64,000 nt of DNA from Octopus vulgaris (taxonomy: Eukaryota), in assembly GCA_951406725.2 (NCBI GenBank), contig OX597819.1:132742001-132806000 (forward strand), in the 5' to 3' direction. Each line of letters begins with the position of its first letter. The first letter of the stretch is position 1. The notes beneath the pieces are model-generated. The model saw nothing but the letters and a program-made list of their open reading frames with translations. It ran no database searches and had not been told where the DNA came from. Positions 1 to 64,000 of this stretch are shown here, piece by piece. A program made the translations under genes and the position numbers.

Positions 1-570
1 CTCCGTTACTCCAACTGGTTCATATACTCCACTATTCAGCCACATATGATGTCACACAACAGATGAAATCCGTTCATGTACCGCAAAAGGGCCGCATGCA
101 TAAGCTGATGTGAATATGTGTTTCCTTATGCACGCTGCCCTTACGAATTGCATCCACCAACTGCATCTCTAGCGTGACATCATCGGTTACCGAACACTGA
201 AATATACGTAACAAATGAAATGAAAGAAAACCACGTTCAAGATCAGGATTTCTTTTATTTTGCTTCTCTCATTATTGATCTGCTCTTATATTAGGTTAGG
301 GCCCATAACAAATTGCGTCGGACCCTTGCAAACATGCAGCGGTGGAAGCTTCACACGATTAACAGAAAGAGAGGAAACCTGAATGGAATAATTTTCCCAT
401 GCTGAACACATTTTATCATATGTATATATGTTTATAGATTTTGAGAAAAAGGAGGCAGTCAAAAGTTTGGATAATTCTTTAGTAGCGTTTTCGTTCGTTA
501 ATCGAACTCTTCAGGACAGAAAAGCCAAAATGATAAAAACAGAAGCCTTCCTTGTTCTTTTATGTGAATC

Positions 571-645
<75 letters not shown>

Positions 646-730
646 TTAGAGACAAAACCACTATTTTGCAAAACAAACAAGGAAAGACTTAATCAATACA
701 TAAAACTTTAATAAATAGTCAAAAAAACCG

Positions 731-773
731 CCACTACAATTGTTTCTTGTCTTGATCGACAATCTTCAGGTGG
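731..773 (-). ncRNA. Minimal type-I hammerhead ribozyme
   Basis: Reverse complement reads ccac-CTGAAGA-ttgtc-gatcaa-gacaa-GAAA-c-aatt-g-TA-gtgg: intact core, stems I and II, palindromic stem III. Confidence 0.85.
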
Positions 774-2538
774 ACTTCCAATCTAAAATATCAATATTTT
801 AAAATATAAAAATAATAATTTTAAAATAATTAAAGTATGAATGAAAAAATATAAATATATAATCCATATATAACCTATATATAATCCATATATAATACAC
901 ACACGTAAACCACACACCCTCGACATATACAAATACCCACACCACTTACACATACCTATACATACATATAAACCTCAACATACACTCCAAAAACCCACTC
1001 AACCCCACACAGACAAATAAACACAAAAATTATGAATGGATTCTTTTATAAAACTACCATGATAAGCTAAAACTCACAAAACATAAATGATAAAACCTCC
1101 CTTTACTAAACACTATAACATACTTATATAGCAATCCCTTTAACCTATACATTCACACACAAATACACACACGTAAACCACACACCCATAACAAATACAA
1201 ACACCCACCCCACTCACACACACCCACAAGTACATATAAGCCTCAACATATACACCAAACAAAATTACTTTACCAAGGAACTTAACATATGTATAAAAAA
1301 TATATAACCGCTCTGGAAACGAACATCTTTAAAATAATGAATGGAGAAATGGGATAAATGGAATTAAAAATAATATTCACGTGGCAAAACGAACACCACT
1401 CAAAAATTATGAATGAAACAATGTAATAAAACAACCAACATCGAAAATAGACAAATTACCACGAATTCCCTAAAAAAACCCATGATAAACCAAAACTCTT
1501 AAAAACATATAACGATAAAATCTCCCTTTACTAAACTCTATAACAAACCTATATAGCAATCCCCTAACCTAAACATTCACACACAAAAACACACACGTAA
1601 ACCACAGACCCACAACTTATACACATACCTATACTAACTTATAAACCTCAATATACACCAAAAACCCACTCCCTCCCCACACAGACAAATTAACACATAC
1701 ATCCCAAAACCTAAATAACAAACCCATATACACATTCACACACAAACACACACACACGCAAAACACACACACACAACAGATACATATACTCCCTCAATAT
1801 ACGCATATACATACTCACTAAACTCGATATATACAACAATATTTACACACCCACACTCATACAGATAAATAAATTATACAACTAAAAAGTCACACACAAT
1901 CTCATATACATAAACACTCCAATAAAAAACAACATTAAATACATCGTAATTAACCAGAATATCAAAAATAACAATATGACATAAGGAGAAATAAAATACA
2001 TACTTACAAGTCAGTTTCAAATTATGTTAAGTTCCTTGGTAAAGTAATTTTGTTTGGTGTATATGTTGAGGCTTATATGTACTTGTGGGTGTGTGTGAGT
2101 GGGGTGGGTGTTTGTATTTGTTATGGGTGTGTGGTTTACGTGTGTGTATTTGTGTGTGAATGTATAGGTTAAAGGGATTGCTATATAAGTATGTTATAGT
2201 GTTTAGTAAAGGGAGGTTTTATCATTTATGTTTTGTGAGTTTTAGCTTATCATGGTAGTTTTATAAAAGAATCCATTCATAATTTTTGTGTTTATTTGTC
2301 TGTGTGGGGTTGAGTGGGTTTTTGGAGTGTATGTTGAGGTTTATATGTATGTATAGGTATGTGTAAGTGGTGTGGGTATTTGTATATGTCGTGGGTGTGT
2401 GGTTTACGTGTGTGTATTATATATGGATTATATATAGGTTATATATGGATTATATATTTATATTTTTTCATTCATACTTTAATTATTTTAAAATTATTAT
2501 TTTTATATTTTAAAATATTGATATTTTAGATTGGAAGT

Positions 2539-2581
2539 CCACCTGAAGATTGTCGATCAAGACAAGAAACAATTGTAGTGG
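2539..2581 (+). ncRNA. Minimal type-I hammerhead ribozyme
   Basis: ccac/gtgg stem I, CTGAAGA, ttgtc/gacaa stem II, GAAAC-AATT-GTA with a GUA cleavage triplet. Confidence 0.85.
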
Positions 2582-2759
2582 CGGTTTTTTTGACTATTTA
2601 TTAAAGTTTTATGTATTGATTAAGTCTTTCCTTGTTTGTTTTGCAAAATAGTGGTTTTGTCTCTAATAATATTTTATAATATTTTACTATAAAATTGGAT
2701 TTAATCCTAAATCTGATTTTTTCCCTGTAAATTTGGATTTATTCCCTAATATTTATTAT

Positions 2760-2804
<45 letters not shown>

Positions 2805-2816
2805 AATATATGTATA

Positions 2817-2862
<46 letters not shown>

Positions 2863-2975
2863 TATATACATATATACTTATGCACATTTATGTATATATA
2901 TACATACACACACATATATGTGTATATATATATATGTATATATACATACATACATTCTGTATGTATACACACACG

Positions 2976-3006
<31 letters not shown>

Positions 3007-3067
3007 AATGCATATATATATGTATGTATGTATTTATATACATACATACAAACATACATACATACAT

Positions 3068-3450
3068 CACTTTCACTTTGATCACTTTGACCGACCAGTC
3101 CGTCAGGCGTCCATTTGACACCGCTGGTCACAGTACGCTGTCCACTCCTCTCTGGATCGCGCCTTTCTCACCCACGTGATCCCAATCGTCCTCTTGAAAT
3201 CGTCACTCCACCGTCGTGGAGGTCTTCCGGGTGGTCTTTTCCGCTCACGCGGGTACCACACGACAACTGCATGCGCCCACCGATTATCGGTGAGCCGGGC
3301 GACGTGTCCAGCCCATCTGTACTTGCTGCGAGTATACTCTGCGATGACATCTCTCACGCCGGATTTCTTTCTGATGATGTTGCTATTTATGTGCTCTCTC
3401 AAAGAGCCATGGAAAGGTCAATGCTTGGTATCTCGTTGAGAGAGCACATA
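3068..3450 (-). mobile_element. RTE-clade LINE 3' fragment with 5' inversion
   Basis: Minus-strand translation RWAGHVAR...WYPRERKRPPGRPPRRWSDD; (AAAGTG)n tail at 3068-3090; upstream QRAMERSMLGISLREHI segment inverted at 3397-3450. Confidence 0.85.
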
Positions 3451-3994
3451 CATACATACATATATTGATATACATAGATATAGAATGAGAGAGAGAGAGA
3501 GAGAGAGGGGGGGGGAAAGAGAGACGGAGGAAGGGGAAAAGAGGAAATTGTTGAAAATGAAAATCAATTACATTTCGTAAACTTCCATATTTCTGCCCCT
3601 AAACCCAAGCTGCACAATATTAGAAGCGACACCTATATTCCAAATTCTACAGCTCACTATCCCTGAAAAACTCTGTTAGAGGAAAGCAACTTCCCTAGCA
3701 TATCCATGACAACATCTCAAAGATCCTTAATGTTCTCCTGACACCCCACCCCTCTCTCCCAAATTCCTTATACACTATCTAACCTTCTACAATGCTCAAA
3801 GGAATCCCAGCATGGAATTCTGCTTCCTCATCTGAGACAGAGCTGCTTCTACTTTATACACACAACCACCCGGAACTGCAGCCAGAGAAATATTTCTCCA
3901 CAACTGGCCTTGAAGCTACTCAAAGAATTCTTATTTCCACCTCATCCTCTCTTTTCTTCTTTGACTAAAATTCGTTTCCTTCTCTCTCACTCTT

Positions 3995-4130
3995 TACTCT
4001 TTTACTTGTTTCAGTCATTTGACTGCGGCCATGCTGGAGCACCGCCTTTAGTCGAGCAAATCGACCACGAGACATATTCTTTGTAAGCCCAGTACTTATT
4101 CTATCAGTCTCTTATGCCGAACCGCTAAAA
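3995..4130 (-). mobile_element. tRNA-derived SINE 3' fragment
   Basis: Reverse complement of the tail of the SINE at 28273-28687 (ggcggtgctccagcatggcc...tgactgaaacaagtaaaa). Confidence 0.75.
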
Positions 4131-4269
4131 CATCAGAATCTTCTTCCTCACAGCTAAGTTATTCCGGCGACCATTCTGAACTGTTCTGGGTTACTCTCTG
4201 CTAATGAGAGACGATAAGAAGGAAACCCGATTCATTAAGGACATATGGCAAAAGAGGAAATTTGCGAGT

Positions 4270-4432
4270 CGCAGGTGTGGCTGTGTAGTAATAAACTCGC
4301 TTCCCAACTGCAAGGCTCCGGGTTCAATCCTACTGCATAACATCTTGGGCAAGTTCCTGTTATTATATCCTTGGGCTGACCAAAACCTTGTGAGTAGATT
4401 TAATAGACGGAAACTGAAAGAAACCCGTTGTG
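4270..4432 (+). mobile_element. tRNA-derived SINE 5' part
   Basis: A-box-like tggctgtgtag, B-box ggttcaatcc; same body as 28273-28440. Confidence 0.75.
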
Positions 4433-4507
4433 ACCCTTACGAGCTGAGTTTTCGTCAGAAGCTTGTGTAACTTTATGTCGCACTGAGCCAAATCGAACTG
4501 CTTTAAA

Positions 4508-4533
4508 TGATGATAATAATAATAATAATAATG

Positions 4534-4600
<67 letters not shown>
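4508..4600 (+). repeat. (AAT)n microsatellite
   Basis: Direct reading. Confidence 0.95.
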
Positions 4601-4602
<2 letters not shown>

Positions 4603-4719
4603 TGGTTGTGATGCATGTGCCTGGTGTACCTTTATCAGACAGGTAGTCATGATGGGTATATTGGGCTTCGTATATTTTACCCCAGTGTCACTTTGATGGC
4701 ATGAACTGCTCTCTCACTC
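4601..4719 (+). mobile_element. 5'-truncated copy of the ~535-bp non-coding (AAT)n-associated element (family A)
   Basis: Matches 7137-7252 and the reverse complement of 60707-60825; ends ctcactc followed by (AAT)n. Confidence 0.8.
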
Positions 4720-4789
4720 AATAATAATAATGATAATAATAATAATAATAATAATGATAATAATAATAAGAAGAATAATAATAATAACG

Positions 4790-4821
<32 letters not shown>

Positions 4822-4822
4822 G

Positions 4823-4898
<76 letters not shown>
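4720..4898 (+). repeat. (AAT)n microsatellite; LINE target site
   Basis: Direct reading; it produces the false poly-Ile N-terminus of ORF 4730-6391. Confidence 0.95.
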
Positions 4899-4899
<1 letters not shown>

Positions 4900-6568
4900 C
4901 GTGAAAGCATTCAGCGATGACATCGGGATGGAGTTTGGACTTGAGAAGTGTGCCAAGGCCACTTTCCAGAAAGGGAAAGTGAAGACCACAAATTCAGTCG
5001 TGTTAGATGTTGACACAGTCATAAGAGAGCTTGAGCAAGAACAAACATACAAATATTTAGGGATAAATGAAGGCTCTGGTATTCAGCATGCAAGCATGAA
5101 AGAGAAGATCAGGAAGGAATGTTATAGGAGAGTTCGTGCAGTCCTGAAATCTGAACTAAATGCACGTAACAAGGTGTTAGCTATAAATTCCTTAGCAGTT
5201 CCAGTTGTTACTTATAGCTACAATGTGTTGAACTGGAATATGAGTGAAGTAAAGAATATAGATAGGAAAGTACGCAAGCTGCTGAGTTGTAATAGGATGC
5301 ACCACCCAAAGGCAGACGTAGATCGCCTTTACCTTCCCAGAGCCCAAGGAGGTCGAGGCCTGATCCAATTTGAACTAGCTTACAAAACAACCACAATTGG
5401 ACTGGCCAAATATCTCGAAATATCGAATGACTGGATGCTAAAGCTCGTGGAAAATCACGAGAGACGAAAGAAGCTTCATTCTATCATCAAGGAAAGCAAA
5501 AAATTTGCTATTGATCTCGTGCAGGATACCCAAACTGAACAACCCGAGGGAAGTACGGCAACTATTGTTGCAAAGAAGGTGAAAATGATGGCAACGAAAA
5601 AAGCGCACGAGCAATTGGCTGATAGGTGGGAGGAGAAACCTCTGCACGGCAAATATGTGACCCGCAGCAAACAAGCTGATGTTGACCAGAAGCAAACCCA
5701 TCAGTGGCTACGGAGCTCAGGGCTAAAAGCAGAGAGCGAAGGTTTCATCCTGGCTGCTCAAGATCAAAGCCTATTAACCTGGAACTACCAGGCCAATGTG
5801 ATGAAAAATGGAGCAGACCCAAAATGCCGATTCTGCAACGACATGATTGAAACAGTGGACCACCTAATCTCTGGATGTAAAGTCTTAGCACCAGTGGAGT
5901 ATAAATTAAGACATGACAGAGTTGGCCAATATCTCCACTGGCTAATAAGTCGGCATTACAATATCAAAACTGCCGACAAGTGGTATAATCACCACCCTGA
6001 GGCTGTAACTAAAGGAGAAAATGTAGCGATTCTGTGGGACTTTCCAGTACATACAGACCGAACCATCAAGGCCAATAAGCCAGATATTGTTGTGAAAGAC
6101 CAAAACAATAAAGTTTGCTTATTGATCGACATGAGCATCCCCTGTGATCATAATATCTCAGCGAAAGAGTTTGACAAGCTCAGAAAATATAAAGACCTAC
6201 TCATTGAAATTGAGAAAATGTGGCATCTCAAGGCGGTTACAATACCAGTGATCGTAGGAGCACTAGGAATGATCAAGAAGGGAACCGAAAATTATATGAG
6301 AATGATCCCTGGCTTACCATCCCTGCAAGAAGTGCAAAAGATTGTCTTAACTTGTACATCACACATATTGAGAAGAGCATTGTCGATGTGAGAACTGTTG
6401 CTGCTCATGTATTTTAATTTAACTTAAAAAAAAAAAAAAAAAAAAAAATTAACGAACTATTGAGTTTGGTTTAATGGCCTACCAATGTATACTATGAGTT
6501 TCTTTGCCCTATGAGTCGGGAAGACACTCGGCAAGAAATGGAAGCAAATTTGAAAGAAGAAAAAAAAA

Positions 6569-6570
<2 letters not shown>
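4899..6570 (+). mobile_element. 5'-truncated R4/Dong-like RLE non-LTR retrotransposon (family B)
   Basis: Flanked by (AAT)n on both sides; ORF followed by a 3' UTR with an internal A-run at 6426-6448. Other copies at 61290-61546 and 63122-64000. Confidence 0.9.
4901..6391 (+). CDS. RT C-terminus, CCHC knuckle and restriction-like endonuclease (open frame, 5'-truncated)
   Basis: FSDDIGMEFGLEKC, YKYLGI, CRFC...HLISGC, RHD, KPDIV..LIDMSIP, K..KY, PVIVGALG; no internal stops. Confidence 0.9.
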   Translation: MKAFSDDIGMEFGLEKCAKATFQKGKVKTTNSVVLDVDTVIRELEQEQTYKYLGINEGSGIQHASMKEKIRKECYRRVRAVLKSELNARNKVLAINSLAVPVVTYSYNVLNWNMSEVKNIDRKVRKLLSCNRMHHPKADVDRLYLPRAQGGRGLIQFELAYKTTTIGLAKYLEISNDWMLKLVENHERRKKLHSIIKESKKFAIDLVQDTQTEQPEGSTATIVAKKVKMMATKKAHEQLADRWEEKPLHGKYVTRSKQADVDQKQTHQWLRSSGLKAESEGFILAAQDQSLLTWNYQANVMKNGADPKCRFCNDMIETVDHLISGCKVLAPVEYKLRHDRVGQYLHWLISRHYNIKTADKWYNHHPEAVTKGENVAILWDFPVHTDRTIKANKPDIVVKDQNNKVCLLIDMSIPCDHNISAKEFDKLRKYKDLLIEIEKMWHLKAVTIPVIVGALGMIKKGTENYMRMIPGLPSLQEVQKIVLTCTSHILRRALSM

Positions 6571-6632
<62 letters not shown>

Positions 6633-6679
6633 TAATGATAATAATAATAATAATATTAATAATGATAATGGTAATGATA

Positions 6680-6719
<40 letters not shown>
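6571..6719 (+). repeat. (AAT)n grading into (GAT)n microsatellite
   Basis: Direct reading. Confidence 0.95.
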
Positions 6720-6723
6720 GGAT

Positions 6724-7252
6724 AAATGCCCTGATGCAGTACCGGGCAGTGGCTCTCATGGCTTCTGATCTTAATTAATTGGAGGTGTTATCATGTCTTG
6801 GTATAAAAGATGGGCTACAGCAAGTATTCTGCTCAACACCACAGATTTGCTTGTCAGTTGTTTGACCGTAACTAGTTGAGCATGTCCCTTGGTGGCTGAC
6901 GATATGCGTATCTCTGATCATGAGCAGAAGTAGTGGGGGAGCATCATAGCCATGTGTTGAGAGGAATTCACCTCTGGAAGCATGTATGTTTCGTTCATCA
7001 TCCTTAAACAAACCTTTTCCCGGGACCTTTTGGGCGGGATGGGTTTACTTGACCTGAAGAAAATTCTAACTAGGCCCCACCTACAAGGTCATGTGCTGTT
7101 TTATCTTGATATGAGATCACCATGTCACGCACATATTATTGTGATGCATGTGCCTGGTGTATTCTTATCAGACGGGTAGTCATGATGCGTATACTGGGCT
7201 TCGTATATTTTATCCCAATGTCACTTTGATGGCATGCACTATTTTCTCACTC
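6724..7252 (+). mobile_element. ~535-bp non-coding element (family A) between AAT/GAT tracts
   Basis: Collinear end to end with the reverse complement of 60707-61260; no ORF. Confidence 0.8.
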
Positions 7253-7261
7253 AATAATACT

Positions 7262-7475
7262 ATGCGTGTTTGAGTGTGTGTGTTTGTGTTTGTTCCAGTG
7301 TTGGTGTGTTTACGTCCCCGTAACTTAGCAGTTCGTCAAAAGACCCCGTTAGAATAAGTACTAGGCTTAAAATAAAAAAAGTAATAAGTCCTGGTATCGA
7401 TTCATTCAACTAAAAATTCTTCAAGGCAGTGCCCCAGCATGGCCACAGTCCAATGACTGATGCAAGTGAAAGGTA
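7262..7475 (+). mobile_element. SINE 3' half
   Basis: Matches 28480-28687 (tttacgtccccgtaacttagc...ccccagcatggccacagtc). Confidence 0.75.
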
Positions 7476-8023
7476 AATCTAAAGCGTCTGTCGTCCTTGC
7501 TCTTTCCATTGACATCCTTTTTAATAACCTTTTTAATTAACGAAGATGTCTTATGAAGTCCAGATTAGTTTTGCTTCTCGCTTCATTCTCTCCTTTCAAC
7601 TTTTCTCTTTCATAAACTTAGAATCTCTTCATATTTTGCTTTTTCTCTTCCATCGTAAAGTTCTTATGAGTTTATTTCGAAAGTACTTTCCTTCTTTGTC
7701 GTTTATTCTTCTTATTGTTGTTGTTGTCACTGTTGTTATTTAAGCTAATTTACAACAGCCGTGACAATTCTTTATTTTTTCTTGACCAAGCCAAAATAAA
7801 AAGACGTAATTCAATTCTTTACTTATTTTTAAAGTTTGCAGGAGAGACATGAGGAGAGTTGGCTGCTAATATTAGCATATCAGGTGACCCTCAGGAAACT
7901 CTATCTCTGAGTTGTTCATTGTAAGATATTGTAGTATTTATGGCCTTTGTATATGTGCGTCAATGTGTATGTGTGTGTGTGTATATATCTCTCCCTCTTT
8001 CTTTCCCTGTCTTTCTCTCTCCC

Positions 8024-8100
<77 letters not shown>

Positions 8101-8105
8101 TACAA

Positions 8106-8530
8106 GAGTAAGCACATAAATGCGAAACAAGGTGGAAAAAATAGTACTTGAATAGCAGAGGTAGAGTAATATATGCTTTTTAATAAAGTCTTCTTCTTCT
8201 TCTTCTTCTTCTTCTTCTTCTTCTTCTTCTTCTTCTTCTTCTTCTTCTTCTTCTTCTTCTTCTTCTTCTTCTTCTTCTTCCCTGCCAAGAATTCACAAAG
8301 ACCTCGAACCCACAAGATTAAACAAGAGAGACAGAGACAGGCAGAAACAAGGAAAATGCCTCTTGTATTTGAACACTATACAAATATTCTTTTAAAAAAA
8401 CTTTCCTTTTAATTTTTCCACAATTTAATTGTTTTCCATACTTAGAGTTGAAAAAGTGTCAATGACTGAAACCGGTACTGAAATGCTTTTTATGAAATTA
8501 TTTTAGCATTTTTTATCTTGATTTTTTTCC
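8106..8530 (+). mobile_element. Penelope pLTR-like repeat(s) with internal (TTC)n and a variant hammerhead-like motif at 8445-8480
   Basis: 8281-8530 is the reverse complement of 47890-48142; 8106-8185 resembles 17506-17580; motif TTGAAAA-agtg-tcaat-gact-GAAA-ccgg-TA-ctg. Confidence 0.6.
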
Positions 8531-8532
8531 AT

Positions 8533-8593
<61 letters not shown>

Positions 8594-9779
8594 TCTGTGT
8601 AGGTGCGTGTATGTATATATATACATATATATGTGTGTGTGCGCGAGTATTTTAATATTCCCGCATATACACACATACATACATGTATCGAAATTTGAGC
8701 TTATACATTGAAAGTTAAGTTTACAAGTATTCCTTGAACATTGAGATAACATGAGTTTACGTCGCAATAAACGGCGAGAGACGCTGCAAGAATTGTTCCA
8801 AGAACAAAAAACATGAACATCAACATGAAGAAATAAAATATTAATTGCCGCAAACGTGTAATTGGTATCTAAAATGGCATTCTTCATTGCATAACTAAAG
8901 AGAATCTCCAAGTCATTCTAGACTCTCTATTCTCAAAGTAACCGCGTTTCTTTCCTTTTTTTTAGTAGCAAAAGAGAACAATATGAAGGAAGGGACTATT
9001 CTAGTTTCCCAATTAAAGTGTTTAATAAAAATTATTGAATGTGTTGTTGGTTTATTTTATAGTAAAAGATTTTTTTGGACAAAAGAATAAATTCCTCTTC
9101 TGTGTGTTGCACATAGTCCAATCAGAAAGTGGCGGCAGCAAGTTTGCTTCATCGGTTTAGTGTTGAACGTTGGAATATTCCCTTAATCCCAAGGCATTGG
9201 TGAACCTTAGAATATTCCCTTAATCCTAAAGGCACTGGAATTGGCACAGTGAAACACCGACTAATATTTCGCAGGACTGAATAAAAAATATTACTTCGTT
9301 CTATCTATCACATTTCCTTCTGCTCAAAAACCGTTCTTTTGAATTTCAACATGCAGTATATGTTAACATGGTTCTGCGATCTCAATGCCTCTGCTAATAA
9401 TTTATTAAGGATACGCAGATAAGAATTTCTCTCTCTTTTACTCTCTTTCTCTCTCTCTGTTTAGAATTTCAAACTATTGTAGATTGTTTCTCCGAAAATG
9501 TGGTTCATATCATTCACAAATAAACGGCGTTAGTCGCAGAGTAATTTGCCCAGAGACACAATCCACATTGCCAAATGAATGCTTTGTGCATTTGTTGTTG
9601 CGTTGGTTGTGTGCAAAGAAGCCATTTATTTATATATGCACCATTATTCTTATGGACACATACAACATTATATCTATATATATATATACATAATATATAC
9701 ATAAAAATATGTATTATATATATATATATCTCATATTTACTTATATATACATCTGCAATACATATTCTTTTACACACAT

Positions 9780-9810
<31 letters not shown>

Positions 9811-10309
9811 AATACACACACACGTACATATGTGTGCGCAGGTGAATATATGATGCCGTACATCAGGCCTAAAGTAATTTCTCATGTTGAGTATCAGTCA
9901 TTAGTTTCAGCCTAATGTAAATTATGGTCGCTATTAACGTGATTCTGAAATAAGGTATCATTTTACTTTGGTAAATGCAAAACTTTTACCACTTTCTTCG
10001 ATTACCTTAATTATGTATGTTCAAAACAGCGTTGAATTTCTTGGTCATACAGAAAAGACGCTGATAACTCGCGTGGCGCTGGGAATATTCTCGCCATTAG
10101 GTTAGAAGAAGAGCGATTTCACCTCCATGTTAGGTCTATTTTCGAGTTTAGTGCGAGTCAAAGAAAACCATGATGCGTAACTGGAACATCTGGAAGAGAG
10201 GAAAACCGACACACTTCATGGCAACACTTCTGAAAGCCTGCTACGCCTAATTTACAGCCTGTTAAACGTAACCTTTACAACAGCCTAAATAAATACTCTA
10301 CATACATAC

Positions 10310-10367
<58 letters not shown>

Positions 10368-10451
10368 ATATACATACACCCATACACATATCTATGCCTG
10401 AATACACACACGTGTATGTGTGTATATATGTATATATACACACACACACAT

Positions 10452-10493
<42 letters not shown>

Positions 10494-11399
10494 GATTTAT
10501 CTCCGTATGTATGTACAGGGTTAATCTGATTGGTTCATCTATTTTCTTGCGCGGGTGTGGGGGTGGAGGAGAGATTGTTTGTTGCTTCGCTACAACAAGG
10601 CAAAAATAATTAAAATGGGGGATCGTACTTAATCTATTTACAACACATTTAATCTATTTATTGGGTTCCTAATGAGAAAGAGAAAAAGAAGGACAGGAGT
10701 GAGACATAGAGAGAGAGAGAGAGAGAGGAGGAAAGAGAGAGAGAGAAAGAAAGAGAAAGAGAGATAAAAGCGGCGAGAGTGTGAGAGGGATAAGGCAAAA
10801 GAATAGAGTTCTTCAATGGAGAGAGCAGAATGTAGTGTACACGTGATGTCAATGTAGAAAAAAATTACGGAGACAGCAAGAGAGAGGAGAGAGGAGAGAG
10901 GAGATAGGAGAGAGGAGAGAGGAGAGAGGAGAGAGACGAGTGAGAGAGGGAGGGAGATAGATAGACACATGAATAGAGAGAGAGAAGTAACGTAGTGAAT
11001 GGATAAATGTGTTATTGGCGCCGTCGACTTTAATGGTTCATTCTTTCCTAAATCAAATGTTTAGCGACATTTTTACACCGTTCAAACGTTTTATTCGCTT
11101 CTTGCCATGGCGTACGACATGCATACTTTCTATTTATTGATAATTTATAAGTTATTGAGGAATAAAGAAAAAAAAAACATAAAAACAGACAAACAAACTC
11201 TCACTGGATTCTGGCAAGTGAAAAAGGATGATTGCACGGGGAGCGATGCATTTCTGCAGCATTTGAATACACACACACACACACGCACACACACACATGC
11301 GCGCGCACGCACGCACACACACACAAACACACACACACACACACACAAATATGTATATACATACAGAACGGAGAAGTTAAGTGATAGAGTAGATGTTTT

Positions 11400-11645
<246 letters not shown>

Positions 11646-12310
11646 TGTGTATTAGTGTTTTATACACATACCTACATACATACACACTCTCACACACACA
11701 TATCCATACTCAGACACACGATTACAAATTCACAGAATAATATTTCATTAAAAGCAGGTTTCGTAAGCACAAAGCTGCCAGTTGCAAACTCCGTACTCTG
11801 GATAACAAAATATGAAACAGGCCGTGACAAAAACGCCGTATAAGCGACGAGAAGCAAATATTCATGTAGGAAATAACGCTTTTAGAACCTTTAAACATTG
11901 GAGATCGAATATGACTGAAGTGGAGTGAGAGCAGGGTATATCGGGCTTACTACAAAGCTACGATGTTAACATCAAAGATAAGTATAACAGTATAAAAACG
12001 GGTGAATAAACGAAAAACGCCGATTTCCATTAACAATTCGCTAATAACAACAGAAATAAACATCATGGAAGCTAATAGATCAAAACAATGAAGAAAATTA
12101 AGAAGACAAAGAATTTGTATATAAACGAGGATGAGCATCTCGCGAAACAAAAATGGCAGCTTTTGGCAGGAGATCGGCGAGGCATGAAAGTCTTTGAATC
12201 GTGAAAAGGGAAGTTCAGTTCGTATATGCAGAAACACACGCGCGCCCACACATACACACTCACGCACACGCACATGTATACACAAACACATATATACACA
12301 CATGTGTTAC

Positions 12311-12350
<40 letters not shown>

Positions 12351-12472
12351 CATACGTAAATATATAGGGAGAATTCACACGCACACAAAAAACAAAACAA
12401 AACAAAGGACGAAGACAGGTGGTGTAGACAACAAACAGGTGTATTAGTATAACGCTCGGGAAATGAAAAAAG

Positions 12473-12510
12473 TCTTTAACGTTTCGAGCCTACGCTCCTC
12501 CACAGAAAGA
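12473..12510 (-). ncRNA. Hammerhead-like motif with variant core (CUGUGGA), in a pLTR-like fragment 12365-12510
   Basis: Reverse complement tcttt-CTGTGGA-g-gagc-gtag-gctc-GAAA-cGTT-aaaga; 5-bp stem I and 4-bp stem II are perfect. Confidence 0.65.
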
Positions 12511-12619
12511 TACATGGAGAGGTATATATACATAAATATGCACATACATATGGATATGTGTATATTTATATATATATATATATATATATATACATACAAT
12601 AATATATGTGTGTGTATAA

Positions 12620-12900
12620 AGCCGCATGGCTTAATGTTTAGTGTTTTGCACTCACGATTGCAAGACCATGATTTCGATTCTCAGACCGGGCGTTGCGCTG
12701 TGCAACGCTTAATCTCCCGCTGAGCAAAACACTTAATCTCCCGTTGTTCTGAGATCCTTTCATCATCTGACATGTATCACGTCCTCCACCTGTACAGGTA
12801 AGGTCAATTTGATGGAGTGAGTGAGCTCATATGGACACAAACATTTGATCACTATAAACAAATATTCTGTGTGATAATTTGTCTATAGTGAGATTGCAGA
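12620..12900 (+). mobile_element. tRNA-derived SINE (related copy on - strand at 16900-17140)
   Basis: A-box tggcttaatg, B-box-like tttcgattc; shared body cctgtacagg...tttgatggag...aaacatttgatc. Confidence 0.65.
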
Positions 12901-12988
12901 GCTCTCGTACGACATCTAACGACCGTAGAGTCAATGATATATACGAGGGTTTCTGAAAGGTTGGTTGCTTTAAGGGTATCGCGATGTA

Positions 12989-13218
12989 GGCGGCGAGCTG
13001 GCAGAAACGTTAGCACGCTGGGCGAAATGCGTAGCTGTATTTCGTCTGTCGTCACGTTCCGAGTTCAAATTCCGCCGAGGTCGACTTTGTCTTTCATCCT
13101 TTCGGGGTCGATAAATTAAGTACCAGTTACACACTGGGGTCGATATAATCGACTTAATCCGTTTGTCTGACCTTGTTTGTCCCGTCTGTGTTTAGCCCCT
13201 TGTGGGTAGTAAAGAAAT
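12989..13218 (+). mobile_element. tRNA-derived SINE with gtcgactttgcctttcatcctttcggggtcgataaa core
   Basis: Near-identical to 32885-33110 and related to 57360-57575 and 62586-62787; B-box gagttcaaattcc. Confidence 0.85.
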
Positions 13219-13388
13219 ATATATATACATTCTTGCTAGGCCGTTCTATATATCTGTTTTCTATTCGCAAATATACTTTTTACTTCCTGTGTCTTTTTTT
13301 ACATAAGCTTACTTTATATGTTTAAGAGCCATGGTAATATTTATATATGATCAAATGTTTTTGGAGGCGTGCTATTATAGATAAAGTC

Positions 13389-13446
<58 letters not shown>

Positions 13447-13527
13447 ATATATTTATATATATGTATATATATATATTTATATATATATATATATATACAC
13501 ATACACACACACATATATATATATATA

Positions 13528-14920
13528 CAGTCGTCCTCAAAATTGTTTATACTCCATAAAAAGTAACATTCTTTTGTTGATTCTTCATTTGTAAAAGCTA
13601 TAAAGTTGGTTCTTCCTGTGTGTCTTCTGTTACTATGCAAAAATCCACATTTGAGTTGGCTAACATTAATTTGCATAATAATAGATATGGCTTAAAGTTC
13701 ATTTTTGCACACGTTCAGAATTATTCACTTCCTGTAAATATGCTAATCTTTGTCCTATAGTTATTTCCAGAAGAGTATAAATGAAGTATAAAAAGAAGAA
13801 AATTGTTCGGGTCATTCTCGGTTTCTGATCATCATGGTGAAGAAGGATCTCAGTAAGGACCTACATCAACGTCTTGTGCATGTCCGCAGTGAGGAAGGGG
13901 TTACAAAGCCATTTCAAAGCAGTATGATGTCCCTGTGGCAACCGTCCAGAGCATAATCAACAAGCACAAGAGGTTCAACACCTAAAACCCTTAGTGGGCG
14001 TAGCAGGAAGCGTAAGGTGACTCCCAAACTTGTCGGGAAAATCTGACGAGAGGTCAACAAACCCCGAGAGGTCAAACAAAGCCCTAATTGAAACGCTTAA
14101 CTAGGCAGGGACGAAGGTGTCACGGCCCACCACTGAGCGAGTCTTGCACAGAGGAGGTCTCCCTGGACGCAGGCCTCGGAAGACACTGTTGCCCAGGAAG
14201 AAACATCTGGAGGCCTACCTGGCATTTGCTAGAGGTCATCTGAAACAAGATCCCAGGGTTTAGTCAACCATCTGGTGGTCTAATGAGACGAAGTTGGAGT
14301 TAATTTGCCACATGGATGCTAAATATGTCTGGGGGAAGAGAGGAGAAGAACACTGTGCCCACCAACAAACATGGTTGTAGAAACATAATGCTATGGGGAT
14401 GCTTCTTTTACAGTAGGAGGGGGAACCTTGTCAAGGTCCAAGCAATCATGAGAAAGAAGGATTATTTCAGGAAACTTGATGAAAACGTGAAGGAACCCGC
14501 TGAGAAGCTCCAACTCGGCCACAACTGGAAGGATCAGCAGAACAATGATCCGAGACATACTATCAAGGTAGGGAAGAGATGGTTCAAGGATAATGATGCC
14601 AATGTCCTAGAATGGTCAAGCCAGAGTCCTGACCTGAATCTGACGGAGAACTTGTGGCAAGACTTGAAGACCAAAGTGACGACAAGGAAATCGACCAATC
14701 TGACCCAGCTCGAGGATTTCGCCAAGAAAGAGTGGGCCAATCCCACAGGAAACTTGTAGGAAGCAGTCATAAAAAAACAAAGCAAAGGCTATTGACTATT
14801 AAAAAAAAAGATATTGGACTCAGGAAATCTAAGGAGTAAATAATTTTGAACATGGTATCTTTTGGAAATCCATGAATAAGAACGAAGAATTTCTGGAATG
14901 AAGAATTTCCTGAATTGTAT
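13528..14920 (+). mobile_element. Tc1-like DNA transposon, degenerate
   Basis: Starts TA|CAGT inside (TA)n; degenerate terminal and inner repeats (tcaaaattgtttatactcc vs ggagtaaataattttga); ends in (TA)n. Confidence 0.8.
13834..14800 (+). pseudogene. Tc1 transposase pseudogene
   Basis: GYKAISKQYDVPVATVQSII HTH, WSNETK (first D mutated), QQNNDPRHT, WSSQSPDLNLTENLW; frameshifts and stops. Confidence 0.9.
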
Positions 14921-14939
14921 ATATATATATAACTTACAG

Positions 14940-15092
14940 TTTCGCAGTCTGGTCGCATACAAGAAGGTGAGTGAACTGGAGCAACGTGAAATTGAGAGTT
15001 TTGCTCAAGAAAACAATGCATCACCCCGTCTGCGAATCGAAACCACAATCTTGTGATCCTGAGTGCAACACCCTAACGACTAGGACGCAGCT
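14940..15092 (-). mobile_element. SINE head fragment
   Basis: Reverse complement has cctagtcgttagggtgttgcactc...ggtttcgattcg and ttcacgttgctccagttcactc, as in 61811-61940. Confidence 0.65.
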
Positions 15093-15349
15093 TGATACAC
15101 ACACACAGAGGAGGAGACTGCACATTAAAATTTACCCTTTTAATTGTTGCCCAAGGGTGTATTAACGTTCTATGTCTACTCCAAAAGTAAAGAAATTAGG
15201 TTTATAAATGTGAAAACCCAAATGATTTTCATTGCTTCAGTTATAATCACTGTAATGTTTCGCTGTAGGAACTGATGAAATGAGCCCCTAAACTATTCGT
15301 GGAGGGGCGTGGCTTAGTGGTTAAGGTATTCAGTTTACGATCGTACGGT

Positions 15350-15790
15350 TGGGATGGGTCCTTTTTTCCAGTAATTCTTATCATTGATCTGTTCCTCTTC
15401 GGTCAGGCTTTCATCGACTTTTCAAAGATCCACTTCGAAACGCCGCTGCGAATCCACTTTTGTGGATCCTTTTGGCCTTCACTCATTATTATATCATCAT
15501 AATGCTGGTCACCTTCCGCGCCATGCTGGTTTCAATGACCCTGGGGGCTTCACTTCTCGGCTTGAACCAGCTGGACTAGACCAATGGGACGGGAAAAGGC
15601 CTGACTACATGACAATTCTCCCGTTCCGTGGTGGTGGTCATGTGACATCTTCATCGGCAACCTGCCAGACCAGGCTTTGCTGCTCGTCAAGTCGAGAAGG
15701 GAAAAATATCTAAATATCTCTGACAGATTTCTGGTTAGGCTTATGGCAGAAGAAGCCTCCGATCTTCTTGGCTCCCAGACTGTATCGGGG
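15350..15790 (+). mobile_element. CRE-clade non-LTR retrotransposon remnant (RLE domain)
   Basis: VDPFGLHSLL..NAGHLPRHAGFND..LEPAGLDQWDGKRPDYMTILPF matches the CRE-type knuckle plus RPDG endonuclease motif. Confidence 0.75.
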
Positions 15791-16899
15791 TAGAGATAGT
15801 CATCTGCAAGTGTGCCGCACTGGTTGTCCCAGCCTATTCCATGAGGCGGACTGACAAGCCTTGCCGCTGTAAATTATTTCTTTATCACATGTGCACTGAT
15901 TATTTTTGTAGTAGGGTAAATTTGTGCTCAGAATTATTACAAACATAAACATGTATGAATTGTATAGAGACATATAATGGTAAGTTGTAACCATTCCTGG
16001 TTTCTATTTATACTGCTATGGCTATCTTTACATGAGAGTCAGGTGATGGCAGGCATCGGTACATGCCATATATCGATAGCCATAATAAATATACTAAGCA
16101 TATTCTATAAAATGGATAAACACGACGTTCAAGATCCTTGCATTGCTCCAAGGTAATAGCGATTCCAATGAAACTGTTGCAGCCACGAATCGATATTTCG
16201 CTGCGGAATGGATTTATGATGAGTTATTTCTAAACACAGCACCTCGAGCAGGATATTGGATGATATGAAAGACATTTGAAGAGAGTTCGTTTGTTATTAT
16301 ACGATTTTGATAATATCGTTTGTAACATTTTGCAAAACCATGGAATGACATATCGTTTAATAAAAGATCGTCAAGGGAAGGTTCACAGAGGAGGACTTTC
16401 GAAGAGGAAACCCGAGACAAATATGTGCAGCTGGTGTCTTTTTTCCCCAATATTTCCTGCTGTCGGTAGTCTATTTCTTTGGGACAATGTATCAAATTTC
16501 TCAATAGATTTAGTGTAAGTAACTTTGACACAAATCAATATTATATCGTTGATATCTTTTAGTTTTTCCTTATAGCATTAGTCATGATAAGCGTATCATT
16601 AAGAAGATACGGTTATCATATCTAATTTATCATATAGTTATCATATTAAGAAGATAGTCGCTTCTTGACTACGAGTTCCAGCAACGTGATTCTGTGTGGC
16701 ATCTCAGCTAACTCTTTTCGGCTATGGCATCGAGTTGGCCAATATGTTGTGAATGGTATTTGGTATAGTTTATCTATGCAAAAGCGTAGTTACACACACA
16801 CACACATACACACGCACACGCACACACACGCACACATACGAACACGCACACACGTATGATGAAATATCCCGTCCAACACGACGTATGAGTATTCTGCTT

Positions 16900-17390
16900 T
16901 TACTGAACGACCTGCCACACAAAAACTGATTTGGTTATAGAGATCAAATGTTTGTGCCGCACATGGGCTCACGCCCTCCATCAAATCGATGTGGCCTGTA
17001 CAGGTGCATAAGTGTGCCACTCGTCAGAGATCGTCGAAATGAAATATTTTATGCAAGAACACAACGCGCCGCCTGGCCTGGGAATCGAACCCCTGACCGA
17101 GCGATAGTGAGTGCAATACCCTAACCACTTGGCCACACACCTTCATACATGTATGAGTGTATGCATATGTGTATCTTTTATCTTTTACTTGTTTCAGACA
17201 TGAGACTACGGCCAAGCTGGGGCACCGCTTCAAGAAGTTTGGTCGCATGAACCGATCTCCAGTATATCTATTTTTAAAGCCTCATACGTATTCTATCGAT
17301 TTCTATTTACCGAACTGTGCGGTTACAAGGACGTAAACACATCATCACTGGTTGTCAAACAGAGGTGGAGGACAAGTACAAAGACACACA
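16900..17390 (-). mobile_element. Two adjacent SINE fragments
   Basis: 16900-17140 resembles the reverse complement of 12620-12900; 17180-17390 resembles the reverse complement of the 28480-28687 tail. Confidence 0.65.
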
Positions 17391-17452
17391 AGAACACGCA
17401 CACACTCACTCACACACACACACGCACACGTACACTCACACACTCACACACG

Positions 17453-17493
<41 letters not shown>

Positions 17494-17701
17494 TCATATA
17501 TATACGAGTAAGCACATGAATGCAAAGCAAGGTGGAAACAAATAGTACTCGAATACCGAAGGTAGAGTAACATGCTTCATTCTAAACAAAACTGCTTTAT
17601 GATGCTTTTGCAGTTTCAAGAGAAAAACGTATTCATATATATTCTTTTACTGGTTTCAGTCATTTCCCTGCGGTCATACTGGAGCGTATATATATATATA
17701 C

Positions 17702-17819
<118 letters not shown>

Positions 17820-17903
17820 CATATACATACACACACAGATATTCTTTCTCTCTCACACGCACGCACTTACACACAGATTCTCTCTTTCTCTTTCTCTCTC
17901 CCT

Positions 17904-17943
<40 letters not shown>

Positions 17944-18018
17944 CATATATACACACATATACAAGCACACACACACATATATGTACCTATGTAAGTACGG
18001 AGAAACAAGAGAGCTAGG

Positions 18019-18056
<38 letters not shown>

Positions 18057-18179
18057 AGGAAACATATGAATTTATGAGCCTAAACCAATAAACATTATAT
18101 GCAAATCTTGTAGTCACCACAAAAGTTTTGTGCTAAGTGTTATCTGTGTGTGTATGTGAGTGTGCGTGCGTGTGCGTGT

Positions 18180-18217
<38 letters not shown>

Positions 18218-20039
18218 ATGTGTGAAAGAAATGTAGAGTAAAAATAAAAGATATAAAAACAATAAAAAAAAACATTCTGAACTCGATAATAGTCTGCGAT
18301 AACAAATCATTTTTCCTTGGCTGAATTGAGTGAAACTGTTTAATGCCAGCAATTGAACGAGGTTATTACTGAATAAACTGAGGTTTATTGACCAGATAAA
18401 ATGTGTCAAATGGGAAACAAATAGTCGATTAGTTTCACGGCATACATATATTGGAAACTAGTTGGCGATCAGTAACTGATAGAGGCAATTAGTGTCAAAA
18501 TAATTGACGATAAACAATATTATATTTGCGTCGTTGACAAGCTGATGACATCTGACCAATGTTTGAGTGATAAACCTTTGTGTCTTACCCGATCGGTTAA
18601 TATAAGTAAATCTGCCGGGCAAATTAACAGCATATCACAATGGTTGCGGGCTATTAACCATTATACAGATGGCACTTGTGGAAACCGATCCAGCTTTTTC
18701 TATAATGTTTCTTAGATCGTATATTGATGCCAGAACCAAAACATTTCCATTACAGCAATCGACATTGATTTTACTAGTAAGAACAAGTAAGTTCTATTGC
18801 CTATTGAACTTCCAAAGTTACATGTATTTGAATCTGAGTTAATTCCTATTTAAGATTGAAATCGATATGTAAGGATTGAATACTAAAAAACACATTTTTT
18901 TTCTGTTTTGTATTTAATATGTTTGTTGACGTCAGTATTTCGTTGCTTTTTGGATAAAATAAATATTTCACTTTAAATCAGAGTTTGAGAGTAGAAATAA
19001 AAACGAACATAAAGAAGCAATGGAAACCTGTGTCGTGGGGCCGATTGCGAAATGATAAAAGCAAAACAAAAAAGTAAATTAATTTCAAAACTAATAAATG
19101 TTTATGTTGGAGTTTTTTTTCTTTCTCGAACAGAAATACTAACTTTTATTCTTGTACGTGCATTCCGGAAATAGGCCACATATTAAAAGATGTTCAGAAC
19201 GTCGGCTGCGATATTGAATGAAGCAGTTAAAACATTCATTCATCCTTCTGGGAATACTCTGGCATTTATCAATAAAAATATTCTATTTCAGAATGAAAGC
19301 AACTATTGATCTGGCGACGAGTCAATTTGATTTTTTTGATGTTTTATCTGTCACTTCATCTTTTCCAAACAACCACAACCGACTGATTGTAATGAATGGT
19401 TGGAAATTTGACACTTCAGAGAGAACCTGCCAGTAACTTTCTAAGAACTCTTATGGATGTTCGATATTGTTAAAGATTAATGAGATAAGACAAAGATATT
19501 CCTTTGCACGTTATAACTCACCGCCAGTCCAACTGAAGCCTAATGGATACCATTCACCGCTTTATACTTATAGTAATGATTAACATAAGTAGTTTATAGC
19601 ATTCGATGGTGTCACGTCACTTTGTTACTGATCTATCAAAATGGTACCCTACACCTGTGCTAATATTACTGATACCTCAAGCTATAGTTTACATTATCGT
19701 TAACATATGCGCCAGACACAGGACACCTTTGTTGTGTCATCTTATAGATAGCTCAGTTACTGATAATAAAGCAAAGTTAAAGTGTTCAGTAGAAAGAAGT
19801 TGCAAACAGAGGTGTTCGAATCTTTCTCTTCTCATATTTCACGCGTAAAATCGTTTGGAACAACTGTTTTGTAAGCCCGACACCAACAAAGTAATTGTAT
19901 CACTGTTGTTTGCTATTACAAATTCATTACCTTACCCTCAGCAATTACATGTGATTAATTAGTATAAATCAAAATCTACTAGCTAATACTATTCAGTTAA
20001 TTTCACAATAGTATTTTTTCAACAACTTTATCACAACAT

Positions 20040-20960
20040 AAATTACTTTTAACCGAGGGTTTATTCTAGAAAGTCGTTAAGTGCAGCCAGTGGATTGTTT
20101 GAAATTACCCACGGGAGAGATATTGAAGAGAATAGAGAAGGAAGGGTACGGGTATCTGGGCATATTGGAAGTAGGTGAAGTAATGGAAGGTCAAAGGAAG
20201 AAGCTATTCTCTCAGGAGTATTAGAAGGCTGAGATTGATTCTGAAGACTAAACTCAATGAAAGAAATAAGTTCCAAGCAATAAATACAGGGACAATCACT
20301 GTTGAGATACGGAGCTGAAGTGATACATTAGCGATCAGAGGAGCCGGCATTTTTGGACGAGAAAACAAAGAAATTGGTGACAATACGCGGTGTGCCTCGC
20401 CCACTAAGTGATGTTGGCAGGCTACACATGGGAAGGAAGAAAGGAGGACGGAGACTGATGCGTTATAATGACTGCATTCAGACAAAGAAGGACAATATTG
20501 TTTGATGTATAAAGAATACAAAGAAAGCACTGCTCGTACGAGTAATCAAAACATGATGAAATAAAAATAAAGACAGGAACAAAGAGGGATAACAACTGGA
20601 AGGATAAGAGAGAGAGAGAGAGGGGGGAGAGAGAGGGGGGAAGAGAGAGAGAGGAGAGACAGAGGGAGGGATACCAAGGGACTCAGACCCAGAGAAAAGA
20701 TAGTTGTGATTTACTAAAAACGACCTGAAACTTGAAACAGAGGTCTCGATATGTGCAGCACAGGAACAAGTGTTGGGGACAAACTACAAAGTACGGAATT
20801 GACCATTCCTCAGATTCTGACAACTGCAGAGTGTGTGAGGAAAATTGCAGGCTAGTCTGGCTTGTACGTATGTATGTGTGACAGGGTAGCTCAGTACATA
20901 CACCGGTCAATATACGGCACATACAACACCCAGCAGAAAAAACAATTGGTAGCCAAAACA
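20040..20960 (+). mobile_element. Highly degenerate RLE LINE fragment
   Basis: Residual YGYLGIL, LETEVSICAAQEQVLGT and NCRVC motifs; ends at an (AAT)n tract. Confidence 0.65.
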
Positions 20961-20983
20961 ACAATAATAATAATAATAATAAT

Positions 20984-22270
20984 ATTTGTCTTATGTTTGA
21001 TCCCCCTCAGGTTAGTATCTAGGAAGGCAAAGGCAGGGTATCAGTTCAGGAATAGTAAGGGAAAAATTAACCATTTGCTCTATGTGGTTGATATGAAGCT
21101 TTTTAGTAAGAATGAAAAAGAGATAGAACCTTTAATACAGACTGAAAGATTCTTCAGCAAAGATATGGGCATGGAATTTGGCAGAGATAAGTGTGTGATA
21201 TTAGTCATGAGAAGGGGACAGGTAGTCAACAGTGAAGGCATCCAATTACCAGATGGTCAGAAGGGGGAGAGAGATATAAGTATCTAGGAGTATTAGAATC
21301 TGACAGAGTACTAACTACAAGAATGAAAAGGAGTACATCAGAAGGTGAGGAAGCTAATGAAGGCAAAGCTAAATGGTTCGAATCTTGTGAAGGCTGTGAA
21401 TACTTGGGCAGCATCATTACTTCGGTACTCAGCAGCTTTTGTAGATTGGAGAAAAACTGAATTAGGAAAGCTAGAGAGAAGAACTAGGAAGGGATTCAAT
21501 ATGAATGGAGGACTCCAACCAAGGGCAGGAGCAGCAAGATTATACTTACTTAGAAAGGCAAATGGAAGAGGGTGAATATCAGTGGAAGACTGCGTGGAGT
21601 TAGAGTAGACAGAGGCTCCTATGTGGATAATAGTGAAGAAAGTTTATTAAGGACTGCTAGAGTCACAAAACGACATAGGGAAACCAAAACACCAAACGAA
21701 CTTTTAAAAAGAAACAGAAATAAGAACAGAAATTATCTGACTGGCAGGACAAGGTGTTGCATGGTAGATTCCCAAAGATAGTTGCAGTAAATAGTTGTAG
21801 TTAGACATGGTTATGGCTGCAGAAAAGGAAAGCTGAAGAAGGAGACAGAAAGTTTGTTAGCTACACAAGATCATGCATTAAGGACTAATCGGATAAAAGC
21901 CAAGATAGGCAAAAACCAAATAAATTCCCAATGTAGATTATACAAATCAAAAGAGGAAAGCGTTACTCATATATTAAGTGACTGTAGCATGTTGGCACAG
22001 AAAGAATACAAGAAAAGACATGACAACATAGAATGAGTAATCCACTGGGAGTTATGTAGAAAGCTAGGATTTGAACATACTGATAAATTGTATGAGCATG
22101 AACCTAGTAAAGTACTGGAAAGTAAAAAATACGAGATGTGGGATTTTGAGATTCAAACTGACAGAGTAATAGAATCTATAAGGCCTGATTTGGTAATAGT
22201 AGATAAAGAGAATGGAAAGTGCCAGGTAAGTGACTTTACAGCCCCAAATGATGAAAGATTACGCAACAAG
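20984..22270 (+). mobile_element. Degenerate R4/Dong-like RLE LINE (RT to endonuclease)
   Basis: INHLLYVVDMKLF, FSKDMGMEFGRDKC, YKYLGVL, CRLY..ESVTHILSDC..RHD, RPDLVIVDK; starts after (AAT)n. Confidence 0.85.
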
Positions 22271-22759
22271 GGGTTCACAATCAATTCCATGTAGTCGCAA
22301 CTAAAGTTGTTGGAAAAGACTCATGGGTTTGGCTGAAGAAAGGAACACTGAAAAAGAGAGACTGACAGCACCAAATTAGCAGCGCAGGACCAAGCTTTCG
22401 CCATGATTTCGAGGGTCAACCTTAGGAATGAGCATGAGTCTTCGCTGTGCCGCATTTATAATAGACCCGCTGCATACGAAAGACTCCAGGAGTTGCAACA
22501 AAACCTGAGGCAAAAAGAAAAATAAGTCACAAAGCTTGGAAGTTAAGCTGGGACTTTATTTTATTGTCCTCGAACGGATGAAAAAGAAAGCTGACTTGGG
22601 TAGGACTTGAGCCGGAAGAAATGCCGCTAAGCATTTTTTCCAATGCACTAACAATTTCGCCAGCTACATAATTACAATAATTTAACACAAGGCCAGGAAT
22701 TTTTGAGGAGGGTGGAAAGTGTAGACCCCAATATTTAACTGGTAAATATTTCATCACAG

Positions 22760-22835
<76 letters not shown>

Positions 22836-22875
22836 GAACAACAACAACAACAACAATAATAATAATAATAATAAA
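22760..22875 (+). repeat. (AAT)n/(AAC)n microsatellite
   Basis: Direct reading. Confidence 0.95.
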
Positions 22876-23482
22876 TGTAATAAACTGAAGCAGTATCTGT
22901 TGTCCATGCAAAGTGTGCTGTTCTGTCTCGGCAGTCTCTACCTGCCTATCTCAAATGTACAGTTATAAAGTAATGATTTATCGACTCGGAATAACTAAGC
23001 TAAATTTAAATTCACAAAAAAATACATAATCTTGTTCTTTTCTACAAATCGATAAACTGTATTTGCAAATATAATCATAGAAAAATCAATACGCTGACAG
23101 ATATTGGTAAAGATCTGTCATCGAATAACCCACTAGGTTTTTCTACAGAATATAGATTGGGAAGAACTCTCATAGTTATTTAGTTATTGTGCTTCTGTAA
23201 ATGGAGCTGAACATATGTAAAAATATCTCTCATACAGTCGTGAATGATTTTCACAATGACCATTACGATGTATGTGTGTGTGTATTGTGTGTACATTCGT
23301 ATACGTATAACGTGCATATTTGTATGTGTTTATACATATATATGCACACATAGATCTCTCTCGTCAAAATGTATATATACATAAATATAAATATATGCAT
23401 ACATATATATATATATTGTTTATGTATCAGTATTTATAGCATAATGATAGCATAGAGGTATATATAAATACACACACACATC

Positions 23483-23514
<32 letters not shown>

Positions 23515-23557
23515 CCTATATTCTATTATTATATTATAAATGCTATTATATATAGGT

Positions 23558-23594
<37 letters not shown>

Positions 23595-25299
23595 AATGTA
23601 TGCATGTATGTATGTATGTATGTATGTATGTATGTATGTATGTATGTATGGTTGGATGGATGGATGGATGGATGAATGTGTAAATGTAAGTGTGTGTGTA
23701 TATGTGTGTGTAGCTGGTTGTGAATGTGGTCTGTCTGTCATGGCTGTCAGCGAATTATCTTCTACAGAGGCAGCTTGCACAGTCGACTGCGAGATAACAC
23801 GAGCGTGATGACTTCTGAAGCAGATCGACCATTGTGCTGGCACTAACAATAGAATTATACATCATGATTCTATGCAAGAATCGTCCATGGTGGTAACACC
23901 ATACATATATTCCACAGAATATGGCGATATTAACGTTTTATAGCGCCAGTCCATACTTCTCTGCGTTCAAATACCTCACAGAAAGGTGATGTAATCTTAT
24001 TACGAAATATTAACAATGTTTCTTTCTTTTTTATACGCGGCCATTTGTAATATTTCTTTTTTTTTATTTTTCTTCATTTTAGAGACTGTTTAAAGGTGCA
24101 TAAAAGCTTTCTTCTTCCTTACAGCTTAAAAAAAAAAAACGGGTGAGATATGTCAGAGAGGGTAGAACCCCGTATTGACTAGCTAGCAGATAATATTGAA
24201 CTCTGCCCGTTGCTCCGATCTGCTTCGTCGTTCTTTCTACTGGAATCAATAAGACAACTGCAAACGGCGGGGGGTGTCAATTCGGCCGATTCTCTGCTGC
24301 TGACCTCTACAAGTTTTATATTAGTTTATTATTTTGTGATATTCTAAGATACATGCGCTGCGTTATCTGCGGCGCTGAAATGGCAGAAGTAGCAAATAAC
24401 GGAATAAAAGATCAGGAATCAGTACCATTTATCTGCGCCCCGAGAACAATTTCTAAATTGCTTTTTTTATCTGTCCAAGATCGATAGAATAAGTATTAGT
24501 CTATTAGTCTTGTATTGATGTGAGGTTAATCGACCTCTGAGTTAAGTTGCAATTGAGAGCAATGATTATTTTAAGGGCAGCAGAGCAAAGGAGTAACCTG
24601 TAAGGTAATTTACACGTGGGCCTATGCGAAGGTCATATTTTGGTGATGTAGAAATATATATATTTCTATCGAAAAGACATGAAAACCATACATTTTAGGA
24701 GAAGGGAAATGGTAAAATCTAGCTTTTTATGGCCTTGTGCCTGGAATCAGCAACTTGATATAAAGAAATGGTTCCAATCCAGAAAGAAACTGTACCACAT
24801 ATTCTTCCCAGAATGCTAGAAGCTCTACCGTAACATCATAGAATCTTTACAATTCCAGTTTTATGTATATAAAAATAGCTTGTTTTTCTTTGTAAATGTA
24901 TAAATCAAGTTATATATTTTAGTTTTTGAACCGCAAAAATAGTGATACCAAATTATCTAAGATAATCCATTCAAACTAAAATATCGTTTCGGCATTTTCT
25001 TTTAAAATAAGAAGTCAAAAGTGATAATTTAATAAGAAGTTAGATATAGAAAAACCGCTGAGACTTATTGGATATTAATACAACTGCTTTTATATCTTCA
25101 CGGCAATTTTAACTGATGTTAGAAAAGGCGTTAATTTCTGCTTGACTAGGATTTTTCGTTTCGGTGAATTATATAAACTGTAGAATAGAATAATCCAAAT
25201 GTTGCTTTTGTGTTTGTTAACATTGCAAAGAAAATATACAATGGTTTATATCAGTGATGGATAACATTGATAGAATATAGTAAAACAGAACAAAAAATA

Positions 25300-26260
25300 A
25301 GCTTCCGGCAAGTCGTTTTAAAAACTTTTTTTGGTTTACTGGAAGAGGTAGTACCCATGTCTGTTACAAGGGCATGTGCAAGAACGGAACAGCAGAGGAC
25401 TGATACTATGGGGAGAAGGAATGGTCCTAGAGGTTTGTACGGGGTCTGGGCATTTAGAGGTGGGTGACGAAACGAAAGTCGATTGAATTAAGACAAGCTC
25501 AGTCCGGGTGGCACGATGTTATCTTTCTCCGAGAAATTTAAGCCATGGTAGAAAGAATAAGATTGGAGAGACATAAGATGTGAGCCAAAGACTGGTGCGT
25601 ATCCCTTGGTGAGATTATTCCACTGAGTCGAGCAGTCTTCTTGTGTGTTTAGCAGCAGCGACGGCCCGGACATAGAGACGATACCTCAATATTGGTGACA
25701 GTTGAGATCCTAGTCATGAGTTTAAGTATTTTGGGGGCTTTAAAGAGAAAGGTCAGTCTTCGAAATCGATGCAGTATATATGTTGTATTGAGAATGTGTG
25801 TTCACCAGAAAATCAGTGATTGTCAGGCCATGAATCCAGTGCGATTAAGGAATTGTCAAACGTGGTGCTTTATCGGGGGGGGGGGGATTGTGTTTTTTGT
25901 TGCCGAAGTAGAAAAGATGGTTTCATTTCCACTGAAAATGTTTGTGAGTTCGCTAAACATTTATCGGTGAAGAATTTGGTTTCGTATATCTAATTTGCAA
26001 GTGGATGATAGTTTTATGCAAAAGGCTGCGAAGAAATAAAAGATATCACACATGGAAGTGTGATTGTTATTATAGGTGACAACAGGATGTTCGTGTAGAG
26101 GAGAGAGTGAGGCAATGCAGCAGGCTTGACAGAACGGTTAGATCAGTATCTATTACGATGGTAAGATCTCAAAGAAGGTTAACGAGCCAAGAGATGATAG
26201 AGTAACAGAACCCAATGACGAGTAAAACCTGCAAGTAAGGTGTTGCTCCTTAGCATTGCT
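25300..26260 (-). mobile_element. Possible old APE-type LINE remnant
   Basis: Weak: DLNCHQY (GDFNxH-like) and downstream PLG on the minus strand; many disablements. Confidence 0.3.
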
Positions 26261-26431
26261 ATTTCATGCATCAGCAGAGAATTTGAGGGGTTTATTAATC
26301 ATATTTTACGATCAACTGGGATTATTTTTTTCTATATTCGTTAGATCGTGTTGCTTCTTTTGATGTCAATCTAGTTTATGACAACTGAACAAGCTTAAAA
26401 CATAAACGAAACAATGTGTAATATTAGCTAA

Positions 26432-26730
26432 CTGGTACTCCGTCAGTTACGACGACGAGTGTTCCAGTTGAACAACCTGCTCGTGAAATCAACGTGCAAG
26501 TGGCTGAGTACTCCACAGATACGTGTACCCTTAATATAGTTCTCAGCGAGTCACAAAATGTGACATGACTAGTTCTTTCAATTAGAGGTACGATTGATTT
26601 TTGCCAGCTGAGTAGACTGGAGCCATGTGGAATAAAGTGTCTTGCTTAAGAATAGAATGCGTTGCAGGGAATCGAATTCATGGCTTTGCAATCGGCAGCC
26701 AAATCTCCTCGGCACTACGCCACGCGTCTT
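26432..26730 (-). mobile_element. tRNA-derived SINE
   Basis: Reverse complement of the 61811-62136 family (gggtacacgt..tggagtactcagccacttgcacgtt..cgtcgtcgtaactgacggagt). Confidence 0.8.
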
Positions 26731-27210
26731 CTTAATCTGAAATACACAAAGGTTGAAAAACAAAATGATTGACAAGAGTCAACAATAATTTCTATAAATA
26801 AATCCGTAAATTCTGTTTGAATTTCTTTCCTGTTTTAGAAACTAATTCTGTTTCTCGCACGAATGATTTGTTAATATATTTGACCTTCTGAAAATCTCTC
26901 CTAACAATGAGTTAACAAGTTAATGCTTTTAATTTTCCGTGTCAGTCACCCATGTTAATATGTGACATGAGTTTAAAAGTACTGTTGATAATTTTCTATT
27001 CAAACACAGGCTAAACTTATGTAAGAGAACCATCTGTAATTCGTAGCTAGATAATTAGATAAACACACTGACAGATGTACTAAGCTATATATACATATGT
27101 ATGTTTATGAATATCTGACAATTCATTGTATAAATTACGATTATGTACAAATAGGTATAAATATCTACAGAAAATAGTTACAAAATTCTCTCTCACTCCT
27201 GATATGTATT

Positions 27211-27305
<95 letters not shown>

Positions 27306-27794
27306 ATATGTTTAAAAATATAATACGTCTATATATACTCATATATATTCTTATGACTGTATGCGTGCGTATGTGTGTGTGCGTGTGCGTGTGAGCGTTT
27401 GTGTATAGTTAAAACTCTTGCATCAACAATGGATTAAAAGCTGCTGACATGGCGAGAAACAACTGGTGAGGAGTAATCTAGCTTGAAGTACATTGAAAAT
27501 TGTGTCGGGAATCCAATTAGAGCAGTCATCCAGATTATCCCAGACACACCGTTTCTTTCGTTTGAAGCAGAGGAAATATAAAATAGCGAAATGAATAAAT
27601 ATACAAGACAACTTGGACGGTGTTCCTCGCCATAAACATCACCAATTAGTGAAAATAACTCTATGACTTTCAAAACAAAATAAAACAATCAAAATATCTC
27701 ATTTCAAATGAAAGCTATTTCTAGCGCACCACTTCTCTCTCCTCTCTCCTTCTTCTCTTTCTTTCACAAACTTTTTCGTTCAATATAAAATTAA

Positions 27795-27895
<101 letters not shown>

Positions 27896-28272
27896 CGAGA
27901 GGTGGTAATATGATATATATATATACATATGTGTGTGTGAGTGTGAGTTTGTGTGTGTGTGTGTGTGCGCGTGAGTGTGTGTTTGTGTGTGTTTGTGTGT
28001 GTGTGTGTATGTGTGCGTGAGTGTGTGTTTGTGTGTGTGTGTATGTGAGTGTGTGTGTGTGTGTGCGTGCGTGCGTGTGTGTGTACAAATATTAATAAAA
28101 GAAACTGCGGCAGAAAAAAATCCAAATGTCTTTTGTTTGCTTTCGTTTGCTGAAGTTAGCCAAATCTGTAGAAACTATTGCAGTCTCTTGTTGTCAGTGG
28201 GTCATTTGTGAGGGCAAACATATGGTGGCTCATAATTCAAAATCCATTATACACACGCATGTATATATATAT

Positions 28273-28444
28273 AGGCGCGGGAGTGTGGCTGTGTGGTAAG
28301 TAGCTTGCTTACCAATCACATGGTTCCGGGTTCAGTCCCACTGCTCGGCACCTTAGGCAGGTGTCTTCTGCTGTAACCTCGGGCCGACCAAAGCCTTGCG
28401 AGTGGATTTGGTAGACGGAAACTGAAAGAATCCTATCGTATGTG

Positions 28445-28476
<32 letters not shown>

Positions 28477-28687
28477 CGTGTATGTTTGTGTTTGTCCCCC
28501 ACTGTTGTTTGACAACCGATGTTGGTGTCTTTACGTCCTCGTAATATAGCAGTTCAGCAAAAATACCGATAGGGTTAGGGTTAGTACTAGTCTTACAAAG
28601 AATAAATCCTGGGGTCGATTTGATCGACTAAAGGCGGTGCTCCAGCATGGCTGCACTCAAGTGACTGAAACAAGTAAAAGAAGAAAG
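28273..28687 (+). mobile_element. Full-length tRNA-derived SINE with internal (GT)n
   Basis: A-box tggctgtgtgg, B-box ggttcagtcc, A-rich tail; many partial copies in the window. Confidence 0.85.
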
Positions 28688-28714
28688 TATATATATATAT
28701 ATATATATATTTAT

Positions 28715-28759
<45 letters not shown>

Positions 28760-30149
28760 CTTTTCTACTTTTCTCTATTTGAATTATCTCTATTTGCACT
28801 ACTTTTCTCTATTTGAATTATCATATTATAAAGAAAACTCTTGTTTCTAATAACGAAACGAAGAAGATGGAATTTAAATAACAACACCGAAGCGTTGCGT
28901 ACAGTTAATAGTGTTAATGTTCCCCTTACGGATTATATCTGCAGAAATCCGCGTAACTTTGTTTTCTGTTTGAAAACAAAACAGTTGTTCGATATTCCGG
29001 TCAAAATGTTTTTGTCATATTACTAAATACACCGATAATTACTGGTACAAAATAGTGTTTATAATCCATTGAGAAAGCCTTGTAGATGTCAGGGTTGCTG
29101 TCGCCCCTAAGCTTTCGCTCTCTCATTGGTTTTGAAAGGAATTTTCCCGCCAGCAGAGTAGCCATGTTTCTAACTCTATATGATTGCTTTTGTCCCCTCA
29201 ATATCAGTTCTGTTATATTTGAATTTGGTGGAAGCTTGGATGGAAATATTCTGCTAATATTCCTTAGGTTAAATGTGTGTGTGTGTGTGTGTGTGTGTCT
29301 GTAGTCAACAGTAGAAATATTTCCTATAATATATTCCGTAGGTGTTTCCTACAAATGGCATTGTATATTACCATTGCAATAACACAGGCCGTTTGGGAAT
29401 CTGTACCTAAGGGGCATTTTAGACAATGCTGCTGATCAGGTGTAATATCTGTAATGGAAATGTGACATTATCGATATTTTCGGTTGAATCTTGTGAGTTT
29501 AAGGGTTTCACTATTTCGCTTGTTCATTACATATTTTCTAGCTAAATCCTATTCTTGGTGAACAATACGCTAACTTGTGAAATGTCAAGTGTAGCATTAC
29601 AAGTGCATCATAAGACGTTACATTTCCTGTCGATGTTAGCGTCACCCTTAATCAAATGTCGGTAAGACACTTTCGATAAAATGTCAAATATTTGTACCAA
29701 TAGTTGACAATCCGCCTTTTTCTAAATGGTGTTTTCCTATCACGGGGAACGTCTTTCACAGTCTCTGATGATGCTGTTTGCTTTTTGTTGTAATGTAGGG
29801 ACACTGACTATTTTGGATGTCTCCTTGCTGTACAGCACCGTATGACTCTGTTATCCTGGAGTTTGTTTTATCACTCTATCAAAAATGAGCGGTGTGGTGG
29901 ATATTGTCTGTAACCTTGTGGGTATGGCGATGAAAACGCAAAAGTAATGAGATGCTGACCGAAGTTAAATTTATCATAGAGTACGGTATCAAAACCCATG
30001 AGTTTCCATGTGAAGTACAAATTTAATGGCTCAACAGATTGTGACGTTATTTTAAGCAGAAAAAAATTGCGTTACACATTACAAAATATATTCGACCATA
30101 TGATTATAAATAATTTTCATAAATGCTTAATATGCAAAATATTTTCATC

Positions 30150-31020
30150 TTTCACACAGATACATAAGACAAACGTTGAATATTACTTAGATACTGAAAC
30201 AACTTTTAATTATTCTCCTCACGCCATCCCAAACACACGAAGAATAATATCCCCTTTAATCTAGCAAGAAGAATCTGCATAATTGTCTCAAACCCTGAAA
30301 CTCGCAATAAAAGACTCCAGAGACTAAAACAGCTACTACTTAAAAGATAATATCCATTAATGCTAATAGACAACAGAATAGAACGTAATAAACTACGAAA
30401 AACGAAAAACGCTCCAGATACAACCAATAATCTACCCTTTATTACAACACGCAATCCAAGAAATACAGAGGTTTACAATATTATCCATCAAAACATTCCG
30501 CTACTAAAACAAGACCCAAGAATGTAACAAGCATTCGAAATACACAAAATAATCAAAAGTAAAAGACAATCAAAGGCCCTCAAGAAATTCCTCTCACGTG
30601 CTAAATTACCTTCCACAATTCCTACACCAACAGTCAAAAAATGTGGCCGCTGCAATTGCGGAACCTGCATCGACCTTATTGAAGACACAACATACAAATT
30701 CAAATCAGGAGAGACTTTTACCGTAAAACATCACTTTACATGTTCTGCAAGGAGTTTAATATACGGTATCAAATGTCAATGATGTAATGAAGATTACATA
30801 GGTCAAACAAAGCTTACTCTAAGAAATAGACTAACCATTCACCGACAACGAATACGAGACTCCAGTACTAGACAGATTACACTGAGTGGTCACAGAGACG
30901 TGCAAAAAATAAGTCTCCCAAATTCTAGGTCTTCCCACTCTATGCTTCAGCGAATACTACAGATGATGCACGGATAAACAAAGAAAGTATTTCCATGCAA
31001 AAGTACAAACCGAGACTTTA
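30150..31020 (+). pseudogene. Penelope-like element RT C-terminus plus GIY-YIG endonuclease, disabled
   Basis: HPKHTKNNIPFNLARRICIIVS; CGRCNCGTC linker; FTCSARSLIYGIKCQ*CNEDYIGQT..LRNRLTIH. Confidence 0.9.
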
Positions 31021-31287
31021 AAAATTTTAACAAAGTGTACACATAAATAAAAATTGACACTCAAAATTCATCCTGCCATTTATCAGGAAATTATACAGCT
31101 AACAACCTAAATTTTAGCCATTGGACTACATACAAAAGATTCCTGTGTACTTTTCTACCAGACAGATTAAATTTGGAGAGCTCTGATTATAACTAAACAT
31201 GTTCACTCAACCGTGTCGGCCTTCCTTTTAGGCGCAACATATACTGTCACGTGACACTAACGCACGGACATAGCAGGAAGCTTACAT

Positions 31288-31520
<233 letters not shown>

Positions 31521-31570
31521 ATCGAAAAATACTTTAGGAATGAGAAACCAGGTTCGAAATTTCCCCAAGG

Positions 31571-31612
31571 CACCTGATGAAGGCTGGAGAGTATATCAGC
31601 CAAAACGTTGTG
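31571..31612 (+). ncRNA. Minimal hammerhead ribozyme with GAAA mutated to AAAA
   Basis: cac-CTGATGA-a-ggctg-gagagtatat-cagcc-AAAA-cGTT-gtg, downstream of the Penelope ORF. Confidence 0.75.
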
Positions 31613-32132
31613 TTAACAACAAACAAAATGAGGACAAATATCCATCAATTGTAAACAATGTAAATAATGAACTTACAAAAGGTTATAAACTTCACCATGT
31701 GTTCATTCTCTACAAACACTTGACAGAAAACATTCAGAGCATTGATTGTCTGGATATGTTCAGTCAACTGTGTCAGCCTTAACTTACGATGTCAAATATT
31801 GTCCCTTGACGTAACGGGGAAATGACAAAAAAATTCTAAGGCCAGTCATGTGATTATTCTCTACCAATTAAATCCTAATTAAAACATATACTAATCTAAG
31901 CCATGAACACCCTATAAAAACAGTGCAAGCTTCAAACACTTGTCAGAGGCAAGACAACTGCGACATAAGCCACGTCTTTCTATCTGAACTTTTTGAAAAT
32001 CAGTGTAAACTGTGAAACCGGTTAAGGCTTCAAATAAATATTTTAATATTGCATATTTTAACTATTCTCAATGCATTTTCAACTTCTGTTTTTCCTATAT
32101 TTATACTCGTGTGGAATAAAATAACTTTGTTT

Positions 32133-32193
<61 letters not shown>

Positions 32194-32884
32194 ATGTATC
32201 TATGCATGTATATGTATGTGTTTATTTGTTTGTTTGTGTGTGTGTGTGTGTGTGTGTATGATAATAGGGTGGCTGGTTCCTATAAGTCGGGGAAGCTGTC
32301 AAGATGGCCTTCGGAAGACTTGTGTATGTTGCAGTTTCACTGTTTGAGCATTTCTAGCAAGCATAGAGATAGAATGCGTTGTCACAGATTCTCTCGTTTA
32401 CAAAGAAATCATTAGAATTCCAGGAGAAAAAAAAACCATACAAATAAAGAGCTTTTTCAATGATATTCTTTTCTGTATACGAGAGACATTGTAATTAACA
32501 TTTGAATTTAATATTTTAGAAAATAAAAAAAAAGGAAAAAGAAAAAGAGAGACTGCAATGATTTCAATCACTTTAAACAATGAAATGTTAAGTAGAATGC
32601 AATACAATCGAATCTGTTGATTCATTTTGTGTCGGTTCTTATAATTTTATTCTTCGTTTAAAACGATTGCATCGAATTGTTGTGCGAGCAATTTAGAAAC
32701 TACAACGTTAACATCAACCATTTGCTGCTGTTGTTGTTGTTGTTGTTTTAATTTAGACCCAAGTAAGAGCTGTTTGTGCAGTCATATGATGAGACACGTT
32801 CCCCCCTGACTGTATTTCGTTTCCTATATCGATATCACACATCTAGGACTGATCACCCAATATTCTATATTCCTGCAAAGAAGT

Positions 32885-33270
32885 GACCTGGCAAAGTCGT
32901 TTGCACGTCGGGCGAAATGCATTGCAGTATTTTGTCTGTCGTTACGTTTTGAGTTCAAATTCCGCCGAGGTTGACTTTGCCGTTCATCCTTTCGGGGTCG
33001 ATAAATTAAGTACCAGTTACGCACTGGGGTCGATATAATCGACTTAATCCGTTTGTCTGTCCTTGTTTGTCCTCTCTGTGTTTAGCCCCTTGTGGGCAGT
33101 AAAGAAATAGGTATTTCACTCGTCTTTACATTCCGAGTTCAAATTCCACCGAGGCCGATTTCGTCTCTCATGGTAGGTCGATACAATAAATGCGTGTTGA
33201 ACACTGGAGTTGGTTTAAGTGACTTAGCCTTTTCCCCAAACCTACTGGCCTTGTGCTAGAATTCGAAACC
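32885..33270 (+). mobile_element. SINE, dimer-like (core repeated at 33110-33270)
   Basis: Near-identical to 12989-13218, then a second gagttcaaattcc core. Confidence 0.8.
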
Positions 33271-33897
33271 ATATCATGCTTCTTTAAAAGCGTTAATAAT
33301 CGATAACCGGGTCATTCGATTGCTCTTTCTGATAGGTCGAGGCATCCCGTTTGCTCGTTATTCAGTTTTTCATCGATCATATAGAAAAATTAAGATTGTA
33401 ATAACATTGTTTGAGAGAGATTGCCTGCAGTCTGCTCTCTTCGCTACAATGACAGCTGCAATTCAACGCTCTCTTCATATTTTAAAAAGAGATAATTAAA
33501 AAAACAAACTCATCATGTCCAATTACTATTTGCATTGTTACTCAATTATATATTTCCAATAAAAAAACAATTAGTTTAATGAGAGAAGTTTCGTGTTGAA
33601 TGAAATTGAATGAGAGATTCAGTTTTTACTTACGCCAGATTGGAAAAATCGAAATATTTATTGAAAGAAAGAACAACAATCCAATGTTCCTAATTACATC
33701 TTCGTTGCGTAATGGTATCGCAGAGTTCCATACATTAACTCTGTTCCAACGATAAACGTGGTTCTATATTTATGATTTGTCTTGTTTTTAAATTCAACAA
33801 TCGTGATGGATTAAATAAATAATGTATTCACACTTTCAAAATAAATATAAAATATATTTTTCATTGAAATTCCTCCCACTCTCTCACTCCTTGTTTT

Positions 33898-33932
<35 letters not shown>

Positions 33933-33934
33933 CG

Positions 33935-33991
<57 letters not shown>

Positions 33992-34074
33992 ACGCACACA
34001 CACACACACACGCACACACAACTATATATACTCATACACTCCAGCTAGACAACACAGTCTCAGGCTCATCAACA

Positions 34075-34500
34075 GCATCCTACACGCCTGCGCTCTTATA
34101 CGCAAGTGAGATGGGTGCCACTATGAGGAGGAAAGAACATCGATTGGCTGCGACGCGAAGGGCCATGGAGAGAAAGGCCATGGAGAGAAGGGCCATGGAG
34201 AGAAGGGCCATGGAGAGATCCTGGCTAGAAATAACATTACGAGAACATATTCAAAATGAGAACGGAGGGGAGTGAATGCTGCGATAGCAGAATATCCAAA
34301 GTACATTTTCCCCTGGGTCGGACATGTCACATGGTGCACAGACAACTGCTGGATCCGTCCAGTTGTCGAGTGATATCCAAGAGATTGCAAAAGCTTCTTG
34401 GAAGTCTCCACAATGATGGGAAGACGATTTAGTCAAGCGATTTGGGTCAAACGGCGAATCGCAGAACCTGATGGTCTGGTTGATACTGAGATACTGTGAC
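34075..34500 (+). mobile_element. Degenerate RTE LINE 3' fragment with a 15-bp x4 tandem duplication
   Basis: PALLYASE, RAMER repeated four times (34158-34217), WVGHVT; same family type as 3068-3450. Confidence 0.75.
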
Positions 34501-34517
34501 CTACACACATACACAAA

Positions 34518-34555
<38 letters not shown>

Positions 34556-34572
34556 CGCGCGCGCACACACAC

Positions 34573-35348
34573 TTTAAATGATTGATATGGAAAGACAGAG
34601 TGTAACTAGAAGCTTTATTTAGGACAACAATCGTTTCGGCTGTCTTCTGCACGGCTTCCTAGTGGATGGGATCGATGTAACGACATCAGATGCATCGCAC
34701 AGTGCAAGGAGCCTCATCCCTGACGTGATAGGCTCCAAACGTTATAATATTTACATTTCCCTCCAATCTGGAGGCTGAAGTTATCATGGTGTGTGCTGCT
34801 CGTAGTTCATACGCATTGATGAAGTAAGGGTGCTTGTGGTCTGAATACAGGAAGTTGATAAAAATACAAAGAATATAGTGTAAATGTGTGGTGGGGTTAA
34901 TGGCTTTGGGTTGGAAGGCCTTAAATCATGTGGAGACCTTTGATGGTTAGATATGGTAGTCAAGCGTGACAGCATGGTGAAGAATTTGGTGGTGATGCTG
35001 GTGTGATTTAAGGCCTTTCAATCCAACGCCATTAAAACACCCCTTTACATTATATTCGTTGTATGTTTTATCAACCGCGTCCTGTATTCAGACAACAAAT
35101 ATCCTTACTTCACCAATGTGTGTCAACTATAAGCAGCACACCATAATACCACCAGCCTCTAGGTTGGAGCCAAATATAAAACTTATAACTTTTGAAGCCT
35201 ATCATATCACCTGATGAAGTTCCTTGCACTGCGCGATGCATCTGATGCTATTACATCGTCCTCCACCCACAAGGTACTGGCGCAGAAAGCAGACGAAACG
35301 ATTGTCGTGCTTCGAATTATACTCTGTCGTCCGTATCAATCATTTAAA
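34573..35348. mobile_element. Diverged foldback element, arms 34573-34928 / 35004-35348, hammerhead motif in each arm
   Basis: Collinear reverse-complement blocks (tttaaatgattgata, acaatcgtttcg, catcagatgcatcgc, tctgaatacagga, aaggccttaaatca). Confidence 0.8.
35208..35309 (+). ncRNA. Type-I hammerhead with long (~77 nt) stem II region
   Basis: cac-CTGATGA...GAAA-cgatt-GTC-gtg; the left-arm copy shows ggct/agcc closing stem II. Confidence 0.65.
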
Positions 35349-35684
35349 ATATCCCCAACGTGCACCTAAGATTTCCTGATGTAGATCCGGCGTCGAAAGC
35401 GTAGTAACGTGGATGACGCCTGCTAACCACAAGTGGTCAACGTACTCCGCAGGCACACTACTACCTGGGGCTTACCCGAAACAAAGGTTTCGATACTGCA
35501 TGTTAATGTCATCCATCTAAACCTTAATTTTTAACTTCAAATTTAACTTATATATGGATCAAAACAGTTTGATTCAAATTTGTTGGTACTCTTGAGTTTC
35601 AAGCGTGATGCTAGTCGTCAGCCAATTTGAATTTGAACTCCCAATAAATTTGTTAAGTGCCTTTCTTTCGTCTGTCTACTCACT

Positions 35685-35743
<59 letters not shown>

Positions 35744-37133
35744 CTTTTAATCAAGAGGTGAGTGGATACCCATGAACTGTCACATGCCCGTTAAACTAAT
35801 ATGGAAGACGGTGGAAGATAGCCTCAACAGGAGCGGAAACCTGGATCGAGTGTTTGCAGAGTGTTCCCCACTAAAGACACTCAAGATGCCTTTAGAAGAG
35901 TCCAGTATTAAACGGAGGAGCAGATCAAGTTTCTATCAGCCAAGAAGTCCATGACATGATTAGGAATAAAAATGCAAACAGTCGAGTCAAATACGGCCAC
36001 TTTAAGATTCCACCAACCCATTGCACTAAACTAATAATGGGTTGATGAGAGGAAAAGCTGTCCTCGGCAGCGTTTGAACTCAGAGGGTAGGGAGAGAGAA
36101 AATGTCATTCTAACGATTGAATCTCATGATTCTGACACTCGGCCGTAATGTGATGTGAGCAGAATCACACAAAGATGCCCAACAAAACACACACGCACAG
36201 ACATGCGAACACGCGCACACACATGTATACACGCGCACATGAACATGTATATGTGTAAGTATGTAGTATGCGAATATATGCATGCATACATACACACATG
36301 CATACATACACACATACATACACACATGCTTATATATATATATTCACGCATACACGCAAACAAATATTTAAAATGGGAAAAAGTGTAGAATGAGAATGAA
36401 CATAATGGCATGGAATTTTCTAATAATCAGTCTTTCTATTCTATACCTGAAATATTTTTTCTGAAAAAAAAATTAATATTGCTAGAAAGAAAGAAAAAAC
36501 GCATTCGTTGTTTCATAGATTCATACATGACTGAATGAACGAGAAAAGCTTTTTCTGGGAGATTTCGAGAATAATGCAGATGTCCATGAGAAGAGGAAGA
36601 AAATATATTATCCTATTGAAAACCTGCCACGTACGCATATTTTCTGATTGTAACATATCTTAGCGAGGGTCACAGAGCCAGAAGATTGAAACTAATTTCA
36701 GCTGCTCATTTCTATCGTCCATCATATTTCACAGGGTAATGAGAATTGATTTACTACATATCCACGGGGAGCAGTTATCCTATTGCAGTTCATACACACT
36801 CACTGAAAGTAGAAAGGTCGTTTCCACAGCCGTATTTCCACGCAACGATCTGCAATAAACACAAATACATTATAATAGTTTGAGTTTTATGCTTCATTAT
36901 TCTATAAAGCTAAAGACTTGAATATGGGGCCGATTATTGAACAATAAATGGGATTACGTATTTATTTTAGATTTAGGGTTATATGCCTCAACGGACGTTT
37001 CTATATACATACGCATACATACACACACGCACATATAAATGCGCACGCATGTCATTCACTCTACTCCGCCTTATATTCAAAAATGTTTTCAGTTTTAGTC
37101 CTCTTCGGATGAAATTCGTGATCAACTCTCTTC

Positions 37134-37225
<92 letters not shown>

Positions 37226-37899
37226 TGTATATATATGCATGTATGTATGTATATGTATGTGTGTGTGTCTGTATGTGCGAGTATGTGTATGTACAAACAA
37301 GTATAAAGAAAAATCGAATGAATAGTAAAGACATAAACATTTTATTTATTTTATTTAAAAAATTTAGTTGGCCTCATAAATTGATAATTTTTGAAAAATA
37401 GTGTAATCTGCCGGGGTCTGGTGCTGTGCCACATTTGTCGCGACTCTGGGTAGAGTTTTTGTGGAGAAAATGTAAGTGAAATTGTCATGAGTTCAGATAC
37501 GGCTTTGCCGCCGGGACATGAGGTTAGAGGGTCATGTGACTGTGTCAATGATACTTGCATAAAAAGATAAGCCTGTATTAATCAAGCGAATGAAGAATGT
37601 GCATTATGTCCGACTATTAGGTCACATGATATTATGAATGATAAGTGTGCCAAAAGTCGAAGCTGTGTTAATCCAGTACATGCGTCATTTGATACTGTGA
37701 ACAACAAGTTGTCAGATTAAAGGAAAATAGAGAAATAGCTTACTTGCTTTTATGTGAATGAAATTAAGCTGTGTATGCATTTGTCTATGTGCTTTGTGTG
37801 TGACAATGTGAACTACAGCTGTGTAATGTCTGTGTTGAACATGTAATAATTTATACAGTCGTAGGTTGTATTTTTTAATAAACAAATTTTATTTATTTG

Positions 37900-38340
37900 T
37901 ATTCTATCTTTTCTGAAAAGAAAGGCAAAGGGAAAGGCTTGGAATTTTGGTGATTTGCTTGGTGCTAATATGTCGAAATGTTCACATAATGGAATCTGTC
38001 TAATATTAAGATCTGTGTGAGTTTCATGTGTCTTGTGTATTCTTTCGTGATGCTTTTTTTATTCAGTATTTCCCAATTTAAATTTATTAGATGTGCCTTT
38101 GATAAATATGACGTAATTGCCGTAAAGCGACCACAGTCTTCTACTTGTTGGTGTTTTGTTTTTAGTGTACAATTTGGTGTTGCTAAGCAAATAGTTTTAG
38201 GGATTCTAGTTGTCTATTAATTTCGATTATTATATATATTTGGAGTATTGTCTTTTTCATGTGTGAGCCTTGCTTCAATAATGGAGTATTTTGATGAACG
38301 AGAAATACATGTTTTCACGAACAAAGGTAGGGGGCTCAAT
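37900..38340 (-). pseudogene. Degenerate Penelope GIY-YIG remnant
   Basis: Minus-strand NIRQIPLCEHFD..SKSPKFQAFP aligns by eye with STRQITLSGHRD..KSPKF*VFP at 30860-30940. Confidence 0.55.
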
Positions 38341-38523
38341 ACAAGGGCGCAGTGAAATATATGTGATATTATCTGCAAAAAAAAAAAATTACTTAATGTG
38401 TCCTGTCTGAAATTTCTTCTAATGATAAAGTAAACCGATTTCCGCCAAAAATACGTGTAATATATAGAAAAAAAAACATTGTATACTGAAATGAATAGGA
38501 CTGTGCAGGACATATTACACACA

Positions 38524-38565
<42 letters not shown>

Positions 38566-39096
38566 TAAGTATAAGATTTCTGGAGAAAGAAATCTTATAC
38601 AATCTGTTTCGTATTTATTTGATTTCAGAGTAAATTAAAAACTATAACTGGACCACAAGAACTTTGGTAATTTCAGCTTTCTGAAGACATATTAAAGTTA
38701 GCTTATTTGAATTGGTGCAGTTAAAAAAATATATACATTCAAATGTATAATGTAAACACACCGTTACGATGTACAGATATTTACTTAATGTCTACGTTTT
38801 TGATGAACGAGATTTAATCAAAATAATTCTAACGCAGAGAGATCATAATCCAATGCCAATGTGGGTATCGTATTCAATAGGCTGAATAAACTTTACTTTT
38901 CTTTCTCTATGCGAAATTGTATAAAATTCTTTAGAACGGGAAGGTTGTTACTAAGAATTTTAGACCACGCAGTTGGGATATTATCAGCAAAGAATTTATA
39001 CTGCATATAGTACTAAAAGCCTAATTAAATACCTTAACACATAAATATGCATACATACATATACACACATGTGCACTGCATTAAAACAGTCACGCA

Positions 39097-39127
<31 letters not shown>

Positions 39128-39184
39128 GTACATACCATAATCGCCTATACATACATACATGCATACAGACATACATATGAATGT

Positions 39185-39481
39185 CGTTTGTTCCTTCACG
39201 AGCCACGCCTGGCTCATAGGGCTGGTTTCCCGGTTTCCTTAGCGTATAGGTTCCCCACCTGAACCGGGCGCCCGTCCGTCGCAGGTGCGCTGCAAGATGC
39301 AAGAGGAAAGAGAGAAAGTTGTGGCGAAAGAGTCAGCAGAAGTTCGCCATTACCTTCTGCCGGAGCCGCGTGTAGCTTAGGTGTTTCACTCATAAACACA
39401 CACATCGCCCGGTCTGAGATTCGAACCCGCGATCCCTCGACCACGAGTATGCTGCTCTAACCACTAGGCCATATGCCTCCA
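39185..39481 (-). mobile_element. tRNA-derived SINE, near full length
   Basis: Reverse complement tggaggcatatggcctagtggttagagc...gggttcgaatc; body shared with 56630-56830. Confidence 0.85.
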
Positions 39482-39489
39482 CTACATAT

Positions 39490-39920
39490 GAATATAAACA
39501 CGTTTAATTGTAGGGCCCCTGAATTATGTCCTCTTACTGGTTTATGGTTACGCAAAAACGTAATCTATAAATGCACAGTGACAAGCGACAAACATAAAGC
39601 TAGATTATACATGGAAAGCACTAAAGACTTCAAGAAACGATACAGAACACATGTAAGTACCTTTAATAAGGTAAAACATAAGACTTGAACGGCGCTGGCC
39701 AGATATATACACGACTTAAAAGTACAGAACATTAATTATACATTGTCTTGGTCAACCATAGACGAGGCCCCACTATACCGTACGATTACTGGCTGATGTT
39801 GATTGTGTATAAAAGAATCATACGTTATCTTTTGCATGTTTAATTCCACTGTTTTAAATAGGTTCTCTGACGCTATTCATTCGTGCAACCACAGATTCTA
39901 CTCAACTTTCATGAGACGAT
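39490..39920 (+). pseudogene. Penelope/Neptune-type GIY-YIG endonuclease remnant
   Basis: NCRAPELCPL..NVIYKCTV..LYM..FKKRYRTHVSTF..TALARYIHDLK..WS..C*LCIKE..LNR..HSCNH. Confidence 0.8.
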
Positions 39921-40158
39921 TTCAATTTGAACCCACTGAGCATTAATTTACACAACACTGAGCATTAAGTTACACAACAATATAATGCAAACAGAAATAT
40001 AAATTTTAAGAAAGTAAGCAATTTAATTTTACTCCCATCAGCCCTCATAAAAAAAACTTTTATAATTTAAATAACTGTATCCGCCCTTCTATAAAAGCAT
40101 CCAATTCTCTCATACCTTCGTAAAGAACTGAACGCATATCTATCGTAAACATCATTTT

Positions 40159-40243
40159 CCCCTGATGAAGGGGACATTCTCCAGAAATGAATCTTAAGAT
40201 TCGTCAGTAATTCAGACGTATGAGAACCAGAAACGATCGTCGG
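40159..40243 (+). ncRNA. Hammerhead motif with extended stem II in the Penelope 3' pLTR
   Basis: cc-CTGATGA...ttctc..gagaa..GAAA-cgatc-GTC-gg, ~250 bp downstream of the GIY-YIG remnant; stem I weak. Confidence 0.6.
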
Positions 40244-42427
40244 TACACTTTATTTCTTCGAACATGTAACCCAAAACTCTTATTAATGCCTGTTACTATA
40301 CCATAATAAAAATTCTTTTAAAAACGTTTTTTTATCTATATTCCACGATAATTTTTATCTATATTCTATTATTACTATGTTTATATATCTATATACCTAT
40401 GTATATTTTTAGTATTCATATATTTTTATATTTCTATATATTTATTTATATCTCTAATATATCAATATATATTTCAATTCGGACAATCCTTATCTTATTT
40501 TAACTAAACCCGTAGACGTATGTGTTAATCGTAGTCTATCTGATTTGAACTTTTTCCATTCTATCCACTATACTTATCCAACGTTTCAGGTTCGACTTGA
40601 GCACTTCTACGCTATGTGTTTCGTAAGAAAATCATATATATATATATGGTATATGGGGAGAGAGAGGTGATATGTGTGTGTGAGTTATCAAAACATATAT
40701 ACACACACACACATATATGTTTATACTCACGCTCATACAGATCTCTCTCTCTCTCTCTTTCTCCCTATATAAGATATGTATGAGTTATCAAAACACTGCT
40801 TTAAAGTGTGATATGGTATCTTCTCAACATGATACCGGGAAATTTACAGCGGGAAACGAAAAGTATTGGCAACGTCGTTGGCATTCCATTGACCTGCATG
40901 CAAGAGATCTAAGAGAAACATTGTGAAGAAACATGGCTGGAAGGAAATATCCGTCTAATAATTCTTATACTTTCTCCTGTGCCAAGCCTAGCTTTTATCT
41001 TCCTAAAATTTCATTTGAACAAAATTCTATTTGACATGTGTGTAAACGCCATTTAGAGATATCCATGAGTGGTCCAAAGGTCATGGGCAAATTCACCAAA
41101 GGTATGTTGTCTTGTTTCCCTCATCTTCTGAAGATCACCTGGGAACAATCTACAGAGGGCAACTGTTTCTCAATATTGTCGATCCACCTGATATTTGATC
41201 CAAACTTTCAACACAGTTTGCTCTTGTTTGCAATTCTCTTCATAAAATATGAAAGCCACACAATCTCGTTGCCTCCTACAATATACATACATATTCAGAC
41301 AGACAGACAGACAGACACACACACATATACACACACATACATGTTTGTATGTATACGTGGACATAATGATAAAAATCGATACTCATAAATCACTTTGATA
41401 GATCTGCTAGACTCGTGTACTAAATCACGATTTATAAATAACTTTGAATAGAAATACACAAACTTGTCGATATTTCTGGGGAGAATGTTTCGAAAATGAA
41501 GGAAATTAGAAATCTATTTCTGATATAAAACACGACGAAAATATATTTATTATAAATCGATTGAAAGAAAATGAGAAACTGCGAGAGCCACAGTGGTTCA
41601 TTTAGAACAATTATTTAGCAAAAATGACCTAAATCGACCAATCATCTCTTCAAAACAGAATGGTCTTAGCTTTCAATTGTGTTTGTGGGCGGGAGTTGGG
41701 TGTTGAAGAGAAGTGTAAGAAATAATAACGATAAGAGAATGGTTTGAATTGCAAGGTCAAAGAACATGACTAAAGATCATTGCGGAAATGAAAAATAAAG
41801 GAAAATCTTTTTAATTGGCCAATTAGGAGAGCCCTAACTGCGATCCTATCACTGATTAATTGAAAGTGGTGTGCCATCCGGAGATGTTAGATTCTAGAGA
41901 TATTTTTTTAAATGGATGAACGAAATATTTGTATCCAGGTGCGTCAGGTGAGCAGGGGATGTGGCAGCTTGGAATCGTTTGAGGATTTAAAAATCATTAC
42001 AGTGTACATTGATAAAGCTTGCGAAGAAGAATTACTACCGTATTGCGAATGATATCATGTGATTAAGGGCAAAGAATATTGATCTTTTATTGCGAAAACG
42101 TGAGATTAAAATACGAAAGTATTTCGTACGAATAATTACTGTTTCCAGAGGTTCCTTATCGATAAGCAGAGCATCGTTTAATGCGAGTTGTGGCTTGTGG
42201 AGACTTCAAAAGTTTTATAGTATTCACAATACTGGCAACAGTTTTAGACATCTTCTGATGTGGGCTTAATGTCCCAAGGCGCGAAGGAATTTTAACAAAT
42301 AGAGTTACATCAACAGTCTAATATAAATCTTTAGTTTGTTACAATGCTGAAAATGAAAGCGGAAGTAACAACAACAACAACAACAATAGTAATGATGATG
42401 ATGATGATAATGATGATGATGATGATG

Positions 42428-42467
<40 letters not shown>

Positions 42468-43393
42468 TAATAAAAAGGTGGGCACTTTTGGCAGTGACTG
42501 TTATATGAATTCTAATCGAATGATTTTATAGTTAATTGTAGTAGCCAAGTCCCTGGTGAGGTCTTGTTAAATAAACTTAATATTAAACGCTCCATCCGTG
42601 AGCATCTTGTCTGCGTATATATTTAGACAGCATCATTGGTTCGTTGAGCGAGATGTCCTAACACATTTATCTTGGTGTATTTCCGTCTATGTTGAAATTC
42701 TACCGAAGAAAGCTTTATCTTTTATCCTTTCGAGGTTGATAAATAAATTACCGGTTAGGAGAGTGTTTCGTTGAAATCGAGATGCCTGAGTTCAAATCCC
42801 ACCGTGGCCTACATCGAGATTAGATTCAATCTTTAACGAAGTCCATTTTGTGGCAGGTACTCGGACTAGGTCTTACTAAAACCAGTCACAGACATTGCCG
42901 TACCCACATCCAATCAAATGCTACAATAAAATATTACCAATTGAGTTCTGCCGCTTTAAATCGCTAGGATATCGTTCGAGAGAGATTCAGTCACTATTCC
43001 GTCTAGGTGGACGGCCACGTAAGGCTTCTGGTTCCTTCTGGTAGGGTGAAAGCTTGTGCAAAATACGGAATGTAAGGAAACTGGTGACGGTCTGCGACAG
43101 AAACAGTTGATCCTTCTCTAAAGTTTATAGATTTCGTGAAGAATGAACAAAGAGGGAAGAATTTCAAATTTCTAAATGTCGCCCTGCTCCTTTGTGATGA
43201 AATACAAAGGACAGTAAGGTTACAATTGTGACTGATCAGGGCGATTGATCTGATCGGAGACTGGTATTGAGAGAAATGATTTATTGGTATTGATTATAGC
43301 AAAAGAGATGATCCTCATGGACGATTCAAGCCGATGTTGGCAATAAGTATGGATATTGTGTTTAGAGGGAGGTGAGGCATCCACAGAAACAAT

Positions 43394-43456
<63 letters not shown>
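43394..43456 (+). repeat. (ACT)n microsatellite
   Basis: Direct reading. Confidence 0.95.
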
Positions 43457-43467
43457 AAACTACTGGT

Positions 43468-43678
43468 CTCAGATTTTGGTACAAGGCCAGCAATTTTTGG
43501 GAGGAAGCAAATCGATTACATCGATCCCCAGTGCTCAGTTGGTATCCATTTTATCGACCCCGAAAGAGTGAAAGGCAAAATCGACCTCGGCGGAATTTGA
43601 AGTCAGAATGTAAAGACGGACGAAATGCCGCTAAGCATTTTCCCTGGACTGCTAACGATTCTGTCAGCCCGTTGCTGT
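43468..43678 (-). mobile_element. SINE (12989 family)
   Basis: tttatcgaccccgaaag..tgaaaggcaaaatcgacctcggcggaatttgaa is the reverse complement of the core. Confidence 0.8.
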
Positions 43679-43788
43679 AATAATGGAAAGAATGATAATA
43701 ATAATAATACTAATAATAATTATAATAATAATAATAATGATAATGATAATAATAATAATGATAATGATGATGATGATGATGACGACGT

Positions 43789-43848
<60 letters not shown>

Positions 43849-43864
43849 TAATAATAATAATAAG

Positions 43865-44250
43865 TGATACCTGTAGTGATCAGAGCGTTGGTCTCAATCC
43901 ATTTGAAACTTCAAGACTTCTGAAGGCAACTGGAAATCCCATGCCAGATTGATGTCTTGTCAAAAGCAACCTTATTGGGCACAGCGCCCATCTTAAGGAA
44001 GGTATTATCTGTCTGAGGTCCTTGTTGTGACTTGACAGATGACTAAAGATACCGGTCCGGTTTTACCTACACTGTGTTACGAAGGAATAATAATAATAAG
44101 AGCACCGAAGGCCAAATATTGCAACCTTTAGGAGGGACAAACAAGAGTGCCTAATAATCGACATAGCAGTGCCAGGATATCAACACATCATCATGAAAGA
44201 AAGAGAAAAGGTTGATAAATATGGAGACCTGAGAATTGAGATTAACGATT
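43865..44250 (+). mobile_element. Two RLE LINE 3' fragments separated by (AAT)n
   Basis: KATLLGTAPILRKVLSV* plus 3' UTR ending in aataataat; then RRPNI...LIIDIAVPG..KVDKYGDL. Confidence 0.75.
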
Positions 44251-44802
44251 AACATCTGGCGTAGTACAACTGTCACACGGCCGAGCCGTCGGGTACTAAA
44301 CCGGCATCCCCACTAAGTTTGCTTGGTGAGGAGGGTGGATTTTGGACACCTTGAGGGATAAAAAATAAAACCAAGCGAAGGGCAGAGAAACTGAGGAGAG
44401 TCAATGGTCATTCCACAAACAGGTAGACGGAACTCGTTAGCCTTGGTCGGCAGTCTGTCTTGGAGAAGGAAAACTCTGATTTAAAAACTGGGGTAGATAG
44501 GACCCCTTGGCCACGTTGGTGACAACCTGGCATGAAAGCGAATGAATCAAGAATTGGGACCTAACTCCAGAGCGGTGTTTTGATGAAGATATGGGACTAA
44601 CTGAAGTTCACCTCTCTCCTAGTGAGAATTATGATCTTGGTCTCCAACACTCAGAAATACGAATTGGGACAGTACCAACTTATGGGTAGTAAGAGCTCTG
44701 CAGCCTTGGTTGACAATCTTACTAGAGATGGTGTCTCGATAAAAATCCTGGTTGGTGGCTAACCTTGAAACAACCCTCAATGTTGAGTGATAATGTTTAA
44801 TA

Positions 44803-46628
44803 CAGGGGTCACCAAACATTTTTCACAGCGAGCCAGATAACTGAGAGAAGGACGAGTGCGGGTCGTACAACCATTTTGTTCAATACAATACAGTGAATAC
44901 ACACAAAAAAAAATAAAGACAGCCAATATATTTATTTACCAAAAGTTATCAAAGAAGGTGACATTAGCAATAAAATAGTTATTTGACACCCAGTGTGCAT
45001 ATATTTGAATCTCACAAAATAAACAGCAAAAAAGGTTTGTGAGATTTGTGAAACTGGTGTTTAGCGTTTGAAGATATCATCAGTATTTGCTTTGGAATTG
45101 CTGCATTCAACCAAGAGAATTGCTTTCAAATGTTCATCAGTCAACCTCGTTCGATATGCTAGCTTTACATTTATCATTTTTCAAAATGTTTGTTCTCAGA
45201 CATGAATTGTTCCAAACACTGATGCCATACCAGAGACAAATTTCTTCATCTTTGAAAACTCATCATCTGGGAAGCTGCGATAGAATTCAACAAGCTGTCC
45301 TTCTCTGTGCTTCTTTTTCAATAAGTCATTTTCTTGCAAATCAATTAACACCGACCGTAGTTCGACTGGAAAGTCATCAAACTTACAATCAAACGGATTC
45401 TGGAAGAGAAGAACACCAGACTCAATTCTGTCGAAATCTGAAAATCTCTCCAAATTTTTTTGGGAAACTCGAGGTTGACATCTATTGCGATTCCAGCGCG
45501 AAACTCTTTGAAGCACTGAAGATGAGAAAAGCTTCCTCCTTCCAGTTGTGCTTAAAACAATGACAGATTTCTCCGAAATCCTTTGATGATTCTGTGGAGA
45601 TCACAGATGAGGTTATCCTGTCCCTGAAGTTTCCAGTTCAATTCATTCATGTGGAATGTGATGTCAACCAAAAATGACAACTTTGCCAGCCAGGTAGGAC
45701 CTGACAGAAGTAGATCAGCTCTATTCATTTTCGCAGAGAAAAATATCTATTTCTCTTCGGAGCTTATAAAAACGAAACAAGACTTTACTACAGCTAGGCC
45801 ACCTCACTGCTGTGTGATAAGCAAGTCACAGAATTCAGAATCCATTTCTTCAAGAAAAGCCTGGAACTGGCTGTGATTAAGTGCCTGACTCCGAATGAAG
45901 TTCGCCGCAGAAACGACTAGTTTCAGTACGCAAGAAATATCTAAGTTTTTCCCACAGAGCACTTGCTGATGTATAATGCAGTGTGTGAACAGAGCGCCCA
46001 GGCGTTGAAGATCCTGATCTGCCCCATCAGACTATTCCTCAGTCCAGCCATGTTTTTTACTCCATCAACATCGAAACTGTTTTCCCTGAAGTTATAGGCT
46101 TGCAAAGTTTTCTGCATTTCTTCAGTTGTTGTTCCGTGTATGATGCAAACGGATGCCAACTCTTCTGTGATCTGAAAGTTCAAGTTAATACCACGAAGTT
46201 GTGACGTAGTTGAGAGATCAGTAGACTCATCCAACGCCACAAGAAGTTCCTAACTTTCTCGCGTATTTGAAGCACTATGTTCTGTTCTCTGCACAACTGA
46301 ACTTGCTGGATGGCAGATGCTCCCAAACAAATCGGCTTTCCCAGGACACAAGTCCTGGGAAAGCCGATTTGCTACTTCTATCATACAATCTTTGATGAAG
46401 TTTCCGTCAGTAAACGATTTTCCTTGCTCTGCCATCTTTTGCACTATTTTGTAACGTGTACAAGTGATAGAATTTATTTTCAGCAAACATTCTCGTTAAA
46501 TACGGCAATACAAGTTAAATCACGGCCGCTACATGAATGAGCTCTCAATGCAGGTACTTACACAGAACGCCAAATGCAACGGCGGGCCGGATGAACTGAG
46601 CTCGTGGACTGTAGTTTGGTGACCCCTG
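44803..46628 (-). mobile_element. hAT (Charlie/SPIN-like) DNA transposon, 1826 bp
   Basis: Perfect 15-bp TIRs CAGGGGTCACCAAAC; 8-bp TSD gtttaata / gtctaata (7 of 8 match). Confidence 0.95.
45080..46490 (-). pseudogene. hAT transposase pseudogene (GTF2IRD2-like family)
   Basis: GKSFTDGNFIKDC, ALDESTD, HCIIHQQVLC, LSFLVDIT..MNELN.KLQG, SVFGT..EQTF; frameshifts and deletions. Confidence 0.9.
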
Positions 46629-47102
46629 GTCTAATACAAATGTATCAAATAAGGGTGTCAATGAGACTGGAACCAAAGGTGAAAGCCTTTCGCCCGCCAG
46701 GTGTCCCGCAGTCGAGCAGCGCAGGCCTGGTCATCATCCAGAGACTGCTTATACACAAAGTCAGAGGCAGAGGAGGAGAAGGTGGGATGAGGAGTCAAAC
46801 GGAACGGTAATTAAATGATGGACCAGAAGAGAGCCGACTTGAAGGGGATTACGACAACACCTGGAAGCAAAATAGAAAGAAATAGAACTCTTCGAGATAA
46901 GTGAGCAGCGGTTAGCCGACCAAGCAAGGGCAATAAGGAAAAAAAAAAGGGTTGTTAACAGACATGGAAATTGAAAGGTTGAAAAGGAAAATAGAAAAAA
47001 GTAATAATACATCGCCAGCAGATAACGTGTGTAGCGAGGACAGAGAAATGAATGGCGACATTTATCAGGTGACTTTGTAAATGGAAAATGTGGTTGTCTT
47101 TA

Positions 47103-47400
47103 TTCTAATGGCCTACCAATGTATACTGAGTTTCTATGCTCTAGGTGTCGGGAAGATACCATAGGTCTCCAAATGTACATCCAAAATAACACGGTCTGGA
47201 TGTTACAACTGCCGGTGAGACAACATGAACAGTGTAAGAAACTGCACTCAATCTCTGGGAAATCAACAATCTACGAGACTTTAAAAATCGTGTTGACATC
47301 AACCGCCTACATTCTCCGGCGGTTTCTCTCCATCTAATATTTAAGTCTCTAGTTGAGACTCGGTCGGAAGAGGAGATAAAATGCAAATCAATCAGAAAAT
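47103..47400 (+). mobile_element. RLE LINE 3' fragments
   Basis: 47105-47160 matches the family B 3' UTR; LKIVLTSTAYILRRFLSI* is an RLE C-terminus. Confidence 0.7.
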
Positions 47401-47840
47401 AATGACAACAACAACAACAACATTTATTTCTAATTTAGGTACAAGTCACAAAATTTTGATTAGAAAGGATTAGTCGGTTAGATCGATTCGAGGACTCGTC
47501 TGCTATTTTATTCCATTGACTCCGGAAGGATGTAACGAGGTGGAGGAAATACGGTCAGACATATTTGTAATGCTTTGGCGATTCTGCCAACGTAACAATA
47601 AACGATCTGCTTTGGTTAAATATTTTCGGAGACAAAAGAATTCAGTAAGGTTTGCTTGTTATAGGACTTTGAAGTAACGTAAATGTAATCATCCGTCAGT
47701 TCCTCGCATAAATAGTTTGTCAAATATATTCACTATTAATTTTATAACCGATGCGTCTCTCTCTCTCTCTCTCCCCAACACACACACACACACATGTTTG
47801 TTTCTGAACGTATCTATACACGTATTTTCACGAGAATATG

Positions 47841-47889
<49 letters not shown>

Positions 47890-48142
47890 GTGGAAAAATA
47901 GTCCCGATAGAAAATGCTAAAATAATTTTATAAAAAACATTTCAGTGCCGGTTTCAGTCATTGAGACTTTTCCAACTGTAAGTATGGAAAACAATTGAAT
48001 TTGGAAAAATTAAAAGGAAAGTTTTTTTAAAAGAATATTTGCATAGTATTAAAACGAAAGGGGCATTTTTTCTTGTTTCTGCCTGTCTCTGTCTCTCTTG
48101 TTTACTCTTGTGGGTTCGAGGTCATTGTGAATTCTTGGTAGG
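47890..48142 (-). mobile_element. pLTR-like repeat with variant hammerhead motif at 47943-47978, next to (GAA)n
   Basis: Reverse complement of 8281-8530; cag-TTGGAAA-agtc-tcaat-gact-GAAA-ccgg-CA-ctg. Confidence 0.6.
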
Positions 48143-48158
48143 GAAGAAGAAGAAGAAG

Positions 48159-48190
<32 letters not shown>

Positions 48191-48370
48191 GAAGAAGAAG
48201 TAGAAAAAGAAGAAGAAGAAGAAGAAGAAGAAGGAGGAGAAGTAGAAGAAGAAGTAGAAAAAGAAGAAGAAGAAGAAGAATAAGGAGAAGAAGTAGAAAA
48301 AGAAGAAGAAGAAGAAGAAGAAGAAGAAGAAGAAGAAGAAGAAGAAGAAGAAGAAGAAGAAGAAGAAGAA
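48143..48370 (+). repeat. (GAA)n microsatellite
   Basis: Direct reading. Confidence 0.95.
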
Positions 48371-49112
48371 GGATGTAGGAGTACCATGATTAGTATGTTG
48401 AATGATCAGCCCCGAATGTGATCCGCTGTGGATGGTAGTAGTAACTGTTCAACTCATGAAACATCTCTTTTGAATGTTTTGGTTATAAAATTTGCGTAGG
48501 CGTTATTCTAAATCACAAAGGAAACTGATATATATATATATCTATAAATAAATATATATATATATCAGTTTCCTTTGTGGTTGTGTGTATCGATAAATCA
48601 AGTTTTCCTGTGTGTCATTTGTTCTTGAATTTTTTCCGCCTCCACATTTCCATGTCTGTTCACATTAATACAATTAGTGCAAACTTTGGAGCTTTTTGTT
48701 TTCAAAGAAAAGATTATCCTCCAAGAACCCGATTTACAAAAGCCAAAGAACGTCTGCACCTTTCAAACTGAAAAAACTTTTTATGGAGTGGCATTCATGA
48801 AACGGCAACAGTTGCGCAAGATTCTGTGTGAAGGAAATCGACAGGAAAGCGAGTCTAACATGGAAACGTATCATACAATCTATAAGAAGAGGTGGATATA
48901 AACAGATCGATAAATGAATATTAGGTATTGTCATTGTGGTTATATGAATACAACAGCAGCAAAATGAACGGAATAAACCTTTTTAAACAGACTCTCTGTA
49001 TTCTAGAATGTTTTCGGAATATAATGTATTGCGGAAGTGTAATAGGAATGTATTTGAGTCCACTTTATAGAACTGATTACACACGCCAACAACTGTGTTA
49101 TACACGCATGCG

Positions 49113-49177
<65 letters not shown>

Positions 49178-49982
49178 ACATACACACACACACACTCATC
49201 ATGTTCTATAGGGACAAAATCTCAGGTTGATGGTTTTACGTTAGAAATGAAAGGAGAACTGATATGGCTGTTGTGTATGAAAAGATGCGCTTCCGAAGTT
49301 TCTGAGATAAGCAGGATCATCGAGAACTTACTGATGCAAAATCCAGCCAGTAATTCTACGAACTACAGCGATAGTATTGTGCTTTCATTTATATCATAAT
49401 CAAATAGAATTAGAATATTTACACAAAGGGAAAGAGATTAGAAGATTTTTAAGTAAATATGATTAAAGTAAATCATTCGTATTTTTAAGCGGGTAGAATT
49501 ATTCAAAATAAAAGGTTGTGCATCATTTGAAGTCGTGAAGAAAGGCCAACGATAAGAGGCACCGAGAATCAGAAAGATTAACCAACTGAACGAGATAATA
49601 AAGTACCAGGTAGGTTGAAAAGTTGCAGTATCTTACGTTGCCGAGCCTTATCTACGGTGCATATTCTGAAGATAAATATTTATATTTAGAACTGGTGAAA
49701 TAATAAATGTGCCAAGCAAACTGTATCTGGATGAAACTGCGCCAATATTTGCAGATGTTCACAGACCTTGGTGGGAATCTCGATGTTACACTGGCAGACA
49801 TGTTTGTAAAAACAGCGGAAACAAATGAAGAAATCAGTTAAGCTTTACATTTAGACGACGTTTCAATCCACTTGGCATTTGATCATTATCAGGTAAGTTA
49901 TTTCTAAAAGTTTACCACAAGTTATTACTGGAAGGAACACCACTAGAAACGTTTATTTCTAAACTAACAATAACAATAATAA

Positions 49983-50404
49983 TTTCAAATTTTGGTACAT
50001 GGCCAGCAATTTGAGGGGGGGGGGGGTAAATCGATTACATTTACCCCAGTGCATAACTGGTATTTATTTTATCGACTCCGAAAGGATGAAAAGCAAAGTC
50101 GACCTCGGAGGAATTTGAACTCAGAACATAGAGACACGAAATGCCGCTAAGTATTTTGCCCGGCGTGTTAACGTTTCTGCCAGCTTGCTGCCTCGTCAAT
50201 GATGATGATAATCCTTTCTAATATAGGCACAAGGCCTGAAAGTTCGAGGGAGGAGTGTAGTCGAACACATCGACCCCAGTACTTGACTGGTACTTAATAG
50301 ATCGACCTCGAAAAGATGAAAAGCAAAGTCGACCTCAGCGGAATTTGAACGTAGAATGTAACATTTCGTCCGGTGTGCTAACGATTCTGACGGCTCGCCG
50401 CCTT
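49983..50404 (-). mobile_element. Two tandem SINEs (12989 family)
   Basis: Core gaaaggatgaaaagcaaagtcgacctc appears at ~50080 and ~50310; short AAT/GAT spacers. Confidence 0.8.
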
Positions 50405-52669
50405 GTCAATAATAATAATAATTATTTTGTTTTGTATTTGCAAGATTTTAGATGTGAAATTGTCTGTTGAATGAGATATTGTTATAGTTCAAGAGAGCCA
50501 TTTTGCCAAAATAAAACCACGGACTGGTTATAGTTCACTTCTTTATTGTTCGCCAATCCATTGATTACTGATTTGTTTCGGTTGTCAAAAGACTTTTTCG
50601 TTACATATACGAATGGCTATCTCCACCGGTTGCCATTTTGTAACTGACTTTCTTTTTGATGTTCTTTCTAATTTGCTAAGCTTCATTTTGTTGCCAAACA
50701 TGTATGTGTGTGTGTGTGTTGTGCAGCTATTGTGTGCGTACGTGTGTGTGAATGTGTTTATAGTATGTGTGCGCATGCGTGTGTTATTGGTGTTGCTGAA
50801 TGTGTTTAGGTGTGTATTTATGTGTGTTGGGTTTACTTTTTATTGTTTATGCCTAATTTCTCTTTTTCTATTTTAATTTCACACTTTACTGACTTCCTAT
50901 TATTGATTTGCAGTTTGTTATGAAATAGATTCGTTTTTCTCGACACCAGGCATTCTTAACTTCTTGGCTAGATTTTGCGAGAATTCTTTTTATATTAATT
51001 TTGCAAGAGTTTTTGATGTGAAAGCCTCTCTTCTAATTGATATTGTAATACATTTGAAAGGTCAGTTTGCCATTAAAGATATAGACACGATATAAAAATG
51101 GTTCCTTTCTTTATTGTCAAGTAATCTAGTAATTATTAATTTATTCGTTTGGTTTATCAAAAAACTGTTTTCATCACACTTCTCTTTGACCTTCTAAATA
51201 AGCAGCCATTCTCCAATTGACTAGGGACCTGCATCATTATGGCTGCAATTTTAGATTATTTAAATCTGTCATATCCTAATGGTAGTCATACCGAGCTGAT
51301 GGCCATGCTGTGATTATAAGCTGGCTCACCATCAGCCAGTTTTATAGGACTTGGCTTTTTGATTTTCTTTCTTCTGTTTCTACGTAGTTATTATACTTTT
51401 TCTTTCTATTTCGTTCTGTTGCAGGGTAAAATGTTTTTCTCGCTTCATATATTTTCCAGCCATTTCCCTGAATTCTATTCTAAAGTCTGTTAGCCTTTCA
51501 GTTTCTTCTTCATAAGTACTTCAAATATAGATGCAGTTCTTGGGAAGGTTAATCTCTGGCGAGAATTCTTGGTGTTAGGTAAAAGCATTTGTGACGTCAT
51601 TTGTTTTGCAGTTTCTGAGAATTTACTAAAACAAAGCTTTGAAATAAGTTCGAACCAAAATAAAGTTTGCTTTAACAATTGTTTTTTTCTTTCTGGAAAA
51701 TAACTGTGAAATCTATATTATCGGTGGAATGTCCTGCATGCTGACCCCGAGTATTGAGTAGAAGCTATATCGGTTCACAATAAGTTTCGATCATATCAAT
51801 AACAACCTGTTAAATGGTGAGCCATATTGTCGTGAATCTTTATAGAATGGAAGTTGTCTGAGACCGAATGGTAGTAGATTAGAATCCTATCAATAGATAA
51901 ACATACCAGCTACTGACATCATGGAGATACAAGAGGCCGTCTTTAAAAAAGGGTAATGTTCAACATAAAATAAATTTACCACCAAATGGAACCTATTGTC
52001 GTGTTATCACCATTATGTTTAATTCGTACATAGAATTTATCTGCATAAAGCATAGATATTAATCACGATGAGTTATCACATAAATGCGTTATATCCTTCA
52101 CAGTTTTTCAGTTGAAGAAAAAGCTTTTGGGATGAGAAGCCATCTACGAATAAAAAAGTATTTACCATAGCAAGGAAAATAAATAAAATAATAATTGGTA
52201 TGAAATCATAAGTTTGTCAACGAAGTATTACAGAAATCTGACGTGAAGCAAACTATAACTGGTCTATATTTGCTGGCGTTTGGAGAGATGAAAAATAAAT
52301 CAACTGCAGCGGAGTCTGGACAGAGATAAAAGAAATGATGTAAATTAAGATGCCACTCAAGTCAACGGAAAACTGTTTTCTTCCAATTAAAATCGTTATT
52401 TTCTGTCAAAATATTTGAATCGTATATCATTCAGAAACAATAAACAATAACATATTTCGGGCCTTGTTGCAAGTCTTCCGGACTATGAGGCGATCATATT
52501 TTTTTCCGGTTCGCTTTCTCTATATGCAAAGTAACCGATTTCTGACTGTTTCTTACATTTCAAGTGTAATAATGCCGACTGATAAACTTTTGTTATGTGG
52601 TAAGTTATGTCTATAACAGAAACTTTTAACCCCAATTTTGATGCAAACACCCTGGCACGTAAACCCAGA

Positions 52670-52787
<118 letters not shown>

Positions 52788-52903
52788 CCTTGTAGTATGC
52801 CGATCAAAGCGCTTTCACTGTTTACGGCTACCTGATGTCATCAACAGAATGGATATAAATGCCACTGTGTCTATCCCAGGAATTCTTCAGTGTCCATCAA
52901 GTA

Positions 52904-53487
<584 letters not shown>

Positions 53488-54302
53488 CTACAGTGCAGTA
53501 TAATGTGATAAAAAGTAGAATGAAGGGTGCTAATTAATGTTCGTAAAAGTTCTGCTGACACTCTTTTGTAGTGATTTCATAATCAGGAAACAGAACAGAT
53601 TCGTTTATATTTTATTGTTGTCTCACTTCAAGCAACAGAAGTTAGAAGAACTTTTGAACAAAGATAAACGTTGGCATTGACTGAGAAGTTATTCTCACTG
53701 GTAACAGTGATCGAAGTTGGCTTTTATACTAGGCGTGTGTGTACCAAAATGACTTCGGCCAGCAAGAAAGCAGATGTACAGAGGAATAGGAAAATGAGGC
53801 ACTTAAAGATTTCCAAACAGCTTCAGATGTAAATGAAAGAAAATGGCTACTACAAGTAATGAGTATTATCTCATATAGAAGTAGTGTGATTGTGGAATTA
53901 CTTGAATATCTCTGTTGAATCACTGGGGTACCTCTAAATATCCAGTCACGTGTTTTCTATGGACAAATAAATATCCCGGTGCCGTCTCTCCTTGCTCCAT
54001 CGTTATATTGCGAAATATCTACTAGAAGATTCTAGTGAATACCTTATAACAAAGGAGCCGCCTACTACGTCCACCTGCGTCAGAACTAACTAAACGCTGA
54101 GACGATATTCCAGTGGAAACTGACGAAATACGAATCAATAAGTTTTCGGCTGCTGCCTTCTCGGTTCCTATGGAATTCTTGTCGATTGCTTCATTAAATC
54201 ATCTTTTCAATACATTATGAAAATTGTTAAATATCAATATGAATATCGATGTGTGCGTGTATATATATATATGCACACGCAAACATACTCACATGTATAT
54301 AT

Positions 54303-54520
54303 CTTTTACATGTTTCAATCATTAGACGGCGGCCATACTGGGGCACTGCTTTGAGAAATTCTTTGTCGAATGAATCAATCCCACTACTTCTTTGTTAAGC
54401 CTGGTACTTATTGTATTGTTCTCTCTTGCTGAACCGCTAAGTAATGGGGATAAAAAAAAAACACCAACACCATTTATCGAGCGATGTGTTTGGGAAGAGA
54501 AACCACAGGCACAAAGACAC
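54303..54520 (-). mobile_element. SINE 3' half
   Basis: Reverse complement of the 7262-7475 type tail. Confidence 0.7.
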
Positions 54521-54662
54521 CCCTCCACACAGACGTACGCACACATACACACAGGTACACACACACATGCACTCAATGATATAAATATATGCGTATATAT
54601 GAATATATATATATACATGTATATGTATACATACATATATACATATACATACATATATGTGC

Positions 54663-54712
<50 letters not shown>

Positions 54713-54807
54713 TGATTCTTCTTATGTCAATATTTCTGAAATCAACAATCTATCTATATATCTACTTGTATCACTGCATACAAATGAACACGGCACAATT
54801 ATGTATG

Positions 54808-54847
<40 letters not shown>

Positions 54848-54997
54848 CGTGTATGTGTGTGTGCGTGTGTGTATGTATATATGTACGTATATATATATAT
54901 ATATATATATAATTTATACTGTATACATATATTTATATATATGTTTATATATATATGTGTGTGTGTTCGTGTATACGGCTGTGTGTGTACATATATT

Positions 54998-55051
<54 letters not shown>

Positions 55052-56475
55052 TATGTGTGTGTGTGTGTGTGTGTGTATGTGTGTATATGTGTGCGTATGT
55101 TCATGTATGTGATTCATTTTTATACTTCTATTAAAAAATTTAATATGAAGAATCAATAGCTAAGTGAGTTAAATTTTCGAAGATTTGATGTAATTCTCGC
55201 CTGATGTGTTGCTCGCCCTCATCTCTCTCTCTCGCTCTCTCCCTCTCTCTCGCTACATATATATAACATTTATATATTAGCTTAAACGAAATTTTTTCTT
55301 CAGAGATGATAACCAATGAACCAGATAAAAGGCAACAAAATTTGAGCGAATATAATAAAATAAGATCGTGTTCAATATGAATGCTTTTATAGTTTGTCTT
55401 TTATAAATTTTGAAAACAGTTGTAGAAAAATGACGCAATTGAGAATATTATAGTTTTTTTTTTAATAAGTATATCGAAAACGAAAGGTTTATTTCCAATT
55501 TGGCAGAATTTAGTTTATAATATTTTCCTGTTTTTGAGATTTATGGAAAATAAAAAAAAAGGACATTATATGTGAAAATGATTAGTTGAAATGCGTATAT
55601 TTTTGATAAATGTATATTTATTGCATGGAAACTTGAAATATATTTTCTTTTCAGAATTTTTCCTTTTGAGAATAATGCCTTTAGATAGATATCATTAATC
55701 ATTTGTACAAGATTTTCCATTTTGAAAGTGAATTTATCATTCCCAAATATTCCAGGCGTTTCTTTAGAGATTTCTTCAGGAATAACCTTCATAGAGAACA
55801 CCGATTAAATGTTTTGATATTGTCTAATGAAAAAAAAAAAAAATAACCAACCAAACAAACAAAAATGAAAAACAAAATTAAATATAAATATCGAAATATA
55901 TTTTATTGAAATTCTTTTCAAGTACCACTAAAAAATAAATTAGAATTTTTTTTTTCACATAAAGTCTGAAACCTTAACTACATTTTTATTTTTCTAAAGA
56001 TTGAAGTAGATAATGCGATAGAAATTTTATCTCCGACCCTGGTTGGCAGATCAGGAAATTATGAAATGAACGTGAGAAACTATTTCCGTATTGTCACAAA
56101 ATCTAACCCAGAAATCTTTGAAAAAGTTAATACAGCTGCAGCAGAGACGCAATTTTTTAAATTCCATTCCTATGAATTTTACATTGTATTGCATGCGAAT
56201 GGGTGCCAAAGAACATAGCTGAGTTGCGTTAGGAGTAAATTAGAAATTCTGATGAAGCTTGTGGAGAGAGCATACGTATGACGACTTCTGGCATGTTCTA
56301 ATATCCAGATTTCCTTCAGACGACCACAAAAATCTTAAAGCAGGTTACATTAAATGCTGCCCTCCTATTGTTTTAGAAGGAAATAGATCGCAGATATGAG
56401 GACTAAAGACATTCGTTCATGTTTTATTGTAGTCGAAGTAATGGTCGGTTGTTCCAGTCTGTGTATCGTCAAAGG

Positions 56476-57014
56476 TGTGGAGGCGCAATGGCCCAGTGGT
56501 TAGGGCAGCGGACTCGCGGTTTCGATTCCCAGACCCGGCATTGTGAGTGTTTATTGAACGAAAACACCTATTATATATATATTATATAAATTATATATAT
56601 ATACACACACACACTCGCACATATACAGAGTGGAGGCGCAATGGCTCAGTGGCTGGGGCAGCGGTCTCGCGGTCGTAGGATCGTGGTTTCGATTCCTAGA
56701 CTGGGCGTTGTGAGTGTTTATCGAGCGAAAGCACCTAAAGCTCCACGAGGCTCCGGCAGGGGATGGTGGTGATCCCTGCTGTACTCTTTCACCACAACTT
56801 TCTCTCACTCTTTCTTCCTGTTTCTCTTGTACCTGTATTTCAAAGGGCCGGCCTTGTCACACTCTGTGTCACGCTGAATCTCCTCGAGAACTACATTAAG
56901 GGTACACGTGTCTGTGGAGTGCTCAGCCACTTGCACGTTAATATCACGAGCAGGCTGTTCCGTTGATCGTATCAGCTGGGACCCTCATCGTCGCAACCGA
57001 CGGAGTGCTCCCAA
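56476..57014 (+). mobile_element. Composite SINE (truncated head, microsatellite, full SINE) within one 12-bp TSD
   Basis: TSD tatcgtcaaagg at 56464-56475 and 57015-57026; the tggaggcgcaatggc head occurs twice. Confidence 0.85.
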
Positions 57015-57359
57015 TATCGTCAAAGGAGATAAGATTAAGACGACATTCCAAGAAACATTCAAACGGAAGCAACCAACCTGGAGAACTGAGTGAATCGTTG
57101 AGAAAGATTTCCTGCAGTGGATATATTCTGGATTCGTAAAATATCTGAATGAATGTTTGCTAATCATTGCTTTGTTGGATGAGACCAAAAGTAAACAACT
57201 AAGGATTTGTAACGTCTCAAAATTCCAACATGGATTAGAGGCAGTGTAGAAGTAAATCTTGTCACTGGAATCAGCCGGTCGCTGCCATAGCTTCTCGCTT
57301 TATTAAACTCTCAACAATTTACCATTATCTTGGTGATTTAATATAAATATATCGCAACT

Positions 57360-57578
57360 GAGTCACCGAGGCGGCAGAATCGTTAGCAAGCCGGACAAAA
57401 TACCTTACGGCATTTCATCCGTCTTTACATTCTGAGTTTTATTTCCGCCGAGATCGATCTTTGCCTTTCATCCTTTCGTGGGTCGATAAAATAATTATCT
57501 ATTTAGTACTATGGTCGATGTTATCAACTTCGCCTCTCCCCCAAAATTGCCGGCCTTGTGACGAAATTTGAAACCAAT
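57360..57578 (+). mobile_element. SINE (12989 family)
   Basis: ggcagaatcgttagc...ttgcctttcatcctttcg..gtcgataaa. Confidence 0.8.
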
Positions 57579-58503
57579 TGAATATATCTCAACTTAAGAG
57601 TTATATCACAACTGTTGATATAATCATTCAGTTTTGTGTCTTTCAACGAGGCTGAATTCTGCTGCTCGCACTGAGACATCCACCATTGTGTGACTTTCTT
57701 CAAGAAGCGAAATCCTATTATTGTGTCTCGAAATAGAATAATTGTGTTTCCGGTGCTTCCGTTGAATGCCGTCCTTAGTCTTCACGTGATTAGGTGATTA
57801 GACGAATGCGAAATTGTAAGAAAAAAAACCAATTGTGAAGTTCCTTCCTTGATTTTCTTCATAAGACGACGTTTTTGCATTGAACATAAAAGTAACGAGA
57901 CAAAAGCAGAGCGAGATATCAGTTTATTGCGTCCATCGAGACGGGTGGCTGATGCCAACTTCAAAGAAATAAATTAAGATTTAGTTCAACGAATTAACAT
58001 ACGACACGAGAAAATAAGTAAAATACATCCATAAAAGACAAAACAAAAAACAAACTTAATCCAATTAATTTTAAAACTAGAAAGATAGAACAAAGTGAAG
58101 AGAATTTGAAAAAATATTTTCGAAAATTCTATTTTCAGATATTTCAATTTCTGTTTGATATTAGATTCTTTCAGTTTAACAGAATTTCATGTACAGTAAT
58201 CTTATATGCATCACTGTCTTTCAAATTCCCTTACCGTTTGGAGTCTCTTGCCTATGACCTAATATGGTAATGCCAGCTACATACTGCTTTCCCTAATTCC
58301 GTAGTGTGTTTTTCTGCCCCTTAGACAATAATATGTCCCATGTTTCTTTTCCCAATTATAATCGAGTTTCCCCTTGAAAATGAAAAATACAAAACTGTTT
58401 AATTTTTGAGTTCAGCACATTAATTATAGTGAGGAAAAAAATTATCCATTGTAACGCTATGAATAGAAAAGGTTGGGATCCGAGAGACTCATTATTAATG
58501 TTG

Positions 58504-58561
<58 letters not shown>

Positions 58562-58564
58562 GAT

Positions 58565-60390
58565 ATGTGTTTTCCTTTCCAGTGATTTCATTTTCCAGTT
58601 GTTTATTCTTCCTGGTTCATTTTGTTTCTTAAATGTGTGTGGGTGCATCGCAATTTCGGTAGGTATTTTATTGTTAATTCTAACAGCGGCAAATAAGGAT
58701 TCCCTCTGCTGTTTGATGTACCATCCCAGACTGTTCTTCTCGTTGACAACACAGATCTTGCATCCTATGAGACCTCCTCCACCTCTGTTTCTAGGCACAT
58801 ACAGTCTGTCAGTATCGCTTTTCGGGTGTAGTTCCTTGTTAATTGTCATCACTTCTAGCTTTCCTTCATTTCATTTTCCTTGATTTTGTCGCATTCTAAA
58901 ATCCCCAGATATTTATATCCATTAGTCTCAATATCCTTGATTTTTCTCGCCGTTGGGTAGTTCTACACCATCAGACGACACCATTTTGCCTCTTTGTATT
59001 ATAAGCATACCACACATTTTAGTCTCAATTCCATTCCGATATCCTTACTAAATATCTGCACTGGTGAAATTAGACAATTTATTTCACATCCAGTCTTTCC
59101 AAAGATTTTAACCCATCCATATATAACAGATGATTTAATTTTCCTCCACTCTTCAAGTTGTACCCAGATGTCACTTTCCGTTGTATCTGTGTGACGGGTA
59201 TCATACAAATCACAAACCGCAGCGGTGACAGGCTATCTCCTTGAAATATGCCTTTCCTGATATAAACCGTCGCATCTTTGTTATGCTTTCTTCCATTATC
59301 CCATCTGTTACTCCAAAATCTGTTGATTCCTTCAAGGGTCTGGTCTCTCACAGCTTTTCATTCAGCTGTTGATAAACCTTTTTCTAGTCATGTTGGAACA
59401 ATCTGTTTTTTATATTGTTCAATGTTTTAGTCATATCTCTTGATCTTTGTCGCTTTAGCCTGCAATCTTTGTTTCAGCTCTTCAAGAACTGCATTTAGCT
59501 TCCTTTTTCTTTATCCCATAACTACATTCTATTTCCTGATATTTCTCCTCTCACTTAATTTCACTTTTTTCCTTTCTTTCCAAGATGGTGATATGTTTTT
59601 GCAGTTCTTTCATTGATTGCTTTATTGTTCTTTTCCACCAAACTTCTTTTTTTTCATTCCCACATTTATGGTTTGGTTCGAGGCCTACTTTACTTCCTGT
59701 ACAGAAGATGCAGGTTTTAATCAATCTCTTCGCTCCGCTTATATTATCTGTCTTGATTTCTTTCAGTATTTTATTCACCTTAAGGGTCCACCCCCTGAGC
59801 AAATTTCTATCTACTTCCCTGAATCCATTTATTTCCATATCCAGGTTTTCCCCAAGGATTCTAGTAATGTCTTCGATCGTTCCTTTGTCTTCGTTATTCA
59901 GTCCTCTTCTACACTCGCTGCTTCAGACATTATACTTCTCTCATTTCCTCTCATTAAGTGCAGCATCGTCATCATTCTCTGTCTCTCCTTCTGCAACGCT
60001 TCCCCTGTTTTCTGTCATCACCCGCCTCCTAATCTCATCGAGCTCTATTACTGTTAGCCATTCTTTCTTCTTTATTCCTCTTACCTGGCCACAGAGTCTG
60101 TCTTCCGTAATACCTGCACCCTGCTTCTCCATCCATATGTTATGCATCATCTTTCTACATCCTCTTGTGATTCTCCCTTCATTTTCAGTGTTTCTTTTCA
60201 AAAACTAACATTCCATGGCAGCTGTATTCATCATCTTTGTCCATTTAGATCTGGGGGCCGTATTATGACGAGCGGACCTGTGCTGCTCACCTACAGGGCA
60301 CCTGCCGGGTAAAAATACGTCACCTATCGTCCCATCCTCATTTACGCCGTTGTTTGTGTCAATTATATTATTCATTACTCTCACGCACAT
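58565..60390 (-). mobile_element. Degenerate R4/Dong-like LINE, N-terminus to RT, internally deleted
   Basis: KWT..N..MEC / ITEDRLCGQVRGIKKKEWL; GIFQGDSLSPL; LNHLLYMD; YKYLGIL; HPKSDTDRLYVPR..GGGLI; abuts (ATT)n. Confidence 0.85.
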
Positions 60391-60706
60391 GAAAGAGTTG
60401 ATAAGGTGTCACAACCACAAGTATTTTTATCGACGCACCATCTCTAGACGGGTTTATTGCCGAAATTATGTTCCTGGCACTGAACTTTGAAGACAATGTT
60501 TTTCTCACTCGCCGCTGATACTCTCTTTTTGTCTCTTCCTTCATGTTATTGTTTGCTTCTATCTGCCTCAAGTATTCCCAGGTATTTATAGCTGGATTGA
60601 GGTTGAATTGCCTTCACATTTCACCATTTGGCAACTACACGCGTTCTGTTCAGAAAAGGCTTTGCTCGTCTCATCACCATATACTGTCGTTGTCATTATT
60701 ATTATT

Positions 60707-61260
60707 GAGTGAGAGATCAGTGCATGCCATCAAAGTGACACTGGGGTAAAATATACGAAGCCCAGTATACCCATTAGGACTACCCGTCTGATAAGAGTAC
60801 ACTCAGCACATGCGTCACAACCACGTATGCGCGACGTGGTGATTTCATATCAAGATAAACAGCACATAACCTTGCAGGTGAGGCTCAGTTAGAATTTTTT
60901 TCTGGTCGTGTAACTCATCCCGCTCAAAAGGTCCCTGATTAAGGGTTGTTTAAGGATGTTGAACGAAACACCCATGTTTCCAGAGGTGTATTATCCAACC
61001 CCCAAAGAATTCCTCTCAACACATGGCTATGATGCTCCCCTACTACTTCTGCTCGTGATCAGAGATGCACATATCGTCAGCCACTAAGGGACATGCTCAA
61101 CTGGTTATGGTCAAACAATTGAGAAGCAAATCTGTGGTTTTGAGCAGAATGTTTGATGTAGCCTATCTTTTATACCAAGACAAAACAATGTACATGATAA
61201 CACTTCCAATCAGTTAAGATTAGAAGCCATGAGAGCCACTGCCTGGTACTGCACGGGGGT
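60707..61260 (-). mobile_element. Family A ~535-bp non-coding element
   Basis: Reverse complement of 6724-7252; flanked by (ATT)n on both sides. Confidence 0.8.
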
Positions 61261-61289
61261 ATATTATTATTATTATTATTGTTGTTTAT

Positions 61290-61661
61290 GGGTTTTTCTT
61301 CTTCTTTTAAATCTGCTTCCATTTCTTGCCGAGTGTCTTTCCGACTCCTAGGGCAAAGAAACTCATAGTATACATTGGTAAGCCATTAAACTAAACTCAC
61401 CAGTTCGTTCATTTTTTTTTTTATAGAAATAAAGTTAAATTAAAATACATGGGTAGTAATAGTTCTCACATCGACAATGCTCTTCTCAATACGTGTGATG
61501 TACCAGTTAAGACGATCCTTCGCACTTCTTGCAGGGATGGTAAGCCAAAAAAAAAAAAGATTGTCTTAACTGGTACATCACACGTATTGAGAAGAGCATT
61601 GTCGATGTGAGAACTATTACTACCCATGTATTTTAATTTAACTTTATTTCTATAAAAAAAA

Positions 61662-61663
<2 letters not shown>
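61290..61663 (-). mobile_element. Short family B LINE insertion with a 105-bp foldback duplication
   Basis: 61290-61546 is the reverse complement of 6310-6570; then an A-run, then 61559-61663, the reverse complement of 61413-61517. Confidence 0.9.
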
Positions 61664-61745
<82 letters not shown>

Positions 61746-62572
61746 GCTTTTGCACAGCTTCTAACGCTGGAGATGTACTACGGTGTCAGCTGTTCACTAC
61801 CAGTGAACTAGTGAGGGCGCGTGGCTTAGTGGTTAGGGCATTCGGCTCATGATCGTAAGGTTGTGAGTTCGATTCCCGGCGACGCGTTGTGTCCTTGAGC
61901 AAGACACTTTATTTCACGTTGCTCCAGTCCACTCAGCTGGCAAAAATGAGTTGTACTTGTATTTCAAAGGGTCAGCCTTGTCACTCTCTGTGTCACGCTG
62001 ATTATCCCCGAGAACTACGTTAAGGGTACACGTGTCTGTGGCATGCTCAGCCATTTGCACGTTAATTTCACGAGCAAGCTGTTCCGTTGATAGTATCAGC
62101 TGGGACCCTCGTCGTCGTAACCGGCGGAGTCTTTTTTACCAGTGAACTAAGGTAACACCTCTTATTTTTCGAGCACCTCCCAGAGTATTCGAGCGGTTCC
62201 AAGCAGTGCTGTTTTCTGCAAGTACTCCATCCTTATTGAAACCCCTATTTGTTCCGCGTACTTCTCGAGATTTTGCTCCCTGTTCCCAGGGCTCCGGCAA
62301 TTATTGGTACCACTACCACCTTTTTCCTCGACCACAGATGCTTAACCTCCCAAGCTAGCCTGTCATACTTCTCGACTTTTCTTTCTTTCTTATTGCATAC
62401 CTTGTTGTCAGCTGAGCATTCTGTATCTATGATCCAGCATAGTTTGCTTTCTTTCTCAATTATGACTATGTCCGGCTTCCTATTCTCTATCTCAGGGTCT
62501 CACTGAATCATAAAATCCCGTAGGATCTTTGCATTTCTATTTTCGACGATGCCTTCAGGTTTGTGGTTGTAC
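61746..62572 (-). mobile_element. RLE LINE 3' fragment (family C), split by a SINE
   Basis: KPDIVIIEK..IIDTEC, PIIAGALG, LQKTALLGTARIL.EVLEK*; 3' UTR ends in (AAT)n. Confidence 0.85.
61811..62136 (+). mobile_element. Full-length tRNA-derived SINE with 13-bp TSD
   Basis: A-box tggcttagtgg, B-box gagttcgattcc; TSD taccagtgaacta at 61798-61810 and 62137-62149. Confidence 0.92.
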
Positions 62573-62585
62573 CTTATTATTATTA

Positions 62586-62787
62586 AGGCGGTCAGCTGGC
62601 AGAATCGTTAGCATGCCGGCCAAAATGCTTATCGTTATTTCGTCCGTCTCTAAGTTCTGATTTCAAATTCCGCCGCGGTCGACTTTGCCTTTCATCCTTT
62701 CGGGATCGATAAAATAAGAACCGGTTGAGTGCTGGGGTCGATGTAATCGACTTACCACTCCAGAATTTGACAGGCTTTGTAGAAAGT
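62586..62787 (+). mobile_element. SINE (12989 family)
   Basis: ggcggtcagctggcagaatcgttagc...gtcgactttgcctttcatcctttcgggatcgataaa. Confidence 0.85.
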
Positions 62788-62840
62788 GTTCTTCTTCCTC
62801 TTCTTCTTCCTCTTCTTCTTCCTCTTCTTCTTCTTCGTCT

Positions 62841-62872
<32 letters not shown>

Positions 62873-62968
62873 TTCCTTTCTTCTTCTTCTTCTTCTTCTT
62901 CTTCTTCTTCTTCTTCTGCTTCTTCTTCCTCTACTTCCTCTTCTTCTGCTTCTTCTTCTTCTTCTTCT

Positions 62969-63003
<35 letters not shown>

Positions 63004-63121
63004 TTCTTCTGCTTCTTCTTCTTCTTCTTCTTCTTCTTCTTCTTCTTCTTCTTCTTCTTCTTCTTCTTCTTCTTCTTCTTCTTCTTCTTCTTCTTCTTCT
63101 TCTTCTTCTTCTACTTCTTCT
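62788..63121 (+). repeat. (TTC)n microsatellite
   Basis: Direct reading. Confidence 0.95.
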
Positions 63122-64000
63122 AGTTCGTTCATTTTTTTTTTTAAAGTTAAATTAAAATACATCGGTAGTAATAATTCACATCAACAATGCTCTTCTCAAT
63201 ACGTGTGATGTACCAGTTAAGACAATCTTTTACACTTCTTGCAGGGATGGTAAGCCAGGGATCATTCTCATATAATTTTCGGTTCCCTTCTTGATCATTC
63301 CTAGTGCTCCTACGATCACTGGTATTGTAACCGCCTTGAGATGCCACATTTTCTCAATTTCAATGAGTAGGTCTTTATATTTTCTGAGCTTGTCAAACTC
63401 TTTCGCTGAGATATTATGATCACAGGGGATGCTCATGTCGCTCAATGAGCAAACTTTATTGTTTTGATCTTTCACAACAATATCTGGTTTATTGGCCTTG
63501 ATGGTTCGGTCTGTATGTACTGGAAAGTCCCACAGAATGGTTACATTTTCTCCTTCAGTTACAGCCTCAGGGTGGTGATTATACCACTTGTCGGCAGTTT
63601 TGATATTGTAATGCCGACTTATTAGTCATGTCTTAATTTATACTCCACTGGTGCTAAGACTTTACATCCAGAGATTAGGTGGTCCACTGTTTCAATCATG
63701 TCGTTGCAGAATCGGCATTTTGGGTCTGCTCCATTTTTCATCACATTGGCCTGGTAGTTCCGGGTTAATAGGCTTTGATCTTGAGCAGCCGGGATGAAAC
63801 CTTCGATCTCTGCTTTTAGCCCTGAGCTCCGTAGCCACTGATGGGTTTGTTTCTGGTCAACATCAGCTTGTTTGCTGCGGGCCACATATTTGCCGTGCAG
63901 AGGTTTCTCCTCCCACCTATCAGCCAATTGCTCGTGCGCTTTTTTCGTTGCCATTATTTTTACCTTCTTTGCAACAATAGTTGCCATACTTCCCTTGGGT
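63122..64000 (-). mobile_element. Family B R4/Dong-like LINE copy, running off the window and frameshifted
   Basis: Near-identical protein to 5540-6391; a 25-nt deletion after RHD shifts the frame; 3' UTR ends at the (GAA)n tract. Confidence 0.9.

Follow-up and report, generated by a model that had tools for sequence, protein, structure and literature searches.

Two nearly identical inverted arms lie close to the left edge of the 64,000-nucleotide stretch of Octopus vulgaris DNA analyzed here (the window). The arms (positions 639 to 1289 and 2023 to 2673) are 651 nt each and differ at a single position in a base-by-base comparison (920, partner 2392), in agreement with an earlier reading made from the sequence alone, which had described them as near-perfect. 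Extended to 634 to 1289 and 2023 to 2678, they form the longest inverted repeat of the 64-kb window, with mismatches at 638 and 920 as the only two in 656 nt. The features of the locus are as follows.

571 to 638, no strand: left (TA)n microsatellite, the likely insertion target; it adjoins the left end, and (TA)n is the target of nearly all Hydra-clade families of Penelope-like elements (PLEs) that have been listed
639 to 2022, minus strand: long 5′-truncated copy, 1384 nt, non-coding, with its 3′ end pointing left
639 to 1289, minus strand: left arm, the 3′-terminal 651 nt of the long copy
731 to 773, minus strand: minimal type-I hammerhead motif; cleavage is predicted after 735
1290 to 2022, minus strand: "spacer," the upstream continuation of the long copy and no independent loop
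1475 to 1629: direct duplication in the spacer, 85% identical to 1050 to 1205
1608 to 1697: direct duplication in the spacer, 85% identical to 935 to 1025
2018 to 2028, no strand: head-to-head junction, between 2022 and 2023
2023 to 2673, plus strand: short 5′-truncated copy, identical with the right arm, 651 nt, with its 3′ end pointing right
2539 to 2581, plus strand: minimal type-I hammerhead motif that includes the palindrome ACAAUUGU (8 nt); cleavage is predicted after 2577, 96 nt short of where the arm ends
2674 to 2762, plus strand: A+T-rich extension of 89 nt at the right end only, a candidate PLE "tail" that could be host DNA
2763 to 2800, no strand: right (TA)n microsatellite

The sequence-only reading took the locus for a foldback element, a description that we revise. 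The 733 nt between the arms have the orientation and the G/T-rich sense composition of the left arm and hold direct duplications of left-arm segments (82 to 85% identity); the supposed loop is therefore the upstream continuation of the left arm, and the locus consists of a 1384-nt minus-strand copy joined head to head to a 651-nt plus-strand copy. On its sense strand, the long copy is 48% T, 25% G, and 6% C, and the G+T fraction of the arm (0.71) is reached by none of the 93 other 651-nt windows. The element had also been called ORF-less, and indeed stop-free frames on the long copy's sense strand reach 63 codons at most. The same-orientation spacer with its duplications, the one-sided 89-nt extension, and the (TA)n at both outer ends are all additions to the earlier reading. 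The 64-kb window holds a single copy of the foldback, and no partial head-to-tail tandem forming direct pLTRs occurs at the locus, a feature that is optional per copy and is judged here on one copy. At the start of the long copy (2000 to 2022, minus strand), five codons and a stop (FETDL*) overlap a GTAAGT donor-like motif; these may be the final residues of an ORF or the start of an intron, and the segment is too short for a test. Just 1 nt separates the start of the short copy from the center of an 8-nt palindrome, ACATATGT (1285 to 1292).

Arms this similar could in principle be produced by assembly, through a fold-back chimeric read, a mis-join of repeat copies, or polishing that made the arms identical, and the available text of Craig et al. 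2021 (PMC8557442) states that PLE structures of this kind trouble assemblies. We regard such an artifact as very improbable because the duplication ends at the element's own 3′ end and excludes the flanks, the outer flanks differ from one another, a mismatch is retained at 920/2392, the turn point lacks a hairpin, and the layout is a biological pattern known in many species. In particular, no fold-back palindrome or hairpin is present at the 2022/2023 junction itself.

Each arm carries one 43-nt hammerhead motif, and both motifs face outward (2539 to 2581 on the plus strand and 773 to 731 on the minus strand). The parts of a complete type-I hammerhead that had been reported for each arm are all there: a 4-bp stem I (CCAC/GUGG), CUGAAGA as core, a stem II of 5 bp capped by a 6-nt loop, and GAA. 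The palindrome ACAAUUGU (8 nt) stands where stem III would be, so that stem III is, as previously noticed, only a palindrome, and the GUA triplet ends at 2577. These are the only two descriptor matches in the 64 kb, and none was found in any of 60 first-order resampled control windows. The same pattern retrieved nothing from viral contigs; from metagenomes it retrieved 15 stretches that match both core boxes, all by chance and none a relative, as no stem I of more than 2 bp is present in any of the 15. Because the metagenome matches lack the helices and the resampled windows are empty, the hammerheads are not chance matches. The covariance-model check proposed by the sequence-only reading gave no corroboration, in that Rfam reported no hammerhead family (E ≤ 1 on 1 to 6000; E ≤ 10 on 2530 to 2680) and the matches obtained were microsatellite-driven miRNA models or chance. 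The closing pair of stem II is U-A here, without the usual G10.1-C11.1. Both copies run uncut through the cut site (2577 or its equivalent). "Intact" is a term that we apply to the hammerheads at the level of sequence only.

The left end of the element directly adjoins (TA)n, as do 1.6% of random window positions, with 7.4% lying within 90 nt of a tract. No target duplication beyond 1 nt is present at 639/2673, and a discrete TSD is unreadable within (TA)n. Direct matches of 27 to 30 nt between the two flanks appear only if the right end is placed at about 2762, a hint, though no proof, that the 89-nt extension is part of the insertion. A second copy of this extension does not occur in the 64-kb window.

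These ends also bear on whether the locus could be a DNA transposon of the foldback or MITE type that has long terminal inverted repeats, has captured a hammerhead, and moves by cut and paste. Long terminal inverted repeats, the lack of an ORF, and degenerate internal repeats would all be expected of such an element. Its interior, however, continues one arm with a strong strand-specific G/T bias, there is no target duplication of more than 1 nt at 639/2673, the extension is one-sided, and the hammerhead occupies the position and orientation that it has in PLEs. We therefore consider a cut-and-paste origin highly unlikely.

The locus does show three architectural features of PLEs (EN+): a 5′-truncated, head-to-head inverted copy with 3′ ends outward, a hammerhead with a palindromic stem III near the 3′ end, and, as in PLEs of the Hydra, Naiad, and Neptune types, insertion at (TA)n. 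According to the accessible sections of Craig et al. (PMC8557442), 5′ truncation, an adjacent inverted 5′-truncated copy, and a one-ended tail of 30 to 40 bp are typical of PLEs, and their insertion is biased to microsatellites. In Files S1 and S2 of that paper, as far as these are available, (TA)n is the target of 26 of the 27 Hydra-clade PLE families. Like the present locus, Hydra-clade PLEs combine a (TA)n target with a minimal type-I hammerhead near the 3′ end whose stem III is a self-complementary AC...GU, although such a stem III does not single out this clade. The closest likeness in layout is Penelope-13_HM (Repbase; PMC8557442, portion available), in which, owing to an inverted 5′-truncated copy (nt 1 to 966), each strand carries a hammerhead close to an outer end. 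The locus differs from a typical Hydra-clade member in lacking an ORF and in carrying a non-coding 3′ region of 1.3 kb or more, a length that fits poorly with typical complete Hydra elements (2084 to 2729 nt in all), and its hammerhead sequence differs from all 26 rows of the available list, including Hydra-1_Obim, when compared by eye.

Similar hammerheads were described by Cervera and de la Peña 2014 (PMC4209133), whose available text reports minimal PLE hammerheads with a palindromic 15.2-16.2 region/helix III and no cleavage as monomers, as well as dual minimal hammerheads "~100-700 bp" apart on opposite strands that are related to truncated PLEs. Our motifs agree with their consensus (CUGANGAH ... 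GAAAN-palindrome-NUH) and share the short helix I, the opposite-strand pairing, and the lack of a predicted monomer fold. They depart from what that text gives in two respects: the two motifs lie about 1.8 kb apart instead of 100 to 700 bp, and helix II has 5 bp and is closed by U-A in place of G10.1-C11.1.

Two further studies, again as represented by the parts available, concern how PLE copies come to be inverted and tailed. Arkhipova et al. 2013 (PMC3846280) found head-to-head to be the commonest inverted arrangement. Frangieh et al. 2024 (PMC11167929) reported that a PLE protein cuts and extends both strands and prefers AT-rich DNA, that its reverse transcriptase (RT) copies uncut RNA from two internal start sites, the tail being the interval between them, and that insertion does not need the hammerhead, which cuts only in the presence of protein. 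Adineta vaga Penelope (PMC3846280) and the Anolis PAc element (PMC11167929) resemble the locus in their head-to-head copies, an uncut RNA template, and an AT-rich target, and their tail on one copy has a candidate counterpart here; the arms here are longer (651 nt versus about 200 nt), as is the candidate tail (89 nt versus 30 to 40 nt), judging from the same sections.

Two other groups of elements were considered and set aside. Animal non-LTR retrozymes, as described in the available text of PMC7229834 and 10.64898/2026.07.22.740005, are likewise non-coding, have a type-I hammerhead, and are probably connected to PLEs, but they are head-to-tail tandems of 150- to 450-bp units, whereas the copies here are inverted and exceed 1.3 kb, so that no hammerhead-to-hammerhead monomer or circle could be released. 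An inverted pair with no head-to-tail 150- to 450-bp units in 560 to 2100 rules out this class. The Naiad PLEs of cephalopods share the (TA)n target and inverted copies, and their tails may correspond to the 89-nt extension; they lack canonical hammerheads, however, and are long-dead remnants in cephalopods, as stated in the portion of PMC8557442 available. Membership in the Naiad clade is ruled out by the complete hammerhead motif of the locus, and the 3′ ends printed there for Naiad_Obim and Naiad_Ovul are unlike this one by eye.

Together, these observations make it probable, in our view strongly so, that the locus is a single recent insertion of a Penelope-like retrotransposon, consisting of two 5′-truncated non-coding copies head to head between (TA)n, and that the inverted arm was made during insertion. 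In the mechanism that we propose, the PLE GIY-YIG endonuclease would cut both strands inside the TA tract, and RT would prime from both ends on uncleaved element RNA, beginning at two internal start sites, one equivalent to 2673 on the left and the other at about 2762 on the right. Two different start sites would leave a tail on one side. Both cDNAs would stop early and then be joined. The hammerheads would have been carried along as passengers with the source element's 3′ end (pLTR) and would act, if at all, as dimers or with the help of protein, in tandem source transcripts.

An inverted arm could also have been added after the insertion of a single PLE copy, if DNA repair or template switching subsequently made an inverted duplicate of the 651 nt at its 3′ end, without a second reverse transcription. 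The short copy lies entirely within the long copy, as such a history would predict, and it begins beside the palindrome at 1285 to 1292; 3% of long-copy positions are equally close to a palindrome of at least 8 nt, and this palindrome was noticed post hoc. On the other hand, the sequence from 1290 onward offers nothing complementary to the long copy's 3′ end for snap-back priming, the right copy has 89 nt that are missing on the left, and copying ends exactly at the end of the element. Simple snap-back copying is less likely because of the absent complementarity at the short-copy start and the extra sequence at the right end, and we give later duplication as a whole only a very slim chance.

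Duplication during insertion agrees with the youth of the inversion, which is far younger than the body of the element because the arms differ at 1 of 651 nt whereas the internal duplications are 15 to 18% diverged. The single mismatch has a 95% interval of 0.03 to 5.6. If the octopus calibration quoted in the available part of PMC13282606 applies (JC 0.09 = 25 My), the inversion is about 0.2 My old, and at most about 1.2 My, with the caveat that conversion or polishing can homogenize arms. The earlier proposal of a recent non-autonomous Penelope derivative is thus retained in part: a Penelope-like origin is the best reading and the difference of 1 in 651 fits recency, but non-autonomy does not follow, since a 5′-truncated copy from a coding family whose 3′ region is long and non-coding would look alike.

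We used folding predictions to consider what RNA the locus could yield. In the isolated 43-mer, helices I and II form at probabilities of 0.59 to 0.94 and the A15.1-U16.1 pair at 0.03. The minimum-energy co-fold of two sense copies of the 43-mer is exactly a double hammerhead; the dimerization energy was rejected as evidence, as 46 of 300 shuffles were equally good. Within their own sense-only flanks, the hammerhead helices have predicted probabilities of 0.01 or less. In the fold predicted for a read-through RNA, 650 of the 651 arm pairs are made, and the antisense arm pairs with every one of the 43 hammerhead bases. A dimeric ribozyme is also impossible in cis, because it needs two sense copies and the inverted pair supplies one sense and one antisense. 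With the hammerhead buried in the duplex and no cis dimer, a self-cleaving read-through RNA from this locus is unlikely; should transcription run through the locus, the predicted product would be a plain 650-bp duplex. The sequence-only reading had proposed both a transcript with a self-cleaving end and a 650-bp duplex RNA. These models speak against the first; they predict the second, should the locus be transcribed, as a duplex in which hammerhead self-cleavage is unlikely.

The same predictions weigh on the idea that the foldback is itself a transposing non-coding unit that carries both arms, with outward hammerheads that trim read-through RNA to a long duplex for small-RNA or editing pathways. 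Such a unit would account for at least 1.38 kb without an ORF, for the intact hammerhead core in both arms, and for the predicted 650-bp duplex, and it has precedent in published non-coding PLE parasites, namely, retrozymes (PMC7229834 and 10.64898/2026.07.22.740005, available portions) and MRC1 (PMC8557442, likewise). It is hard to reconcile with arms that are nearly identical beside internal repeats 15 to 18% diverged, which indicates that the inversion was newly made, with an extension at one end only and a single copy in the window, or with a hammerhead wholly paired to the antisense arm in the predicted read-through RNA and no cis dimer. We judge this explanation improbable.

We searched for a coding source and for relatives of the element. 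A Pfam search of 287 frames from the window (5 additional frames and 282 of the 327 listed, the other 45, mostly repeat-laden, being omitted by eye) showed no PLE domain and no convincing host-gene domain or host exon; apart from sub-threshold noise, it gave only weak remnants of RT, zf-RVT, and DDE domains. PLE membership consequently rests on architecture, as no PLE ORF (RT or GIY-YIG) is tied to the family. The lack of an ORF in this copy is no proof of non-autonomy, because Pen1_Av, a coding family, has a non-coding spacer of 0.9 to 1.5 kb ahead of its 3′ pLTR (PMC3846280, available part). A coding family whose 3′ non-coding region is long has a slight edge over even odds as the source, and a non-coding family moved in trans comes somewhat short of even. 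By word matching, 20 of the 24 sequencing runs listed contain the stretch or part of it, across 8 studies, and the listed runs with at least half of its words bear 4 organism labels; none of the listed runs that contain it is recorded as RNA. These word matches, which are not alignments, suggest a repeat family common to related species.

A 25-nt end motif had no match in prokaryote genomes. Three 12- to 13-nt motifs had no match in the supplement of PMC8557442, nor did short motifs in PMC13282606, and no matching hammerhead row was found in the supplement of PMC4209133, of which one file fell outside the search; line wraps could hide matches in all three. We found no paper on this particular family, which may already be contained in the O. 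vulgaris consensus library (Zenodo, outside the search), whose available description gives 190 Penelope-like consensus sequences.

The layout itself is already described for PLEs, and what is unusual here is modest: the long arms, the long, repeat-expanded non-coding body, and possibly the long tail. The locus is a clean young example of a known Penelope insertion signature, and its near-identical arms and one extended end fit the two-strand priming from two start sites that is seen in vitro. Studied together with its sibling copies and an empty allele, the locus could contribute to a test of how PLE inversions arise. More speculatively, the family could be a young, ORF-less Penelope parasite with a body of more than 1.3 kb, far above the size of retrozymes, that spreads via (TA)n in several related animal species and whose insertions, or the unit itself, are foldbacks of about 650 bp that seed sources of double-stranded RNA with ends set by hammerheads. 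We think this unlikely; the importance of the locus would rise if the family did prove to be a long non-coding parasite or if its insertions supplied edited or diced duplex RNA.

The window contains several other repeats. A literature search by SINE motif found no paper on a dispersed family of 160- to 225-nt repeats, 71 to 90% alike, at 12988 to 13219, 32885 to 33109, 43465 to 43677, 50027 to 50212, 50259 to 50418, 57360 to 57575, and 62574 to 62754. We take this family to resemble an octopus-genome SINE, and the SINE and microsatellite pattern of the window as a whole is presumably octopus-like. At 52901 to 53365, an old palindromic element of 465 nt (71% self-complementary) lies between TA and CA tracts; it contains no hammerhead core, is MITE-like, and is unrelated to the inverted arms. 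Weak DDE_3 (Tc1/mariner-like) and RVT_1 remnants, under the Pfam cutoffs, occur at 14304 to 14756 (plus strand) and 59082 to 59357 (minus strand). To the right of the inverted element, a G+C-richer stretch without a Pfam match (3070 to 3420, minus strand) looks to us like the 3′ end of an RTE-type LINE. Two 5′-truncated copies of a non-LTR retrotransposon, 94 to 98% identical, lie at 4697 to 6425 (plus strand) and 63144 to 64000 (minus strand), and we assume them to be of the R4/Dong type. The first of these enters from an (ATA)n tract. Homologs carry RVT_1; a protein search with the ORF of this type gave one match at 97% identity, and named matches were at most 64% identical.
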